In this document: positions 1 through 64,000 of the stretch, one piece after another
Layout: the number at the start of each line of letters is the position of its first letter
How positions within the stretch are numbered: the first letter of the stretch is position 1
NCBI GenBank assembly: GCA_951406725.2
Contig: OX597819.1
Location: forward strand, 4,402,001-4,466,000
Length of the DNA stretch: 64,000 nucleotides
Direction of reading: 5' to 3'
Origin: Octopus vulgaris
Lineage: Eukaryota
Program-made: the position numbers and the translations under genes
The notes under the pieces: model-generated
Seen by the model: only the letters and a program-made list of their open reading frames with translations
Database searches by the model: none
What the model was told of the DNA's origin: nothing

Positions 1-50
1 CATATATATGTGTTTGTGTGTATGTGTATGTATATATATATATAGTAAAG

Positions 51-593
<543 letters not shown>

Positions 594-639
594 CAAGTCA
601 AAAATAGAAAATGCTAAGATAATTTTATAGTGAATCTTT

Positions 640-677
640 CAGTACCGGTTTCGGTCATTTTGAGACCTTTTCAACTG
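640..677 (-). ncRNA. Minimal type I hammerhead ribozyme, U3:A8 variant
   Basis: Minus strand: CAG-UUGAAAA-GGUC(ucaaaau)GACC-GAAA-CCGG-UA-CUG. Helix I, helix II and a palindromic helix III are all formable. Confidence 0.75.
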
Positions 678-1004
678 TAACGATTAAATAATTAAATTTA
701 GAAAAATTAGAAGAAAAGTTTTTTTAAAAGAATATTTCTGTAGTAGTGTTCAGATATAAGTAGCATTCTGCCTTTCTCTGACTCCCTTGTTTGCACTTGT
801 GTGTTCGAGGTCGTTTTGAGTTCTTGGTAGGATAGGTGAAGAATAAGGAGGCTGATGTGGAGAGGGGGTGGGGAAATCTGGGAATGCCTTAATGGTCGTA
901 TTTTGAATGGTCAGTGGCTGACAGTAGTCGCAGTTCAATTCAGGAATTGTTTATGGAATTTGCGTAGGCGTTATACTGAAAGACATTAGTGACAAGGTTA
1001 AGGG

Positions 1005-1230
1005 GTGGAAGGTGGAGAAGTAGAAGAAGAAGAAGAAGATGACGATGTTGATGATGATGATGATGATGAAGAAGAAGAAGAAGAAGAAGAAGAAGAAGAA
1101 GAAGAAGAAGGAGAAGGAGAAGATGGTGGTGATGATGGTGGTGATGATGATGACGACGATGATGATGATAATGATGATGATGAAGAAGAAGAGGAAGAAG
1201 AAGAAGAAAAAAACAGAGAAGGGAGAATAT
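1005..1230. repeat. (GAA)n/(GAT)n trinucleotide low-complexity tract in the PLE 3' region
   Basis: Visible repeats. The poly-E/D and poly-K ORFs here are by-products. Confidence 0.9.
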
Positions 1231-1334
1231 GAATGGGTGAAAGTATAGCTGTGATGGGGCTGATTAGTAATGGATTCTATGGAGTGTAATATTTGTGTGT
1301 GTATATATTTCTTTTATTCTAAAGTTGAGGTATA

Positions 1335-3650
1335 TTAATTGTTTGTCGTAGACCCGTTAAGAAGTGGCTTGTATTTTGTAATAAAGAGATTTTCTTTACT
1401 TATTCGTTGTCTCGAGGTTGTATCGTCCCTAAATTGGTAGAGGGGGAAAATCCTGAAGTTTGGTGTTTTTTTGTTGGCGCAAGTATCTATGTGTTGGCTA
1501 AAAGCTATTTTTCTGTTTTGGGGAATTTTTATCTGGGATCTGTGCAGGGCCATTCGTTTACGCAAACCATTTTTTGTTTGGCCTATGTACTGCTCTTGAC
1601 ACCCGGAGCAGGTTAGTGAGTATATTAGGTTCTCCGAAGCACATGTGAAGTTGCTTTTCACTGTAAACCGTTGTCCCTGTTTGAAGGAGAACTCTGATCC
1701 CTCAATTAGATAGTCGCATATCCCGCAATTGGGTCTTCCACATTTTTTTACTGTCGGCTTCTGTGTTGAAGAGTGAATTCGGGCTTGTGTTAGGAGACTT
1801 TTCATGGATCTAGGCTGTCTTTTGCTTTTTATGATCGTGTGTGTTTGGAGGATTGTGTTCATTCTGTGGTCTTTTTTTAGGAGGGGTATGTTGTGGAGGA
1901 TGGTGTCGAAGGCTTCGTTATTGAGAGGGTTGTGTGTGGAGATGTATGGTAAGGCTTTTGGTTGTAAGTTTTTCTTTGATTTGGGATGTCTCAGTTCCTT
2001 GATGTTAAGTTGAAGGGCACGTTGAATGCACTTGTCAATAAGTGAAGGTGGATAGTTCCTGGTGATAAGGGTATCTTTTAGTTCTTGTAGTCGTGTGTCT
2101 CTGGTGTTTGCGTTAGAGACTATAGTGCATATCCTTTTTGCTAGATTGAAGGGGATATTCATCCTGGTGTGTCTGGGGTGGCATGAATTGAATGGAAGAT
2201 ATTGCTTAGAGTCTGTAGGCTTATAGTATATGTCTGTTTCTATCATATTATTAGCTTTCTTAATGAGGATATCGAGGAAGGGGAGTTGTTGCTGGCTATA
2301 TTCCATCGTGAATTGGATGTTTACGTCCAGTCCGTTTAAAATTTCCTGGAATTCTATGAGTTTTTCTATATTTTTATGCCAAAGGATGAAACAGTCATCT
2401 AGATATCTCTTCCAGTTGTTTTCTATGTAGATGGAGAAAGGGCTGCCATATCTTTCTAGAACCTTACGATACAGACTGATCTCTAGGTATCCTATGACTA
2501 GGTTGGCAAAGGAGGGGGCCATTCGTGTACCCATCGCAGTCCCCGATTTTTGTCGGTAGAAGTTGTCATTGAAGGCGAAGAAGCTATTTTCCAGGATGAA
2601 TTTAACCCCTTCTATCACAAATTCTTTTTTGATGCGGTGTGGTAGTTCGTTGGCGTGATTCTCTAGCCAGAATTGGATTGCCTCTAGTCCTAGGTTGTGG
2701 GGGATATTGGAGTAGAGGTTGACTACATCGAAGGATACCAGTATGGTGTTTTTGTTTATAGTATTCGGTAGGTGATTGAGCATATCTAAGTCGTCCCTTA
2801 TATAGCTTTTGACATGTTTGAGGAGTGGTTTTAACAGGGTGTCTAAAAAGTTACTGAGGCGGTGGGTTTCGCATGCGGGACCTGCTATTATGGGTCTCAA
2901 TTTGAGGTCATTAGGATTAGGGACTTTAATTATTTTGTCTGTAGCTATCTTGCATGCGTTGCTTATTTTTTCACTTTTGTGGATCTTAGGTATACCATAG
3001 AATTGGCTAGTTTTACTTGTGAAATTGGTCACATAATCATATTCTTTGTCGGTGAGCCCTGCTTTGTATGGGTTTAATATGGATTTTAGTTCCCTCATTA
3101 TTTTTTGTTGACTGTAGTTTTGTGCCATTTCATAGTATGTTGTGTCTTCCAGCATAGAAAGTACCAAAGTTATGTAAAATGTCGTATCCATTAAGACAAC
3201 AGCACTCCCTTTATCGGCCTCTTTGATTGTTATTGTTTTATCTTGTTTTAATTTGTTCAACTCAGCCCATTCTTTTTTGCTGAAGTTTGGTTTGTGTTTT
3301 TGTTTGTGCATATGTTGATATGGGTAATTAGATATGTGGTCACAGAAATCATCAAGTGTTTTGTTCTTACCTTTCGAGGGGGTGTAGTTACTCCTATTTC
3401 TGGCTAACGATTCGTCCTCGTTGTATTTATCGTATAGCTCCTCAGTAAGTCTTAATTTTCTGCAGAATTCTGCGATGTCTTCTTTCATTTCGTTGTAGTT
3501 GGGGTGTTGTGGGGTGGGTGTAAACTTGAGTCCTTTGGAAAGTATGTTTATTTGGTTTGCTGTTAGTTCCTTGTGAGTTAGATTGATAATTTTTATTACT
3601 TTTGGTTCCTCCTGCTTGTTTGGTGCTATCTTGTGTCTCTGTGTTGCGTA
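1335..3650 (-). CDS. PLE reverse transcriptase + GIY-YIG endonuclease, uninterrupted, N-terminus truncated
   Basis: Motifs: LSKGLKFTP, IKEADKGSAVV, YGIPKIHK, LRPII, SFDVVNLYSNI, GTAMGT, RYLDD, LPFLD, CGRPNCGIC linker and NLIYSLTC..C..QYIGQT (GIY-YIG). The first ~30 aa of the 801-aa ORF-track entry come from SINE/TA sequence. Confidence 0.95.
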   Translation of the reverse strand, partial: YATQRHKIAPNKQEEPKVIKIINLTHKELTANQINILSKGLKFTPTPQHPNYNEMKEDIAEFCRKLRLTEELYDKYNEDESLARNRSNYTPSKGKNKTLDDFCDHISNYPYQHMHKQKHKPNFSKKEWAELNKLKQDKTITIKEADKGSAVVLMDTTFYITLVLSMLEDTTYYEMAQNYSQQKIMRELKSILNPYKAGLTDKEYDYVTNFTSKTSQFYGIPKIHKSEKISNACKIATDKIIKVPNPNDLKLRPIIAGPACETHRLSNFLDTLLKPLLKHVKSYIRDDLDMLNHLPNTINKNTILVSFDVVNLYSNIPHNLGLEAIQFWLENHANELPHRIKKEFVIEGVKFILENSFFAFNDNFYRQKSGTAMGTRMAPSFANLVIGYLEISLYRKVLERYGSPFSIYIENNWKRYLDDCFILWHKNIEKLIEFQEILNGLDVNIQFTMEYSQQQLPFLDILIKKANNMIETDIYYKPTDSKQYLPFNSCHPRHTRMNIPFNLAKRICTIVSNANTRDTRLQELKDTLITRNYPPSLIDKCIQRALQLNIKELRHPKSKKNLQPKALPYISTHNPLNNEAFDTILHNIPLLKKDHRMNTILQTHTIIKSKRQPRSMKSLLTQARIHSSTQKPTVKKCGRPNCGICDYLIEGSEFSFKQGQRFTVKSNFTCASENLIYSLTCSGCQEQYIGQTKNGLRKRMALHRSQIKIPQNRKIAFSQHIDTCANKKTPNFRIFPLYQFRDDTTSRQRISKENLFITKYKPLLNGSTTNN

Positions 3651-3663
3651 TATATATATATAT

Positions 3664-4062
3664 GACGGCTGTGTGGTAAGTAGCTTGCTAACAAACCACA
3701 TGGTTCCGGGTTCAGTCCCACTGCGTGGCATCTTGGGCAAGTGTCATCTGCTATAGCCCCGGGCCGACTAATGCCTTGTGAGTGGATTTGGTAGACGGAA
3801 ACTGAAAGAAGCCTGTCGTATATATCTATATATATATATGTGTGTATGTGTTTGTGTGTCTGTGTTTGTCCCCCTAGCATTGCTTGACAACCGATGCTGG
3901 TGTGTTTACGTCCCCGTCACTTAGCGGTTCGGCAAAAGAGACCGATAGAATAAGTACTGGGCTTACAAAGAATAAGTCCCGGGGTCGATTTGCTCGACTA
4001 AAGGTGGTGCTCCAGCATGGCCACAGTCAAATGACTGAAAAAGTAAAAGAGAGAAAAAAGAG
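3664..4062 (+). mobile_element. tRNA-derived SINE, family B (bipartite, with internal TA/TG linker)
   Basis: Head GGCTGTGTGGTAAG...GGTTCAGTCCC. Homologous copies lie at 17268, 21726, 22442, 28408 and 53597. Confidence 0.9.
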
Positions 4063-4728
4063 ATATGAAACCTCTTACTTCCTTCTTCACTCCCGTTCGT
4101 TCTACCTTTATCCGTTTATAACATCACCTGATACAAATTCATATAATTTCCCCATTATTCCTGTTTCTCTCATTCTCCATGCATTTCCTTTTATATTGCT
4201 ATCTCAAGAAGTTCTTAAGCAGGAAACGTCAAAGACTCTTCAACTTTCTCGATTCTTATTTGCATCAAACTAATAATAATTACAATTGTTCTCTCTTTGT
4301 TTCTCCTGCTGCTATTTACGTCGTTATATTTACGCAATATTAATGGCGTCTCCGATTGAACTGTTTACAACACCAATAGGATGCTGTATCCAGGGTACCT
4401 TGACCATCCAGGAGAGCTACAATGCATTCAATAGCACAGAACATTGCAGTAGATTGGTATGCAGGAGTCACAAGCTGGATATGACCCAGCCTCCATAGAG
4501 TGGAGTTTCTTCTCTGAAAACCAACTGTGCTGAACTTACAAGAGTTAAACTACTGCTATCTTTAGCAGACGGGTAGCCACCACCGTGGATGAGCACAAAG
4601 AGCTCAAAACCGCACGGTCTGGTGGTCTCGTGGCTGAAAGATGGTAGAAGTTCATTCCTCTACTTGTAATATATATATATATATATACGTATATATATAT
4701 ACGTATATATATACGTATATATGTATAC

Positions 4729-4832
<104 letters not shown>

Positions 4833-5129
4833 TATGGCTAACCCCTAAGGGTGGATGCTACTGTAGTTTGTAGCCCCAGGAAGATATCTCCTCCAGCTGG
4901 CTATAGACACACTATCTGTGCCCTATCAGTATTTGTGAAGGGAAGTCATCCTTCCCGTCTTCAACTTATGATACACACGGACGCGAGTTTCAAGGTGTAT
5001 ACCTATCATCAAGGAATTGGTCGGCCCGGGGCTATAGCAGAAGACATTTGCCCAAGATGCCACGCAGTGGACTGAACCCGGGACCATGTGGTTGGTTAGC
5101 AAGCTACTTACTACACAGCCACTCCTGCG

Positions 5130-5131
<2 letters not shown>
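4833..5131 (-). mobile_element. SINE family B head joined to a different 3' tail
   Basis: 5012-5131 matches the family B head. 4833-5011 is unrelated to the usual B second half. TA tracts on both sides. Confidence 0.8.
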
Positions 5132-5169
<38 letters not shown>

Positions 5170-5175
5170 TATATA

Positions 5176-5307
<132 letters not shown>

Positions 5308-5326
5308 TACATATATACATATATAT

Positions 5327-5379
<53 letters not shown>

Positions 5380-5506
5380 TATATACGTTTAAATATTTGT
5401 TGTGCAAGATTTTTATGTGAAGTCGTGTGTTGAAACAGCTATTGTTATAATTCGGAATGGCAAAATGACCATTCCGAAATATATATATATATATATACAT
5501 ATATAC

Positions 5507-6943
<1,437 letters not shown>

Positions 6944-6959
6944 TATATATATATATAAT

Positions 6960-7038
6960 AACAATATAATAAATAAATAAAACATATGCATATATAAATA
7001 CATATATGTACATACTTACATCTATATGTATATATACA

Positions 7039-7096
<58 letters not shown>

Positions 7097-7248
7097 TACA
7101 GGACACCACAAATAAACGTAGAACACAACGAGAAACGAAAACATAAAATCAAATAAGGAAACGGACTTTTTTTAACAACGAAAAAACAGAGTACAGGACA
7201 AACAATACAAGGAAAATTCCCCTTCATCAGCTGCCCCTGGTTCGACTC
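6960..7248 (-). mobile_element. PLE pLTR-tail fragment
   Basis: Reverse-complement homology to 26233-26440 (CTGATGAAGGGGAATTTT...TTGTCCTGTA...TGGTGTCCTGTAC...). Confidence 0.6.
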
Positions 7249-7313
<65 letters not shown>

Positions 7314-7519
7314 CACACATATATATATACATATATATACATATACATATATATATATATATATATATACATATATACATATACATATATATATATATAG
7401 AAAATAGTAAAAAGTGAAAAAACTACAGAAGGCTTGTTTTATAAGGTTAAAGAATATATTTGAGTCATTATGTTGGAAGAATGTTATAAAATTTTTTCAT
7501 ACAGTGACATAGTTTTTGA

Positions 7520-7556
7520 AGAAATTACCGGTTTCGTGTTAACTTTTCAAATTTCT
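7520..7556 (-). ncRNA. Minimal type I hammerhead ribozyme, U3:A8 variant, in an orphan pLTR (about 7400-7760)
   Basis: AGAAAU-UUGAAAA-GU(uaac)AC-GAAA-CCGG-UA-AUUUCU. 6-bp helix I; helix II is only 2 bp. Confidence 0.7.
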
Positions 7557-7769
7557 CAAGTGACTTTACCTACATCGTGTTACGTCTTCGTTATGAAGTG
7601 CAAATAAGAGTTCTAGGTAGGGGGAGGTAATGAGCGATTTCTTCCGGTATAAGGGAGATAATCGCTTTATATTTCTTTTCCCTTTATCTAATGGGGTGAG
7701 TTTCTCTGTATAAGAATGTTAGAGTGGTTAAAATTCAAAAACCTATTGAACAGCATCAACCCAAATATA

Positions 7770-9030
7770 CAGTGTTGTTTTTAGGCGGGACGTTTCCCTA
7801 CGTTTGGGATGTTGGTTGAGACGATTTGCAACCTTCTTCCGTCGTTTCATGAGGATCTTCCTGTCTCTTGGAATCTTGCTCCTATTCGTTTTGGCCTTGT
7901 GCTCTGGGACATATTTCTGGCATACGGCTTGTACAGAAGACATGAAACATTCTAGTTTCATGTCAATGTCTGGTGTGTAGAGACATTCCAGCCAGTCCTC
8001 TCTGAGGATCTCTTTTTGGATCGATTTCCAATCTGCTTTGTGGAAGTTCAGATTGGAGAGATTTCGGGTGCTTCCTTTAGGCTGTATGTCTCTGGTCACT
8101 TTCGGCCCAAACATAGACAGCTCTATTATGTTGTGATCTGAAACTGATGTCGGTGTGACTTTCACATCAGGAATGATGTCCATATTGTTCGTGAAGCAGA
8201 GATCCAGAATGTTATTCGCCCTAGTTGGCTTAAGTACAACTTGCTCCATGAATAAGGCATTGGTGAGGTTGAGCAGGGACTCCACCTGTACTTGCTTGCA
8301 ATGATTCATTCCTGAGAGTATGTGACCTTCGGGCCATTTGACGTTGGGGAAGTTGAAATCACCCATAAGAAATATGGTCACGTGGTATTCCAGATTCATG
8401 AGGATTTCTTTAATTCTTGTGAGGCAATCTTCAAACTTGCCTGTGTGATTTGGGGCATCCGGTGGGCAATATGTAGTGCATATGACTATATTATGTTGTC
8501 TTATGTATACAATTAAAGTGTCACATACCGAATTGGAGTATGTCATTAAGACCTGGGGTGGGAGGTCATCTCGGATGTATACAGCAACTCCACCATGGCT
8601 CCTTTCCCTTCTGTCTGTTCGCAGTATGGCATAGTTTGGTATGTGTACTTCTGCGTCCTTTATATCAGGGTTGAGGTGAGTTTCCACAAGTGCTATGCAT
8701 AGGGCTTGATTGCATGCAGTAAGATCTCTCAGGAAAGAAATTTTGTTTCTATTTTGATGCAACAGGCCCCCAATATTTAGTAAAGGTATTGGGGTGACAG
8801 CTGTGCAGGAGTTAGGGGAGGCCATCCCGTGTCTGTTGACTGTGGTGGTCTTGCATAGTGGTGGGCAGGGTTCCTTCTCTGTGCTTGGTGTAGCCAGGTT
8901 AGCTGCCGGACAATTATTTGCGCCATGCATAAAAAGACTCTTGCTCAGCTGCTGCGTTGCGCAGAACATCTGAGGAGTGCACTTCGTTTTTGAAAGTTTT
9001 CCTGGGAGACATTTCTTCTGTTCCCATACA
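7770..9030 (-). mobile_element. CR1-group LINE fragment: end of ORF1 region plus APE endonuclease of ORF2
   Basis: [52 protein letters not shown] and SDHNII. RT is absent. Confidence 0.88.
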
Positions 9031-9090
9031 TACATATACATACATATGTATATGTTCCCACATATACATATACATATATATGTATATGTA

Positions 9091-9271
<181 letters not shown>

Positions 9272-9328
9272 GTATATATATATGTATACATATATGTATA
9301 TATATGTGTATATATATATATATACATG

Positions 9329-10894
<1,566 letters not shown>

Positions 10895-10937
10895 TATATA
10901 CATATATATATACATATATATATACATTATGGCTGTA

Positions 10938-10971
<34 letters not shown>

Positions 10972-11030
10972 CATATATATATACATATATATATATATAC
11001 ATATATATATACATATATATATATACATAT

Positions 11031-11123
<93 letters not shown>

Positions 11124-11158
11124 TATATATATACATATATATATACATATATATATAA

Positions 11159-11206
<48 letters not shown>

Positions 11207-11208
<2 letters not shown>

Positions 11209-11540
11209 GTACAGACCCCCTTCGGTCATGAATGACCATGGGATTGCACCTAGAAAGTTACCCTCCTAGACACAAGTCCGGGTAAGGTTGTTTATGGAAG
11301 ACCAGCAGTCGCCCATGCATACCAGCCTCCCCTCTCCACGCCACCAGTGTTATCCAAGGGAAAGACAAAGGTCGATACAGCTTGGCACCAGCGACGTCGC
11401 AACTCATTTCTACAGCTGAGTGAATTGGAGCAACGTGAAATAAAGTGCCTTGCTCAGGAACACAACACGCAGCCCGGTCCGGGATTCGAGCTCACAGCCT
11501 CACGATCGTAAGCTCGACGCTCTAACCACTGAGCCATGCG

Positions 11541-11544
<4 letters not shown>
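11207..11544 (-). mobile_element. SINE family A
   Basis: Near-identical to 51-386. Confidence 0.9.
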
Positions 11545-11632
<88 letters not shown>

Positions 11633-11702
11633 GTATATATATATGTACCGTTGCCGATTTTTTCCCTCTGTCTCCCCTTCTCTGGATCTTTCCTTCTCCT
11701 AT

Positions 11703-11737
11703 GTTTCCGACGAAGAGCTCCGCTCGAAACGTTAAAC
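11703..11737 (+). ncRNA. Minimal type I hammerhead (U4C core) in a ~195-bp ORF-less element (11645-11840)
   Basis: GUUU-CCGACGA-A-GAGC(ucc)GCUC-GAAA-CG-UU-AAAC. The element is flanked by TA tracts. Confidence 0.75.
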
Positions 11738-11841
11738 CCTCCTTCTTTCTTTCTTTCCTGAGCGTCAAATAATACTATATTTGTTCCACGCCCTCGCGTT
11801 GTTGTGTTTTTTTGTGCTTTCTTGTTTGGATTAACTGTACA

Positions 11842-11905
<64 letters not shown>

Positions 11906-11952
11906 TATAGATATAACGGGAAGCTTTATGAAAATAAACAAAAGACGAAGGC

Positions 11953-12019
<67 letters not shown>

Positions 12020-12050
12020 TATACATATATATATATATACATATATATAC

Positions 12051-12122
<72 letters not shown>

Positions 12123-12423
12123 GGAGGCGCAATAGCCCAGTGGTTAAGGCAGCATACTAGCGGTCGTAGGATCGCGGTTTCGATTCCCAGACCAGGCGTT
12201 GTGAGTGTTTATTGAGCGAAAACACCTAAAAGCTCTACGAAACTCCAGCAGGGGTGGTGGCGATCTGTGCTGTACTCTTTCGCCCCAACTTTCTCTCACT
12301 CTTTCTTCTGTTGGCCCGCTTGCTTAGCCAGCGGGTTGGCGTCATTTGAAGGCTAAAACAATGCGAAACGCATTGTGACCAGCGATGTGTAGCAACATCT
12401 GATAACCTGGTCGGTCACGTGAT

Positions 12424-12430
<7 letters not shown>
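12123..12430 (+). mobile_element. tRNA-derived SINE, family C with tail Y (resembles octopus OR-type SINEs)
   Basis: Head GGAGGCGCAATAGCCCAGTGGTTAAGGC...GTTTCGATTCCC. Copy at 43640-43953. Confidence 0.88.
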
Positions 12431-12479
<49 letters not shown>

Positions 12480-12784
12480 CATTATCTATGCTTGTATCAA
12501 TCCTGCAATGACTTACTTTGACTTCCTTTATGTATGTTAGTCGACAAAAACTAATCGATAAAAATAAGTACTGGGATCGATATAGTCTACTAAATGTTTG
12601 GTCGTGTTCCTATGACTAATACCAATGAAGAAATCGTACGCACACGCACACACATAGGCATACGTACACATACACGCGTGCGTCCGCATGCTCACAGAGG
12701 GACATACACACGCTCACACAAACATGCACACACGTATATACACAGAGAGAGGGGAGCAAAAAATTAAGTGGGATGTTGAGAACC

Positions 12785-12921
<137 letters not shown>

Positions 12922-13596
12922 CTTCTATCCATGTTACAAAATTTATAGGATATTTTATAGATCCTTAAAATGACTGACTTTTTTCTCTTTCCGTTTTATT
13001 CTAGTTTAAGAAATAATGTCTTGGAAGGAATCATAAAAAAAGTACGTAAAGACATTAGGAAAATGTATGCAGAGATAAAATCCCATCATTTCTTACAAAG
13101 GACTATAATAAAATGTAAACGCACTTATAGTAAATGAACCAAAATTCAGTAGCACTGAAATGGTATATTAGCAATGATATTGGACTTAAGATCATGAGTT
13201 CAATATCAAATCCATTCGGCCAGTTCACTATTTTCTAGTTCATCGACTAGAAATATATACTAAATTATTTTGGAATACTACCAGGCTGGAATATTTACGC
13301 CCTTGCGCACTGTGGGACGAAACCGAAACAAGTAACCTAACCTTAAAAGTATCCCCGTATCCACTTCTGTGACTTAGAAAGCATTTACATTGTTCTCAAT
13401 GAACATATTAATTGTCCGCAGTAGAATTACTCGGGAGAGCTTTGTGCGTGAGTGTGTATGCGTGCGCGCGTGTGTGTGTGTGTGTGTGTGCGTGCGTGTG
13501 TGTGTGTGTGTGTCTGTGTGGTGCGTATGTATATAAATATACTTCTATATATGTATACATAAATAGATACACACACACACATACATACATACATAT

Positions 13597-13633
<37 letters not shown>

Positions 13634-13639
13634 TCACCA

Positions 13640-13676
<37 letters not shown>

Positions 13677-13748
13677 CATGTTGAATCGCTAGCTTCTGCA
13701 CGCATTTTTTTTCTCTCCTTGTTTCTCTCCGTGTTTCTTTTCTGTGTA

Positions 13749-13786
13749 TCTTTCTGTTGAAGAGCGTAGGCTCGAAACGTAAAAGA
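13749..13786 (+). ncRNA. Hammerhead-like motif (A6U core) in a ~210-bp ORF-less element (13674-13885)
   Basis: UCUUU-CUGUUGA-A-GAGC(guag)GCUC-GAAA-CG-UA-AAAGA. Partial copies at 62983-63105 (+) and 11915-11955 (-). Confidence 0.65.
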
Positions 13787-15044
13787 CTTGTTTTATTTAT
13801 ATTCCTGACCGCCATACTAATACAATTGTTTGTTTGTACTCCACCTGCCTTCGTCTTTTGTTTATTTTCATAAAGCTTCCCGTTATATATATATATATAT
13901 ATCACTATGTATGGCAAGGGGATAAAGCAACATTCACAAACTCATGACGATAATTAGAAACGACTTAATGACTGTTTAGCACTTTTTAAATGTCACACTA
14001 TTGCTGTTTACAATCATTTAGCGAAATGTTCACCCTAGGTCACCACTGTTTATAAACATAAATCTCACGTTTTTGTTATGCTTTTCAGACCACAGAAGTC
14101 GTCCTACTTTTTTTTTTTAAATGATTATTGTTTGATATCTCATCAAAAAATAAGAGTCGTCAGAAATATTTTTACTTTAAATTGGCCCTTGTCACAACAG
14201 AATTACGTTTGGGGTTGCTACATCTCCTACTTGAGCTATATTAAATGAAGTAGCAGTTGAGCACTTTTTATGGCTTAATACGTATAAAGAGTTTGTATGA
14301 AAGTTACCCCCTTCCCTGTGCTCTATACACAATCTGTTGACAATTGTTCGCAATGTTCCAGCATTATTTCATATCTTCCAGTCGAAATGAATGTTAACTT
14401 ATTTAATTTAAATCACTTAATATTCTCAGTTTCCTATCTTTATGGTTTGAAAATTTTTTTTACAACTTTTCCGCTCTACTTTTCTCAGAACATAGATAAT
14501 TATTACCATGCTTGCCTTTAGTATGGTTTCATTCAATTTTATTTCAGAGAGCCTTTTCTATTATTTTCTTTTCGCCCAACTATAAAATTTGGAAGTGCTT
14601 ATTTTTATACAGCATTCTCACGATTACATACTTTCTTTGGGTTATTTCAGAAAAGAAAATCAATTAGAGCCCCACCCAACTAAAATTCATCCCATTCTTT
14701 TGACATAACACCGTTAAGGTTTCTCCAAACACGATATCAGCAATTCTTAGAACAGCAATTGTATCATTTTTTATCTGGTGAAAAAAAATACTTATTTTCC
14801 CCCCCTCCAAAGCACTGATAACATAAACGCTTACAAATAAAAATTCAGTTGGAAATTCTCACTGAAGTAATGTTTGTCTCCTGACCCATAAAACGTACAG
14901 AAACGTTTACACATACGTACATACATGCATACATACATACATACATACATACATACATACATACATACATACATACATACATACATACATACAAATACAT
15001 ACGTCTATGTGTATACACACACACGCGCACACACACATATGGAT

Positions 15045-15138
<94 letters not shown>

Positions 15139-15147
15139 GTATATATA

Positions 15148-17265
15148 CCTCCCGAAAACAGTTAACGAGGAGTCGCTCCTGGTATCTTTTGATGTCATCA
15201 ACCTCTACACCAACATCCCACATGAATATGGTATAGAGGCAATTGACTTCTGGCTAGAAAAACACCCAGAGACATTCCCTGACCGCATTAACAAGACTTT
15301 TATTACAGAATCTCTCAAGTTCATTCTGACCAACAATTTTTTTCTCTTCGACGACACACACTACCGTCAAAAATGTGGTATTGCGATGGGTACCAAGGCT
15401 GCACCAGTCCTTGCGAACCTCATAATGGGTTTCTTCGAACTATCACTCTATGAAATATCACGCCAGAAATTTGGACATGTTTTCCGCACCTACCTAAAGG
15501 AAAACTGGAAAAGGTATTTGGATGATTGTTTCATCATATGGAAAGAACCTTATGAAAAACTCCTGGAATTCAAAACCATACTAAACATCATACATCCCAA
15601 CATCCAATTCACTATGGAATTAAGCAAACATCATCTACCATTCCTTGATCTCCTAATTATAAAAACACCTAAGAACCAAATCATAACAGACATCTACCAC
15701 AAACCCACAGACTCACAACAATACCTCCTCTTTAGTTCATGCCACCCAAACACACCAAGACAAATATCCCTTTCAATTTGGCTAAAAGGGTATGCACCAT
15801 TGTCTCGGATCCAAAAACACGAGAAATACGCCTTCAAGACCTCAAAAAAACACTATTACAACGCCAATATCCCTCCACCCTTATAGAGTATGGAATAAAA
15901 CGCGCCAAAGAACTAGATAACATTACACTGAAAACTACCCAACCTAACACCACACACAACCTCAAAATACTTCCATACATTTCCTCCCACAACCCCAAAA
16001 ATATCGAAGCATGCACCACAATCATACAAAACCTCAGTCTACTGTCAACAGACCCCAAAATGAAAAACATTATAAATACACACAAAATCCTCAAATGTAA
16101 AAGGCAACACAATCCTTTAAAAAAACTCTTGACAAATGCCAAACTTCACACACCACATCCACCCCCAGCAGTAAAAAAATGTGCACGCCCAAACTGTGGG
16201 ACATGCCCCCTCCTACTTGAAGGTTCTGAATTTACCTTCAAACAAGGTACGAAGTTTAAAATCAAGACTAACTTCTCCTGTTCCTCCGAGAACCTTATCT
16301 ACGTTCTCACATGCGCTGGTTGCCAACATAATTATGTTGGACAAACGAGTCTCCCGTTACGTAAACGAGTAGCGGTGCATAAAGAACAAATAAATCTCCC
16401 GGAATACCGACAAATTCCACTGAGTGACCACAAAGACTCATGCGCTAAAGACTTAAACCTCAAATTCTATATATTCCCCTTCTACCAATGTAAAGACGGC
16501 ATCACCACACAGGAGAGAATTAACAAGGAGAATCTCTTTATTGAAAAATTCCAAACACAACTTAATATACAAACTCCTCGTTGATCAAACTTCCCTTTTC
16601 TACCTCATTCTTCATGGATGGACTCACATAAATATATAAGGATACCATAGATTCATCACTTCAAGCAAAAACTTATATTCTTTAAATATCAATTTTACTA
16701 TTGTTGTTATTACCATCATCTTTATTATTTATGATATAACAATCTGAAATGCAATTGTCTATGCAAATTTATATAATTATAAAATAATATAAATAAAGTG
16801 TTAAAATCTGAAAGTTAAATTAACAAACAATTACATAAAAAAGATAATGCAAATGAAGCTAAAATGACAATTTTATAATTTGGGGTTTTATCAGCAGCCT
16901 TTATTGAAGAACTCAAAAGAGTTGTCTCCCCTTATTCACAACACAGGAATTGAAGAACCACAATTACTACTACTTCCTGTTTTGCCAACATCCTAAATTA
17001 AACCAAACAACACATGGCCTTAATCCCATTGGATCCTAATACCTCAAGGTAATTTTTTCGTGAACAATCATTAAACTCAAGATACACAACGAACTCACAA
17101 TGTATCGGAATACTTATTTTTTAATTTTTATACATATTTATTATTATTATTCTTTTGCAAAAAACAATGCAACTTTTTTTCCTCTTTCACATTTTTAAAA
17201 AACCTTTTCACCTAACTATTCTTGATAAGTCAAACTATGACGAAAACCGGTTTGAATAAATATAT
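15148..17265 (+). mobile_element. Neptune-like PLE, 5'-truncated, frameshift near 15745, with pLTR
   Basis: SFDVINLYTNI, GIAMGT, RYLDD; then CARPNCGTC and NLIYVLTCAGCQHNYVGQT. Stop at 16584; hammerhead at 17217. Confidence 0.92.
17217..17258 (+). ncRNA. Minimal type I hammerhead ribozyme, U3:A8 variant
   Basis: UAUUC-UUGAUAA-GUCA(aacua)UGAC-GAAA-ACCGGU-UU-GAAUA. Confidence 0.8.
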
Positions 17266-17267
17266 AC

Positions 17268-17680
17268 TCTTACTCTTTTACTCTTTTACTTGTTTCAGTC
17301 GTTTGACTGCGACCATGCTGGAGCACCGTCTTTTTTTAGTCGAGCAAATCGACCCCGGGACTTATTCTTTGTAAGCTCAGTACTTATTCTATCGGTCTCT
17401 TTTGCCGAACCGCTAAGTGACGGGGACGTAAACACACCAGCATCGGTTGTCAAGCAATGCTAGGGGGACAAACACAGCCACACAAACACACACACATAAA
17501 TATATATATATACATATATACGACAGGCTTCTTTCAGTTTCCGTCTACCAAATCCACTCACAAGGCATTGGTCGGCCCGGGGCTATAGCAGAAGACACTT
17601 GCCCAAGATGCCACGCAGTAGGACTGAACCCGGAACCATGTGGTTGGTTAGCAAGCTACTTACCACACAGCCACTCCTGC
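17268..17680 (-). mobile_element. SINE family B
   Basis: Reverse complement of 3664-4062. Confidence 0.9.
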
Positions 17681-17837
17681 GTGGTATATATTTATATATT
17701 TTTTCATTTCCCATTTCATTAAAATTTTCTTTCAATCGAGCATTCTGCATTTTTACAATTTTTCCTTGCTTATCATTTCTCCACGTGCGGTCAACACAAC
17801 CCCACCATTTATTGATCTATATATATATATATATACA

Positions 17838-17930
<93 letters not shown>

Positions 17931-18315
17931 GTGTGCGTGTGTGTGTGCATGCATGAGTACACATGCACGAATGTATAGGGAGAGATAGGCATGCAGACAG
18001 AATCACTTGAGAGGCACTCGTAAGAATATGCAGTACTTTGCGTCTATTTTCCAAGTTCAAAATCCGTGTGTTTGGACTTTGCCTTTTATAATAAAACAAA
18101 ATAAAATACCAGTAATGTACCGGAGTCGATATATTTGGCTATACCCCACTCCAAATTAGGCCTCTGGTAGAATTCAATGCAGTTTACGATTAGCAATATC
18201 GAATTTACCTCATCAGCCATGGTACTACCTGAGAAACATGCAAGAGGTTAAGAAGGTTTTTCACTTGATCTTCCATAAATATACGTATATTCCCATATAC
18301 ATACTTATTTATATA

Positions 18316-18346
<31 letters not shown>

Positions 18347-18433
18347 TTTAGGGAATTAGTAATAATGGTATACCCCCTCCTACGCGGCGAATGGAATAAC
18401 CTAGTCACTATAAGTAAAGAGAAATGCATAAGT

Positions 18434-18465
18434 AGGAGTGGCTGTGTGGTAAGTAGCTTGCTAAC
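18434..18465 (+). mobile_element. First ~32 nt of the SINE family B head, cut off by the LINE that follows
   Basis: AGGAGTGGCTGTGTGGTAAGTAGCTTGCTAAC matches the family B head. Homology stops abruptly. Confidence 0.75.
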
Positions 18466-18880
18466 CTCACTGACTGAAGAGTGACTTTGCTTACCTTACT
18501 ACGGTTTGGACGTGTCTTTCTTCTCGGTAAGAGTTTTGCTGTGTTATTAATATTACTTCGTACTATCTGGATTACTTGTTGAATTTTACTACTGAAAATT
18601 TGTTTTTTAACGTTGTTGAACTGTCTTGTTCCCCGGTTTTACCGGAGAATAATTGGATAATTTGTCACTGTTGAACTGTTAGGCATTGTGGCTTTTTTAT
18701 CTTCGTGATTGCATATAGTCTTGCTAGACTAAGTTTGTGCCCCTCCCTCGAATGGGGGTGGGAATTAAACTTAATTTTTGAACTGCTTTTGAACTACTCT
18801 GTGAACTGCTTTGGGAGAAAAACTTTTTATTGGTTTTCCAGTTTTGTGGGAAACCAATATTTGTATTTTTTGTGTTGTCT

Positions 18881-20319
18881 ATGACGAATTTCAACAGAAT
18901 AATGTCTGTTGAGATTATTCACGGAAATAGTGCTCTTGAGGAGAGCAATGTTGATAGCTGTGGTAAAATATTTTCGGCGGTGGCCGCAGTGGCAACCGAG
19001 AACATTAGCATTAATGTTAATCAGCTCGTCAAGCTATTTAAAAGAATGAAAGAGGAGGGTGGTGATATTAAAATATCACCCTCCGCCAGTATCGTGGAGA
19101 CCGACAAGCGGACCGTAGTGTTTAAAACCTTCTGTCCACAAAGCAGAAGGTTCAAACACTTTGAAAAGAATATTATCGAAAAATGCCTGTCCCTGATTTG
19201 CAGGGACATTGTGTACGTCGCCAGGGGACGGGCATACGGCACTGTGGAGGTCCGCTTCTCGGGGGAAGAGGTGGCCCGCGGGCATTCCGTGAATCCCCTA
19301 AAACCTAAGGAGGTGGTACTTCTGCCGACCTATATGGGACGTAGGACGTCCCGGGTCAAGATTGCAGAAGCGCCGCCAGAAGTAGATCCTGTAGAGGTAG
19401 TGACCGCCCTGTTATATAAGCGGGCGGAGAAAATCAAAATATTACAGGTAACATGCTCTGCCCCTCAAAATTGGCTTGGGCAGAACATTAATGTAATAAT
19501 CCAAGGAACACAGGAGGACCTGCAGGTCCTTCCTGAGAGGATGCTCGTGGGCGAGAATGTGGCCCTCAGGGTACAGGTCGAAGGCCGAAAACCCACCTGT
19601 TACGCCTGCGGCAAAAAGTACCACATTCGTGTGGACTGTCCAGACAATCAAAAGAAACCGCTGACACCAGGCCCCTCAGATAATAAAAAAAATCCCTACC
19701 CTTGCAAACTCACCTACCCCTACAAAAACAAAAAGTCCCACTCCTGCTGTTACGGTGTCAACCCCAAAACAAACTGACAAAAAAACCCAGCCCTTGCACA
19801 CACAAACCCCTACATTATTAAAACTTCCCACCCTCTTAAAAATTGCGGCGCCTACTGAACAAAATATTGCTAACCCAGACGATACCATGGAGGTATCAGA
19901 GGAGGGATTTACAACTGTTCGTAAAAGAACTCGAGCATCATCCCCGTCCACATCCCCTACAAAAAATAATAAAAATAATGACACACCAAAGACACCAAAC
20001 AAAAAAATCCCGCCCAACTGGCCCAGAAAAAGAAGACGAAAAAAAAGAATTCATATTAATTGAGTATGATACACGAAACAAATATATAAATGATATTGTG
20101 GTTCCGCATCACACAGCAAGACTGTACGACAAACACAAAGATCTAGACGGAAGATGTGCGTGGATTGCGGATAAAGTGTACAAACAATTAAAAGACAGAC
20201 ACCCAAAGGCCATCCGGCGTATCGCGAACTTGCCGGGTTATCTGAGGAAGGAGGAGAAAGAAGGGGCCCACAAGTGTGTGGTGAGGTCGACCCCAACCTC
20301 TCCAACGAAATGTAAGTAG
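18881..20319 (+). pseudogene. LINE ORF1 (gag-like nucleic-acid-binding protein), frameshifted
   Basis: C-x2-C-x4-H-x4-C knuckle. Continues through overlapping ORFs 19755-20063 and 19843-20319. Confidence 0.75.
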
Positions 20320-20336
20320 AACTTTTACTTTTTGTA

Positions 20337-20760
20337 ATGGCTTCTCTTAACCTTGGTTGTTTAAATGTGCGTGGTCTGAGTTCGAAGTGGAAGCAGGCTT
20401 GTTTCCTCGACGACCTCAGATCACATGATATACATGTGATGGTTGCTACAGAGACCAAACTGAACAGCCTACAAACCTTCTCGCCTCTCCTGAATGGCTA
20501 CAAGAAAATCATGTCTCCTGCCCAGACCGGAGGGCGAGGGGGTGTAGTGGTACTGATCCGTAAAGACTTGGCTCTGCAGACAAGTACAGTCTATGTGGAC
20601 CCTGAAGGTGGGCTGGTCGTCCTTGATGTGACATACAGCAGTAAGGCAAGGCCTTCAGGTTGATCGGACTCTATGCACCTTGTGCTAGAGGTTTCCAAAC
20701 TGAATAAAGCTCTTTTTCTTTGCAGAATTCAAGCCGGTCTCTAGCAAAATGGCTAGGCTC
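20337..20760 (+). pseudogene. LINE ORF2 APE endonuclease N-terminus, truncated
   Basis: LNVRGL and ETK motifs; FRLIGLYAP after a frameshift. Confidence 0.8.
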
Positions 20761-20864
20761 GACAGCTCATGGAGTTCGTGGATATGCGAATTTGTTAGTG
20801 TGCATGTATATTATACACACACACACACACATACACACACATGCACACACACACACACACACAT

Positions 20865-20942
<78 letters not shown>

Positions 20943-21096
20943 CCATTCTTTTATATTAATTTTCTTGTAAATAATTTAATTTAATTATTTTCATATTATT
21001 ATATTACACCTCCACTAAAAATATACCTAGTATTATTTTACACTAATCATACACAATAACTAACCTATTATGCACATCATAAGCAATTTTCTAAAA

Positions 21097-21437
21097 ATTT
21101 CGTCTGCCATTACGTTCTGAGTTCAAATTCCGCCGAGGTCGACTTTGCCTTTCATCCTTTCGGAGTCGATTAGATAAGTACCAGTTACGCACTGGGTCGA
21201 TATAATCGACTTAATCTGTTTGTCTGTCCTTGTTTGTCCTCTCTATGTTTAGCCCCTTGTGGGTAATAAAGAAATAGGTATTGCGTCTGCCGCTACGTTC
21301 TGAGTTCAAATTCCGCCGAGGTAGACTTTGCCTTTCATCCTTCCGGGGTCGATAAATTAAGTGCCACTTGCGTACTAGGGTCGATCTAATCGACTGGCTC
21401 CCTCCCCAAAAGTTTCAGGCTTTGTTCCTAGAGTAGA
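21097..21437 (+). mobile_element. Short interspersed repeat family E, two tandem units
   Basis: TTCTGAGTTCAAATTCCGCCGAGGTCGACTTTGCCTTTCATCC..GGGGTCGAT occurs twice. Diverged copies at 45690-45930 (-), 49772-49972 (+), 51486-51606 (-) and 51612-51765 (+). Confidence 0.8.
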
Positions 21438-21725
21438 AATAAATAAACACTACTGCTATATATACTAGCTTAGATTTTATTGTATGAATTTTTTTTGAAC
21501 AGTCACACTTTGTAACACATACATAAATTCCGTTATTATTCACATAACTACATTTAATTAATAACCATATTAAAAAATTATTAATAACAAAATAATGAAT
21601 GATATGCAATCATATTATTATATCTATTTTTTAAATTTAATTTTAATTTTTATTTTGATTTATTCAGGCATTTATCTATTTTATTTTATTGTATTTTTAT
21701 TTATTTTTTTATATTTTTATCCATA

Positions 21726-22108
21726 GTGGCTGTGTGGTAAGTTGCTTGCTAACCAACCACATCGTTCCGGGTTCAGTCTCACAAGCGTCTTCTGCTCTAG
21801 CTCCGGGCCGACCAATGCCTTGTGAGTGGATTTGGTAGATGGAAACAGAAAGAAGCCTGTCGTATATATGTATATATATATATGTGTGTGTGTGTGTGTT
21901 TGTGTGTCTGTGTTTGTCACCTAGCATTGCTTGACAACCGATGCTGGTGTGTTTACGTCCCCGTCACTTAGCGGTTCGGTAAAAGAGACCGATAGAATAA
22001 GTGCTGGGCTTACAAAGAATAAGTCCCGGGGTCGATTTGCTCAACTAAAGGCGGTGCTCCAGCATGGCCGCAGTCAAATGACTGAAACAAGTAAAAGAGT
22101 AAAGAGTA
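21726..22108 (+). mobile_element. SINE family B
   Basis: Homologous to 3664-4062 with a small internal deletion. Confidence 0.88.
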
Positions 22109-22441
22109 ATATATTATTCTTTTACAATTTCATTTTAATATAACTATATGTAAATGTTATTTGAAGGTGTTTTTGTACTGGTAAGCGTTTATGTAAAGCG
22201 CAGTCTCAATTTGCTCATTTATGTATACCAGTGTATTGACATATGTGAACATAAACTTCTATGGAACTATCGACGTATGTAGTCATCTCTGTGCAGTTAG
22301 AATTTAATATGTAAATACCTTATGTGTATTATAATTTCCGTATTTTGATATATATAGATGTGAATGAAGATATATTTGTACCTATAAAATTATATGTATG
22401 TTTCTAGTTGAATACATATCCTTTTATGTATATAAAATATG

Positions 22442-22798
22442 CGGCTGTGTGGTAAGTAGCTTGCTTATCAACTACTTGACTCCGAGTTCAGTCCCACTGC
22501 GTGGCACCTTAGGCAAGTGTCTTCTGCTATAGCCTCGGGCCGCCAAAGCCTTGTGAGTGGATTTAGTAGACGGAAACTGAAAGAACCCCATCGCATGTGT
22601 GTGTGTGTGTATGTGTGTGTTTGTGTGTGTGTGTGTGTCCGTCGCTTGACAACCGATGTTGATGTGTTTACGTCCTTCTAACTTAGTGGTTCCGCCAAAG
22701 AGCCTGATAGAATAAGTTCTGAGTTCGATTTGTTCGACTAAAGGCGGTGCTCTAATATGGCCGCAGTCAAATGACTGAAACAAATAAAAGAATAAAAG
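22442..22798 (+). mobile_element. SINE family B, older copy
   Basis: Diverged homology to 3664-4062. Confidence 0.85.
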
Positions 22799-22981
22799 AC
22801 TATATACATTTGCGAGTCTATATAAATGTATATACAGATATAAACTAGTGTGCGGTTTTGATAAGCACGCGTAATTATATATGCTTGTTTTAGTGCGGAT
22901 GTATGTGTTATACTTAATTATTATTTGATTACTTTGTTTTTGATATTGTAATCTATGCTAAATTGTAACTACATATATATA

Positions 22982-23361
22982 CACTTGCGTCAGAAATTAA
23001 TTAGCACTTCTCAAATTTCTACATTAAATAGGTTAAATCAATTAACCTATGAGCTGTTCAAAACGTCTTACGCGATGAGAAAACTTAGTATGGTGTGATT
23101 TCGGTCCTTGCGAGGCGCAACCTATATCTATTAAACAAAGGAAGATTTGTCTGCATCCGCACTCCAAGTTGTTGTTGCACTGCTATGTCAACATCATAAG
23201 GCTGTAGACTCTCAAACTGCTCTGCAAACAAAGTTACGTCATCGTTCTGCGCAACAGTGAACTCGCAACAAAGCAATAGTTCGAGATATGGCCACTAGGT
23301 GACAGCACATACCTTGAGTGAAGAGCAAATCAAGGGTGCTAATTAATTTCTGACGGTAGTG
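22982..23361. mobile_element. Tc1/mariner-type non-autonomous element (MITE)
   Basis: 26-bp TIRs CACT(TG/AC)CGTCAGAAATTAATTAGCAC with 2 mismatches. TA on both sides. Confidence 0.85.
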
Positions 23362-23657
23362 TATATATATATATATGCTTTCGGTGCGAATTTGTATACG
23401 GCGCCGTTTTTACAATCTTGTAAATAATAATAACGGTATTTTTATATAAGCTTAAAGCCCTCGACAGAAAAATGAGGACTTTCCTATACGCGTCTGTGTT
23501 ACCTTTATACCAGCGAATCAGACTCTCTTTTCCTGTCAAATTTATATATATAGATATTTATTTTAATACTTCTTGTATATTTAAATATAACGGTAATTAT
23601 TTATCAATTGTTTCTCCTTACACATTAACTAGACTTATTTTAGATGTCACAAGCGCC

Positions 23658-23746
<89 letters not shown>

Positions 23747-23748
<2 letters not shown>

Positions 23749-26433
23749 TATCTACTATAAACCGACAGACTCTAAACAGTACCTACCCTTTGATTCATGC
23801 CACCCACGACACACTAGAATGAATGTCCCTTTTTGTTTAGCTAGAAGGATTTGCACCATAATATCAGACACAAACATCCGACACACACGTCTCCAGGAAC
23901 TTAGAACCACACTTACAAATAGAAACTATCCACAGCCCCTAATAGACAGTGCAATCCAACGGGTACTTAAATTAAGTATAGAAGACCTGAGACAAACAAA
24001 ACCAAAAAAGAAAGAACAATTAAAAACCCTTCCCTACATCTCTACACACAACCCACTCAACAATGAGGCCTTCACCACCATACTACAAAGCACAGCCCTA
24101 CTAAAGGGAGACCCAAAGATGAACCGGATCCTCGAAACACACACCATCATTAAAAGTAAACGGCAACCAAAATCCTTGAAAAGGATTTTAACCCAAGCTA
24201 CACTGCACTCAACATCAACCACAAAACCAGCAGTTAGAAAATGTGGAAGGCCCAACTGCGGAATCTGTGTCATCTTGAAAGAAGGATCAGAATTTATACT
24301 GGAACAAGGCCACCAGTTCACCATTAGAACAAACTTCACCTGCGCATCAGAAAACTTAATTTACGTCATAACATGCGCAGGCTGCAATAGGCAGTATATA
24401 GGCCATACAAAAAATAGCTTACGTAACAGGATGGCGGTGCATAAATCACAAATTAGAAACCCTGATTACCGCAAAATACCGGTCAGCGGACACATAGATA
24501 GATGTGCTGGAAATGTAAATCCGAAATTTACAACTAACCCGCTCTATAAATTCAGTGACAACGCAACCTTCACACAACGCCAAAATAAAGAACTATATTT
24601 CATAAAAAAATTTAGACCAAGTTTTAACACCCTGGGCCAGGAATACTTAAACAAAAGATAAGTCCTCCGAAAAGGAGAAGCAAAATTCCACCACGGCCGC
24701 TACTTCAAACAGACACTCACTCTGACGGAAATATGCCTTAGTAAAAAAGGAAAAAAATTATTTCGTGCAAATCTGACCCTGATACATACGATACAGCTAA
24801 GGGTCATACCCGATTCTGATTGGTCAACAAGTTGATGACGTCTAGCTCTGCTAGAATGGACAGGATACAAACAGGGGACAGTCATTAGTCAGAATATTGA
24901 TGACGTCCTTTTCTGCTTGAATAGTCACCTAACAAGTACAGACAGGGGGCAGATCTAATGTAGCTATAAGTCGTGATTGGGCAGAATCTGGATGACGTCC
25001 CGTTCTGCTTGACTAACGAAGCGACTGGTCAAAACAGGAAACAAACAAGAGGCAGATATAATGCAGCGATTGGTCAAAATAATGATGACGTCCCGTTCTA
25101 CTTGACTAACGAAGCGACTGGTCAAAACAGGAAACAAACAAGAGGCAGTTATAATGCAGCGATTGGTCAAAATAATGATGACGTCCCGTTCTACTTGATT
25201 AAAGCCACCTAACGAAACGATTGGTCAAAACATTGATGACGTCACGCTACGCTAGATTGACCACCTAACAGGCATTATAAAACCGAGCATTTCACAAAAA
25301 CTCACTAGAACCACCCAGCAAACTTCCACCATGGGTCACCACAATTGCTTAAGGTAAAAATGAATTCCTCGCTCTTTCGGAAACATCAATCTTCTGTATT
25401 GACCGCTTTCCACCACTTTGATCTGTTTTTTGTATTGAATACGTATCGCCACCGTGGGCCACTGCATCGAACACTTTGAACATATACTTCAAACTATATA
25501 TCAACTATACATGAACTATATATCAACTATATGCTTGTATATGTACATGTAGAGGTAGGTACGTACATATATGTTTATATATATGCATATATTTTATTAA
25601 CATATTATACGACTAAACGCACGCACCCTATTAAGTAAGATTGTTCTGTTTATCAAGTTCGCCTTGATATTAACTCTCACGCGACTCTGCATCTTTCTTT
25701 CTTTCTCTCCCATTCCCTTTTTCGTCTTTTTTCCCTCACTTAACTTGTCTCTTCCTCTCTCTCTCTCCCCCTCACTGTTCTTCATGGTCTCCTCGCACCA
25801 TTCCCCTTCTTCTCTCTCTTCCTCTTGCTCCTCCTCCCCCATTCCCGTCGTCCATCTGCGACGTACTTCCGTCGTAACTGCTATCCCGTCCTTTCTCGCC
25901 TGCCTTCTAAGGCCACTGGTCGACATCTTCCTCTCTCGTCGTCCACTATAATCCAGCGTTTGCAATACTTTTTTCGTCTGGCGTTAACAGCCCTTCTTAT
26001 CTTGTTCTCCTTGTCCTGTCTCTCACTGTTATATATTTATTTTTCCACTGTTTATATATATATTTTTTACTGTTTATATGTTTGTACTGTCGTTACCGTA
26101 TTGCTTTTTTTACCCCTCTGCGACAAGATCTCAGAATTTTAATTGATTTGCTTTTCGCAGGAAGGAATTTTTCATTCGAAGTATACGTCTCGCTTTTATC
26201 CTTCGAAACGTTTAGTAGATGAAACTTTAGCGACTGAAGAAGGGGATTTTTCGTTGTGCTTATTGTCCTGTATCTCCTTTTTTTGCCTGTCTTGTTCCTT
26301 GGTTTGTGTCTATGTTTTTCGTCTCTCTATGTGTTCGACGTCCTTTTGGTGTCCTGTACACATATATGCTTGTATATGTACATGTAGAGGTAGGTACGTA
26401 CATATATGTTTATATATATGCATATATTTTATT

Positions 26434-26440
<7 letters not shown>
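23747..26440 (+). mobile_element. Neptune-like PLE 3' part (RT thumb + GIY-YIG, stop at 24661) followed by pLTR sequences
   Basis: DIYYKPTDSKQYLPFDSCHP, CGRPNCGIC, NLIYVITCAGCNRQYIGHT. A ~70-bp tail is directly repeated at about 25530-25603 and 26365-26440. Confidence 0.88.
24817..25282 (+). promoter_or_regulatory. Putative PLE pLTR promoter: repeated ATTGG (inverted CCAAT) + TGACGTC modules, then a TATA-like box
   Basis: Six GATTGGTCAA-N6/7-GATGACGTC-like modules, three of them at a 93-bp period (24991, 25084, 25177). TTATAAAA near 25275. Confidence 0.55.
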
Positions 26441-26475
<35 letters not shown>

Positions 26476-26785
26476 AGGGCGCGTGGGTTAGTGGTTAGGG
26501 CATTCGGCTCATGATCGTAAGGTTGTGAGTTCGATTCCCGGCGACGCGTTGTGTCCTTGAGCAAGACACTTTATTTCACGTTGCTCCAGTCCACTCAGCT
26601 GGCAAAAATGAGTAGTTTCTGTATTTCAAAAGAGCTAGCCTTGTCACACTCTGTGTCACGCTGAATCTTCTTGCGAACTACGTTAAGGGTACACGTGTCT
26701 GTGGAGTGCTCAGCCACTTGCGCGTTAATTTCACGAGCAGGTTGTTCCGTCGTGGGATCCTCGTCGTCGTAACCGACGGAGTGTT
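26476..26785 (+). mobile_element. tRNA-derived SINE, family D (family A-like head and central domain + tail X)
   Basis: Head GGGCGCGTGGGTTAGTGGTTAGG...GTTCGATTCCC. The tail is shared with 54141-54330 and 63749-63857. Confidence 0.85.
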
Positions 26786-26787
26786 CA

Positions 26788-26850
<63 letters not shown>

Positions 26851-26993
26851 GTATGTATGTAGGTAGGTAGGTTGGTAGGTACTGTAAGTTTAGAAGGAAT
26901 ACTTGATAAGTGTAAGCACCTGTATATGCCAGATCGTGGCAGAGGTGAGAGAATATATCAAACATAAATTGAAAACAGAACATAAAGGATATT

Positions 26994-27095
26994 GCAGTAC
27001 ACGTGACGTGTTTCTAGCTTTATAAACAATCAGTTATTACATCAGCATAGGTATACTATTGATATAAAAGATGGTTTAAAGCTCTCTTCAGCCGC
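26994..27095 (-). ncRNA. Type I hammerhead, long helix II, 5-nt duplication in helix III
   Basis: GCGG-CUGAAGA-GAGCUUUA...UAAAGCUA-GAAA-CACGUCACGUG-UA-CUGC. Confidence 0.65.
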
Positions 27096-27281
27096 AAACA
27101 TTGTTAGTACAAAGATTACATCACTCTATGCTGAATAGTGGTACAGTATGGGCAGATTTTCGAAATCCAACGAATCTTTATACAAATATACCTTTTCAAA
27201 GAGATGTGATAAACCTATTATAATGGGTAACACTACGTGTAATTTTTATTCTGTGATGCAATCTTTGGATTAACAATGTTT

Positions 27282-27378
27282 GCGGCTGAAGAGAGCTTTA
27301 AACCATCTTTTGTATCAATAATATACCTATGCTGATGTAATAACGGATTGTCTTTAAGGCTTGAAACATGTGTACCGC
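27282..27378 (+). ncRNA. Type I hammerhead, canonical core, long helix II
   Basis: GCGG-CUGAAGA-GAGCUUUA...UAAGGCUU-GAAA-CAUGUG-UA-CCGC. Confidence 0.8.
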
Positions 27379-27432
27379 GATATTCGTTGTGTTCTGTTTT
27401 CAATTTATGTTTGATATATATATATATATATT

Positions 27433-27768
27433 TAAAGACCCCCTTCGGTCATGAATGACCATGGGATTTCACCTAGAATGTTACCCTCCTAGACACAAGT
27501 CCGGGCAAGGTTGTTTATGGAAGGCCAGCAGTCGCCCATGCATACCAGCCTCCCCTCTCCACGCCACCAGTGTTATCCAGGGGAAAAACAAAAGTCGATA
27601 CAGCTTGGCACCTGTGACGTCGCAACTCATTTCTACAGCTGAGTGAACTGGAGCAACGTGAAATAAAGTGCCTTGCTCAAGAACACAACACGCAGCCCGG
27701 TCCGGGATTCGAGCTCACAGCCTCACGATCGTAAGCTCGACGCTCTAACCACTGAGCCATGCACCTTC
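27433..27768 (-). mobile_element. SINE family A
   Basis: Near-identical to 51-386. Confidence 0.9.
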
Positions 27769-27769
27769 A

Positions 27770-27899
<130 letters not shown>

Positions 27900-28083
27900 A
27901 TTAAACGATGAATGTTACCTATTATTACCCTAATTATATTCACATATTATCCATTACCGACTAAAACAACTTATAACCTTATAACCCAGGCATATACCAA
28001 TATTGGCCATAAAATAATATTCCGTCTGCTCTGACGATTCTAAAATACAACACATAAAAACCCAACAGTATACATTTTTCTAC

Positions 28084-28181
28084 CCCTCTGAAGAGATTTT
28101 ACCTAGTATAATGATTTTAATAATTGCTATTTAATAATTGCTATTTAATTATTTCCGGTTTAATTGAAACAGCTGTAAGGG
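28084..28181 (+). ncRNA. Type I hammerhead, canonical core, long AU-rich helix II
   Basis: CCCU-CUGAAGA-GAUUUUACC...GGUUUAAUU-GAAA-CAGCUG-UA-AGGG. Palindromic helix III. Confidence 0.75.
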
Positions 28182-28407
28182 ACTATGTTTGACTTTTGCA
28201 GATAATAATTTTTTTTATTAAAGGCTACATCTCCATTTTCTTATTTTCTTTTGAATGATTATAAACCATGGCTTATATATAAACTTATTATTTTTAAGAA
28301 TATTATTATTCAAAAGTATTTGGTACTGAACCAGTAATTTATTGGGTGATACCATCCCTTAATATATTTGCTGTATTTCGGGAAGATCGAATCTCGATTG
28401 ATACTCT

Positions 28408-28716
28408 CTCTCTTTTACTTGTTTCAGTCATTTGACTGCGGCCATGCTGGAGCACCGCCTTTAGTCGAGCAACTCGACCCCGGGACTTATTCTTTGTAAG
28501 CCCAGTACTTATTCTATCGGTCTCTTTTGCCGAACCGCTAAGTGACGGGGACGTAAACACACCAGCATCGGTTGTCAAGCAATGCTAGGGGGACAAACAC
28601 AGACACACAAACATACACACACACACACACATATATACACTTGCCCATGGTGCCACACAGTGGGATTGAATCCGGAACCATGTGGTTGGTAAGCAAGCTA
28701 CTTACCACACAGCCAC
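28408..28716 (-). mobile_element. SINE family B with internal deletion
   Basis: Homology to 3664-4062. Confidence 0.88.
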
Positions 28717-28719
28717 GTG

Positions 28720-31120
28720 AATATTTCATCAAAGATAGGGGGAAAAGAGAACATATATGGAGAACTAATGAGCAACCTGCAGCTCTTATATCCAAGCTAT
28801 AGATTTTCCATGGTTAGGGTTATGGAGTTCTCTGCTAAATTCTCTTTGAGTCTCCTATCCCACCATGCCATAAATAGGTTAGCTACATCGCCAGCGATAA
28901 TGACACCGATGGCTGCAGCTTCCTTTTGTATATCTTGTTATTGAACTTAAATATGTGGCCCTTGAGTGTGATCTTGGCACTCACATCCGCCGCATGTGCG
29001 ACCATCTTTTTAAGCTGATCATCGTTTTTCGGGGTTCGTATAACTCTGGTCCATCCGTTCCATCTCTCTACAGGAGTCTTCTTATCCATAGAAATTATAG
29101 TAGGGGTGTCTGCCTCTTACCAATCTAGTGGGGTAGAAACAACTAAATTTATGTTAATCTAAGAAACCATTGTCACATGTTAGTCTTAAGAGGAGGCCCA
29201 GTTCTTCTGTGTGAAGACCACGAAACTCCACATCGCTCTCACTGATCACCTCTACACATTTCTTCACAGCAAAATTAACATCAATGGATGGATATGAGGA
29301 TACTACGTCTATATTTCCTAATATGCATCCCGTCAGGTCATAAGCATGGTTGCAATCATTGATTCTGCTGAGATCCTTTGTGCTGTCACACACATCCGGG
29401 GACATTTTGATCCGGGGACATTATGATCATAGAGAGGAAGCATGAGATCTGGTAGCTGTTGGCAACATTGGCTCCGCAGACCGGTCTCGCTGGTGGTCCT
29501 GTTACTGGGTCAGTAGTTGCCTTATGGTCCTTGAGGAGCCTTTACAGTGCCTTAGGAAAATCTACAAGAACGCAGCCATTGCAACAATACCAAGTTCAAT
29601 ATTCTTATAGCAGACTTGGTAAGAGTGATGAGGAAAGTGTCGCGCATGTGCGATGCAGCACTTCATCCATCGCATGCAGTTTTCTGGCTACAATGAAAGG
29701 GACAGGACTAGAGCGTACAAATGAGCCAGGGTTAAGTACAAAGCCATCATAGAGAGTGATGTTAAGGGGATCTGTCCGCTATACAGGAGTAAATCTTGGA
29801 ACAGCACAGAAAAGACCAGAAAAAAAGATAGATAAGGCTACTCATGGTATGACAACAAATAATACCGGAGTGTCATGTTCGTTGATGCTACCCCTGGCAA
29901 CGAACTAGCATCCCTTTTTAGAAAAACATCGGTTAAGGCCAATCTATGGATTAAAGTAGTAGAAAGGCCTGATGTCCCTATAAAATCCCTGATCTCTAGA
30001 ACCTATGCCTTAGATAGGCTCCCGTGTACAGAGAACAATTGCACTATATGTAGGATGAACCGACATGTTAACTGTAAGGTTAGAAATATAGTGTAGAGCT
30101 TACGATGTACTAAAGGGCGGTGTAGAAACATGACAACTACCTACATTCAAGAGACAGCACGCAGCATAGGAGAGCGTATAAGTGAACACTGGAGAGAGTT
30201 CAAGGAAGAGAAAGGCTCGTCAGTGCTCTACTAACATGCTCAAGCAAAACATAGAGGCTCAGTCAATAGCATAGAGCTTAAAGTATTATCAATGCATGGA
30301 AGTGACACGACACTTAGACAGATCACAGAGGCTAAATACATAGCAACAAATAGGCCGAGCCCCAACAGAGAACACGAATGGAAGAGTAACAACCACCACA
30401 ACAACACACAACATGACGACTAAAGAATGGAGAGAGAAAAAAAACGGATACAAACAGCTTAATACGCATACAATAGATATATATGCACATACCTATGATA
30501 AATACAAAAAAAATTGGAGACATAAAAAGACTGTATACAGGGCAGGGAGGCAAACAGAGGAAGCGAACCCATATACACACACGAACATACGTACGGTAAC
30601 TTCACAAACGGCCGCAACAATATCAACAACATGACTAACAACAATTACAACAACAACAGTTACCACGATGGCAGCAGTGTGGGCGAACACACAAACACAG
30701 TGAGTTACAAGAATGGTACAAAAAGTCGGGTTCAAGGGTAGCAGCAGCGCAACGGGGTAGGTGACGGGGTTGAGCAGGAGGTCATAGTGTTACTAAGAAC
30801 AATCACACAAACACATTTATACACACACACAAACACAGACACGTACGCATATAGGGATAAACATCATGGAAGAACAGAATGGAATAAGCAAAGCAAAAGT
30901 ACACACGAAGACGGAAAGTTTTGCTGAGATGTCAAAGATGTGCGACGAAAGATTTCCGGACAATGGATAGGAGTTAGAATAAGAACAGTAATAAACGAGT
31001 TAAGAACGAGTATATAGTGCGTGTGTTTATTTGGTAAAAAAAATACCCTCCCCAAATACAGCAATATTTGCTTCAACGCGATTTCACACCAGCAATCTTG
31101 CAACACAAATTCATAAACGT
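28720..31120 (+). mobile_element. Degraded PLE of a second clade (Naiad-like) with an inverted 5' segment
   Basis: Minus ~28800-29560: KDHK..GPPARPVCGA, IDVVSSYPSID, AAIGVIIAGDVANLFMAWWD. Plus 29570-30390: TKFNILIADLVRVMR, VMFVDATPGNELA, C..NCTIC, YIQETARSIGERISEH. Many stops. Clade assignment is from motif recall. Confidence 0.8.
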
Positions 31121-31138
31121 ATATACATACATACATAC

Positions 31139-31201
<63 letters not shown>

Positions 31202-31343
31202 CATATACGTTTGTGTGTTTCGATAAACTTCAATACATATCGTTGGTACACATCTTAGTTTTACCATACAAATGAATGCTTCATTTCAACTTGTGTGTGT
31301 GTCCGTACCTATGAGTAATCCGTATGTTTATGTGACTGCATAT

Positions 31344-31750
31344 ACGAGGTCTCATCAATAAGTATCCAGACTGTTGCCATACTAACAAATCGAAAGTACA
31401 CAGAGTAAAGCTGCTTGGTAAAAATTGACCTTGAACTTTGCTGTGCATTTGTACTAAGTTTTAACATTCTAGCTCACTTCGTCTGTCTACAGCAGTGCTT
31501 GGAAGGAAGATGTATAATGTGTGATCACCGCTGAAAGTAGTTTTGGCACAAACTTGGCAGACACGCATCTCATACCCAAATCTTTAGTGATAATGGACTG
31601 AACTGAACCGTAACTAATCTGCACATCCTCTGATAACTCACGGATGGTGATTCGACGATTTCCCCCACAGCTGCACGCATATCAGGTATCGCCAAGCTTT
31701 TGACAAAATTTGATGCAGATTCTCTGCTCAACCTTCCCTGTCATGTCCAA
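31344..31750 (-). mobile_element. Mariner deletion derivative
   Basis: TIR-like TACGAGGTCTCATCAATAAGTATCC. The minus strand reads RRITIRELSEDVQISYGSVQSIITKDLGMRCVSAKFVPKLL. Confidence 0.75.
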
Positions 31751-31759
31751 TGCCATGAT

Positions 31760-34700
31760 CACACGCTACGCTCATAATACTTGTTCGGGAGCTCTTCCCC
31801 TAATCTGTTCAGTGCAAATGTGATTCGTTCTCTCTTTACTTTAAAGTAAGCGTAGGCTTTGTAATACGACCCTGCACTCGAAAGCTATCTGGACTGAACT
31901 TATAACTCTACCTACATCCGCTTAACATAGATTCTATCCGTGTCATTGTTGATATGAAAGTTGTCAGTAGTTGTCACTATATTTCTAGTCCTGATGTCCA
32001 AGTTGCTTCGAGAGTCCAATCCAGTATCTCTAATTTTGGTTCTAGCTTTGACACTGCGAAATGGTTTTATTGAATGAGACAGCTCTGAATATATCTTTCA
32101 AAATCTGCTGAAGTATCGAGGGTACTGAAAATAATGTTGCATTTTATGTAATAAGTTCAAATCAGCATAAAACCTATCGCCAATATATTGATTCATCTAA
32201 AAGATAGTCGGCATCGTTAGCAATTACATTTTCTCACCTCGAAATCAGTTTTCTGATTGCTATAGAGGAAAAAATCAGGTTCATTAGAACAGAAAAAAAG
32301 TATTTGGAGAGCCTGCATCTGAATGCCTTTCCCCGTTAGTAAAGTGTTCAAGTGATCTCTGAGTATGGGAAAATCTTATGGTGGTAGAAAATATGATGGT
32401 GTGAGATCTGGTGAGCAGGGATGGTGAGGTAGAGCTTCCCAGCTAAATTAATTAATATTTTCTTGGGTTATCTTCGCTGGTTATGGCCTTGCATTGCCAT
32501 ATGTTATAATGAGGTGTCCACTTCCCTTCTCTTACACTCTGGCAATTTTCTTGAGATGATCTTGCAGTGTACCAAAATGTATTAAGCCTCCGGTATATGT
32601 CCCGGATAGTTTGATACGGATCCTCTTCAATTGCTCTTTTCACTGCGTCATTACTGAAAACAGTTGATCTTCCTGATCAATACCCATCAAGAAATTCAAG
32701 TCACCATTTTTGTATTTATTAAACTACTTTTGGCATTTCCGAATGCACACCATCAGTTTATGCATCTCAAATGTCTTCACTTGCACATGCCCTTACGAAA
32801 TCCGTAAAGCATGCAATACTGAGTACGCAGCTCGCGAAACTCTTTGTATTTCATAAGCTATCAGACAGAGCATATACAGACAGCGTGTGTGTTCTTTCAC
32901 ATTTTGATCATTAATTCTAAGCTAATTTGTTGGTTGAAAGTACACCATTTATTGATCTGTAAACTATTTGTAATATGATGCCATACTATTTGTTTGAAAA
33001 TACGATATTACTTTTCCGTAACGCAAATATTTTCTTTTGCCACTCTAACGTTAATCATTGTAGCGACATAGGCAATATTATCATCAATTTCGAGGTATTT
33101 GTGGCATTCATCATTTCAGAGAAAGGAGATGGACAGGCTAGTGGTCGACAATCTTTCATTATTTTGCTACCGAAAATTTATCTTGGTGAAACCCCATTCG
33201 TATGTTCCGTGAGAATATCGTACAAGTTCTAACAGCCACTTGGTGTTGAGGATATTACTCAAATAAACTTTAAATCATCAAGAAAAATAGTGAGACGCTT
33301 TATTTTTTTCTCTTCACTGTTGATCCTCTTATGTAATCTTTTTACTTCCTTAACAAGGCTGACAAAGTGTTCACTGCTAGAACGAAAAGCATTATAGATA
33401 AGCTGACACCCTGAAACATTCTTGATGATAGCCTAATTCTCCTAATGATTATTAGTAATAGTTTCAGTTCTGTTTTCCCTGTGGATCATGTTGTCTTTTA
33501 ATTACACCAGCTATTCTAGTTGGAATGTTAAGCAAGTGTAGTGAATCAAGTATCCGTGAATGAGAAATAGAGTTGAATGCTTCTTATAGTCAAGCCATGC
33601 AGTCAACAAACCTCGGTGCTGTTTTCGTTCCTTAAGGACATCTTTGTTGATGAATTACTATTCGGCACTTCTCCAGATTCCTTTCTTTCCTCCGGCTTGC
33701 TCATAAGTCATCCGATTGTGCGTTTTGCAATCATTTTGAAGGAAAATTCAAGCAGCTTGTATATAGCTTATGTACAACATTTAAGCATTCTCCAGACTTG
33801 ATGCTATTAGCTACATGCTTCTCCCAGTTTTTAGCTACGAGCAATGTACTTGCAAATATCGACCACACTGACACATCAAGTTCTTGTTCATTTGAACAGG
33901 TTGACGAGTGCTCTCATGTAGTGTGAGCTTTCTGTACCATTAACCGGCTATTAGGTCCTTCCAAGTTTTCAGTTTAGTATTTGGCACAACTGTCAAGAGA
34001 GTTCCACTGGTGATATATGTTTTAGGAGAAATGTTCACACAATACTCACAATGTAGCGCATCTAAACATTGTATCACAGTTATGTTGTTTGTTTAAATAC
34101 TAGATCCTTTCTAAAAGTTAATTTAGATCATGCATAGGGGGAACTTTTCCTACATTGATGGTATGGTCTTTCATGTTGCGATATGCTGCTTGTAGATATA
34201 ATTTCTTATGATATCGAAGGTTTTCACTTTCGACTGTCAGTTCACGTTTAAGGGCAATTAGCTTACCTGTTAGTGTCTCGTGACAGCCGTCCTTGAGGAC
34301 CTTAGATAATCTATAATGAAATACCTTTGCACTTAATGGTAGTATTTAATTATCCAGTATTTTTCCTGAGTCTCTTACTGTTACGATAGATTGCAATAAT
34401 TCCCATCTGCTGGTGAATGGTAATTGCCACACAGTACAGAAAGACATTCAATGTCTAAAAGTTGGGAGCTTTAATCAGTGTTAGATGTTCCTTAGCAATT
34501 TGATGGATCACGGATAACACCAAGATGATAGCGTTCCTATCGATACGTGTCATAAGCGTTCTTTCATGTAGTTGTTTGTAAATGGTGCAATTTTGTTTGA
34601 ATTTTGCACTTAGCTGCATTTCGAGTTGCTCATAATCTTCCATAATTTTTGTTTGTTCGTTATCAGCAGCCACCTGTTCGTGTAGTGGCTCGTTCAAATT

Positions 34701-34800
34701 TTTGTTTAATGTGCGATTTTGACAGACAATAAGAAGCGCTGCACATATTTTGTCATTTACCGCATTTATTCGAGAACTCAATGGAAAAAGTGATCATTAA
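31760..34800 (-). mobile_element. Heavily degraded R4/Dong-like LINE, interrupted by a mariner remnant
   Basis: Minus-strand pieces: AWLDYKK (33600), MFQGVSLSIMLFVLAVNTLS, FFLDDLK (33270) and NFHINNDTDRIYVKR (31950). The 5' limit is uncertain. Confidence 0.7.
32230..33030 (-). mobile_element. Degraded mariner remnant
   Basis: KRAIEEDPYQTIRDI and WEALPHHPCSPDLTPS (YSPDLAP-like) on the minus strand. Confidence 0.7.
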
Positions 34801-36841
34801 AGGATGTTGATAAAAAAAAAACTAGGATAAAGTGATACAAATATACCCAAATTTTCATTATGGATTTTAAAAAATATAGTGCCTGATGTTTTACTTATAG
34901 AATATTCTATAAAAATTCTGATTTTCATTGAAGTCCCGAGTTTCCTTCTAATAAACAGCAGGGTAGCTTTTTTTAATTCCTTAACAATCATAACGAATGC
35001 AGTTAGATTTAGGATTTATTTTAGAAGCTCGATAAATATTGAACAAATTTACGAAGTTTAAAAAATATACAGTTTAGAAGCATATCCAACCTGGCTTTAA
35101 ATAAAGAAGACTTTAGTTTATTTTTTATTCCAGGAAGGAAAAAAAACTAACATTTACTAAAATATGAAACTGAAAGGAAGTTTGACTTAAATTATTGTAT
35201 GCTTAGTGAATGACTATTTTTCTACTAAATAATCTGAAAGATATTTTGTATAACAATCTTGAAGTAGAAGGAATTAATAATAATCCACTCCAATGAAGAG
35301 TATGAAAACATTTCAAGTATAAACTTATATACATTCTGCTATAAGTATTATACACTTTTTTAAGTTCATTCCATTAAAATCGACTTAACCTCGCGACTTC
35401 CTATGATTGACAAATTTCTGTTTACATGCGACATATCTTCGGAATAAATTTTATAATATCCGTAGCTATTTTCGTTTAATACTTAATAAGTTGGCGATAA
35501 ATATCAACTCTTGTTTAATTCTACAGTTGTAGAAGTTGACAAGTGTAAAGTTGTGTGAGAATATTTACCAACGAAGAGTAAGTGCAAAACATGATTTCTG
35601 TACTTATGTCCCGGGGCAAAAGTTATAAGTATCAACAGCACATTAAGGACAGACCTATCCTCAGCATAAAGCAAAGCAATATTGCAATCAAGTTATCGAT
35701 AGCTTTCTAGACATGCTTTCCTACACATGTTGCATTTTCCAACCTCTGGAGAGATTCTTTGTCTTCTAAATATACAGACAAGTTCAACCAATCAAAGTTT
35801 TACAGATTATTATCTATATATATAAAACTGTATGGTATGTGTATTCATCATGCAAAATCTTCCCTTAAGTCACATTCCTTTCATCCCTATTCTGTCTCCC
35901 AACAACCCAGTCTTTTCCCTTCTCATGCATATACATGTGTGCATCTGTGTCTGTTTCTGTGTGTCTGCGCGTGTTTGTTTGTATATCGTCTGTCAGTGAT
36001 ATTTGCCTCTCGCATAGTCGTTTAAGCACTAAACGTATGTACAGCACTAGTAATGGTGTTGGGTTAAGTGCCGGCACCACTCGGAAATAATGATCGCCGT
36101 TGCTTGGCCTTCTACGCATTTCTGCAACGGCACTTGCCCCAACATCATCACTAGCACAGTTATACATTACTACAGATTACACTCAACTAGACGCAGACTA
36201 TTGTCTCTTCCGAGGTCGTCATACTTAAGGAACTTAAAACAGAAGTAAATTACTTAAAACGAACTAAAAGGGCTTGTAACTTTTCCAGCACAACATCACG
36301 CCCTCAGAGCTCACTTTTCCTTAGGGAGAGAAAGGTTCATAAATGCAACATGAGGAGGAACTTTAAAAACAATATATGAGTCCTACTGTCAATGGGTTCA
36401 TGACTTGAATTAACCATCACCGACATACTCCTCCGAATCCCTTAAAAGAGAAACGCCACTTTACTGTCCGGCTACTGTAGAACTCTCAAGAAGACCATAA
36501 CCTAGTGTTATTTAAGATAGATTATAATTATCAAATTCCTACTATATCATGGAAACCTCAAACCCTGCAATTTTACGTACAGTTGAAAGCATCCCTATCC
36601 TATTCGCCCGTGAACCAGTACTCAGAAATATAATCTGAACTCATTCGAACCTCATCCACATACTCATACACACACCACAACGCACACTCTATCATCGCTC
36701 ACTAAAACACACAACGGATGCACATCATCCTGTCCGTAGTTATCTTAAAGCTTCCTGCAAACACAGAAAAACGTACTTACCGATCCACATGATCTACTGG
36801 CCCCGCAATAACATGCATACATACATACATACATACATACA

Positions 36842-36874
<33 letters not shown>

Positions 36875-36921
36875 GTGTGTGCGTGCGCGCGTGTGTGGAA
36901 GTAAATAACTATATACATTAA

Positions 36922-36935
36922 AAATAATAATAATA

Positions 36936-36990
<55 letters not shown>
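36922..36990. repeat. (TAA)n microsatellite
   Basis: Directly visible. Confidence 0.97.
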
Positions 36991-36991
<1 letters not shown>

Positions 36992-37221
36992 GTAGGTGTA
37001 AACACATGAACAAAATAAAAATAAACAAAAACAAATTACACGAACGTATATAAACAGAAGATACAAATATTACAGGCACTCCCCACCCACACACACACTA
37101 ACATAGACACACACAGAGGTATACGCATGCGCAAATGAAGACACATACAATAGGAATACAAAATACAAAATGGGTGACCGTTAGTAAGGAGAGACACACA
37201 AATAAGAAAGAAGAAAGCAAA

Positions 37222-37266
37222 GGACCACTGATGAGGTCACAGGAGTGTGACGAAAGAACTCTGGCC
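37222..37266 (+). ncRNA. Minimal type I hammerhead, canonical CUGAUGA core, in an orphan pLTR related to the Naiad-like element
   Basis: CCA-CUGAUGA-G-GUCACA(ggag)UGUGAC-GAAA-GAAC-UC-UGG. Downstream TATATAGTGCGCGTGTTTTATTGG matches 31010-31034. Confidence 0.8.
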
Positions 37267-37701
37267 GAAATGATATTAAGATTAAAGTAAAAAATAAATA
37301 ACGCTGAAGCAAAGTAACGTCAAATATATAGTGCGCGTGTTTTTATTGGCTAAACTGGCAAAATGACCATTCCTAAATACAATATATATATACATACATA
37401 TATATATATATATGTATGTTATATATAAGGAGGACTGCAAGATGACACATTCTAAGGTATGTTTTGAGAGGAAAGTATATATTAAGTTGTGCATAAGTGG
37501 CATAGATAGAATGAAATATCTCTAGGAAATGGAAATTAGGTAGAATTATGTTCACTTAAAACATTACAATCCGGCACGCTTTGAACATGATCGAGATACA
37601 AGTACAACTAGTCACTCTTAAATCATGGTCGAAAAAGTGTGCAAGGATCTTTCGTTAATATGTTCCCTTGAAGTATTGAGTTTACTTGGGAAGATAATTA
37701 G

Positions 37702-39010
37702 CCAGTGTTTCCCACACTTTTTTCCCAATTGTCACCTTAAATACTAAAATGCTTAACGCTGCCCCTCCCTAGTTTTAGACTTATAAAGGTACAAATTTAT
37801 TAATGTGACTAAAAAGGAATAATTATGAGAGCACATATTATTTATTAATATGATTAAAATAAGAATAATTAAAATAGCACAGATCATTTATTAATGCGAT
37901 CCCTGTGGCTGATGATCTGCAGCAAGTTTTGCAATATTTGTTTCCAAATTTGATAAAAGAAGTCGTAAATCATCGCGCTTGACTACTTCCATTCGGCTTC
38001 TATTTTTGCTCAAAATTTGATTTACATCGCTAATACCTTTTTCAACTCAGATAGGAGAATGGAAAAGCAATAAAAAGTATTTTGGCTTCCTTCCACAATA
38101 TCGAATACTTCAAACTACATTGCAGCCACATTTCACACAAATTTTGATTTTCAAAAATCAACTTTTCTTTTTCATCTTTTTGTAAATCAATGATTGTTTC
38201 ATGTAATTCAATTTTTTGTTTTATTTTCCATAAAATCAAGGTTTGTTTACCCAGTCAGAAATCTCCTGTTTAATCAAATCATTAAATTTTGTCTCAAAAT
38301 TATCTTTCAATTATTGTAGATGTTCAAAATCGGTCTTCAGATATCTTTTGTAAATACTTTTGTGAAGCTTTCGTCTGCTAAGGTTTCACGCATACAATTA
38401 ATTTTTAAGTTGATGACTGCATTTTTTGCGTATATTATATCGAATTTGGTTCCTTGCCATAAATATAAACCCAGTCTCATCTCCACGAATAAAGCCAATA
38501 CCATTTGCTAGTTGGTCATCAAGATGTATGTATAAGTAAAATTAATAGCAGGCTTCTTTTGACAGTCATAGAAGTTTAGTATTGAGAATTAGTATTTTAA
38601 AATTTTCTCTGCACAATCTAATGTTTAAGGGACCGAATTTTGATTTGTTAACAACTAATATTAGTAAAGCTAAACTTAGAGGCAGTTGCTCACTAAGGTT
38701 GACGAATTACACAGTGAGCTGGGAATGGAGTTGTGAATACTTTAGACATATTTAGATGTCTTTCAAATGTCACCTTCATCATGTGTAACTATGATACGTA
38801 TATCATATGAATTCTTTTCTAGGTGCTCTGCCAAAAGTGCTCTTTTCGACACGATGGTTTTAAAGAAAGACACACAAGCCACTTATCAGTTGAAGTTAGA
38901 TTGGCAAATTCAAACTGCTGGTTGTTTACATTGCTGAACTTTGACTTATATTTCACTGGGGAAGGAAGAGTTTTTTTTAGTTTTTGTTCGTTGGATGCAT
39001 TTTTTCTTTA
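37702..39010 (-). mobile_element. Degraded hAT (Buster/Charlie-like) transposon
   Basis: End CAGTGTTTCCCACACTTTT. C-terminal hAT dimerization-like text LWKEAKILFIAFPFSYL..EKG.S.V...R.R....DLRLLLSNLETNIAKLAADHQPQGSH*. Confidence 0.75.
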
Positions 39011-42000
39011 TTTTTTCCATTGATAGAAATACTTGAACAACTGTCGTCAATTTTCTGCGTAAGAAATATCGAAAGTTTAATAGCAAAAGTTTTTTGAGCC
39101 ACGAATATCACAAAAACGAAATAGTTAATTACTAAAACTTTAAAATTTTCATGAAATAAGTTCAACTAAAAAAACAAAATTCGTAGTTTTAACTATTTGT
39201 ACAAAACATGAATAAATACAAAGTTTAAAATAAGTTCTTTGCTAAAAATAAAAATAAAAATATTTTTTCATTGGTGAAGAATATTTATGCCCACGCTCAT
39301 CCATAGCAACATTCGCCAACGGTAAAAATCATCGAAAAAGCACGCAGATCCTCCGCTTAAAAGAAACTACACTTTTTTAACGTTCTAGTCAAAACAAGAA
39401 AATAACTGAGATTCAGATATTTTTTTAATTTCGTATTTTAAAAACATGATGTCGAAGATGTTTTTTAAGAACAAACAAAAGAAGAATACATTGCTAGACG
39501 TAAAGAATGTGTGAGGATACATTACTACAGAAAGAGTTAAAAACCTACTCCAACACGTTTTAATCGGTGAAAGAGAACTCGTATTTTAAGTACGTTCAAA
39601 ATGAAGATATTTTCTCGAAAATTTTAGCCGTAGTACTATGTTCTTCAAAATCTGCTTCAGAATAAACTTTACTTATTGTGAAAAAATTGTGTTCCTTGAC
39701 AGAGTGATTAAGGAGTGGGCACACGAAATGGATGAACGACAGAGAAAAACGTAATTCTTGTGTGAAAATATTTTCCTACGCTGACGCGCCAAGACACTTT
39801 AATTGTAAAACATACACCACCACGCTGAGAAGCATGTCAGAGATATGCCAAAAGTACTCATATTTTAATGCATGGAATGTACACTGGTATTATTATCACT
39901 TGGGGCATCCGTGTATTTTTAAACCAAATATTTTTAAAGTAAAAAAAATTTAACCAAATCAAATTTGGCAGTATAGTGTTTTTCGCCTTTATCGTTACTT
40001 TACTGATGATGATATACACATTTATTCACCGCCATCGCCACTGCCTATAATATAATTTTGCTCACTGCCTTCCTCATAACACCAAATGTGAAATCCCAAG
40101 GGATGGTGGTGGCTCCGTTAGGAAACACTACTCTAAGAGGTCGTTCGACAAGCTAGTTATAGTAACTAAGTCACATCCCAATTACTTAAAAACGGAAAGA
40201 TGCATTGGATAAATCTATAACTGGTTGTGTTATGAACGAAAATTTGACACGATGGTCATGGATAGAACACATTTGATCTTCATCGTGCTTGATTTGGAGC
40301 TAACAACAATTGAGTTGATTTTTTTTCATTTCTAGATATTTTCATTTAGCGATGTTTACGCAAATCTAGATTGAACACTAAAATGAATTATAATTAAACA
40401 GAATGTTGAAAGTGGGGAGCAGACAGCATTTTGATTCAAAATATGTAATTTATTGTTTTCATACTTAACATTTGCTACCAAATATCTGGAATATTTTCTA
40501 TCAACAGAAGTACAATAGCAGAGAAATAGAAGTGAATCATAAGCAGAATGTAATAAAATTCAAAGGGCCTATAGAATATCATAGAATGAAACATAATCAC
40601 CTTATCGAGGCTGCAGTTAACACTACCCAATTCCTCATAGACCCAACAAGTAAAGAAAAAATAAATTAAGGGATGAAATGTGTCCTAAGTTTTATCTCAA
40701 TTTCATGGAGTAGCTTTTGTTTTGACTTTCTTTATTCTGAGAATTTATATATTTAAAGCGTTTGTGTTTAGGTTTTCTTCTTGTTGTTGTTTGTATTTTT
40801 TTACCCTTGTTTGATTTGTTTTTTTCTTCCTTATCTAATATCATGTGGTGCTTTCAGAGCGAATGAAATTCTACTTTTCCTGAATATCAAAAATAACGGA
40901 TGCATTTATCTATGCAGTAACCACTAGAGTGAAACATTGTTATATGTGTCACGTTTAACCATTTCTGTTGTATTATTTTTTTTTATATTTTTCTTTTGCA
41001 TAATAATATAATGTATATCTTTGCTACTCCGATTTTCTGCCCCAGTGAGGAAAGCTGTTTCCTCTCAAGGGAATTCGTATTCTTTTATAATATAAGGTTT
41101 TTTACGTCTACCCTTAAAGTAAACATAAACTGGTGTTTAGATAGATTACAAATTTGTGTTGTTCCTCCTAACGCCAAACATTGTTAAATCGTGCTTATAA
41201 AGAGTGAAATTGTATATGATAAATCAGATGTGTAGCCTCATAGGGAAGTATATAAGTATATATCATTTGTTGTGTATGCTTAAATATATAGATAGTTTCC
41301 ACTTTATAATATCATACATGAAATTGTGAGAACATGCAATATACTGCTGCACGCAACTGATAAATAGATTTAATATACTGATTAAGAGCGACACTGAATA
41401 GTTGATTTAAATAAGCGCTTTTTATAGAGAAATGATCTGAGCATATGTTCAGTAGTATTAAAGAATTTTGAAGAATCTGAGGCTCCCTTAATAGGATTAA
41501 CAAATGGCTATGCAACCTCACAGGGAAAATATGAAAGTTTAACGACCGAAGAACAATACACGGTCAACAACCCAATATCAACGTATAAGATTGTCGAGAC
41601 GTCATTAGCGAGAGTATTTCAAATAAAGACGTAATTCTAAATACTAACATAAAACAAAAGATCGAAAAATTGAATGTCTCTTTAGTAAACTGTGTTTATA
41701 TTCGACAAAAGAAAAATTATAAGTAGGGAATTTTTAAAGAAATTTTAGCCATTCTGCAAAGAGATGAATTGGTGAGAGGTTAATGGCTTCAGCAGCAATT
41801 CGATTTCCAGCAAAATCCTTTTTTTTTTTGTCTAATACCAATGTGTTTTAGATGGACATAAACGATAGACAAGGATATACAGTAACAATAGATAAAAGAT
41901 GTGAACTGGAGGCAAGTCTCGCCCGCAAACTATTTACAATTTCCATTTCTAAGGAACGCTTATTTTTTCTTTTCTCCATACAACACAAATATTGCACCTA

Positions 42001-43521
42001 TGTAAGATAAATTCTATCTTCTGACACACATTTATCACCATTCTGGGTTCAAATTCTATTAAGGTCAACTTACAGGAGCCACCAAAATATAACCAATAGA
42101 ACGCACGGATTGTGCGCAGAACTTGATATATAATTCACTACGATAGTCTGAAGTTATGTAAGGAAAAAAATGTTTGCTTCAATCAGGGCTTATTTTTGTG
42201 CTTTGTTCTTTGTATTAGATTTTATTTACAAGTTGACACTTGAATATCTTTTGTTTTTATTGTCTTTAACACTTCAGACTGAAGCGGAGATTTGCCAACG
42301 TATTTATCATTTTCTACTACACTTAAAATAATCTTATTCCTTTTACTTAATCCTTTTATATTGCCATACAAGTGGTTCTGAGTATTTCTCATAAAACATT
42401 GGTCAAAATAAAAGTAGTTACTGGCCCACAAACCTCATTTTAACTGCTGTCTGCCAAGGAATAACTGTTTTTTGAAAAATACTGAGATATACTAAAAACA
42501 TTCGACGAATATACATTACTGGTATTTATTTTACTCAAAATATATTGCATTGCAATATGCACATGCATAGGTGCATATATGCGTGTGTGAATGTGTATGT
42601 GGTTTACTTACTTCATCTTCACACACCCTCTCTTTTTCTCCCACATTCTCCCTCACTCCTTTTCACTGGCGTTCATTCCTCTCGTGCTACCCACCCCTGT
42701 ACATATTTCCTGTTAGCTTTTGGACTTGCGAGATCGTGGCCAATGTAAGCGTACCCCTACTCCCAATATTTCTCCCTGTCGGAGTTGTTTACCCAGACAA
42801 AAATCTCTCTATATTTTCATGTCTTGTTTGTAGCAGTCGTAAGTCACATTCTTCGTTTATACTCCGCATCTATCTGTTACTGTGTGTGTGGGGGTTATTT
42901 TGTTTTGGGTTTACTTTACTTTTTGGATCAATCTTTCGTCTACGCCTTTGTTTTTAGCCGTAACCTTTGTCTTCGTTTTGTCTTGTATGACCTACTGCCG
43001 TTTTCCACACAAAGTTATCGACCCCCCCACCACCACCACCGAACTTCGAAATCGTAATGACTCTGGATAAACAGTTGGTAGATGAAATCGATTTACTCCG
43101 TTTGTGTGTGTTTGTGAGCTAAATTACAGTAAATATTACACATTTCTTTACCTGATATTTTTGAAGCTCATTGAAGCACAACATGTCCAAACATTCAGTG
43201 TCCTAGAATCCCGTAGCCCAAGGAGTCTAATATGTTATGAACAGCGACCAGCATATTCTGCGTTCGAACCAGCCTGAGCGTATTAATCAGCTAATAATCG
43301 ATTCTTCACATTTATTCAACTGCCAAATTCTCGTATACATAAAGATAGCAAGAAGAACTTCTTGAGTCGTGCACTGTTTAACCTTACATACACGCATATA
43401 TATATATATATATATATATGTAATAAATAAAATATATGCATACATACAAACATATATGTACGTACCGTCGAATTTTCGAATTTTCGCTTCGTTCCGTCTT
43501 CTTATCCTCCCAGTATTGTTT

Positions 43522-43562
<41 letters not shown>

Positions 43563-43639
43563 GAAATGAGGTACTCAGAAGATCGGGTGGTTTATATTTA
43601 CAGATATTTATTTGTATATTACATTTTTTATATATATAT

Positions 43640-43953
43640 CACCGGTCACGGTGATATCACCGTGACCGACCAGGCTATCAGATGTTGCTACACATCGCTG
43701 GTCACAATGCGCTTCGCATTGTTTTAGCCTTCAAATGACGCCACCCTGCTGGCTAAGCGAGCAGGCCAACAGAAGAAAGAGTGAGAGAAAGTTGTGGCGA
43801 AAGAGTACAGCAGGGATCGCCACCACCCCTGCCGGAGCCCCGTGGGCTTTAGGTGTTTTCGCTCATAAACACTCACAACGCCCGGTATGGGAATCGAAAC
43901 CGCGATCCTACGACCGCGAGTCCGCTGCCCTAACCACTGGGCCATTGCGCCTC
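43640..43953 (-). mobile_element. SINE family C, tail Y
   Basis: Reverse complement of 12123-12430. Confidence 0.9.
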
Positions 43954-44066
43954 TACATATATATATATGCGTGTAGATTCCAAGGAATCTAATGCGCTTG
44001 GCTTAGATTTTCCTTGGACCTGGCCAGATTGGAGCAATCTCAAGATTAACCAGCCGAAATTGCGAG

Positions 44067-44309
44067 GATGATTCGGTTCTTGACTGAAGATTGAAGGCTT
44101 CGAATGTCCCGTCCGTGATTTTTGTATCGTCTTCTGGGTGTTTTGCGTTCTTGTCCCGGTTTGTGTTTTTTCTTTTTTTGCATATACATATATATATAGC
44201 ATGATCCGGTTCTTGACTGAAGATTGAGGGCTTCGAATGTCCCGTCCGTGTTTTTTGTATCGTCTTCTAAGTGTTTTGCGTTCTTATCCCGGTTTGTGTT
44301 TTTTTGCAT

Positions 44310-44312
<3 letters not shown>
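44067..44312 (+). repeat. Two direct copies of a ~115-bp pLTR-tail-like unit separated by a short TA tract
   Basis: ATGAT(T/C)CGGTTCTTGACTGAAGATTGA..GCTTCGAATGTCCCGTCCGTG...TTGCATATAC at 44067 and 44201. Confidence 0.8.
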
Positions 44313-44356
<44 letters not shown>

Positions 44357-44358
44357 TG

Positions 44359-44399
<41 letters not shown>

Positions 44400-44461
44400 G
44401 AGAGAAGAGAGAGAGAGAGATACGCATATGTATATTTGCATATACATAAATTGTAATATAG

Positions 44462-44505
<44 letters not shown>

Positions 44506-47500
44506 ATGTGTGTGTATATGCATATATATATAGATAGATAGACAGACAGATGCCTCCAAACATTAGTTATGCAAATACACATTGTGTGTGAATGTATAAT
44601 ACTTTCTTCTTAATTTAAAAAACAGCTACGGCCTTTTTGGTTCAATTCCATTTGATGTATTATTTTTATTTAAAACAATTTTGATTTTTTTTTATTATTT
44701 TAAGTAGGCAATTCTCGGTTTTATTTTATATCTTTTGCGTTTTCATTTTGTTTGTTATATGCAAAATGTAAAGACCTCCTAATGGAAAACTCTATCATTT
44801 TTCATTTGTTGAAATATTTTCTACATATCAAATAGCATTAAAATCTTTTATGTTTATTTCCTTCTTGAAATGTAAACGATTCTTTACAGAAATCTCCGTT
44901 TTAGCTGGGGTTTTTTTTTTTCATTGCAGAATATTTCTTTTATTTTTTTAAATCCCCTTATCTTGCGATTATTTTCTTTATTTCTTTTCTTTATTTCTGT
45001 GTATTTCTCCTTCTCTCACACATTCCTAACATATATTACTTTAATTGGTATACATACACGCTTTTCCCAGAAAAATGGCATGACATTATATGGAGACTAC
45101 TTTTCAAACGTCCTTTAGCAAGCTTTTCCCTCCCAATAGTTTAGTTCCAGGAACCAGAAAACAACCGTTTTCACCTTTGTTTTTCGAAGAGCGCTAACAG
45201 AACAGAGACAGTATAATTGTCTAGGGTGTTGATATTTTCAAGCGGTCTATTCTTTTATACTATAGGGGTAGAATATCTAAATATTTGGAAAAAAAACGGG
45301 CTATACATTGTAAAGTGGATATAGATATTCCACTTATTCGAGTCCGTGTTTCTCCGTCAATACTCAAATGATTCCAGTCAGAGAATTTCCAAATCTCGAA
45401 CGCATGGAGAATATGAGCGCCATGTATTCTATTTTGAAAATGAATAGCCTAACTTATGACCTTGATGAATATCAAAATTTAATCAAGTCTCTAAAATGAG
45501 TCCAACACTGTCTATTTAAAGAAAAATGAAATCTATGCTTGAGAGACATCATATATTAATTGAACATCAATAGTTTTATGCTTAGGAGAAACAAACACAC
45601 ATTTTTGGACAATGTTTCAACTTCTTAAATATCAAAGGAAAGTAATAAGTTGAAACACAAATATTCCAATGTCGAAAATATACAAACTCATAATAGTCCT
45701 TTCTACTATACGTGCAAGGACTTAAATTTTGTGGAAGGGGCCAGTAGAGTACATCGTCGTCTCCAATGCTTAAATTGCTACTTATTTTATCTAGTACTCA
45801 TTTTATCGACTCTGCAGGAATGAAAGGTAAAGTTGACCTCGGTAGAATTTGAACTCAGAACATAAGCAGTTGGAAGCAATGCTGCTACGCATTTTGTTCG
45901 GTGTACTAACGAATTTGTCTGCTTCTCGCCCATTTGCATACATACTCATAATGTTGATATTAAATAAAATGAATGCTACAGAACAATAAATAAACTTTCG
46001 ACAGGTTTTGATCAAGCAACAGTTTCAATTTCTAGTTGAAATCATTTCACTTGAAAGTAAACTCTAATGTCACACTTTCCATTTATCTTTCTAAAACTAT
46101 TGGACAGTAGGCGCATGGAAATGATATAATGTTGGTATTCTATTTCGAATCAAACGTTTAGAGTAATTACGATATACAAGCGTAAGCATTCGAATTTGCT
46201 TTAAAAAGCAAGTAGCTTGTTTGGGCAAATAATGAAATGAAAATAAATGTTGCAAAGAATTCCCTCAAATTCATTAAATATGTTTTGTTGGTACTACTGC
46301 AGACGTCAATTGTTTTCCTATTTCTCAATATACTACATGGTTCATTCAATGTTTTATAGACATTATGCATACCTTTTATTCATCTCTATTTCAAATATTT
46401 GTATCTGAATGGAGGCATGTTGATTCGGAGTGTAATAAAAGAATGGATTTAATCAGTTTTCATGTTTAAGTTAACCTCTAAACTGATGGCTTCGTATGCG
46501 TACTCTGAGATAACCCCAATATTGATGAAAACTGCTGATGTTTTATGATATGGGAAGAAATGGAAATCTGAGCATTGTTTATGGATCGATTTCTAGTTCT
46601 CATTTCTTTTGACCTACAAATAATATTGATTTTTGTGAGAAAAGCAGGGATAGACCAGTACTGATTGAATGAGTCTGAAGTGGCTACAGCAATATTATAA
46701 ATCTCCCAGATGGAAATAGAATTATGGTTCATTTTGCTAACACACTTGCAATTCTGAGCTTTCCAAATTCAATAAATATATTAAAATGACATAACTCCAT
46801 TTATCACAGGGGCATGTGGGGTTAGGATGGAAGAGAAAATGGAAGGTTGTATAGAAATAACACCGTATGAGTGCCTAAATACTCAAGTGGTTTCTAATGT
46901 TTTTCCTTGTCAATATAACTGGAAATGACGCTCTCTGAAGTCTATCAACTAAATTTGAAGTTGTAAGTTGATATCTAGACAGGAAAGCAATGTACTAACA
47001 ATTCTGTACACAGATTAAAAAATATCTCGAAACGAAGCATAGATAATTCCAGTAAAAGCAGCCGATAACAGAAACTTTCTTTTCGTATCTCACTTGGCCA
47101 GACATAAATTCCAATGAAATTTCGAGGCAAACTTACTTGTTTCAATAAGTAATGCCTTAACTGTCAACGAATTCTGAACTCACAATAAAAGTGAAATTCT
47201 TACCATAAACAAAATATCCAAAAGTTATAAATGGTTAACAATTGATAGAAAGAATAAAATAAGACTAGTGCTATATATCACAGATAAATTTGCCGCTCCC
47301 CCATGTAAAATGCTTAGTTTCAAAGTGTTATTAAATCAAATAATGAGATTTAGATTGTATTTACTTTGCGCTTCTTTCCAGGAATGAGACAGACATTAGT
47401 CAGTAGTGTGTCATAATATACATCTTGCATTGTAAATTAAAGAGAAATATTCATGAGTTTCATTATTTCTGTAGTCACTGGTATTAAAGGCATGAGATAA

Positions 47501-50500
47501 ATGCCAGTATATTATGGATATTTTGTGAAGTTTCGAGAATTGAAAGTTGAAAAATACAGAACAGTGAAGTAAAATTTGTGATACCGTAAAGTGTCTAATA
47601 CATTTTGTTCTACTGATTTCACTATTCATAATGATTTCAGGCATAGACACAAGATCGCATTTTTGAGGGGTGAATATAGTCACCTTAAATCAATTTAATA
47701 CATTTTGTCGACCCACTGACGATGAAAGAAAATGTCGATCTCGTCAAAATTCGAACCAAGAATGAATCTAAAAAGACGTAATTGAATACTACAAAGAGTT
47801 TAATGTTTTGTTCAGCCACTCTAAAATGCCGCTAATGAACGGACTTTCTTTCGCCCCTAATAAGTGTTCTTAACATGGGCACGTGGCTTCAAGATTTGAA
47901 AAGAATTTAATCAAGTACATAGATACCAGCACTTAACTGGAACTTCATTTACTAACCCTGCGAGATTAAAAGGCAAAGCTCGCCTCAGCTATATTTAAAC
48001 TAAGAACGTAAAACGCCGCAACAGGTAGCAAAAGATATTTTGAGAGACTCCCTAGTAATTCTTCTATTCAGCCTTACATCATGATGTTGTAATATACTCA
48101 TATAGACTTTGAAGTTTTTTTTTTTCCTATGTCGGACCGAGACGGGCATACCTATGAACAAAAGTGTTCAAGTCGTGACCAGCTCGTTTTTTCTTACTTT
48201 CTTTTCTAATGCATCCTATTTTAAAACTGTCGCATGTGATATGAGGGAGTTTTGCTTCTATTTCTGGAAGAGCGAAGAATCACATATTGCCTCTTTCAAG
48301 TTTTATTGAAAGATGGAACAGAAGTGTAAAAGAAATCGGCTTAATTGTTTAGTTCGTTTTTGCCAAAATATAAGCCAGAAAATGATAAACTGGCAGCCTT
48401 AAAACATCATAATTTTGTGGTCGAATCTTACACAAAGATGTTGGCTTCTTGAGCTCAGTTCTCATGGAGAGCTTCAATTATTTGAATCTATGAGAAGCGA
48501 TTAATGAAAACGGTTTATAAAATGTTTAACTCATTCCTTCGTATTTATTTTATTTTATTATATTTATCAAATTAAATAAATTACTTGAATTGGTAGGATC
48601 ACAACTCCCGCACAATTTTGTAACGTTTAGTCAGAAGACAAAAGGCAACACCCGCCATACTTTTATAAGGTCGCTGGTTAGATAACTTCGCTAAAGATAG
48701 CCAAGGATGAAATGATGAAATAGCAGGAACAATCCCTCAATCGGGAAGCCAAACAGTTTCTGCCACTCAATTTCGTTCTCAATACTTTCGTTGACTCGAC
48801 GCCATAGCAGACAACACTTGTACATTGTCCAATACTGTGCGATCAAACCTGAGACTATATACTCCTCGACCAAAATTCTTAATCGCACAACTATGCTTTA
48901 GTCCTGATGTTTACTAACATTAATTACCATAGCAATACTCCTACAAGGCGAATATGCAAATATATATATATAAGAAATCTGCGAAATATAGCTTACTAAT
49001 TGTCCGCTACTGATAGAGAAATGTTTACCCTAAAAGGAAATGATACAATATCGAATAAACAATGAGGTTTCCTTCAGCAAATCTCATTTACATCTGTTAA
49101 TATATAGGTTAGTAGATTTCTATCAAATGTACTTTTAATGCTGTTTGTGTTATTCAAAAGAAATTAAAGTCTTAGATTGGAAATATTTTCGCTCTGATAT
49201 CTATTATGACAAATTCATCTGTTTTACAACACATAATTTTATTGGTGGCACTATTTTCTAATTTTCTGGAAATATGAGAAGCTTATCTGAATTTAGTCTG
49301 TTTCTGACTGTTAACGCTCTCAAAACCGCAGTTACTAATGGATATCATGATAGCTACTTAGTAAAACTATTTTCACAATAACCACGTGCTAGATGCAAGA
49401 TAAAACAAATGAAATAATGAGAATATATTTTAGCTTTCATAGATATTGTATCGATATCCTTGTATTATACTAATACTTGCCTTGAAGTAAGACACTTAAT
49501 TACACATGCGTCATTTGATTTTATCTTGCTTCAGTGTCTGAAAAATGGATGTCACAATTCCATTTAAAGATTAACCTCCTATCCATTTAGTTTTCCATCT
49601 GCTTAATGTCTCAGAGACTGTATCAAAACACTGACCCGATAAAATCATGTAATTTTGTTAGAAAAAGGGTAAATATTTCGAGAATCTACACAATATATGT
49701 TTCTTTGTTTTTTAAATGGTTAACTGACAAATATGATTTTAAAAATAATATCATATTGATGTGAGGATAAAAGCGGCGAGCTGGCAGAATCGTTAGCAAT
49801 TAGAGCAAAGTACTTAGCAGCATTTCGTCCATTCTGAGTTCAATTTCCGACAAGATCGATTTTGTCTTCCGGGGTCGATAAAATAACTACCAGTTGAGCA
49901 TTGGGGTCGATCTAATTGACTTGCTTCCTCCCTTGAAACTGCTGGCCTTGTACTAATATTTGAAACCAATAATTGGGTCAAGACCCTGGTGGCTATGTTT
50001 AATACGCATATAAAATATGTAACCTACTGGTAGGTCGTAGAATCTGAATTGCACGAATTAAGAAATGATCTTTTGGAGAAAAAGTGCAGTTTTAATGTCT
50101 GTAGGGAAGGAAGTTGATGAAAATTACCCTGATATATTACTGGAAGCTGTTCTATTGATGCCAGAAGAAAGAATAGTCGACGTAATTTTCTTGTGAAAAA
50201 ATAGCTACATAAAATCTATAATTGGTAGACGTTTCTCTCTGGTTTATTTCCATCAAAACAAAAACCAGTTTTCCATTGTAAACAAATACTAAGTATTTTA
50301 ATTATTGGATTTATGCATTAATCGATTCTTAATGAATCTTCAAAACACACTAATTTCAGTTTCAGTCTTTAAAACATACTTGTGGCTCTGTATATTCCTT
50401 TCTCGTCTTCAACGCAAACTGATTGTTTTTTAACATTTCATGACATGTAAACATTTTTCGTTTTGACTACCGACTTCATTTTAATTCAGTTGACTGAGAA

Positions 50501-51031
50501 GTTGTTCACAATATTTACATCTGAGTGTTTGGTAAATAGTGAGATTATATAGTATATGTTTGCGAAATATTTTACTGTCTGATAAATTACTACTGTCAAT
50601 GATAACAACAGGCCTTAAATAACAATATTTGCTGAAAGAAATACCAGAATGCAGACAGATTTCTAAACGACACTGGTTAACGCAGACTTAGAATATGAAT
50701 GGAGTAACAAGAAAACATTGCTTTACACTACTATGTAAATAAATTGTACATGTCACCCTATTTCAGTTACATATTCCACGTTTTACCAAACACTCCATCC
50801 CGTGTTTTCAATTGTTTCGGTAGTCATAGATAAATATGTGTGTATCGTTTTCATTTTGTGTGTGTGTGTGCGTGTATGTGCGTGCGTGCGCATGTGTGTG
50901 TGCGTGTGTAGCAATGCAAGATATTACTACTTCACTTTTTACAAGTAATCTTCACGCGATTCAGATAATATGCATTAAAATTTAACTGTATAGCAAATAT
51001 TGAGTCCTTTCATTAGTAAAAATTTATTGTA

Positions 51032-51062
<31 letters not shown>

Positions 51063-51145
51063 TATATATAAATATATATATAGATATATAAATATATATA
51101 TAGATATATAAATATATATATATATATGTCACTACATTACATTAC

Positions 51146-51447
51146 GAAGGCGCATGGGTCAGAGGTTAGAGCGTCAAGCTTACGATCGTGAGGTTGTGAG
51201 CTCGAATCCCGGACCGGGCTGCGTGTTGTGTTCTTGAGCAAGACACTTTATTTCACGTTCCTCCAGCTCACTCAGCTGTATCGGCCCCTTTGCCTTTCCC
51301 TTGGATACACTGTTGGCATGGAGAGGCGAGGCCGGTATGCATGGGCGACTGCTGGTCTTCCATAAACAACCTTGCCCGGACTTATGCCTGGGAGGGTAAC
51401 TTTCTAGGTGCAATCCCACGGTCTGTGTCGTGACTGAAGGGGGTCTC
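51146..51447 (+). mobile_element. SINE family A, older copy with deletion
   Basis: Homology to 51-386. Confidence 0.85.
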
Positions 51448-51813
51448 AGAATAACATTACATTCTAACAATCCTAGCATTAATACTGGTTTCAAATTTTG
51501 GACAAGACCAGCAACTTCGGTGTGGGGGAGAAGTCGATTACATCGACACCAGTGTTCAGCTGGTATGTATTTTATCGAACCGGAAAGACGGACGAAATAC
51601 TGCTGAGCACCTTTACGTTCTGAGTTCAAATTCCGCCTGGACCATCTATCCCTTTCATCCATTCGGGGTCGATAAAATAAGTACCAGTCGAACACTGGGG
51701 TCGATTTAAGCGACTTAGATCTCCCCCAAATTTGCTACCTCTGTGCCATAATTTGAAACCAATATTAGTATACGTTCGGATACGTATATAGATATATGTT
51801 GCCTGTCTATGTA

Positions 51814-52590
51814 TCTATAATAATAAGCGGCAAGATTGTGTGAATTTGTTACTTTAACTCCATCGAGACTATCCAACAGACCTCGATGAAACTTGATACG
51901 TGTGGTGGGGCTTATGCCCATGCGGTCACTTACGCACTTGGAATTTTTTTAAATTGATTTTTGATCATCATCGATTTTTCAAAAATCGTAAAATTTCGGC
52001 TTTTTTCGCACTAGCCATCGCAACATCAATTCGACGAAAAATGATTCATTCATGCGTGTAAACAGACAGCTTATTAACGGTAATCTATTCAGCATTTGCT
52101 AATTCTTCATTTGAATACGAATTGTTTTGATTTGCTAAAATTTATTATTTCAATTCGCTGTTTTAATTCCCCAGCGTTTCAGGGTTTAAATAGTTAAGTG
52201 CATTTTATTTAGGCATTTTGCGCACTAGCCGGCGTGACATCAATTTGATGAAACCTACCCCAAAGCATTAAATTTCGCCATTTTATGCACATGCACAAAA
52301 AGGACGACGACGCGAGTTCGCAACCAGACTCTGCTCATTTTTTCGTCAAACTGGTCCTACCCATTAATATAGATTTCAAATTTTTGAAAAACATCGAAAT
52401 TTGACGAAAAATGTTTCATTGCTATAAACAGATATCTTATTAACAATAATTTGTTTATCTTAGTTTTGATTTGCTAAAACTTATTTCAATTTGTTGTTTC
52501 AATTCCCTAGCGTTTCAGATTTTAAATAGGGAAGAGCATTTTATTTCTCAAACATTTTCTATTCAGTATTTCATGCATAACCATAGACAT
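51814..52590 (+). mobile_element. Possible non-autonomous Helitron-like repeat with internal duplication
   Basis: Starts TCTATAATAATAAG...GATGAAACTTGATAC, resembling Helitron-type 5' ends. 52030-52210 is duplicated at 52400-52545. No 3' hairpin/CTAG identified. Confidence 0.4.
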
Positions 52591-53596
52591 AATTACTGAC
52601 AATCAAACTAAATTTATACAAACTACTACTTATATACAAGATTTAACTTATCAGTAAACCTCCTCTTACCTTGCGAATACTTTGGAGTTCAGATTTGTGT
52701 TAAGTTACTAGATGAACCTTAACTCTTATAGAAGGTTCAGAATCTTATATAAGTCTTTTAAGTCAAGAGATATTCTCATGTGAGCCTCAACTTACTTCAA
52801 AAGTCAGGACTTTTTATCCACCATGTCACTTATGCAAAAGGGATTTTAGTCCTCGGATTGGATAACCCGTGTTATTTTGTCAAAACACGAAACCTATGTG
52901 ATTTTATCACCCTAACCTGAGTGGATTATGTGTATATTTCTCTGTGTGTGTCTGTGTTTGTACCCCCACCATTGCTTGACAACCGATGTTGCTGTGTTTA
53001 TTTTCCCACAAAATAGGATCAGAGCGAGTAATTATCTGAGGAACCATAAGAAACGTTATTAAAGCTGTTACAGGCATGACTGCAATATGAAAGGGAGCTT
53101 GCTAGGCGTTGACTTCACAACTACCACATATTTATCGCGATGTATGCGTTTGTATTTAGTTCAACTAAGTAACTATCATCAAAACTGGCGGAGATTCATA
53201 ACTTTTTCACTTGTGAATAAAGGGGATAAGACGGAATACATATGCAAAAGAAAACATGACATGCAAGAGCTTGACACTAAAGAATGAAACAAAGTAAATA
53301 AGAGGAGAGCCATATAAAGAGAATTAATATTCCAAAATTAAAATTTATTTGGAGGATCAATTTTGGAGCAATGTTACGCTAACATTTAAACATGAAAAGA
53401 TGTTATAGCTGAAGTATGAATGGGATTCCAACAACAGATGACAGTTTGATTTGAACCCATTTCAAAAATATCTTTAATAGACGTCTAGATATTCGGTAAT
53501 AAAGGTCATCGATATCTGAGGAGACTAAAACACATTAACAGAATTAGCTTTTATGACTTCATCTTGCTATGACTGGTTTTCTGTATGATTTATCTT

Positions 53597-53975
53597 TTAT
53601 TTGTCTCATTCAATGGACCGCGGCCATACTGGAGCATCGCCTCGAAGATTTTAGTCGAACAAATCGACCCGAGTGCTTTTTCTCATTCTATAGTTTTCCT
53701 TTGGCGAATCGCTAAGCAACAGGGATGTAACTAAATCGACAGCGGTTGCCAATCGGTGGTGGGGTCAAACGGAAAGACACAGATATCATAGCAACGCATA
53801 CATATATATAGACGCACTTTCATATATACAGTTTCCATGTCCTAAATTCACTCACAAGGATTTGGTCGGCCCGGGGTTATAGTAGATGACACTTGCCCAA
53901 GTCTCCGCACTGTGACACTGAATCGGAAACCACCTAGCTTCAAAGCGAACATCTTAACCACACAACAATGTCTGC
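53597..53975 (-). mobile_element. SINE family B, degraded
   Basis: Recognisable blocks GCGGCCATACTGGAGCA, CACTCACAAGG..TTGGTCGGCCCGGGG and ACACTTGCCCAAG. Confidence 0.75.
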
Positions 53976-54140
53976 GACCATGCATAAAAAAGGCAAGGTT
54001 CATTTAAATGAAATTCCCTGCCCTGAGCCCTCAAAAAACGCTGGTCTTCTTTATTGGCAAAATACAATAGTTATCATGTAATTAGATTGATATTTCACTT
54101 ACTATATTTTCATATCTCTTTCTTTATCTTTATCTTTATT

Positions 54141-54668
<528 letters not shown>

Positions 54669-54712
54669 TACGAAGTCAAGACAAATATCACCAGCTGACC
54701 GGTGTCTGCTAC

Positions 54713-54757
54713 TCTAGGCCGATGAAGGACAACGATCCTGAAACACGTGTCCCTAGA
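54713..54757 (+). ncRNA. Minimal type I hammerhead (U4C core, GUC site) in a ~265-bp ORF-less element (54665-54928)
   Basis: UCUAGG-CCGAUGA-AGGA(caacga)UCCU-GAAA-CACGUG-UC-CCUAGA. 6-bp helix I and palindromic ACACGUGU. Confidence 0.85.
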
Positions 54758-54922
54758 TGCAGTTCCGGCAGCCGGGGGTGTTTGTCTCCCCTTCGTAAAT
54801 GTATATAAGGACACAGGGAAAAATGTGTCAAAGCCATCAGGAGGCGTTCGATGCTTCCTAGGGCTATACAGCGGTGGTGCACCCCCTACTGTCACGTTCT
54901 TGTTAGATTGACAGTATACAAC

Positions 54923-54958
<36 letters not shown>

Positions 54959-55066
54959 TCGGGGTGAGTACTTGATAATTATAAGCACCTGTGTATACCG
55001 CTTGGTGGTGTAGGTGGTGGAGTAAATTGATCAAAATAAAAATAAAAACATGAGGCGAAGGACTCA

Positions 55067-55144
55067 GCGGTACATATGTTTCGGGCCTTTATTAGACAGA
55101 TTTATAACAAAGCATAATGTATGTCTGTGGCCTTCTTCAGCCGC
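55067..55144 (-). ncRNA. Type I hammerhead (left-arm copy)
   Basis: Reverse complement of 55405-55482. Confidence 0.8.
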
Positions 55145-55404
55145 GCACAACAGCTTCCACAAGGACATGTGTTACATCAAAAATTCTTGGTTGGGGATGC
55201 AAATCCTCTCGTTCACGTACGACATAATGCGGCAGCAGCATAGAATTGAAGCGTCCATCTCTTTCTTCTCTCAATGTAGAAAGAAGAAAGAGATGGACGC
55301 TTCAATTCTATGCTGCTGCGCATTATGTCGTACGTGAACGAGAGGATTTGCATCCCCAACCAAGAATTTTTGATGTAACACATGTCCTGTGGAAGCTGTT
55401 GTGC

Positions 55405-55482
55405 GCGGCTGAAGAAGGCCACAGACATACATTATGCTTTGTTATAAATCTGTCTAATAAAGGCCCGAAACATATGTACCGC
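55405..55482 (+). ncRNA. Type I hammerhead, canonical core (right-arm copy)
   Basis: GCGG-CUGAAGA-AGGCC...GGCCC-GAAA-CAUAUG-UA-CCGC. Palindromic helix III. Confidence 0.82.
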
Positions 55483-55500
55483 TGAGTCCTTCGCCTCATG

Positions 55501-55587
<87 letters not shown>

Positions 55588-57099
55588 ATATATATACACT
55601 TATCAACACCTGTGGAATCGCGATGGCGACCGAATGGGTAATTTCTTGGTTTCTTTTTTGATGATTGGCTCGAACTGAAACTCGTAAGAAAGACTTGAAC
55701 TCAACACTAGATACTACGAACCACGCTTTATCTGCGTGTTCTAAATTCTATATGTTTCATTAACGAAGCACTAGAATCATAGAATATTCTTGCTACATCA
55801 ATGAGTTATACTTACTTCATGGTTTCTTTGATCATTAAGTGGAACAAAAGCGCAACAGAAAATTATGAGCTTAGTTGTTGACATGATACGAACTATCGAC
55901 TCTCCGCTGCAAGTCCACCACCCCAATAGTTCGATTACCTGACGTTCCTATAGTTGCTAAAATTTACCTTTATATAAGCCGTGAATATATTCCGAATATG
56001 TGCGCGTGAGTGTGTGTGTATGTACATGTGCAAAACCAGTCTTTAAATCAATGTAAATAACCCACAATATATCATTACTTGTCTTCTAATATATATATAA
56101 TATTATAGATATTGACTAGATATTAGCTGAAGTTCAATCGGCTTTATCGTGATAATTACTTAATCAAGTTGTTTACTCTACTGAGGAAGATATCCAATAC
56201 TCATAATCAAATTATATTGAGATACGGTGTAGGAGGAGCTAATTAATTATTTCAATTTAATAATTGTCTATTTGATCAGATGCCCGCCTCTAAGACAGAA
56301 GCGTTAATGGGAAATCTAACTAACTCTATCATGTATTGAATTAGTGTTATCGTCCCTCGGATATTCCAGGCATGGTAATGAATTCATTATTTAATCCTTA
56401 AAGTGAATTATATAGCGGGAAAAGCATTGGAAAGTTATTGTTTTTTTCTTTTTCATTTAAAAAAAAAATATTTGATTTGATTCAGTCATTGAGTTGCGGC
56501 CATGCTAACATACTGCCTTTATAGTCTGTTAGTTTTGGGTGGTTCTTCGTAGTTTTTTTTTAATACTAGGGGTAATGATAAATAACATTTTATAAAGCTC
56601 AGAACCACACTTTAATTATAATCCACTCCAGAATGTCTTGGTAAAAAATTAGCTTATAGTATTTAAGAGTAATATCCAGTTTTTAGAGGATTCTTATGAC
56701 CTTTAAAGTCGAAATAATATTAAAGTCAGGCAGAATGTTCTTAATTTGTATGTATGCGAGGTGTTTTTAAACATAGTATTCAAATTTCAATGTTCAGTTT
56801 CTACTGACAATTTTGTAGTGTGTTAACCTTTTCTCATATCTATTATTTATAGGGCGTCACAACGTCGCAGCCTGCTATCATTTAGCTACAGATCTCTCAC
56901 CTAGTTAATTATTGAAATAACTTCCGCTGGATCCTATAGCTGTTTGTAGTTTAACATGTCTCCGGGGACAGCTTCAAAGGCAGGAAAATGAAATAACAAA
57001 TGACTTTCTGAAGTCTAAAGTAGATGTTGTCAGTTTACACATAAACATATATGCTTAAACTGGCTACACGTAGGTGTGTCTGAGAATGTATCAGCTTTT

Positions 57100-57175
57100 G
57101 TGGGAGGGCAGAAATATGTGTGTGCGTGCGAGTGTGTGGGAGGGCAGAAATATGTGTGTGCGTGCGAGTGTGTGT
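57100..57175. repeat. Tandem duplication of a ~36-bp unit
   Basis: TGTGGGAGGGCAGAAATATGTGTGTGCGTGCGAGTG occurs twice. Confidence 0.85.
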
Positions 57176-57816
57176 GTATGCATGTGTGAATAATTTAATT
57201 ATTGCAAAGTTATATTAGAATCTTCCAACACAAAAATACATGAGATGTCATCACCATTTAGACATTGGCATATAGAATTCTAATGTATTTGCGAAGCACT
57301 TTATCTCTCTATAATTTATATACATTAAAAGAAAAGGAGAGAGGAAGAGAGAGGAGAGAAGAGAGAGGGAAGTGGGCAGAATAAGTTAGTGAAAGAAAAA
57401 GCTTTACAGATAAGAAAGCATTCAATTTATATGAAATTTAACTCTCTCTTTGCAGGTCGGTTTAAGAGATATTCTGTAATAGGGCGGAAATATAAGCATG
57501 GAGATATATGTCAGAATTTACTATGCTGTCATCATAGACAAAATAGAAACTGTCGCTCTATTCACAACAGTTGTGGCTTTCAGAACTGAAAACCATAAAC
57601 ACCGGAACTAAAAGTTAAATTAAGCCTTTAAGTATAACAATGGGTGGCAATGCTTGTCTAATTGAATGGGGTTGGTCGGATTGATATTTTCTCTTCAGCG
57701 GAAACGAGTGGTGCAGCTTTAAAGAGTACACACTAGATAAAGATTTTAGTAATAGGAACCATTGTTAGCTTTTTTAAATCATAATCATGCGGTCTTTTCA
57801 TAGATATTGAAGACTA

Positions 57817-58043
57817 CCGTAAATCTTCGAGTATAGTCCGCCCTTGAGTATAATACGCAGCTTAAGGCATTTTCGCGCCCGACATCACAAAATGCGTCTG
57901 AATAAACATCGCCGGACAGCAAATAGAGACTCGGACATTGCTTAGAAAATGTTTTTCATTTTTAACCTCGTATATAGCACGCACTAGGGATTTTGACCTT
58001 TAAATTTTGGGGGAAAATGCGGATTGTGCTCGAGGATTTACGG
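57817..58043. mobile_element. Tc1/pogo-type MITE
   Basis: Imperfect TIRs CCGTAAATCTTCGAGTATAGTCCGC / GCGGATTGTGCTCGAGGATTTACGG, with TA on each side. Confidence 0.8.
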
Positions 58044-58140
58044 TATATTATTTTGTTTCTTTTATCATTAGATAAGATGGTAGCTTGTGATTCGAGCGAA
58101 ATTTTTCTGCTTTTCTAGTAGGTTGAGTAACCATGTAGAG

Positions 58141-58404
58141 TAGTGGCTCTCAATAAGTTGGGTTTTTTTGCCTCTGGACCCCTTGAATCTTATTTTACTC
58201 TACTGACCTCTATAGCCAATTCGATGCATATAAAAAAAAATATCCCACTGTATTTTAATAATTAAATATTAGGAATTGTATTCAACAGCTGTTAAAATTT
58301 TTTGCTTATTGCAGAATTATAAATAATTTATTGCACGTAAATTTTAACAACAAAATCTTATATGGAGACCCAAGGGCCATATGCATCCCGGTAGAGAACC
58401 ACTC
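58141..58404. mobile_element. hAT-like MITE
   Basis: Ends TAGTGGCTCTCAA / TAGAGAACCACT with subterminal GGACCCC-type motifs. No clean 8-bp TSD seen. Confidence 0.55.
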
Positions 58405-59833
58405 TACATTTCAGAGGTTCTCTCTCGCAGAGAGTTTGGAATCTGGGAGCGTAGAGAGAAACAGATTTTTGTTTAAAAGATATGCTGCTGTCCAAGGGAA
58501 CAAGACTGCTTCCACCGATGTTTTGCAGTGGCTACAATTTAATGAAATGGCATGCTATAGTAGAACTGGTCATGATGAATAGGTACACGCCATAGATACA
58601 AAAAAATAGAAAGCACACGCTCAATTTAAGATGATATCGGAGTTAATCCCTTATCAGATTCAGCGTTTTCTCTATTCAGGATTTCTAAAGCAAATTTTTA
58701 ACTAGTTTACCCATGAGCTATTTAAGATTATTGCAAAGGTAATAGATTCTACTTCTATTAAAATATGCGGGGCCGTATCTAATGTTCGTAGAAAGTGTGT
58801 GCAGATATATTATGCTGTGCATTGCACTTATTCTCTATGGAATATATGCGCACACTGAATGTTTGTGCAAATGTAAACTTGAAATTACAGCATTATTAAT
58901 TAGAAAATCATATTTCATAAATAATAGATTATCAAATGTGAAGTTCACAATCTGTAACTGCGCAGAAATCAGAAGTGTTTCAACTTCAGGAGACCGTTTG
59001 TCTACGTGAAAACACAAAGACGATTTCTAACAGTCAGCAGCATACTTGTATCTCTTGATACGTTCTCTGGATAACAGACACAGCTAAGAGATTACTTTCG
59101 ATAAATATAGTTTCTAATTATAGCTCCGTTAGCCAACTATTTCTTCTATGCATAAAATATTTAATTTTGTGTGCTGGTTGCAATACGTATGTGCACGCAT
59201 GCGCACACGAACGCAGCTTGAAGGAACAGTTGTTAATATCATTGTAAGTGCATTGTATGCATGATATGTCCCTAGTAATATATGCAACGTGCGGCGTGAG
59301 ATTTGAGTGTTTAGGATTATGTACATGATAATATGATAATTATTGTATACCTGTAAATGGGTGTATAGTGTTTAAGGTAATGCATATGTACATGACTTAC
59401 TTTCTACTTAGACATTGATTTCCAGTTGATGAAAAGCAATGTACAATACAGAGTTAGATAACTGTTTCAGTTCATGTATGGAAGCACAGAGACTGTGTGT
59501 CCCTATTTGCTTACGAATGTGTATCTACATTTGCATGTCTGCCTGTGCGTGCCTTCGTACTTGCGTGTATTTGTGTGCGTACGTACGCTCGAGTATATAC
59601 GTGTACGTAGGTGAATGCTTATGTGCGACAGCGTGTGTTCACACATGCGTGCATGGAAAGTGGAACTGGATATAAATAATGATAGATTCTGGAATATAAA
59701 TAGAAGACGGAATAACATTCTATTGAAGCAATAATGAATTTCTGCTGTGAATAGAAAACGATGTTGTAAAACCATTCTAAAAATTGCATCATAACAAAAT
59801 TGCTTTCCTAAATATTTGTAAAACCTATTAATA

Positions 59834-59880
<47 letters not shown>

Positions 59881-62800
59881 GCGTGCGTGTGTGTGTGTGT
59901 GCGTGTGTGTGCGTGTGCGTGTGCGTGTGTGCGCGCGCGTTTGTGTGCGTGTGTGCGCGCGCGCGTTTGTGTCTAGTAGCCCTATGACGATACTGTTGTG
60001 GTCATTCCAGTGACGAAACTCGATAAGCTTTCAAGTCTTTTTAGTGCTTCTGTGACATTGACTGTAATTCAATTTCTGTTGGTTTCCACATCAGATTCAA
60101 GATGCGATGCCTTTGAAATAGAATAGCTATCATAACATTACTGAGAAAGCTAAACTGAACGCTTTCTAAACGGTCCGTTTAATTATTGGAATATGTTATC
60201 GAATACGCAAGTTTTTATTGATTTTTATGTCATTCCGCAATTGAAACTTCACGTTTGTCATTTTATTTCGTTCTTTCGCCTCGCAGCAAAATACGAGCTT
60301 CTGAATAATAATTATTTGTCTGGCCTCTTCGGTTACCTTTCAGAAACAACCACTGGTCACCAGCAAAGGTGTTAGCGATAGGCTTCCTCGTTATTCCTCG
60401 ACTACAATGTCCTATACTTGGCAAGTGTTATCAACCTCAGCAGTTTTCTTCTCATCAATTCCATCTTTTTGGGAAGTATTTAGAAATTCCTTTACTAATT
60501 TCGATCTTTAATCTTTTCAAAGTGAGCAGGCTGATAAATAGATAACAATATTGGGCTCTAGGCAGAGTGGGGGGGGGATGGTGCGACTAGTTCCGTAGGA
60601 GCAAGAGAGGAATAATAAAAGAAATAAAGCAGAAAAATAAGTAGAAAGACAGATATTTAGCAGCGACAAGGATTCTTGGCAGAGTTATTATTGACATGAA
60701 TGCCAAGACAAATTGAGGCTGTCATAGATTTTAAGGGCTACTGTTATATTTCATGCCAGTTACCTATTCTACTGAATTATTGCTCTGCCCTATTAGATTT
60801 TCCTTGCTCATTTCACTTGTCTCATTACCTTTTTATTGCTTTATGTTCTATTGGCTGACCAGAAGTATCAAATTATGTTTCAGGGTTTTCTCTTCTCTTC
60901 CTGTTTCTCAAATATTCTATTTTGTGGCTACTTTGTATTTACGCAGAGGCTACGTTTGATTCCGAGCGGTCATAAAATCTCCATTACACAATTCAAAATG
61001 GAATGTTCTCATCGGCATTCTACTTTATCACTTCAACTAATATACGTCAGTGAATAATAAAATAGGTCTCCGATACAACAGAACTAACCCGTGTCGACTA
61101 ATCAACTCTTCAGTAATCATGCTGAAATGAAAATGATTTTAGATTATTATATTAAAAATCTAAATGCGTAAATAAATGTTCAAGTCAGTGAAGCACTACA
61201 TATATTCTTTCTGCTGTTTCTCAATGAACTGAGAGACAGGTTGCTTGATATATCAAGCATAGAACAATACGGGGAAGCCAAACGCGAACCTCTATTAAGC
61301 TTAAGCAAATAAATGAGAATGTTATGAACCGTTCTCTGTCAGAAGACTTTCACAGAGCCAGATTATAACAAATCACAATGTTTCAAATAGTATTGTTGTT
61401 TGTATTATTTCAAGTCGCTTTAATCAGAATTCTCGAATTATAAACGTAAACTATTTTTCTGCGTTTCCCTTCAAGTTTTATTGATCACTAATCAGTTTAT
61501 AGAAAATAATATCGATATCCAAGCTATTTGTTTAAAATTGCTTCTTTGTAAAATCATACGATTTCATTTTGATAACTTCTGTTGGCAAACAAATATTGAA
61601 GTCATTGTGACATTTTCGGCATTACTCTTCTTTCAATTACAATTACTTAAAGGGCTCTTTAGGCAATAAAAATAGCTCCAAACCTCGTAATCATGTTTCG
61701 TCGAAACAAAACTATTAATCATGCGCTTTTAATCTCGGAGGGGAACTTTTCAAAGTGATGAGATTGGTGTTGGGATAATAACTATTCTATTTTTAAAAGA
61801 TGCAAACACTCATCTGTTAATATTTAGCGAATGAAAGTTGTGTGTGATTAGCGGAGATTACACGATAGAAATAAGCTAAGTTCGGGATTTCGTATGTCGT
61901 AATGAAGCGTATAATAAGTAGTTAATGGCTGATAGACATAAGCCGAATCCCTTAAATAAGAACACAATGTTTTGCCCTGTATTACTGGACTCCATCATTA
62001 TGTCAGCCAAACTGAGTATTTTAGGATCTGTTTCTGTGTATTTATTTTTAATTTCCTAATTTCTAGCTTCGTCTACGAGCGTCTTGTGTTGTGTTTAAGC
62101 TTATCGTATTATAGGACCAAATTAGTCACAGAATTACTAAAACTATGTTTATAACTTTACTTAATATCACTCGATAAAATATTTAAAATTCTGCTCAGCC
62201 TGTTGCTGATGCTGGTGCTGGTGGTAGTCTCAAAAATGTCTTGTATACAAAATGCTGGTTATTTTGATAAAAACTATTTGTAAACTCATAACTGAAATTC
62301 TGAAATAATGTGCAAACGAACAAACATAATGTTTTGGGATAAATATTTATATGTTTGTCTCTGTTACGAGGTGTGTTCATACGTACGCATATTCTCTCAC
62401 AAATTCTTAATCTGATCTCTGTATTTATAGTCTAATTGCAAAAGTTATGCAAAAGGAAACCTATTTGAACTATTGCGTTTGATAACTGGGCTCATTAGTC
62501 TCACAACAGTTGTCTGATTTTAATTTACATTCATCAAAAGCTTGCTGAGTTCCACAAATTTTACCCTCCCGTTTGGGCTGACATAACAGACTATGACAGT
62601 CTAATGAGATGAGGAATTCGGTTTAGCTGGTGAAATACATTGTCCTTCGTTAGTGAATGTACTTGATCACCTCGCACACAGTACTTACTAACCAGTGCTT
62701 TAATCTATCATCTTTATTCTAATCTACAGAACTTTGTCCTCTTCCACATTCCCCTATTTTCAGTTCATTTGAAGATTTATAAACAATTTCGAAAACGTGA

Positions 62801-63101
62801 TTAATATATTAGTCCTAAATGCTGTCTTTATCTACAAGAGTAGAAAATATTCTGTTGCAGATTGTACTTCATTTAGCCAATCTTCTCAACTGCCTTCATA
62901 CCAATATCTGATTCGATATATTCATTGTCATTCATATAAAATGGAATACTCAAAACACCCTTTCTCTCTCTTAACCAGTCTTCGTAGGCTCGAAACGTGA
63001 AAGACTTTTTCTATTTCTATTCCTGAGCGCTATACTAATACATTTGTTTGTTTGTACTCCACCTGCCTTCGTCTTTTGTTTATTTTCGTAAACTTTCCCA
63101 T

Positions 63102-63155
<54 letters not shown>

Positions 63156-63346
63156 TTGGAATGACCCATTTTAAATTCTGTTGGATTTTACTCATAAGGT
63201 ATTGGAATCTTACATATATACCATTCTACCTAAAAAATGGATCTACAAATTCAGTATGAAAAGAGATATATATACATATCTCACATCTATTTTCTTTCCT
63301 CCACCTCCTATCTAAATTAACTATTTCTTAACCATCCTCTCACACC

Positions 63347-63398
63347 GTCTCCGATGAAGGGGTATAATTAATAAATATCTTAGAAACAACTGTAAGAC
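63347..63398 (+). ncRNA. Type I hammerhead (U4C core) in an orphan pLTR-like segment
   Basis: GUCU-CCGAUGA-AGGGGUAU...AUAUCUUA-GAAA-CAACUG-UA-AGAC. Related to 28084-28181. Confidence 0.72.
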
Positions 63399-63748
63399 CT
63401 TCTATCTATAAATGTTCTAATATCTCCACAGCCTTGGTTTTTTATCTCATTACACAAAAAATTCTTATATATAATATGCATACATATAAGAAGAAAAAAA
63501 ATGGGATTAAAACTCCAGGCTAATATCAAGTAATCACTCAGTATAAAGGAATAGGGTTAACGTTCCAGCAAGTAGATACCAGTAAATGTATGTAAAATAC
63601 AAATCCCAGGTAAATCTTCATGTGTGGCAAGTAAATCCAACAATCCTATTGCAGAATTTTAGTTTTCTGTTAAGCATAACGTAGAATACTTGTCTGCAGT
63701 TTTTGTTCTTTAGATATCCAGTGACGTCAACAATTTTAGCAGATATTT

Positions 63749-64000
63749 GAAGCACTCCGTCGGTTACGACGACGAGCGTTCCGGTTGATCCGAATCAAAG
63801 GAACAGCCTGCTCGTGAAATTAACGTGTAAGTGGCTGAGCACTCCACAGACACGTGCGAAAGAGTACAGCAGGGATCAGCACCATCCCCTGCCGGAGCCT
63901 CGTGGAGCTTTAGGTGTTTTCGCTCAATAAATACTCAATAAATACTCGGTCTGGGAATCGAAACCGCGATCCTATGACCGCGGGTCCGCTGCCCTAACCA
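63749..64000 (-). mobile_element. SINE family C head + tail X with internal deletion, running off the window
   Basis: Homology to 54141-54510. Confidence 0.87.

What the first reader, a model, noticed from the sequence alone, without database searches (positions are those of the whole stretch)
26900..27420. Second, older double-hammerhead fold-back element with the same architecture and the same upstream leader
Seen: diverged inverted arms of ~170 bp and a total length of ~467 bp, almost the same as the 55042 palindrome. Its hammerheads have the same GCGG/CCGC helix I, CUGAAGA core, long helix II and GUA site. Both elements are preceded by a related leader: TACTTGATAAGTGTAAGCACCTGTATATGCC (26900) versus TACTTGATAATTATAAGCACCTGTGTATACC (54969). 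Inference: leader + fold-back + (TA)n recurring in two divergent copies points to a defined integration mechanism or element family rather than chance rearrangement.
Basis: partly seen in the sequence, partly recalled or inferred. Interest (0 to 1): 0.75.

Follow-up and report, generated by a model that had tools for sequence, protein, structure and literature searches.

The report
Decayed fold-back Penelope retroelement insertion
This hairpin-shaped repeat with a hammerhead ribozyme motif on each arm is real and is likely an ordinary, decayed leftover of a Penelope-type jumping gene, whose lopsided ends likely mark two places where its copying enzyme started.

Summary
26885-27413 consists of two outward-facing copies of one sequence, each with a type I hammerhead. 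The arms match at 145/166 columns, against 223/225 in the 55042 element, and both arms carry private changes, so this copy is older. The 31-nt leader matches the other element at 27/31 (0 of 1000 shuffles reach its score) and is the antisense continuation downstream of the ribozyme, on one side only, ending at (TA)n. This is the published Penelope-like-element layout: truncated copy, inverted truncated copy, one-sided tail. It is not one fixed family: the two bodies do not align, and joints in other genomes fall at varied places. Each arm holds sequence the other lacks, which argues for two priming events rather than simple fold-back (inferred). The parent was not found; a 9-residue hint points to the Penelope/Poseidon clade. 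Unusual details: the tail is 74-90 nt rather than 30-40, and is predicted to fold alike in two unalignable families. The scan noted the same layout before in shark-type DNA.

The parts
26787..26884 (.). Left flank: (TA)n degraded to (TATG)n/(TAGG)n; likely the insertion target
   Evidence: sequence
26885..26958 (-). Tail ('leader'): 74-nt one-sided continuation downstream of the hammerhead; outer end about 113 nt after the predicted cut; predicted stem-loop on the minus strand
   Evidence: (contig pieces start 26882-26889; loose ends before 26897 run into (TA)n), 40, 58, 61
26900..26930 (-). Best conserved block of the tail, 27/31 identical to 54969-54999
26959..27124 (-). Inverted 5'-truncated copy (left arm, 166 nt)
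26994..27095 (-). Type I hammerhead motif of the left arm; 5-nt duplication in helix III; C-to-T in helix I
   Evidence: (table 4)
27121..27124 (.). Junction: 3-4 nt (TCAC) shared by both copies, likely microhomology
   Evidence: left arm aligns to 27124; plus-copy contigs start at 27121-27122
27121..27413 (+). Direct 5'-truncated copy (293 nt): likely last codons of the ORF, 3' untranslated part (the apparent spacer 27125-27252), hammerhead, short end 39 nt after the predicted cut
   Evidence: (contigs run 27129-27273, 27181-27295, 27217-27409)
27121..27138 (+). Reads S-L-Y-A-E-stop; inferred end of the RT-endonuclease ORF
   Evidence: (loose end before 27121)
27282..27378 (+). Type I hammerhead motif of the right arm; 10-bp helix II with about 50-nt loop; near-palindromic helix III; predicted cut after 27374
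27414..27430 (.). Right flank (TA)n; its first ATATAT also matches the element's own continuation at 26953-26958
54954..55043 (-). Tail of the second element: 90 nt, outer end 117 nt after the predicted cut, abutting (TA)n
55044..55505 (.). Second, young fold-back element of a different family: arms 223/225 identical, hammerheads at 55067-55144 (-) and 55405-55482 (+), short end 27 nt after the cut, then (TA)n

Best explanation
26885-27413 is a pair of back-to-back, outward-facing hammerhead-bearing copies with a one-sided extension, and is likely a dead, doubly 5'-truncated insertion of a Penelope-like retrotransposon (about 0.9). Likely mechanism (about 0.6): the element's GIY-YIG endonuclease cut both strands in a (TA)n tract, and each free end primed reverse transcription on element RNA. 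One started about 113 nt downstream of the ribozyme cut (tail end, left side), the other about 39 nt downstream (short end, right side). Both copies stopped early, after 240 and 293 nt, and were joined at their truncated ends through 3-4 shared bases. The two arms then decayed neutrally. Shown: layout, ribozyme motifs, shared tail, fixed outer end, varied joints, arm decay. Inferred: the parent element, cutting, priming, joining, and any self-cleavage. The 55042 element would be a recent product of the same process from a sister family that has kept a similar tail.
For: Type I hammerhead with (near-)palindromic helix III on both arms, as described for Penelope-like pLTRs, including pairs 100-700 bp apart on opposite strands (PMC4209133). 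Inverted truncated copy plus one-sided tail is the published layout (PMC8557442; PMC3846280; Penelope-13_HM in (TA)n with hammerheads on both strands). Fetched locus L089 has an RT-endonuclease ORF with a 208-bp inverted 3' end carrying the hammerhead at both ends; L006 ends about 31 nt after its hammerhead in (TA)n while its 5' copy runs on. In contigs of 4 laid runs: the leader's outer end is fixed and abuts (TA)n (32 and 25 contigs in X1, X2); contigs bridge leader into left arm; the spacer is continuous with the right arm; other copies run on upstream of 27121. That upstream piece reads as 9 residues which score above all but 42 of 80,422 window 9-mers against Penelope/Poseidon-type ORF ends. 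Each arm holds sequence the other lacks (74-nt tail; 128-nt spacer), so neither is a plain copy of the other. A purified Poseidon protein cuts and extends both strands, starts at two internal sites that bound the tail, and is predicted to be a dimer (PMC11167929). Of 16 arm mismatches, 7 are private to the right arm, 6 to the left, 1 differs on both and 2 were not in the shown rows.
Against: No autonomous parent was found: no leader match in 98 fetched loci or 120 related proteins, in metagenome or viral contigs or in the PMC8557442 supplement beyond two 11-letter matches inside unrelated ORFs. The RT-endonuclease copies in the window show no alignment with either element and are of the zinc-finger-linker type, not the type the 9-residue hint suggests. 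That hint comes from a loose-end consensus of 4 contigs in one run, with frame and register picked by me. The tail (74-90 nt) is two to three times the published 30-40 bp. No laid contig spans the whole locus. Joints rest on one contig each at 80% likeness. No target duplication can be measured inside (TA)n. The second element fits self-priming fold-back equally well.
Confidence: 0.75

Rival explanations
1. Same origin, but the inversion arises by self-priming: one cDNA (or an antisense template) folds back at a short palindrome and copies itself, as proposed for rotifer Penelopes.
For: Proposed in PMC3846280 from palindromes at inverted junctions. The 55042 element has a near-perfect hairpin centre with a loop of about 6-12 nt and arms without substitutions, which fits this.
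Against: At 26885-27413 the tail-bearing arm is the shorter one upstream and the tail-less arm holds the 128-nt spacer. A one-template fold-back cannot give each arm sequence the other lacks without an extra template switch or trimming.
Confidence: 0.15
2. A discrete non-autonomous family: a fixed leader plus fold-back unit of about 470 bp that is transcribed and re-inserted as a whole by Penelope enzymes.
For: Two elements of near-equal fold-back length in 64 kb with the same order of parts. Non-autonomous derivatives of Penelope-like elements exist.
Against: Bodies unalignable; arm/spacer split differs; joints in other genomes at 26905>27127, 26934>27123, 26952>27364, 26956>27378, 26987>27387 and 27129/27162, none reproducing this junction among the 12 rows shown.
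Confidence: 0.07
3. A MITE or fold-back DNA transposon with long terminal inverted repeats, moved by a mariner-type transposase into TA.
For: Long inverted arms, TA flanks, and a mariner-type ORF at 5967-6878.
Against: Termini are asymmetric (74-90-nt one-sided tail), arms carry paired hammerhead motifs, and the plus copy runs on upstream in other copies.
Confidence: 0.02
4. Assembly or long-read fold-back artefact.
For: No laid run spans the whole locus, and the best run holds 0.29 of its sampled words.
Against: Arms differ at 16 substitutions and a 5-nt gap, with private changes on both arms; flanks differ; the parts and similar joints occur in contigs of runs from 4 studies.
Confidence: 0.01

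Closest known systems
Complex insertions of endonuclease-positive Penelope-like elements (pLTR, adjacent inverted 5'-truncated copy, one-sided tail; PMC8557442 Fig. 2 legend, PMC3846280)
   Same: Head-to-head truncated copies with 3' ends outward, hammerhead in each, extension on one side only, short overlap at the junction, AT-rich target.
   Different: Both copies are cut so short that almost no ORF is left; tail 74-90 nt instead of 30-40 bp; parent not identified.
Dual minimal hammerheads on opposite strands, 100-700 bp apart, from truncated Penelope-like elements (PMC4209133)
   Same: Type I motif, short helix I, palindromic helix III, two motifs on opposite strands about 190-260 nt apart.
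   Different: Helix II carries a 40-50-nt loop; the motifs tabulated for Chlamys and Hydra elements mostly have loops of 3-10 nt, and the 17 of 98 fetched loci with a detected motif have helix II regions of 10-20 nt.
Poseidon from Anolis carolinensis (PAc; PMC11167929)
   Same: Two defined ends downstream of the hammerhead, AT-rich target, an A/C-rich predicted stem-loop in the tail region.
   Different: In PAc the tail lies inside the ORF and the start sites are 85-92 nt after the cut (111-118 nt into the ORF, cut at 26); here the ends are 27-39 and 113-117 nt after the cut and no reading frame could be shown.
Hydra-clade elements such as Penelope-13_HM (PMC8557442 supplement)
   Same: (TA)n target, inverted truncated copy at the 5' end, hammerheads on both strands.
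   Different: No sequence link found; short helix II loops; clade-defining protein features cannot be read here.
Animal non-LTR retrozymes (bioRxiv 10.64898/2026.07.22.740005)
   Same: Short, non-coding, type I hammerheads, derived from Penelope-like pLTRs.
   Different: Retrozymes are head-to-tail tandem units; these are inverted pairs with a one-sided tail.

Membership tests
Endonuclease-positive Penelope-like elements | Type I hammerhead motif with short helix I and palindromic helix III in the terminal repeat | tested here: met
   Rfam models do not reach threshold
Endonuclease-positive Penelope-like elements | Inverted 5'-truncated copy directly adjacent to the 5' end of a direct copy | tested here: met
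Endonuclease-positive Penelope-like elements | Tail extension at one end only | tested here: met
   One-sided in both elements; length 74-90 nt, longer than the published 30-40 bp
Endonuclease-positive Penelope-like elements | Terminal repeat belongs to an element encoding RT and GIY-YIG endonuclease | tested here: inconclusive
   Only a 9-residue ORF-end hint; no parent found; no genome held
Endonuclease-positive Penelope-like elements | Insertion in AT-rich or microsatellite target, with or without target duplication | tested here: inconclusive
   (TA)n or its decayed form on both sides of both elements, but (TA)n is common in the window and a duplication cannot be measured in it
Endonuclease-positive Penelope-like elements | Ribozyme self-cleavage and RT priming at the two ends | not testable with these tools
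   needs in-vitro assay
Penelope/Poseidon clade | ORF end of the N-x-x-x-G-x-x-L-x-x-[IV]-[YW] kind (pattern drawn from fetched loci; clade label from my recall) | tested here: inconclusive
   Pattern in 14 of 20 loci ends with that layout and 1 of 120 zinc-finger-linker proteins; hint peptide outscored by 42 of 80,422 window 9-mers; one run, 4 contigs
Penelope/Poseidon clade | No zinc-finger-like linker between RT and endonuclease; RT phylogeny | not testable with these tools
   parent ORF not available
Neptune/Nematis clades (cysteine linker) | Sequence continuity with a linker-type RT-endonuclease copy | tested here: not met
   Window copies at 1335-3743, 14885-16584 and 23633-24661 show no alignment with either element; their 3' regions differ
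Non-LTR retrozymes | Head-to-tail tandem units each with a hammerhead | tested here: not met
   Motifs are on opposite strands
MITE / fold-back DNA transposon | Symmetric terminal inverted repeats and a fixed unit | tested here: not met
   One-sided tail; varied joints

The most novel reading that the evidence does not exclude
The tail here is a 75-90-nt cis-acting RNA stem-loop conserved across Penelope families whose bodies have diverged beyond alignment: a shared protein-binding and priming signal ending 113-117 nt after the ribozyme cut. The reciprocal overhangs of these mini fold-backs are then a genomic record of two priming events on opposite strands of one cut, by a dimeric enzyme using two start sites, countable over very many copies in one genome.
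Probability: 0.35. Interest if true: 0.5.

Novelty: new member of a known kind. Interest (0 to 1): 0.27.

Why it matters
As a locus it matters little: a likely dead retroelement scar of a published layout. Two uses remain. First, such short fold-backs in TA tracts are easily filed as MITEs or hairpin-RNA genes, so recognising them helps repeat annotation. Second, how Penelope-like elements make inverted copies and tails is still open (PMC8557442 calls for an in-vitro system; PMC11167929 supplies the first). A long, conserved, very widely shared tail with two fixed ends gives a ready natural data set for telling two-ended priming from self-priming.

Tried and rejected
Whole-genome search: no genome held. 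Rfam: 0 matches at gathering score; 12 weak matches up to E 10, none a hammerhead. Leader as protein N-terminus: the two copies share apparent peptides in two frames, but neither motif occurs in 120 related proteins, and the 98 loci gave only 3 scattered loose-pattern matches; a 36-residue query in one frame found 0 proteins among 1.84 billion representatives; the second frame was not sent to a database; no frame has a start codon in both copies. Coding is therefore unsupported, not excluded. A 45-codon open frame in the 55042 left arm found nothing (weak evidence by the tool's own note). Leader DNA pattern: 0 in metagenome contigs, 0 in viral contigs; genome contigs was used for the protein scan instead. 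Supplements of PMC8557442 and PMC13282606 gave no leader match of meaning. Neptune-type copies in the window as parent: no alignment. Solo hammerhead at 28084 as a third member: no significant match to arm or leader (246, 471, 154 of 1000 shuffles). Expression: no RNA holder listed; run X15 is only guessed to be RNA and was not used as evidence of transcription. Read depth was not taken as copy number. RNAalifold on the two tails gave a different, weak consensus fold with 1 of 10 pairs compensated, and the second tail's fold is not significant alone (14 of 200 shuffles), so the shared stem-loop is suggestive only. Earlier notes by place and by sequence: none.

Full report
Setting. The window is AT-rich DNA (GC 0.31-0.43), dense in (TA)n tracts and interspersed repeats. 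No whole genome is held and the host was not identified; an animal, likely a mollusc, is my inference from the nearest named proteins and from recall. Below, A is the element at 26885-27413 and B the one at 54954-55505.

Observation. A has inverted arms at 26953-27124 and 27253-27419 (172 nt, 88%). Trimmed of the shared ATATAT, 145 of 166 columns are identical, with 16 mismatches (11 transitions) and a 5-nt gap; B has 223 of 225, two 1-nt gaps and no substitution. A pairing script finds a type I hammerhead on each arm of both, all reading outward: A at +27282 and -27095, B at +55405 and -55144. The right motif of A has a 4-bp helix I, the CUGAAGA core, a 10-bp helix II with a loop of about 50 nt, a near-palindromic helix III and a GUA site. 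The left motif has one helix I change and a 5-nt duplication in helix III, which most laid relatives with a gap there lack (table 4). Rfam does not detect them. The leader matches at 27 of 31 letters, occurs only at these two places in the window, and scores 43 against a shuffle maximum of 24 (0 of 1000); blastn extends the match to 85 nt at 72%. A and B are thus different families that share a ribozyme type and a leader.

What the leader is. Read on the minus strand, the leader directly continues the left arm downstream of the hammerhead. I laid contigs of 4 of the 24 listed runs on 26875-27415 at 80% likeness (40 of 75 variant rows, 24 of 248 loose ends and 32 of 1887 pieces were shown). Contigs bridge leader into arm (26882-27005, 26903-27082, 26886-27030). 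Loose ends before 26897 (32 contigs in X1, 25 in X2) show about a dozen fixed letters like those of B at 54954-54968 and then (TA)n, so the outer end is defined; in A those letters are decayed (7 of 15 match B). Summed depth over the leader is 138,000-248,000 in X1 and X2, roughly ten times that of the helix II loops; this is no copy number, but with loose ends behind 26932 and 26958 that run into other sequences it shows the leader is shared by many related families. Measured from the predicted cut, the outer end lies at 113 nt in A and 117 in B, the short end at 39 and 27 (one search printed 37 for A through a start-coordinate slip; 39 follows from the letters). The tail is therefore 74 and 90 nt. 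Both tails are predicted to fold into the same three-helix stem-loop on the element's strand (A z -3.1, 0 of 200 shuffles; B z -1.6, 14 of 200), but the opposite strand folds as well and the two-sequence consensus fold differs, so this is a lead only. A coding role found no support.

The middle. The apparent spacer 27125-27252 is continuous with the right arm in contigs (27129-27273, 27181-27295, 27217-27409), and plus-strand pieces start at 27121-27122 with unaligned letters before them. The left arm aligns up to 27124, so the two copies overlap by 3-4 bases. The loose end before 27121 (4 contigs of X15, agreement 0.97; 11 similar letters at a joint in X1) reads YKLNPIYLT in the frame that the window continues as SLYAE-stop. 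That fits the ORF ends of one type of fetched element: the L-x-x-[IV]-[YW] pattern is in 14 of 20 such ends and in 1 of 120 cysteine-linker proteins, and only 42 of 80,422 window 9-mers score as well. I chose frame and register, and the Penelope/Poseidon label is from recall, so this is a hint. Joints in other genomes tie the leader to the plus copy at varied places (26905>27127, 26934>27123, 26952>27364, 26956>27378, 26987>27387, and an inversion 27129/27162), each in one contig with 22-35 letters on the short side. The near-equal length of A and B is therefore likely chance.

Age. Using letters that are the majority in at least one of the three DNA runs, 7 of the 16 arm mismatches are private to the right arm, 6 to the left, 1 differs on both and 2 were not among the shown rows. 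Even decay on both arms fits one insertion followed by neutral change and speaks against an artefact. No laid contig spans the locus, and no run holds more than 0.29 of its words, so the locus itself has no independent confirmation.

Relatives. The window holds RT-GIY-YIG copies at 1335-3743 (-), 14885-16584 and 23633-24661. The first ends in a variant hammerhead at 677 (-) and about 50 nt later in (TA)n, the same kind of short end, but none aligns with A or B. With this ORF I fetched 120 proteins (best 61%) and 98 loci. A hammerhead motif was detected in 17 of 98 loci. L089 has an ORF with a 208-bp inverted copy of its 3' end adjacent upstream, starting in the last codons and carrying the hammerhead; L006 ends about 31 nt after the motif in (TA)n while its 5' copy runs on. 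These show the layout in protein-coding elements but are not the parent.

Mechanism. Both outer ends are element 3' ends joined to target DNA. In A the left copy has 74 nt the right lacks and the right has 128 nt the left lacks, so neither can be a simple copy of the other. The most economical reading is two target-primed events, one on each strand of a cut in (TA)n, starting at two sites and joined by microhomology. PMC11167929 (parts 1-2 of 4 read) reports that a Poseidon protein cuts and extends both strands, prefers AT-rich DNA, starts at two internal sites that bound the genomic tail, and is predicted to dimerise. The rival is self-priming fold-back (PMC3846280, passages and Discussion read), which fits B but needs an extra step for A. 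Every step of cutting, priming and joining is inferred. Metazoan motifs of this type showed no cleavage as single copies in vitro (PMC4209133), and motifs on opposite strands cannot form the tandem dimer, so these copies are likely inert.

Known or new. The layout is in print: inverted 5'-truncated copy and a 30-40-bp tail at one end (PMC8557442; passages, outline, section 11, supplement searches and part 2 of 59); inverted pLTR with a 31-bp tail and a short overlap (PMC3846280); dual motifs 100-700 bp apart on opposite strands (PMC4209133, parts 1-2 of 4). Retrozymes are tandem, not inverted (bioRxiv 10.64898/2026.07.22.740005, part 1 of 5; its supplements are closed). PMC13282606 (passages and supplement search) adds only that Penelope-like elements are abundant in an octopus genome. 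My searches found no paper on a long conserved tail stem-loop or on twin priming in these elements; the library lacks most subscription papers and Repbase was not available. Two earlier scan notes report the same layout in shark-type DNA; they agree with my reading, which was formed before, and are not independent support.

Verdict. Real, older than B, made by a defined process, and most likely an ordinary Penelope-like insertion scar: a new member of a known kind. What is left of interest is the long shared tail and the reciprocal overhangs. Interest 0.27.

Noticed in passing
window 590-3743 (-): 5'-truncated RT-GIY-YIG element with a cysteine linker (about 770 open codons). Its hammerhead at 677 has the U3-A8 core swap described in PMC4209133 for Schistosoma, and it ends about 50 nt later in (TA)n.
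   Followed up: partly
window 28084-28183 (+): Solo type I hammerhead with a 71-nt helix II region and palindromic CAGCTG helix III; no inverted partner, no leader, not alignable to the finding.
   Followed up: partly
window 14885-16584 (+) and 23633-24661 (+): Two more truncated cysteine-linker Penelope-like copies, 65-71% identical to the first at DNA level; the second is followed by 93-nt tandem repeats at 24881-25232 and a lone CTGAAGA core at 26234.
   Followed up: no
window 25528-25609 and 26363-26445: An 83-nt direct repeat (99%) brackets about 750 nt that include the lone hammerhead core; possibly an unusually long target duplication.
   Followed up: no
window 29850-30420 (+): Decayed GIY-YIG endonuclease region of a different Penelope-like type.
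   Followed up: no
window 5967-6878 (+): Open 303-codon mariner-type transposase frame (Pfam Transposase_1, E 3e-25).
   Followed up: no
window 47-388, 11206-11543, 27433-27770, 51146-51446; 26475-26790: Several short interspersed repeat families, often abutting (TA)n; one 338-nt family has three copies 94-96% identical, one directly right of the finding. ARAGORN finds no tRNA gene.
   Followed up: no
window 55140-55274 (-): The left arm of the second element holds 45 open codons ending at the TGA of the hammerhead core; the two 1-nt gaps in the right arm shift this frame. No protein match found.
   Followed up: partly
L001, L002, L006-L009, L013 and other genome-contig hits: Contigs filed in bacterial MAGs encode Penelope-like RT-endonuclease elements, several with hammerheads; likely animal-host contamination.
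   Followed up: no
L001, L019-L022, L027: Cysteine-linker elements appear to carry a separate upstream reading frame ending in a T-rich overlap just before the RT frame, possibly a frameshift site.
   Followed up: no
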